Made by a program: the position numbers and the translations under genes. DNA of 64,000 bases from Magallana gigas (Eukaryota). The stretch covers positions 49,600,001-49,664,000 of the forward strand of contig NC_088858.1 in assembly GCF_963853765.1 (NCBI RefSeq), in the 5' to 3' direction. The notes beneath the pieces are model-generated. The model had not been told where the DNA came from. It saw only the letters and a program-made list of their open reading frames with translations, and did no database searches. Positions 1 to 64,000 of this stretch are shown here, piece after piece; positions within the stretch are counted from its first letter, which is position 1, and every line of letters starts with the position of its first letter.

Positions 1-2948
1 CTCTGACTGTGAGAGTTTAAAAAGCTCTGACTAACAGGTAATTTCCATAATCCCATTATGTTCAAAGTCAAAACATGGCCATGAATCTGATAAGCTCCAA
101 ACAAATTGTGTTCATTAAACATGCTAGTGGTAAAATTACTTGAGACCAACTTAAATACTTCAAATGAAGAATGAATCTTCCGTAGAGAAACCATCTATTT
201 AATATCAAAATTATAACAATGAAGCAATGTGATAATTATATAAGCAGTTTCATTTCAAAGACTATGTAAACCATATACCGGTAGCTGATATAAATTCCAT
301 GCAAATTCATCTTTACTAATGAAATTTAACAATTAAATATTTAAATGTTTTTATATAATTCAAAACAATAAGAGTATTACCTCTGCATCTTGGAAAGTTT
401 AGATATCCCAATATAAACATGTGAAGAAACAGACTCTTTAAAATCCATTAATGACTCTAGATCTCAACTGCCAACATGATTTAGTCATTACCAGCTAAAG
501 CATTTACTCATGTTTTTTCTTGTGTTCCAAGCCCAATTGCTTATTCTAGTGCAAACTGTGTTAACTCTTGTTTAAGAAACTTCATCTGCCAGATATTTAG
601 AAAGTTTAAAACTCCAAAATGTCAGGACATTTGTTTCTGTAAACTTTGGGATGAAATCTCTGCCAAGCTTTCAATTATTGACTTACCAATATGAAGTGTA
701 ATTAATCAAGTGATCCAAAATTTGAAAACAAATCCCAAGCTTGCAGGCTATTAATTTGAAATTGTATCCACGTATTAGAAAAAAATATAAATGATCGCAA
801 TGGAGGATAATGTTTCCATAAATTATTCAAAAATTTCAAAATTCTTAATTGTATCAGTTTCCATACACAAACTACTTAAAATAGCAGCCAATAAATTGGA
901 TTACCATAACTTATGATATGCAAAGTATACCGATGCAAGAGAACTCATGAACTAATGGTCCAGTTTACATAGTGTGTGTATTAATTTGTACTCAATATAT
1001 AATTGTACACATTGAAGGAAACATTTCAGACATGATTGAGGACAAATTCAAAGAGATAGTATGTTCGTACATGGCTTCATCTCCTAAGTACTATGAAAGA
1101 ATTAAACCAGGTCTTTACAGATTTTATTCTTCATTGAAATAGCTAGTGTAGGATAATACTAAAGAAAACTAATTGAAAGATAACAGAATTCTTCATTCAT
1201 TAGCTAATATACACATGTATTCTGTACACATGTGTCGCTCCACTGTATTGTGGTTGATTTGTTAACATACAAACATTACCATGATTACAATTATTGTCAT
1301 TGTAAGCCTCTAGTTGTATTGTTAGGAGTATGAGAAATACGTATGGTTGTACATTGTACCATTCACATCATAAACCAATGAAGTTTCAAATTACTCCATA
1401 CTGTAATCTAAGCTGTTTATTTATTAAATTACACTTTTATAATGATGTGAAGATATGCAGGTACAAAATACATTTCTACCTATCTGAAAACAAAATTCAA
1501 AGAATGTACTTTTTAAAATTATTATCTCAATTTCCTTAAATTCGACCTATTATCCTGAGTTTAATCTTGAGGCAAGTTGAGGGGGTTGTAAACCCATTTT
1601 ATTGCTGAATTATTGTACCAGCAGGGAAACACTCCTAGCTTGTTCTACAGTTGCTAACCACATCATGTTCCTATATACAATACTGTCCCTAGCTGATGAT
1701 GATTAACACAAGATATACAATATCATTTAATTCCCATGCTGTGAGTCATTCCATTGACAAAAATACTGCAGTTATATGGCCAAAATGAATTAAAGAAATA
1801 TCACTAGAAGTCTTTTCATTATCAACTGCATATGTTCCTAATTTTATTAATACAAAAACTTTCAAATGAGTTGCATATAAATATTAATAAAATATCTAGT
1901 AATTAATTCTTGGAATGTGTAGTGAAACGCTCAACTTACAATTACGTACAAAGTTTGAAATTGATGCACTTTTTCACCCCGTTTTAATCCACGGGATGGC
2001 CGAACATTCCTAACTGGACAGGCGATCATCACACATGTGCCTTGTAACAAATAGATCACCTATCTCCTCAATCCTAAGGTTAGGATGTTGCATAAATAGT
2101 TACGCATGAGTAATTTCCAGATGTACCAGTGGCATCACCGGGCTCTAACATACGGTACTGTAATTACTGGTACACGCTCACCTGTAGATTCAGGTGCTAA
2201 TCAAGGTAAACGGTGTCTTATCTACTATCGCTTAGATTCCGCCATTGTAAAGGCACATTGATTAAATCAGAAATATAAGATATAATGATTGGAATGATCG
2301 TTGGCGTGATGTGAGTCAATTTAAAGACCTGGTCACGAAATGTTTGACATTTTTGGCATTTTACACACCCTTTCCCATCATTAACAACTTGACCGAGTTC
2401 TTCAGGAGTCTGTATCGTGCAATTTATAATTTGGGGGATATATGTGGCAATAAAAACAATCAAAAATTACTGTAAAGTTATCCAGAAACTTACCTTTTTA
2501 GCAAAATGTCCTATATTATTTACATTTTCTCAAGCCATTCTCGCCATTTTGAGTTACATACGGGGCATCTGTTTTACCTGTCCACTAGGTGGCGGTGTAG
2601 ATAAGTATTTGACAAGACCGCGAAAATTTAAACTTCATCGTGATAAACACGGAAGAATGTGATACAGCTCGCATACAGCATATTTTCATTTACACATATC
2701 GGTTTATAAAACGCATAAACCGAGATCAAAATCACAACAATTTGTAAAACATTACAACAAAAATAAATGAAAGAGACAGATTTAAAAAAAAAAAAATATC
2801 ATTTTCAAGTGTAGACTTAGAGAATGCTTTTTGTCTCAAGGACTCTACACAACTGATTTATGTACCAGTACCCTTGTATAGCAATACATAATGTGAGGAA
2901 CTGATTGCCAGCACCTGATACCTCAATTTAGTTGCACACCTCTTATTA

Positions 2949-3114
2949 CAAGGATCTAGAGAGGCGCCGCGGAGGGGGTATGATTGACCCCCCCCCCTTG
3001 TAAAATTTAAATTATTTTATATTTACTTAGTAAAATTACTGAAAAAAGACCTCAGACCCCCTGGCAATAGATATATCTAGGTTCCACTTCATAAATTTTC
3101 TGGATCTGTGCATG
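2949..3114. mobile_element. Non-autonomous DNA element with GGATCYAG-type inverted ends and poly-G/C tracts
   Basis: Ends CAAGGATCTAGAG... and ...TTCTGGATCTGTGCATG; resembles the 4635-4809 element in the opposite orientation. Confidence 0.55.
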
Positions 3115-3326
3115 CATCTTACTGAAGATTCATTCATGAGCCTGGGTTTAAATCCCCGTCTAGTCCTTAGCCATAATATTTTCTCCCTTCCCATACATAA
3201 CCTCTAAAACTGACTGGACTACCGGTAATTTCTGCTAGGGGCTGAACAACCTGTGATGTTCAACTTTTATGCAGTGCGAGGATCATTTATGGTCAGATCC
3301 TATCACCAGCTTCACATGCAAATATT

Positions 3327-3420
3327 ATAGCTCAGTTGGTTAGAACACCTGACTAGAGATTCAGGAACAGGAGTTTGAATCCATATTTGGTCTATCATGT
3401 TTTCTCCCATTTGGTTATCA
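3327..3420 (+). mobile_element. tRNA-derived SINE-like fragment (a second partial copy at about 3135-3200)
   Basis: A-box-like TAGCTCAGTTGGTTAGAA and B-box-like GTTTGAATCC, followed by a ...TTTTCTCCCAT tail. No intact acceptor stem. Confidence 0.6.
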
Positions 3421-3627
3421 GCTTAAGATTAGATCAATTGTACAATATTTGTGACCATTACAGTTTTCCACTTTCAAAGACAATTAAAAATGAGTCAATT
3501 ATATCCATTAAACAACAATTTATTTTTTAAATATGCATGTTTGTATCAATATTCAAGAACCAATCTGTGTATTTCTGTTTAATAGATATACTGACAAGTA
3601 TTATTTTTCTTTCAACAGAGTCAACAT

Positions 3628-6600
3628 TTATCGATGTTGTCGACTCTTCCTTTTCTTCTTTTGTTTTGAGCGAATTTTCTTCTGAAAGACAGCACTGCTT
3701 TTTACATTACTGGGCCTAGTGTGAAATTTCTGCTTTTTCTCTCGCTTGTCATCCCTTCGCTGAGGTCTCTTCATATCTTTTTTCACCTGAGATCTGGTTA
3801 AGGATAATATTCCCCATTATCCACACATACAGTAAAACACTTTTCATGCATTTAATCAGTGATAAACTTGTTCACAGCAACATTGTTTCATGTCAATATG
3901 ATATGGTAGATGAGATACCAGGTACCGGTAATACTGTGGTTTCATCAATATTCGTTGAATACCAATTTTCGTGGATTTCGTTGTTAAGTTGATCCACGAA
4001 ATTAAATGTTCATTGAAGTTCAATTTCAACTAACATTTTGTATTGATAGGATCATTAGCCACGAAATTACGTATCCTTGAAACTGTGGATTTTTGAAAAT
4101 CCACGAAAATTGATACCCACGAAAATTAATGAAACCATAGTATTTATTTTAAGTTGTGTTATTAATAATACAATAGACATTAGCTCTGAGGAGCTATTTT
4201 CCGACTTCATAATACCATAACATGTAAATACAAATTATACAATTTCAATCTTACACTAGTGACTACGGTTCTAAAAACATAAATACAAACGCAAAACAAG
4301 GAAGCTTAAAGACAGTAAATACCACAATAATTCTGACATCCTGGATTAAACCTGTTTAGAAAATTTAGCTACAAACGCAAGTTTCCATAGTAACTTTGTT
4401 TGAATTGATTAAGAGTAGTAATATTTCCAAATGACTCTTGCGGAGAATATCTAAGCATCTTTTAATAATGTTAACAATTACATGAAGTATTCAAATGTCT
4501 GTTCTTATTGAAAAAAGTTCATGACAATGAGACTCTTGTGATTCCTTTTTATAGCAAGTTTATAGCAACAAAAATAAAAGTTGGTTTATATGAATAATCA
4601 TCAAACAATAATGAAATTATAAGTATCATTTGAGATGCCCGGATCCAGAAAAATTTTCCAGGGGGGGGGGGGGGGGTCCGATGGTTATTTGAGTTTCCCA
4701 GGGGGGTCCAACGTATATTTTTGGTAATTTTATAATGTAATTTAAAGAAATTTGAATTTTGCAGAGGGGTCCGGACCCCCCTAGCCCCCCCCCTTCTAGA
4801 TCCGCGCATGTTTGAAATGATCTAAAAAATGTGTGATCACAATAACAAAGGATATTTTCTTTTCTTTTTGGGGATTTTCCAGGCAATACTCTACGCGAGC
4901 TTTACGTCCCGACAATTCTGTGCCTTTTAGTTTCATTGCCAGACCCACAGAATCCTTTGACTGAAAGAAAAAACACCTTAATGATGTACAATTAAAGGTC
5001 AACAAACATTAATGTACAAAAATAAAATTCACATAATTCTATGCTATTAAATTTGTTATATAGTATGTCACCTTTCCTTTGTACTGAAAACAAGATGATA
5101 TCATAACTGGTTTTGACATTTACAAGCGTTTACTAATAATCAGTTCACAGGCTTTAAGTTGCATGCTGCTTTTCACTTGGAAATTTGATATTTAATGAGG
5201 TAATTGGCTGAAATGTTTATAATATTTTACCTTAAATGTTACATAACAGATTCCCTTTCCAACTCCTGACTTGCTGTCTCGAATGACTCGAACATTTCTG
5301 ATTTTTCCACAACTTTCAAAATGACTTCTCACATCCTCTTCCTTTATATCTTTAATACAATATACATTATTTATTTTCAACTTTTGAAATAATGTCTATG
5401 ATTAAATCAGCAGAGAAAAGGGAGGTTTTTTTTACCTAAAGGAAGATTTCCAACAAAAATTGAGCGCTTGAAGTCTGTCTACAAACAAAGTAGAAAAGAA
5501 CAAGTATTATGTATTATCCTGGAAAGTCTGATTTTACGCAAATGTTTCATCCGGATTATTCCATTGATTTCCCATGGCAGGACTTACCTTTGGATCATGA
5601 TTGGACATATCTACACGTATGTGAAAGCTCTTAACGAGTTTTCCATTCCTGTAAAGCAGAAATTTTACAAAATTTGTGTCAATCAACTCACAAACAAAAC
5701 TTTATTTCAACAATCAAAATGGGCCTAAGATATTTATGCCACATATTTTGACGATTTTTAATAAAAATACAAAATACCTGTGAAATAAGTGCAATTAAAA
5801 TTGATGAAAGGGATATTAATTCCAAAAATATCTTCATTGACACTTTATCATTATTCACTCAGAAATATTCACATGAACAAAAACAGATTTCTTATGGAGA
5901 TTTATAACAGGAAATGTTTACATGTTTTCTCTATTTGGAAGTCACTCGGAATCCCCTGCACAATTTTTCAACTTTATCATCCGAGTCTGTTGCAATACAA
6001 AATTCTCGTAGACATCACTTTTTTAGCAGTGTATTAAAACCTGACAAGCTAGAGGGGGCATTTCCAAAGAGAAATCTAAGGATTTTTTCATACTATTAAA
6101 TGGACATAATTTGATTCCTGAGGTACCGTATTCATAAATTTTGGCATAAATATCTTGGGACAGACTACTGTACAGTTCTGTATAACATATGCTTTTCAGT
6201 AAAAAGAAGGTATTGGGTTGTTTGGAAGACTCTGGAATATACTATTTCTTTCACAAATATTGAAACGCTGAATGAACCCTCTTGGCCACTCACATCTTGA
6301 GTGCTTTCTGAGCACTCTCCTCCTCCTTGAAGCAGACATAAGCACAGATGTTGTCTCTCTCCGGATGAAAGTCCTTCCTACAGAGATCAAAACAAAGTCA
6401 TTATCTATACATATCATATCACAATTCTGGTATGAACACTGTTGATATTCTTTTTCAAAAAATAAGAACTGTAAACAGACTTTAAGAAATATAATCACAT
6501 GTGAGAAAATTTTGTGAGGTTTCCAAGATTGTCCTTGTAACGAACATTTCTCACAGCGAAGTAGTTCTTAAATAAAATTTGTATATGTCAAAGTTTATCT

Positions 6601-9600
6601 TGATAGACTTACAAAAATAAGTCACAGCAAACCAGTTGATCACTGGCCAATCACATATAGCAGTTAGTTTACAGTGGCATTTCAATGTACATGTAAGTAG
6701 TACTACATATATACTACATGAATATGTATACTGTAGAAGCAGAAATATTCGTTGAGGATTTAATTTCTTTATTTTCGTTGGCAGTAAAAATCAACGAAAT
6801 TGAATCCATAGCAAATTTTAAACCCAAGGATTAATAAATACTGAGTTGATACACGATACATTTTAGAGATTATGATATGACGAAATTAAATGCCAACAAA
6901 ATTTTATTTGGTTTAAAAACAACAAAATTTTGACCCAACGAAAATATGTGCTACTACAGTAGGTAAACAAATACTCACAGGATGACAGCAGCCCGTTTAG
7001 GTAACTTTGTATCTGATCTCGGCTGTTTAAAAAAGAAATTAAATTGTATGACATAAAATAACCACTACAATATTTCTAGTTATTGTTTATATTTAGCCTC
7101 TTTTATCTGTAAAAAAACAACTGAAAGAGAAAAATTAAACATTTACATACCACACATCGAAGTCTGACAGTCTCAATGGATCCAAACTTCCTAAACAACT
7201 TGTGAAGTTCCTGAAGAAGAATAATAAAGACCATTACTGTAGCTGATGTATCAAACTTATACTTTTTCATCTATTTACCATATGTAACAAAATGCACACC
7301 ATAGTTAATAGTCCATTTATTATTTGGGTTCATGCTAGGTCTTCATACATGTGTATTCATAGTGACGTTTTTATTTAATGTTAAAGGAGCATGTTCACAA
7401 TTTTTAAAAAAAATGCTATTTTTCCCATTTTTTTTATGTTAACAATATTTAACTAAGGCATTTCCAATGGTCCAAACTATCAATATCAAGTTATAAACGA
7501 TATACAAAGCTCACAAGTCTTTGTTACATAACAAAGCTGGTGACTATGCCCTTTAATACTTTGATTAAACAATTTCTACGGCTTGTATGACATTTAAATG
7601 AACTCACTTTTTTATCTGTATTTACTGGCAAGTTACCAACAAATATTGTCTTGCAGTCTTTACTTGTATCACGCTTGCTTTTTATTCCCTTTGGCTTTTC
7701 CTCTTCTTCATCAAGATCTCGCTTTTTTGTCTTCTTCTTTTGTCTGTTTTGAATTCAATCATATTTTTCTTTAGTTTATGAGTGCATGAAGTTAAAATAT
7801 GTAAAATAAAGTGATGAAATATATTTATAGGCTTTTTCATATATTGTCAAATCTTATTTTTGCATCACAAGAAATACATTTACCACATGGATCTAAAATG
7901 AACAAAAATGAAAGAAATCTTGTAAGATGCATTAAGATGGTATGAGCACCCCCATGTTGTGACGTGTTATTTATCGAAATGAACAAAAAACTTAAACGTG
8001 AATTTATAAATAGTTTTCCCCAAAACTGTCACCTTATAGCATAGCGCAGTGGTTTAGAGGTTACTCTACAAATCTCAAATCTCAAACTGAAAGTCATGAG
8101 TTTGAATCCCGCTGGGGATTTTAAGATGTGTATCTTTGCAAAAAAAAATTTTAAAAGTATTTTTTGGTTCAATATTGTAAAATCTGAAAATTCTAAACTG
8201 AAGAAAGTACTCTACTTATAATGTTCTTTAATCCATGTTAATATCAACAAATGTCCCATACCACCTAATCTTTATCAATACATGTACTTACTTTTCCATC
8301 AAGAGTGACTCGTGAACTATTCCTGGAGGAGGACAGAAACCGGCCATTTTATCAACACGTTTATCCTCTCCTTCACTTTCATCATCATCCATGTCTTCTT
8401 CTGCTTGTGTTTTGGCCATTTCCTTCAAATGAATTACAGAGGCATGATTACTGTTTGGTCTGAAAATGTTCCAATGTTATTTTTATATATGGTAAGGTTA
8501 AACTAATCTACATAATGTTGACTAAATCCTGTGATTTTTAGTTATCTGTGTTCCAGACAATGACAAATTTTCAAACAATAAGTACTTATGTATGTACATG
8601 GTCAACCTCAAGCTACCTTTCTGTCAGACATTAAAATTCACACAGACTTTTATAATACATAATTCTGTACATAAAGTTAACCACTGTTAAAATCCAAGGT
8701 ATTTAAAAATCACTGTAGCATTAACAAGTTTATTATGATAACAGTCAATAATTCATTTTTTGTTTAAACCTTTGAATTTTTCACTGTCTCTTGGACATCA
8801 TTACTTGGACTAGAGTTCTCTTTATTTTTCTTCTTCTTTGATTTTCTAAAAACATAAAAACAATTATCACACTTTCTTAAAATATGCAAGATATAAGACA
8901 CCTATAATATCAATAATTGATTGAATTCTATTTAACAAATACCTATATTAATAGGGGGTTTACATGTATACATTCCAATTTCTCAGAAAATAGAGTAAAG
9001 ATTGAGAACTAACAGAGTTTTAAAAAAAAATGTGACATCTGAATGCCAAAGATTCAAAGATTAATGTATTCAACTTGATCTTACTTTTTGGAGCCTTTTG
9101 TTATATTCCTTGCACTTCCACTTGTCTCCTCAGACAACATTGATGCTGCATCAGATCTTTCTTGGTTCTAAAAAAGGCATGTGCATATATAAAGTTTAAA
9201 TCTTTGTTAAGTCTTGCATCTCTTTATCATTAAAATTTACGAATAACTTTTTAAAAATTCTCACCTGTGTCGATGTGACTTTGTCTCCAAATAATGCTGC
9301 AAGTTTTTGTTTTTCTGATGCCGTGGCTGTATCTGACAAGTTCAGCTTTTTGGTCATCAACTTTGCTAATTTTGCACTGTCTGATTTGGGTGATTTCCTC
9401 TTCCTCTTGTTAGACAAGGTGGCCAATTTAATATCACCTTGGTTTTGTACTGTCACTGACGCTATAGCTTCAGCTTTGGGACATGAATTCTCCTTATTTT
9501 TCTTCTTTTTTGATTTCCTATATTAAAGCATAATAGTAATACAAATCTCATTTACATCAAACATTTTTTAAAAAAGATTGTCATATTATAAATGTATGCT

Positions 9601-10308
9601 TAGTTCTCATAATTTAAATTTTTTTTTGGCTATTTTGCTTCAGCTGTTGATCAACTAAAAGGGTTATGACTTTCCATCTATCTTTAAAAAAATGATAATT
9701 ACAGCATTCCTAAAAGTTCATGTTAATGTATTACTGAAAAGAAATAACTTTAACTCAAAAAAAGACAAAATTTTACTTTTTATTAGAAACCCCTTGTAAG
9801 TTTCCTTCAGATCCTCTTGTCTCTGATGCTGACACAGTTTCACCAATTCCTTTTTGATTCTATGAAGAAGATGGTATAATACATATAATTTATAAATATT
9901 AATAATACATGTAACAGGTGTAGAAATATTTGAGTTCTGACAAGTTCATTTATTTGCGATTAAAACAAAAAAGCAAAATATATACATTGTACAAGTAGTG
10001 AAAAATATTTGAAATAACAAGTTGTAAATCTATTTGCTATTATTAAAAATGATTAAAAGCACCTGTGTTTCTGGTTTGGATGATGACAATGTAACTTTAG
10101 CTCCAAACAGTGCGGCAAGTTTTTCTTTTTCTGATTTAGATGTTGATCTTTTAGCTGTTTTACTTGTGTCTGACAAATTCAACTTTTTGTCAATAAGCTT
10201 TGCTAATTTTTTACTCTCTAGCTTGGATATTTTCCTTTTTTTCTTGTTAGACAAGTCTGAAGTTATATCACCCTTAGTTGACATCTTATGCTTTTTTCTT
10301 GATACCAT
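3628..10308 (-). CDS. RBM34: RNA-binding protein 34 (nucleolar two-RRM protein, Nop12-like), about 577 aa
   Basis: Hand-spliced exons in 5'->3' order: 10063-10308 (ATG), 9777-9859, 9265-9517, 9085-9167, 8770-8845, 8607-8620 (candidate microexon), 8292-8459, 7608-7743, 7151-7210, 6979-7022, 6294-6377, 5588-5648, 5436-5478, 5231-5349, 4856-4960, 3628-3786 (TAA). Total 1734 nt, in frame. RRM1: KTIFVGNLP...FGSIETVRLR...DFHPERDNICAYVCFKEEESAQKAL. RRM2: RSIFVGNLP...CGKIRNVRVIRDSKSGVGKGICYVTF. Lys-rich N- and C-termini. Probable 5'UTR exon ends at 11295; AATAAA (minus strand) at 3519-3524. Confidence 0.9.
3932..4142. mobile_element. TA-flanked MITE (Tc1/mariner-like)
   Basis: Ends TACTGTGGTTTCAT... 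and ...ATGAAACCATAGTA; internal repeated CCACGAAAWT motifs. Confidence 0.8.
4635..4809. mobile_element. Non-autonomous DNA element with about 16-bp inverted ends and G-tracts
   Basis: Ends ATGCCCGGATCCAGAA and TTCTAGATCCGCGCAT; long G run at 4661-4676; lies in the last RBM34 intron. Confidence 0.7.
6729..6961. mobile_element. TA-flanked MITE
   Basis: Ends TACTGTAGAAGCA... and ...TGCTACTACAGTA; internal ACGAAAT motifs similar to 3932-4142. Confidence 0.75.
7385..7552. mobile_element. TTAA-flanked non-autonomous transposon (Kolobok/piggyBac-type)
   Basis: TTAA|AGGAGCATGTTCAC ... GTGACTATGCCCT|TTAA. Confidence 0.65.
7935..8266. mobile_element. TTAA-type (Kolobok-like) non-autonomous element with an internal tRNA-like segment
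   Basis: Ends AGATGGTATGAGCAC and TGTCCCATACCACCT; TAGCGCAGTGG...GTTTGAATCCC at about 8043-8110; related to 12760-12958. Confidence 0.55.
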
Positions 10309-10454
10309 TATGTCGGTTGAAGGTGTTGTTTGTGACCTATTTTAGAAACAAAGAGATATAACTACAGACATCGATTAAACATTTACTTGTCATAGTATGA
10401 AGATGATTTACATGTTATAGATATATACAGCCACATCAAATCATGGAATATAAT

Positions 10455-11123
10455 CAGGTCCAGTACAATCACTAGATTTAGCTACGTAGCTTGATTTACC
10501 TACATAGCTTTATTTACCTACCCTGAAGTAGGTTTATTTAGCTACCTTTATGCAATATCGTATTTTTGTAAAACAGACGAGAAGTCGCAAGTGACTGTCA
10601 ATCTGTATTAGTACTGTGTAGTTTTATAAAAGCAACCCAGAGCAAAAATAGTTTAAAACCGCTGCGTTTGAGCAGTTTTAAGGAAAACATGCATTTCTAT
10701 TGTTTGATTTAACTGTATGACACCTTGTGTGCAAAGAGGCATGGATGAATGTGATTGCTTCATATTGTGCTAAATTATTACCAATCAATCATTATGTTAA
10801 CCAGTAATGTTCTTCTTTGTTGTCCCATTTAGAAAATAGCTGTTTGGTAACATAAACAGTTATACATATCCCCAAACTTTTAAAACTTAGACTGCATTTG
10901 CGCAAAAAGAGCAACAGTTTTGAGAGTGATTTTTTTTTTATGAATTGTTTTCAGATCAGTTTAAAGTTGAAAATTACTGCACCTTATCGCGACTTTTAGT
11001 ACAATTGCCCATTTAAAACAAAAGTAAAATTGAGTAGCTAAATAAACCTACTTCAGTTAGGTAAATAAAGCTATGTAGGTAAATCAAGCTACGTAGCTAA
11101 ATCTAGTGATTGTACTGGGCCTG
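10455..11123. mobile_element. MITE with about 91-bp terminal inverted repeats
   Basis: 10455-10545 and 11034-11123 are near-perfect reverse complements (CAGGTCCAGTACAATCACTAGATTTAGCTACGTAGC...). ATAAT flanks both ends. Confidence 0.85.
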
Positions 11124-11344
11124 ATAATAATATAAATAAATTCTACATATAAAATCTACATGTACACTATTTACTGAACATAAACAGGTGATTAAAAGTG
11201 CTTTAAACAACGCTGACTTCAGTCAGATTATTACTACCAGCAACATACATAAACATATCAATAACAACATTAAATAAAATGCCTGTTTAGATACCTCTGA
11301 AACTTCAGGCTTTGCAAATCCAATTTCAACGTGCTCTTGTTTAT

Positions 11345-11350
11345 TTCCGG
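11345..11350 (-). promoter_or_regulatory. ETS-type CCGGAA motif near the probable RBM34 transcription start
   Basis: CCGGAA on the minus strand about 50 nt upstream of the AG|GTATCT donor at 11294. Confidence 0.4.
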
Positions 11351-11481
11351 TTCAAAGAGTTGAAGTAACTCGTTCATTTAATATTCGTATTTTTTTTTAA
11401 AGATTGTTTCTTCACATTCCTTTCATACTATCACCTTTATGATTTTTTTTCACTTTAGATAACGTTTTTATAATGAAACAG

Positions 11482-11590
11482 TTATAGCCTTTTGATATCG
11501 GTAAACACATAGTTTTATAGACCTGATGAAGGTACACGTATATACTCTCATCAGGCCAATAAATGTATTGACCTCATCAAAAGGCTATAA
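11482..11590. mobile_element. 109-bp palindromic mini-element
   Basis: Perfect 15-bp inverted ends TTATAGCCTTTTGAT / ATCAAAAGGCTATAA; internal CCTGATGA / TCATCAGG pair. Confidence 0.65.
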
Positions 11591-11859
11591 TCATGATAAT
11601 AGTATAATGTTGGAAGTGATTATTAAAATAGGATAGTTTAAATTGGTAATAGATGCGTTAAGTATTTTATCGATAAAGGATTGCAGACTATTTGATTTCA
11701 TAATGTACAATTAACTTTTTGGTATTTATAAACAAACTTTTTGACATTACCTAAGACAAAAAGTTTTATGGACCTTGCAAACTCGGTCGATATCACTTTC
11801 TGTGTCTTGGTCGATATCACTTGACATGGGTTCATATTATACAAATATTGACTGGGATT

Positions 11860-24947: not shown

Positions 24948-25128
24948 TGTTGCTGATGTGGATATTGTTTCTAGTTATCCAGTCTAAAAATCCTAAGAAT
25001 TTCACCAGATTTCTTCCAGTAATCCTCGAGAAATGTCAGTAAACAAGTCTCACTAGACATTCACATTCGGCTAACGTACATCAACCATGGCTCAACAACA
25101 ACTTGTCATCAGAAAATTCTTTGTAATG

Positions 25129-25189
25129 ATTGGTCCAATATCACGTGGGCGTTCTTTACTTGACCAGAATTCCTTGCGAGCGCATGCGC
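25129..25189. promoter_or_regulatory. Probable ARID4 promoter: paired CCAAT, E-box and NRF1 palindrome
   Basis: ATTGGTCCAAT 25129-25139, CACGTG 25142-25147 and GCGCATGCGC 25180-25189 in a CpG-enriched patch about 200 bp upstream of the ATG exon. Confidence 0.55.
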
Positions 25190-26037
25190 CCTTTGCTGTA
25201 TACGGCGGAAACACATGATTTTGGTTGTGATACCTGTACAATTTTCTTGGTTGTTTTTCCTAATAGATTCATTTTCAATACCCTACAGGACTTGAATACA
25301 TGCACTTTAGTAAATGATCTTTCATTTCTAGCAGTATATGACGGCATCCACGCACCAGATAATATATTTAAAGTATCAAATATTTTGACATTTGCCTAAC
25401 CAATTTCAACAACATCCGGGCATTTTATAGGTGGCGCTTGTAGTTTGTCAATAGACAATGACTTTTTGCGGGAAAAATGAAAATCATTTTTCTGATGAAA
25501 AGTATTTTTAAAATGATTTTATTTGATTTGCCACACATAATTAATGTATTGTTTAAGATAATTTAATAGATGTGATATATTAAGGCTATACAGAAAAGTT
25601 TCGATTGATCAGCTTACAGAGCTACCCATATTTACAGTGACATCCAGGTCTGCAGGCTTCATGACATCATAACTGACAGAAGCTACATAGATGTGTCTAC
25701 TTATCTAAAAAAGAACAACACCTGAAATTATGACATTCGAATCAACATAAATATTTGAAGGTATTTTGCTGAACTTTCGGAAGTTATTGCAGATCATGTA
25801 TATTGTCAATATACTATTTAATAGTATGTGTTGACAATTTAAATAAGATATTTATTTAATACAAATTTTATTATCTACTTGGTTTGGGTATGTGCTTGGA
25901 AAGACAGTATAAATGACTCACAGTTGTCAAATTTATTCTTCAAAAATGACATGTATTTACCTATCAATAATAAACATGTAATTATGATTTGGCTTTAGTC
26001 TGTACTTTGGAGGACAGAAAAATCATTTATCCCCGAG

Positions 26038-27015
26038 TACCCAAACTCCGTCACCATAAGTAGAAAACATTCCGCGTTTCTCTTCAATTTATTTTTTGCG
26101 GTTTTTATCATTTGCAATCACTAAATATAATCTGAAACGTTATAATTTATAAAATTATTTACAAAAATAATTTTATTATTATTCAAATAAGCCCTCTGAA
26201 TACGACGTTTATCACACGTGCTATCATAAATTATGAACCTAACTCCGTCACCCACATGATCTATGATACGCCAGAGAATGAAGACACATTAACAATTTAG
26301 TTTAAACTCAACTTGTATCTAGGCCAAGTTATTTTAAGTAAAATCGGTGTATACAATTTAAATTGTATTTAATTTCATCAAAGTGAAATGATCGCCAGAA
26401 TTAAAAAAATTGGTCCTTGTAACAACAATCACAATTACCTTTTCAGAATGTATGGAAGCCGTTTGATTTCTGTCCTTACATATTTCAAAAATATCATCAA
26501 TAATGAATATAATGATGATTACATTATTTATTTATTACATTTTTAAAAAATGTTGCATATTCTAAATACCGACATACCGTATATATTTGTAACCCTGTAT
26601 AAGGCAAAAATTACGGCATGGGCGATTTGCATTATCATCAAGTGTAGTGCATGAATGCTATTGCGGACTGAAAAAAATGTATTGATAACCTTATAATAAA
26701 AAATAAATTACATGTGAAATATTTCATCTTGACCTCTCTTAAAATGACTGAACACCGTAAATCATCGAATGGGCCCGCATGTCAGAAATATTGTTATTTT
26801 AGTGCACCCGTGAAAAAGTGTTAGCTGATTTCACGCAATTATTGTTGCATAAAATGAACAAGGTGTAATTTTGTTATGTTTGAACACATTCTTAAATTTA
26901 ACCATTGTAAATTGTTGACATTTGATTGAAGTTTTTTGACATTCAAAAAATGACGTCATAACCGCACTTGATTTTAAACGGCGAGGAGTTTCCCGAAAGT
27001 GACGGAGTTGGGGTA
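26038..27015. mobile_element. TA-flanked MITE-like element of about 980 bp
   Basis: Ends TACCCAAACTCCGTCAC / GTGACGGAGTTGGGGTA; an extra AACTCCGTCACC copy at about 26241. Confidence 0.6.
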
Positions 27016-27112
27016 GTGACGGTGTTAGGGGGCTATGCGATATCAGAATGGATTTCAGAAACGTTCCTAAATGTACTGGTAAGAAGATGTTACTGTTTCT
27101 TTTCCAGATTAA

Positions 27113-29942
27113 ATGGACAATGAACATGTTTCCCCTTTCTATGATTACCTGGCAGGTGCCATAGCAGGTAAAAATATGTATTCTTATTGTAACCAGCTGT
27201 GTTATTCAAAATTTTGAATTTTTATGTAATAATACTGAACTTAAAAATATATCATCACTAAAACTTTATATGTTTGATTATATCCTCAGAAGTATTAAAA
27301 AAATTGGTCCAAGATCTAACATGAACTGAGTGTATAGTGGTATATTAATTACATCACTTTGAATTAATGAATTCATTAACCCACAGTATTATTGACGAAC
27401 TGAAAATTATTTATTATTTAATATTTTGAGCTGTATATGATTTCTCTGAATTCACTAAAAGAAGCTGTATAATAACATTTCAAGGAATAAGGAATCATAT
27501 TCTATGAGTATTATGAGGTCTAGTATCACATTGACAAAGACACTTGAAAATGTAAATATTTATAAATGAAATGTACGTCAAAGCCTTACTGTCTTATGAT
27601 CATTATGTCTCAGAGAAACAGTCAGGAAAGTTATTTAATTGTTTCATTAGATCTGAAATTTATGAATGTTACAATATTGAATAAGTCAATCTACTTCTCT
27701 CGTTTTTTATTTTTTTTAATAAGTTGACTTTAATTGTACTATTTACAGGGAAAATTCGCCACTTTTGCCCTTGTTATCACTGGCAAATTTAAGACTTAGC
27801 AATTTAAATTTATCTTTTTATCTCTCGTTTATTACAACTGTCTGGGCAAATTCAAGACAGGTCGAAACTATTTGCAAGTGAAGAAATGCAAAATTGACAC
27901 AGGGCAAAAATAACCCTTGATGCAGTAAATTAATGTTTAGAAAAAGATATTAAGTTGACTTTTGGAATTTTTTTTTCAAGTAGATAAGTTGACTTATAAA
28001 TGTTCATAAGTGGCTGATACATTGACTAATGAATGATATTTTGATTGATAGATATTCATAAAATAAAATGAATGAGATGTTGACTGATAGATACATGTGT
28101 ATTCATAAATGAGTGATATGTTTACAAATGGATGATGAGTTGACTTAAGGATGTTCCCTCTGACAGGTTCTGTGGGCGTGGTCACAGGGCATCCATTCGA
28201 CACAGTGAAGGTTGGACATTTCAGATAAACTCAATCACATGTACCTGTAGAGTATTCATTGTTGCAATGATACAGTATTTTATGTGGACTAACTTGATAT
28301 GATTTAGAACAAATCCTAGATCCAGTTATGTGCAAAAATACATGTTTTGTGAAATAGGTTTATTTCCATACCATTTTAATCAATATTATTCTTACATAGT
28401 TCATATACCGGTAGAAATAAAAAAAGAAGTTTTTCAAAAGACATTCTGCATCATATTAATATGTGAGTGCTTTATATTTTCTGTGTAGGTTCAGCTTCAA
28501 ATCCGACAAGCAAATTTGGAAGTTGTGTCCCTTAGAGAATGCTTCCAGGCAGTGAAAAATCAGAATTTGGTAATACATGTTTTATTTTAGAATGAACTGT
28601 ATTAATACCAGTAATTGAATTATTAACTCACCTGACAAAAGAACCAAGTGAGCATTTATAATCAAATTTTCACATTCTTCTCAATTTCAAATAAACTTTG
28701 CATGGATCATTATTGAAGGCTTTTAAGTTACAGTACTCGTAACTGTTTTCAAATAAAGGGACATCTTAATCTTCTCTTTTACAAGGAAGCTTCTTTATAA
28801 AGTTTGGTTTAAACTGTCCCTAGCTTAGTCATTGCTGGGGCCTTAGTGCAATATATGAGGACATTCTTTTTTTAAAGAATAATACACCAAACTGCAGTAT
28901 ACATATATTCTGTTATAGTATAAATTAAGGTATGTTGTTCAAGCCATAATCTCCAGATAAATATTTATTTATCTGTGTTTTAGGCCAAAGGATTTTTCCG
29001 TGGTCTGTCATGGCCCATGCTCTCCTATGGAGCCATCAACTCGGTGTTCTTTGGTGTTTATGGCAGCACCATGAAGTACCTAGACGCTGATATATCAGGG
29101 AGGACTCCTCCGGACTACGCCAAAATCTGCATGGCCGGAGGGCTGGGTGGGACATGTCAGCTGGTCCTAGCAGTGCCCATTGATGTGATAAAGGTGGTGC
29201 TGCAGTCCCAGATACCCCATGGAACCACCAGTATGTACACAAATATACACTAAAACACTGATACAACAAACACAAATTAATGCTTAAAACACAGTTTTGT
29301 TTCTTTAATAACATTGTATCATAATCCCATGTAGTAAAATTATTCAGAAGTTCGTGAACTTTAAAATGATGGTGTTCATATTGAAACACTTTTTAATATT
29401 CAAATATTGTAACATTCAATTAAAATACTTTAGATTTTGGCTTAAAATTTAGATATTTATGTATTACAGAATACCAAGGGAAGTACTATAAAGGACCAAT
29501 AGAGGGAACACGTGACATCCTTAGGAGTCGCGGGTTGGTTGGAATGTACAGGGGTCTTCCCACCCAGGCTCTCCGAGATATCCCAGCTTCTATCGCCTAC
29601 TTCCTCATCTACGAATTCCTCATTTATCATGGAGTGAAGAACTTCCCAAACATATCATCCACATTGCAGAGTTTTGTTTTTGGTGGAGTGGCGGGGGTTG
29701 TAAGTTGGGCTCTAATAATGCCATTTGATGTCATGAAGAGTCGGATTCAAGCTGACAGCGACAGGAAGCTGTACTCGGGATTCTGGGATTGTGTGGTGAA
29801 GAGTTACCGGTCAAATGGAATAAAGATATTTTTCCGCGGACTTTCAATGACCAGCTTAAGGGCTTTCCCTGTAAATGGCATGACCTTAATGACACATATG
29901 GAACTTCTGAAGTTATTTGGAGAGAAAAAACACCAGCAGTAA
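27113..29942 (+). CDS. SLC25A45: Mitochondrial carrier, SLC25A45/47/48/29-like, 299 aa
   Basis: Exons 27113-27167, 28167-28210, 28489-28569, 28984-29230, 29470-29942 (900 nt). Three carrier repeats with Px[DE]xx[KR] motifs: GHPFDTVKVQLQ, VPIDVIKVVLQ, MPFDVMKSRIQAD; also FFRGLSWPML and LRAFPVN. Subfamily assignment is less certain than the family assignment. Confidence 0.85.
27737..27927. mobile_element. TA-flanked MITE (degenerate)
   Basis: Ends TACTATTTACAGGG.AAAATT... / ...AAAAATAACCCTTGATGCAGTA; lies in SLC25 intron 1. Confidence 0.6.
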
Positions 29943-31364
29943 TACAAAGATTAATTGTTGACGAATTTCTATTTTTGTATAACATAACAATTTGAAATCC
30001 ATTGTTGACCACACTATCTCTTCCAAATTCTAGAAGTGTGATATCTATTATCTAAAATTGGAATATTTGTTATATTTGCTCTGGTTTCAAGATTGTGTTA
30101 GGTTTTACTTTCTTTTAGCTCTCAGGTAGCAGATAAATTTGACTCTACACATTTTGAAATCCATTGCTGCACACAAAATAATCACTTAATATACCAAGAA
30201 GTGTGACTTATCTTGAATTTTATATTCAATAAAAAAGGCAGCAAATATTTTTTTTTAATTTGTTAACGAATATCCATAAAGCAGGCAGGTTATTTTTGCA
30301 GGTTAAGATACTACGGTATGTAGTTCATGTTATCATTTATTTTGACATGGATAAGTATGGGAATTTCCAAATTTTTCACTGTATAAGTATCCACAGAATT
30401 AATTTTGGCATCTTTGTTACAGTATTAACATTCTAATTAAGCCAAACAGAATAATCGCCTAATGGTATGCATGTACAGGTATAATGTTTTTTGTCAAAGA
30501 AAATTTTTATATCATTGTTTAATTTGATTGGTACAATTATTGATAATATATATGATCAAATTTTAATATTATATGTACATAGATTTTTGGGAAAGGAATT
30601 TGCCTAATGATTACCGTTTAGTTTTTATATGTACTGGATAAATGTATTACAATCAAATAGTACGGTTTGTGATGCGGTATGATTTTATCAACTTGTGTAT
30701 TTGTAATACCCTTCCCAAAGCTTTAGTTACATATGGAAAACCACAGAAATGTTGGATCAAAACTTTCCTTTGAAAAATTACGGTTGATAAGAGATACAGA
30801 GATTGAGTTCTTCAATGTCTCAATAGTGAATATTTTTACATTTTACATGTATAATGACATCAAAAAAACGTTGCAGGTTAAATGTTTACATGACAATCAT
30901 TTTGTTTCAGTTAAATGGCGAATATGCTTTACTGTCTCTTTGAATACATGTACACTTTAACAGACATGACAATTTTTTTTTAATATCTTGTTTGAAATTA
31001 TTTTTTTACATATATAATGTGCATTTTGAAATCTTTTCATAATACATTTATATACTTACTATATCTCCATGTACCCAATATATTTGTTAAATAATTCTTA
31101 GCAATGTGTATTCAGGTGCAATTCAACTAATAAATTTTATAAATTAAATTATACATAAATGGCAATGAAGAGCATCTTTTCTGGGGGGTTTTTTGGGCTT
31201 TGATTTTTGATATGGCTCTGTGTAGTCGTACAAAAACTCAAATAGTTTTCACAACAGGACCCAGACTCACAAAATAAATGAACTAGACCTTTAATACTGC
31301 AAAAATGAAATACTAACGTCTGTTATTGGAAAACAATTATTTATTACACTAAACAAGATAACAG

Positions 31365-34300
31365 TCAAATCTCCAGCCACTCCTTCATATAAACACAGGT
31401 AGTTGGTGAAACTGCTCCACCCTCATAGCACTGGTCAAACACCTGAAGGAAATAAATCATTATACTAGATAAACAAAATTGTTGAGAGAAAATATTGTGA
31501 GAACCTTATCTTTGCAAATACATGTAATTCTTGCCCAAACTTATCCTTTGTCATCTTTTGTACACGTTTAAGATTACATGTATTTACAAATTAAGGCTAA
31601 AATCTTGAAATTCGGTTGCTACAAACAGGTTTATCACTTGATATTTGCCAATAAACCTGTCATGAATATAGTTGGTTTACAGCTAATAAACATAGATTGA
31701 ATATAAAATGAAACTATTAATTGAAGATTGCAGTAACTTTATAAACTTTGTATAATGTACATTAACATTGTGAATCATCATAAAGCATGAAAACTATTAG
31801 AGTCTGATGTTGACTTACAGGACAGGCTCCGCACGGCATTCTCATCAGCCCCGTGGTGGGGATGAGCGGTTGGACTGATCGGTACAGCTTTACGTAACCG
31901 TCCCCGCTGGCTGTGGCTTGTCCCGCCACCAGGGAGCGCTCTACCTTCCCGTCATATATCAGAGTGTTCAGGATGGTTTCTATGTCCTCCTTCGATAGTT
32001 GGACCTGTAAGAATAAGAATGATAAATGATGATCATAAACCTTACTTTATTACACATGTATGCCTTACAAAGTACTTGTACAACAATCTTTTTTGAGCAT
32101 TGAAACAGAATTTTTTACAGCAATATATCAAGAACTGAAGTAACTCCTGTTTAGTTAGTATGACACCTACCTTACTGATACCGAGGTCTGAGATATATTT
32201 CCAGACATCTTCTAGAGGAGTGAATGAGGCATTTCTTTGAGCGATAGGGTCTGATTTTGCCTCCCTTGCGGCAGCAGCCTACAATTATCACAAAGGAATG
32301 TTAATCGATAAGATTAAATTCAGCATTTTTGATGAATAGAAATTTTGTCATGTACAGTCTCAAAAAAAAAGTAATAAAAAATTCATGATTATACATTAGT
32401 TACACATTACAATATATTTGTGTATCGTGTATCCTTTGCAAGTGCAATACATAATAATGCATGACAACATTTTCTCATCAGAAATTGTTCATTCCTTTTC
32501 ACTGAGCTTATGTTTAGCACTGTATCAATCTTCACTTGGACTCACCCTCTGCTCCAGATATTTGAAACATTGTTGGTTCAGAACTTCAACAAACTCTGAC
32601 TCAAAATCCTGGTCACTATACCATGCCCCACCGGTGACTGAGCGGTCAGGCTCCAAGTTGTACAACATGTACACTTTCTTCTTAGAAGCCTGTCAATCAA
32701 ATCAAACATAACCTGTCAGCAAGGATTTTGCTTCAAGTTGCCAAAAAAAAAAAACCCAAAAAACAAGGTATTGTAAAAATGTATGTAAAAATGGTCCATA
32801 TATCACTTCACAGATACCAACAAGGGGGAAACTAAAACAGAAGGCAGATAATTTAGTCTACATGTACCAATAAACAGTTCATATGACTAGACAGTTCATA
32901 TCAATGAACAGTATACTATTGGACATTATATTAGTACACCACGGATAGATTACAGATAGGTGATACCAGTGAACCTATACAAATGGACAGATCATACCAA
33001 TGCACAGATTATAAAATTGGATGTATTGTACCAGGGAACACTTACTGCCACAGACTTGACAGCTTTAATCAGTTTCTTGGTTTCCAGGTTCTTTAGGATC
33101 TTGTTGACTTGAGTTAGAAGTAGATTGCACTTGAATCTAATGTCTCTGATCCATATACCTTTTCAGAAATAAAACTCCTTAAAACATTGAAGTATTAAAA
33201 GAATGCATCCAAAAAACTTATCAAAATTCAGCTATTTGTTAAAATACCTGAGTGATATTGATATCATGGTGCATATAAACGAATACTTTTATAACTGTGA
33301 TAAATCTACAGACCTTTGTTTCCAGCATCCTTAATGATCTGATAAACCAATTTCTCTTGATTATCTCCTCCTTTCACTTGGCTTTAAAAAAAATGAAAAG
33401 AATTGAGTATGTGATGCACAAGCACATTTTTCAGTTACTGTATTCTCTGGTGCATGTATTACAACTTTCATAATATAGAATCAGCTTCAAGTGTTTAACT
33501 ACATGTACTTGCCTTGCAGAGTCTGGATCCTTTAGTCTGTACAAAAGCTTGCTTCCACTTTTTAATAAATCTATTTTGCCCTAAAATGTAATTTTTAGAC
33601 ATTGAATATTATTATGATTTATGCTTGTATGCATGCAAAGTCATAAATCTACTTGTTATCCCATTATCTTGATATGATATCTTATATATGTCATCTACAA
33701 AAAATTGGGTTTTGTCACCAAAATTTTTTTTTTGCTTTTTTTTTTTTTTACAAAACCAGGATTTCTGGGCATTTTTAAATCTTAATCATGAAAGTGGGAT
33801 TTGCCTTTTCGACAACCAAGGTAGATAAAATTGGGATAATCCCCTTAGAATCAGGGAGTTGGCATGTACAGTTATAATGCCAAAGAGTTGTAATAAATAC
33901 TGATTATCAGCTAGCATATAAATTAAAGCATTAACAACATTAAAGTTCATGGGTTTATGGATTTTCTCAGTTTCAAATACAATGGAATCACCAAAAAGGT
34001 AGTAATTCAATTACCATACACAACCTTTCTGTATTAACACCAGTGAGGGATACCAAAGGCATCTACAATTCAGGCCTGGTCCCCAACAAATTATACTACA
34101 TTGTATTTTGCAGTTTTCTGTATTGGATTGGGCTGTTAACATGCATAACTCATTGTAAATTAAAGTACCAAGCCATCAACAAATAAATGGCTTCATGATT
34201 TTCTTCACACAATAACCACTCGCTACCTTTTTCAAAATAAATGAGTTATTCATTTGAAATGGACTTTCCATTCAGAGAACTTAAAGAATTAAGATATGCA

Positions 34301-35304
34301 GATGAAATACAATGTACAATGTATTTGCAAATTTTCTGTTACCATGGAGAGCAGTCTGTTGACAATGGTCATTCTCTGTTTGGTGTCACACTGGGGAAGC
34401 TCCTTCTGAATCACATTATCTGTGATTCCCTCTGGAGAGGCCTGACACAGCATAATAAATCTATAAAAGACGAAATGATTTTTGTTGTGCTATCATGCTT
34501 GCTTTTGGCAATACTCTAATTACAGTATATCCTTTTTCAAATTTTGATCTTCTAACTCGATCAACCTTTCTGTGCAATCTAATACTAATTAACTAGAATT
34601 AAAAATGTCCCCTTCATCTTCTCAGGTTAAAGAAAGTGGCTATATATAAAGTCTACAGAGCTTTTGTATTGCAAATGATATGAAATTTCTTGGATAATAA
34701 CACTGAAAGATTATGCGAGTAAGGTTTTCCAATAAAGAATTTCTGTAAGAAATCTGTTTTCATTCCGGTGAATTTCTCAGGGAAAAAATGGAATGATATG
34801 GCAATGAAGAAATATTAAAATTTTCGCCCCACGTCGTTCTTCTTTGACCCGAACAAGTCTTAATTTTCATTAACTGACATGTATGTGTATTTTTAACAAA
34901 ATTGTCAAAAAAAGACAGAAAAGGTAATATGAGACAGGTTATAGTATGACTTCAAAGGCAAAGAAGGCTTCATGCGCAGTTTTTAAGCTGAAGGTTACAC
35001 TTTAAAATTTGTGTCTGTATCCCTAAACTTCATGAAGCTGGTGATGAAATCACGGCTAAATCTTGCAAAGATATTAGGACATTTGCACAGCAATTAAATG
35101 TAAAAGAAAATTCAACTTATTGATTATCTATGCTTTGCAGACAGTTTAGTAGTTTGTTAAATACCATAAATACACCTTTACTTTATATTATTTTTAATTC
35201 AGAATTTACGTGGAAACCTTAAATTCAGTTCTGAAAAGTATGCAAAACCTTGTTTCAAAGTCCACTTCCTCGATAGGCTCTTCTTTAACAGCTGCTGTCG
35301 CCAT
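31365..35304 (-). CDS. POLR3F: RNA polymerase III subunit RPC6 (C39/C34), 312 aa
   Basis: Exons 35249-35304, 34343-34460, 33513-33580 (GC donor), 33314-33381, 33046-33158, 32546-32689, 32171-32278, 31819-32004, 31365-31442 (939 nt). Motifs EKLVYQIIKDAGNKGIWIRDIR, KKVYMLYNLEPDRSVTGGAWYSDQDFESEF, and the C-terminal Cys cluster PCGACPVFDQC...C.YMKEWL. Confidence 0.95.
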
Positions 35305-35711
35305 CTCTGATTCTACAAATTACAAACAACTTTCGTCATGCACACATGCTACTTTCATTTTCAAGCGGAAGTACAATCTTTAGTAAGCGTTTAGTAAATG
35401 ACATATCAAATAATCACTATATATGATATATAAATCATCAACAAACATGACAAAGGGCCAACAAAAATAGTTTTGATTGGTGTAACCGGCAAATACTGCG
35501 TTGCACTGTAGAAAAGTTCTTGTTAATGATCCCAGCGCAAATAATGGTCGAGATCGGAGTTCAAATATTTATGTTTTCAAAACAAACAAGGTTGAAAACG
35601 AACGAGAGAGGAAAATATCGACGTAAATCCTCTGTCTTCGTATTAATAGAAATATTTATTATGTATTTTTAATAAGCAAAGAGTCAAGTTAGAAAAGGAC
35701 ACTATCAAACA
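35305..35711. promoter_or_regulatory. Bidirectional promoter POLR3F / KAT5
   Basis: Divergent ATGs only 407 bp apart; GCGGAAGT (ETS) at 35365-35372; ATTGG (CCAAT box) at 35476-35480. Confidence 0.7.
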
Positions 35712-41003
<5,292 letters not shown>

Positions 41004-42476
41004 GAGGAGTCAGGACTTGGGGGGAAATATGTATGCAAGAGGTGGTGAAAAGTTTGTAAAGTTAGAAGTCATAATGAATGAACTTGTGGCTCATGATGAG
41101 CTCCAAGCTAAGTGATTTGGAGTTTGAGGAGGGTACTATTCATCTATAGCTTGATTGGAAAGCCAATACCAAGCAAATAATGAAATTATTTATATGGTTT
41201 ATCTCTTTCTCTGATGTTTATTGGTATGCAGAGATAAAGGAACACAACTGTATTTGCATATGCAGTGGCAGTTTGCAACTGCCCAAGATTCTTGATACAT
41301 GTACATGTACCGGAAATGGAGTTTTTTGGGGGGGTTATATAAATTTAGAATCTCAACCCTATGTAGAAATACAGGTAGTTCACAAGAACTATTTGATGAA
41401 ATAATGTAGTGTGCAAGATGTGTATCTATAGCTTGATATTTGAACATTTGTTTTATACTCATCAAGCAATTCCTTGTAATCCATGCAAATGAAATAAACT
41501 TACAAAAATCTTGAATAGGCTGGTTGTATTGTTTCCAAATAAATGTGTCACACTGCTGTATAAAATGGAAATGTTCAGCCTTGTTTTATTAAGAGTGCTA
41601 ATTTAAATTGAATTGAATATAAAATGGAAATGAAGTGCATTGGAAAAACAAACTGGATACAGTACAATGTATTAAGAGAAAACCAGTATATGAATCAATC
41701 ATAGAAAGCTGTCTGAAAGGCTCAATACAAGGGAGATACATGTAAATCATGCCGAAAGTTCATCTTAAAAGTGTGTTCCTAATTTCATATTTCAAGCTTA
41801 GCTTCAATTGATTAATTGCATAGAACTCTCTGTTCCTTAAGGGGGATGTGTGGCCATCTTGTACATTTGAGGGTAAGAATGTAAACATTTCTTGAACTGG
41901 CTTGATTCAGCCCGAAACTGGCCAAAACTGTTGCCAAAAGATATAGGGGATAAAAGCAATAAATATGAAGTCCTTCATGTCATTTTGTTTGAAAAGTATG
42001 CATACAAAAACATGACAATGCCGAACTAATGGTTGTAGAGAGGACACAAATGAACCCCCTTCATATTTTTAGATTTTTATATCTTCTTCAAAATAAGTCT
42101 GTAGCTGCACAGTTCGACAGCTGTTCTGAGTAATTAAATAAACATTGTCCTGTTCTTGTTTGGAAACTTTAAATAAATACTTCCATCAACATTCACATCT
42201 TTTTATGTCTGATAGAATTTACGTATTGCATCCATTGTTTGAAATATTAAATCCCATACATGTAAATATAATGGTTTCATTACAATTTTCTTGAATTTTT
42301 TGTAAAATGAAATGTTTAATATAGCTTCTTTTAACATAATGTATAGATAGAATTAACGTATCAATCATTGAAACTTGTTTTTCGCTATACTTCTACAAGA
42401 ATCCAAGAAAATTGATGTCCATTACTATTTATTCAATTTTGGAAATTTACGTGAACATGAAGCCACAGGTTAGGAG

Positions 42477-42514
42477 AAGGCTATAAGTGGACTAAAGGCT
42501 ATAAGTGGACTAAA
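42477..42514. repeat. 18-bp tandem duplication
   Basis: AAGGCTATAAGTGGACTA x2. Confidence 0.85.
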
Positions 42515-44774
42515 GATAAAGTAGTCTATGTCTCAGTAAAACAGAAAAAAACACTTAAGTGTTGGTACCATATTTTATTTGTACTCAAAGGAGACATAAA
42601 TTAACATTATGTACAAATAAACAATAAATATTCCTTACATTAACAAAATTAAGTGTAAATGAACATGATTTACATGTATTTTACATTTTCTGAAATATTG
42701 CAAACAATAAACATGAAAAATATATTGTAATTGTAAATTCATAATACAGTCTTCAGAAGTGATGAAAATCAAAAGACAGAACAAGAAAATCTTTAAATGG
42801 TATTCAAATAATTGTAAAGATAGTGTGCTTGATTGTACGTAAGTCCTTATACATTGTATGTTGGTCTACAAATTACACATTTGTACACTATGTGCTAAAT
42901 GCTGGAGCACATTGCTCGGAAATGCATCTAACAAGCACCGAAGGACTAGATGGTTACAATGATAAAACCAAGCTGGACGGATGGTCATAAAGTGTCATAA
43001 AGCGTTAGGAAATATTGGTGGAAGAAAACATTAACATAATTTGCATGCCTTGGTTTGGATGGATCATGAATACTACAAGTATAGCACAGAATCTCTGTAT
43101 ACCCTGAAAATACTGTCCACAAGGAGAAAAATAAAAGTAGAATCACACAAAGAGATCATCTAATTGTACGCATTACAAGTTACTCTGTATTCTCAGACAA
43201 TGCAGTTAGGAAAATATATAAGGCACAAAACTGCCTGCTGTTAATGGTTCTATCACAACCAGTAAATGGTATCACACTTTTAAGTAATGGAATGTAAATT
43301 TCCAACTGGTATGAAATATAATTTTAGTAATAAGTACAATAGTAAACTTGTCTATCAATGGTCATTTTTCATATTTAAAAATAGAGTTTATAAACAAACT
43401 GCTCGCATGCAACTGACCTATAAGTACATTGTGTGCAAGGTATGAAGGAATGCAAGGAAAATATAGACCTGTAATTACAGAGCAAGTTCTGTGCACAGAG
43501 CTCAGGAACATGATTGAAACATCACAGTAAACATAGAATAGGGTGTTCATTGCTGCAAATATCACCGTCTGACATAAAAATTACAATTCATAATATCACA
43601 TAAACTTTAACAAAGCCTTTTATCTTAAATTCAGGTTCCTTTCAACATTATTTCAATCAATTATGCCTTCATAAAATACTTGTCTATGTGCAAACAAATA
43701 TATTGGCGATGAAGCTTAACAACACAAGATATTATGGGGGAAATTCCAGGAATTGTATGGTAAAATAATGTTTATGCGCATACAAAGAATAACAATGTAA
43801 ATTTGTAAAATTAAAATGGTAAACAAAAAATATGTTACCATGCAACATGCAAGTAGATTAGCAGCCATACCACACAACTCTCTATTTCCACTCTTTTATG
43901 ATAAAAATGTTATTGAAGCATCACAATTTTTATTCTGTTTGTAAGGTGTCAGTGTGGCTACATTAATGTCACCAAGATTATGGTCAGAATTCTACTAGTG
44001 AGGAATGAACCAACGTCTAGCACCTGAGGTTTTTTTTTCAGAGTCTAGGTTACAAACAATTCAAAAAAGAAAAGAGAAAGATCCTGAGAGAAGAGCAATT
44101 TTCATGATTATCTAACCTTCAAGTGCTGAAAGATAATAAAATGACTTTATAGATACAAATAAAGGAAAGCTGAGGATGTTACAAAATTTAAGCAGTGCAA
44201 GCTAGAGACAAAATACGTTAAACTACGTGAAGCATGCGGACTATAGAGAATATCATGTGATCAATCTTATCAACTAAATGCCACGCCATCAAAGGGGGAC
44301 AACTCTATACCAGATCCTGTGACGACACATGCATTAACACCTTGTTCCCCTGCTGGAAAAAGAAAAATCCACATTCAGCTACAAATTCATCCAAATCAGA
44401 AGAAGAAAAAAATGAAAGAAATAACTTTAAAGCTATAAGAATATATTAACTTTCTTTGGTTCTGTTAGTTATATGGTAATTTTGAAACTGTGATTTATTT
44501 TTGAACATAAAAGCTACTAAACTGAGACCATTTCTACAACATAAAACATAAAAAAAACATGCTGTCAATTGTAAATAAATGTATAATTTGGATATATGAT
44601 GTTAGTGAATTCCCCATAACCTTGGTAACGCCACCTACCATAGAGAATTGTGTAAAATTCAGAGTACCCCTCGTGTATTGAACCTAATCACCTAATGCCA
44701 AGATCAATATCTAAAGAATCCCACCAAAAACAACACACACTATAAATAGTATCAAACTAAAACAAGAGTGTATA

Positions 44775-64000: not shown

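What the first reader, a model, noticed from the sequence alone, without database searches (positions are those of the whole stretch)
3787..4855. Apparent U12-type (minor spliceosome) intron with non-canonical AT-AG ends in RBM34
Seen on the minus strand: the RRM2 exon ends ...KEKK, followed by ATATCCTTTG, the U12 5' splice-site consensus. No good GT donor is nearby. At the far end, TCCTTAAC (U12 branch-point consensus, plus-strand 3797-3804) is followed 10 nt later by CAG|GTGAAA, and there is no AC within a normal distance. Joining these sites is phase 0 and gives an open, basic C-terminal tail to the stop at 3628. Established: U12 introns are mostly GT-AG or AT-AC, and AT-AG hybrids are rare and usually mis-annotated. 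Two MITEs sit inside this intron.
Basis: partly seen in the sequence, partly recalled or inferred. Interest (0 to 1): 0.75.

Follow-up and report, generated by a model that had tools for sequence, protein, structure and literature searches.

The report
Oyster RBM34 minor-spliceosome AT-AG intron
The last intron of the oyster RBM34 gene is a real minor-spliceosome (U12-type) intron with the rare AT-AG ends; RNA reads confirm the junction, and the same old intron is GT-AG in mussel, scallop and snail and AT-AC in a starfish, so this is a well-documented new example of a known rarity.

Summary
Confirmed. On the minus strand the exon ends at 4856. The intron (4855..3787, 1069 nt) begins ATATCCTTTG. 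TCCTTAAC sits 11-12 nt before the terminal AG.

RNA evidence: the joint 3786|4856 (AT..AG, no positional ambiguity) occurs in transcript contigs of three RNA runs and in 5 raw polyA reads of a fourth, from four studies. All nine other joints of the gene are GT-AG.

The genome carries full-length U11, U12, U4atac and U6atac genes with canonical recognition boxes.

The gene is RBM34/Nop12: 15 exons, 560 aa, two RRMs.

The only intron after RRM2 is a canonical U12 intron in four other animals:
- GT-AG in Mytilus, Mizuhopecten and Biomphalaria.
- AT-AC in the starfish Patiria.
- It is U2-like in a chiton and absent in a fish.

The A at +1 is not an assembly slip. About 122 public contigs crossing the border read ATA. 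A sister oyster's 327-nt intron, which lacks both repeats, has the same AT...AG ends.

Most likely an ancestral U12 GT-AG intron took a G>A change at +1 in the oyster lineage.

AT-AG U12 introns are already known (11 in human), so this is a new member of a known kind. Dependence on the minor spliceosome is inferred, not shown.

The parts
4856..4960 (-). Penultimate coding exon (105 nt, second half of RRM2, ...ENPQKEKK); phase 0 at both ends
   Evidence: Joints 4960|5231 and 3786|4856; translation
4847..4855 (-). U12-type 5' splice site ATATCCTTT (intron +1 to +9), with A instead of G at +1
   Evidence: UCCUUU is complementary to the oyster U11 5' end (AAAAGGG) and to the U6atac AAAGGA box
3787..4855 (-). 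The AT-AG intron, 1069 nt
   Evidence: skips 1069, ends CT..AT on the + strand, 'both' = 0; contigs in X1, X6 and X12 plus 5 raw reads in X20
4630..4810 (.). Older dispersed repeat (MITE-like, inverted G-run and C-run arms) inside the intron; absent from the sister oyster's intron
   Evidence: Inverted repeats I4, I6 and I8; 40 scored copies at 78-87% identity out of 1694 candidates; L008 lacks window 4810-4638
3930..4144 (.). Young high-copy MITE (about 213 bp, about 49-nt terminal inverted repeats, TA on both flanks) inside the intron; absent from the sister oyster's intron
   Evidence: I1; 40 scored copies at 96-98% out of 2695 candidates; RNA contig depth in the thousands and loose ends at 3930-3932 and 4142; L008 lacks window 4446-3895
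3797..3804 (-). U12 branch-point sequence TCCTTAAC; its two A residues lie 11 and 12 nt from the last intron base
   Evidence: complementary to GUAAGGA in the oyster U12 snRNA
3787..3789 (-). 3' splice site CAG (terminal AG preceded by C), with no polypyrimidine tract
3628..3786 (-). Last coding exon: 52-aa basic tail plus stop; the 3' UTR runs on to about 3468-3501
   Evidence: contig pieces, table 8

Best explanation
This is a genuine U12-type (minor-spliceosome) intron of the rare AT-AG subtype, and it is the last intron of the oyster RBM34/Nop12 gene. Inferred mechanism: U11 pairs with UCCUUU at +4 to +9 of the 5' splice site. U12 pairs with UCCUUAAC and bulges a branch adenosine 11-12 nt from the 3' end. 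U6atac then replaces U11, and the first CAG at the permitted distance is used as the acceptor. The intron is old. It is the only intron behind RRM2 in bilaterian RBM34, and it is a canonical U12 intron in mussel, scallop and snail (GT-AG) and in a starfish (AT-AC). The oyster form most likely arose by a single G>A change at +1 of a GT-AG U12 intron. The change is fixed across at least two oyster lineages and the intron is still spliced at exactly the ancestral junction. Shown: the junction, the motifs, the snRNA genes, the orthologues and the fixed A. Inferred: dependence on the minor spliceosome, which A is the branch point, and the direction of the change.
For: Junction. The joint 3786|4856 appears in one contig each of X1, X6 and X12 (flanks of 86-111 nt) and in 5 raw polyA reads with 5 different starts in X20. 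These come from four studies, and 'both' = 0. The 1801-nt X12 contig carries this joint together with GT-AG joints of the same mRNA. Reading frame: one search gives a 560-aa ORF. Motifs and spacing; the 11-13 nt optimum and the lack of a polypyrimidine tract are from PMC3584512. Machinery: U12 126 bits, U11 98, U6atac 90, U4atac 81, all full length, with canonical boxes. Orthologues: Mytilus gaaaaa|GTATCCTTTTTT...TTCCTTAACTTTTAAACAG|; Mizuhopecten GTATCCTTTTGT...TTCCTTAACAATGTTCAG|; Biomphalaria GTATCCTTTGCA...ACCTTAACTTTGACCCAG|; Patiria ATATCCTTTGTA...CCCTTAACCACGTTGAAC|. All four are phase 0, and all seven upstream introns fall in identical alignment columns and phases. Fixed A: eight ORF variants from about 122 public contigs read KEKK-ISF, that is ATA TCC TTT. 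The sister-oyster contig L008 carries the complete 327-nt intron ATATCCTTTG...TATCCTTAACCAGATCTCAG|GTG. Sister-species cDNAs keep the same join. A C just before the AG is typical of animal AT-AG minor introns (bioRxiv 10.1101/2022.09.24.509304).
Against: No experiment or read type here shows which spliceosome removes the intron. No lariat or branch point was mapped. Read depth is too low to measure splicing efficiency or retention (about 2x in the raw run). The intron position differs by 2-9 alignment columns between species, inside a low-complexity linker of variable length, so orthology rests on it being the only intron behind RRM2 and of U12 type everywhere. The direction of change rests on parsimony over five taxa. 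The classical view is that switching runs from AT-AC to GT-AG (PMC2831892), which would make AT-AG a retained intermediate instead. Fifteen weaker joints were not displayed.
Confidence: 0.9

Rival explanations
1. The AT-AG state is not derived from GT-AG. It is a retained intermediate of the classical AT-AC to GT-AG switch: the ancestor had AT-AC as in the starfish, an early mollusc changed the 3' C to G, and mussel, scallop and snail each changed A to G at +1 independently.
For: The starfish orthologue is AT-AC. The literature treats AT-AG as a viable intermediate and treats switching as mostly AT-AC to GT-AG (PMC1557818; PMC2831892).
Against: It needs three independent A>G changes against one G>A change on the sampled taxa. 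Taxon sampling is thin, so this is not excluded.
Confidence: 0.25
2. The intron is removed by the major (U2) spliceosome as a non-canonical AT-AG intron, and the U12-like motifs are relics.
For: U2-type introns with AT ends exist (PMC1557818, PMC2831892).
Against: The 5' site has C at +5 and a perfect ATATCCTTT, not the G at +5 that PMC2831892 reports for U2-type AT-AC introns. There is no polypyrimidine tract. There is a perfect branch box at the U12 optimum. These signals are conserved in the sister oyster despite 10-15% divergence and a three-fold change in intron length. The chiton shows what a U2-converted version looks like.
Confidence: 0.04
3. The A at +1 is an assembly error or a rare allele, the expressed allele has G, and the intron is an ordinary GT-AG U12 intron.
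For: Spliced reads cannot show the intron's first base.
Against: All eight ORF variants from about 122 independent public contigs that cross the border read ATA and none reads GTA. Two divergent contigs, L008 and L009, also read ATATCCTTTG.
Confidence: 0.02
4. The joint is a library or alignment artefact such as template switching or mis-mapping.
For: None beyond the non-canonical ends.
Against: There is no shared sequence at the two sides ('both' = 0). Four runs from four studies show it, with 5 distinct read starts, on the same strand as the gene's GT-AG joints. The join is in frame. The same join is found in sister-species cDNAs.
Confidence: 0.01

Closest known systems
Non-canonical U12-type AT-AG introns of mammals (for example human XPO4, ACTR10, SCN10A, NUP210, USP21; Sheth et al. 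2006, PMC1557818)
   Same: They have the U12 5' splice site and branch box with AT...AG ends. They differ by one nucleotide from a canonical subtype. Several have a GT-AG orthologue in another species, as here.
   Different: This one lies in a mollusc and in a gene (RBM34) that no paper found here links with minor introns. The sampled orthologues of this one intron show AT-AC, GT-AG and AT-AG forms, a U2-like form and loss.
A-type (AT-AN) minor introns that depend on CENATAC/CCDC84 (de Wolf et al. 2021, PMC8280824)
   Same: It has AT at the 5' end and a variable last nucleotide. The oyster genome carries a CCDC84 homologue.
   Different: CENATAC dependence and elevated retention were shown in human cells. 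Nothing here tests them in oyster.
Canonical U12 GT-AG intron at the same place in Mytilus, Mizuhopecten and Biomphalaria RBM34
   Same: Same gene, same place behind RRM2, phase 0, the same TATCCTTT and CCTTAAC boxes, and 10-11 nt from the second A of the branch box to the 3' end (11 nt in oyster on the same count).
   Different: G at +1 instead of A.
Subtype switching and U12-to-U2 conversion (Burge et al. 1998 as cited in PMC2831892; Lin et al. 2010)
   Same: Orthologous U12 introns differ in their end dinucleotides. A GT-AG form has converted to a U2-like form (chiton). The intron has been lost (fish).
   Different: On parsimony the oyster step runs from GT-AG towards AT, opposite to the usually assumed direction.

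Membership tests
U12-type (minor spliceosome) intron | 5' splice site [A/G]TATCCTT at +1 to +8 | tested here: met
   ATATCCTTT at 4855-4847
U12-type (minor spliceosome) intron | Branch-point box TCCTTAAC close to the 3' end (optimum 11-13 nt) | tested here: met
   3804-3797; its A residues are 11 and 12 nt from the last intron base; the optimum is from PMC3584512
U12-type (minor spliceosome) intron | No distinct polypyrimidine tract before the 3' splice site | tested here: met
   The sequence upstream of the branch box is GGATAATGGGGAATATTA; only CAGATCTCAG lies between the box and the exon
U12-type (minor spliceosome) intron | The host genome encodes U11, U12, U4atac and U6atac | tested here: met
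   all above the Rfam cut-offs and full length; recognition boxes intact
U12-type (minor spliceosome) intron | The orthologous intron is U12-type in other species | tested here: met
   Mytilus, Mizuhopecten, Biomphalaria and Patiria
U12-type (minor spliceosome) intron | Removal depends on the minor spliceosome | not testable with these tools
   Needs knock-down, blocking or in-vitro splicing
AT-AG (A-type, AT-AN) non-canonical U12 subtype | The ends AT...AG are actually used in RNA | tested here: met
   joint 3786|4856, ends CT..AT on the + strand, no ambiguity, 4 runs
AT-AG (A-type, AT-AN) non-canonical U12 subtype | The A at +1 is the real genomic base | tested here: met
   About 122 contigs and two divergent oyster contigs read ATA
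AT-AG (A-type, AT-AN) non-canonical U12 subtype | Reliance on CENATAC and raised basal retention | not testable with these tools
   Only the presence of a CCDC84 homologue was shown; depth is too low to measure retention
U2-type intron with AT ends | U2-like 5' site (G at +5) and a polypyrimidine tract | tested here: not met
   C at +5 and no pyrimidine tract
RBM34 / Nop12 protein family | Two RRM domains with a basic N-terminal region and C-terminal tail; best matches named RBM34 | tested here: met
   Near-identical oyster protein P0005 hits PF00076 (RRM_1) twice, once weakly. Homologues are named RNA-binding protein 34 or nucleolar protein 12. Seven intron positions are shared with mollusc, starfish and fish RBM34

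The most novel reading that the evidence does not exclude
The oyster intron records a reversal of the usual direction of U12 subtype switching, from GT-AG back to an A-type 5' end. The supposedly disfavoured AT-AG hybrid has been fixed and spliced accurately across oyster speciation. Among the taxa sampled here, RBM34 would then show AT-AC, GT-AG and AT-AG forms of one orthologous U12 intron, plus U2 conversion and loss. That would make it a natural test bed for how first and last nucleotide pairing constrains the minor spliceosome.
Probability: 0.55. Interest if true: 0.45.

Novelty: new member of a known kind. Interest (0 to 1): 0.35.

Why it matters
Gene predictors miss AT-AG minor introns or 'correct' them, so an RNA-verified case fixes the RBM34 gene model in oysters. 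A retained intron would end the protein after KEKK plus 19 intron-encoded residues, without its basic tail. For evolution, the case is a clean natural series for one orthologous U12 intron, with the hybrid state stable across oyster species. That bears on whether AT-AG is only a short-lived, poorly spliced intermediate. It does not change what is known about the minor spliceosome.

Tried and rejected
- The spliced 560-aa protein could not be passed to the search tools, because it has no reference and is too long to type. I seeded with one exon instead, which gave P0005.
- The look-up of encoding contigs found nothing for P0071 or for Littorina P0184.
- The Owenia locus held only the first two exons, so it says nothing about the last intron.
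- My first junction script, based on tblastn, failed on short exons. I replaced it with an exact-match splicer.
- The global MAFFT alignment of the two oyster introns was poor. I used the BLAST blocks instead.
- Counting the motifs in the window shows that neither is enriched on its own, so frequency is no argument; position is.
- Paper searches for RBM34 with 'minor intron' or 'U12' gave nothing relevant.
- Rejected readings: the nearby GT donors, an intervening exon, and read-through as the main product. No listed joint supports them, and the unique parts of the intron have near-zero depth.

Full report
**What is in the sequence**

Read on the minus strand, an exon ends ...CCCCAAAAAGAAAAGAAA at 4856.
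- The next bases are ATATCCTTTG (4855-4846).
- TCCTTAAC lies at 3804-3797. It is followed by CAGATCTCAG, which ends at 3787, and then by GTGAAAAAAGAT.
- The two A residues of the box are 11 and 12 nt from the last intron base. This falls within the 11-13 nt optimum quoted for U12 introns, which also lack a polypyrimidine tract (PMC3584512). None is present here.
- The next AC downstream of the box is about 36 nt away.
- Joining 4856 to 3786 is phase 0 and gives a 52-residue basic tail ending at the TAA at 3630-3628.

**Chance**

Neither motif is enriched in the window. RTATCCTTT occurs 4 times against 2.1 expected, and TCCTTAAC twice against 2.7. The argument is therefore positional. One copy of each sits exactly at the two ends of an intron that RNA defines independently. 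From the background rates the joint chance is about 1e-9 (my arithmetic).

**RNA evidence**

The runs that hold the stretch are labelled as oyster. The joint from 3786 to 4856 skips 1069 bases, with ends CT..AT on the plus strand, which is AT..AG for the gene.
- It is present in one contig each of three RNA runs (X1, X6, X12), with flanks of 86-111 nt.
- It is present in 5 raw polyA reads with 5 different starts (X20).
- These are four different studies, and 'both' = 0, so the cut cannot be slid.
- All nine other joints of the gene are CT..AC, which is GT-AG.
- An 1801-nt contig of X12 carries the AT-AG joint together with GT-AG joints of the same mRNA.
- The raw junction reads lie in the same orientation as those of the GT-AG joints.
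- No listed joint uses the nearby GTTATT or GTGATC, and there is no intervening exon. Fifteen weaker joints were not displayed.
- The unique parts of the intron (4191-4560) have depth 0-1.5 against 3-46 for the exons.
- Coverage is too low to quantify retention.

**The gene**

From the joints and the sequence I built a 15-exon CDS of 1683 nt, giving 560 aa.
- A one-exon seed recovered P0005, a 552-aa protein from a cDNA contig of a sister oyster. It is 90.6% identical and has the same C-terminal join, KEKK|MKK.
- P0005 hits PF00076 (RRM_1) twice, once weakly.
- Its homologues are named RNA-binding protein 34, or nucleolar protein 12 in fungi and plants.

The gene is RBM34.

**The machinery**

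The window's genome (564 Mb) has one full-length gene each for:
- U12 (126 bits)
- U11 (98 bits)
- U6atac (90 bits)
- U4atac (81 bits)

All four are above the Rfam cut-offs. Their recognition boxes are canonical:
- The U11 5' end, AAAAGGG, is complementary to UCCUUU at +4 to +9.
- The U6atac AAAGGA box is complementary to the same six bases.
- U12 GUAAGGA is complementary to UCCUUA-(A)-C.

A CCDC84/CENATAC homologue is present as four colinear exon matches. In human cells this factor promotes splicing of A-type (AT-AN) minor introns (PMC8280824). Its role in oyster is only an inference.

**Orthologues**

I mapped annotated RBM34 proteins exactly onto their own genomic loci. The seven introns upstream of the one in question fall in the same alignment column and phase in every species in which they are present; one of them is missing in Patiria.

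The last intron is the only one behind RRM2. It lies in a short low-complexity linker, within 2-9 columns, and is phase 0 in all but the chiton.

| Species | 5' end | 3' end | Type |
|---|---|---|---|
| Mytilus galloprovincialis | GTATCCTTTTTT | TTCCTTAACTTTTAAACAG | U12 GT-AG |
| Mizuhopecten yessoensis | GTATCCTTTTGT | TTCCTTAACAATGTTCAG | U12 GT-AG |
| Biomphalaria pfeifferi | GTATCCTTTGCA | ACCTTAACTTTGACCCAG | U12 GT-AG |
| Patiria miniata (starfish) | ATATCCTTTGTA | CCCTTAACCACGTTGAAC | U12 AT-AC |
| Liolophura (chiton) | GTATTTCTGATA | no branch box | U2-like, shifted by one base (phase 1) |
| Astyanax (fish) | none | none | intron absent |

This is therefore an old U12 intron of RBM34. 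Because gain of U12 introns is regarded as extremely rare (PMC3584512), independent origins are unlikely despite the small offsets in position.

**Is the A real and fixed?**

Gene calls on public genomic contigs produce small ORFs that run from the exon into the intron.
- All eight variants found, from about 122 contigs, read KEKK-ISF, which is ATA TCC TTT. None reads GTA.
- Contig L008, from a sister oyster (85-93% identity to the window over the aligned blocks), holds the whole intron. It is only 327 nt, reads ATATCCTTTG...TATCCTTAACCAGATCTCAG|GTG, and lacks both repeats.
- L009, another divergent copy, also starts ATATCCTTTG.

The hybrid ends are thus conserved while the body of the intron changed three-fold in length.

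**The repeats**
- 3930-4144 is a young MITE. It has about 49-nt terminal inverted repeats and TA on both flanks. All 40 scored copies are 96-98% identical, out of 2695 candidates. It is heavily represented in RNA contigs.
- 4630-4810 belongs to an older family, with copies at 78-87% identity out of 1694 candidates.

**Interpretation**

The best reading is a genuine U12-type intron of the AT-AG subtype (confidence 0.9).

On parsimony over the sampled taxa it arose by G>A at +1 of a GT-AG U12 intron in the oyster lineage. The alternative is a retained intermediate of an AT-AC to GT-AG switch. That needs three parallel changes and cannot be excluded with this sampling.

The remaining rivals are each poorly supported: U2-type splicing, an assembly error, and a library artefact.

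**Comparison with what is known**
- AT-AG is the commonest non-canonical U12 subtype in Sheth et al. 2006: 11 in human, 8 in mouse and 1 in Arabidopsis. Human and mouse AT-AG/GT-AG pairs exist. The authors suggest these introns are 'viable intermediates of subtype switching' (PMC1557818).
- Turunen et al. call such hybrids disfavoured and possibly poorly spliced (PMC3584512).
- Larue and Roy note a C before the AG in animal AT-AG minor introns, as here.
- Lin et al. describe subtype switching, U12-to-U2 conversion from GT-AG forms, and frequent loss (PMC2831892).
- No paper found here links RBM34 with a minor intron.

**Verdict**

This is a new member of a known kind and is of modest interest. 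Its main value is a corrected gene model and a tidy evolutionary series for one U12 intron.

Noticed in passing
window 8770-10308 (minus strand): The N-terminal part of RBM34 contains an in-frame tandem duplication of an exon pair (336 nt; exons 9777-9859 with 9265-9517, against 9085-9167 with 8770-8845 and part of exon 1). The duplicated block is also present in the sister-oyster cDNA proteins P0005 (552 aa) and P0174 (572 aa). Other molluscs have proteins of 400-460 aa.
   Followed up: partly
window 3930-4144: A very young MITE family: all 40 scored genomic copies are 96-98% identical, out of about 2700 candidates, with TA flanks. RNA contig depth is in the thousands, so the family is either widely co-transcribed or itself transcribed.
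   Followed up: partly
window 16389-16397 (minus strand): A second exact ATATCCTTT. An open frame precedes it (…[22 protein letters not shown] in phase 1), and a TTCTTAAC box lies 669 nt downstream with no AG or AC at the usual distance. It may be another minor intron in the neighbouring gene, or chance.
   Followed up: no
L010 (Liolophura sinensis RBM34 locus), last intron: The chiton has a U2-like GT-AG intron one base off the position of the bivalve U12 intron (phase 1 instead of 0). Its 5' end is GTATTTCTG and it has no branch box. It looks like a U12-to-U2 conversion with a one-base slide.
   Followed up: partly
L012 (Owenia fusiformis): The annotated RBM34 gene range holds only exons 1-2 of the product, with another gene nested inside it. 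The rest of the product starts again beyond the locus end. This may be a mis-join in the annotation or a very long intron.
   Followed up: no
window 4961-5133: One RNA contig of run X1 (record 5, 4933-5133) runs from the exon into the upstream GT-AG intron, so that run contains some unspliced RNA or DNA. Intron depth in contig-based runs should not be read as retention.
   Followed up: no
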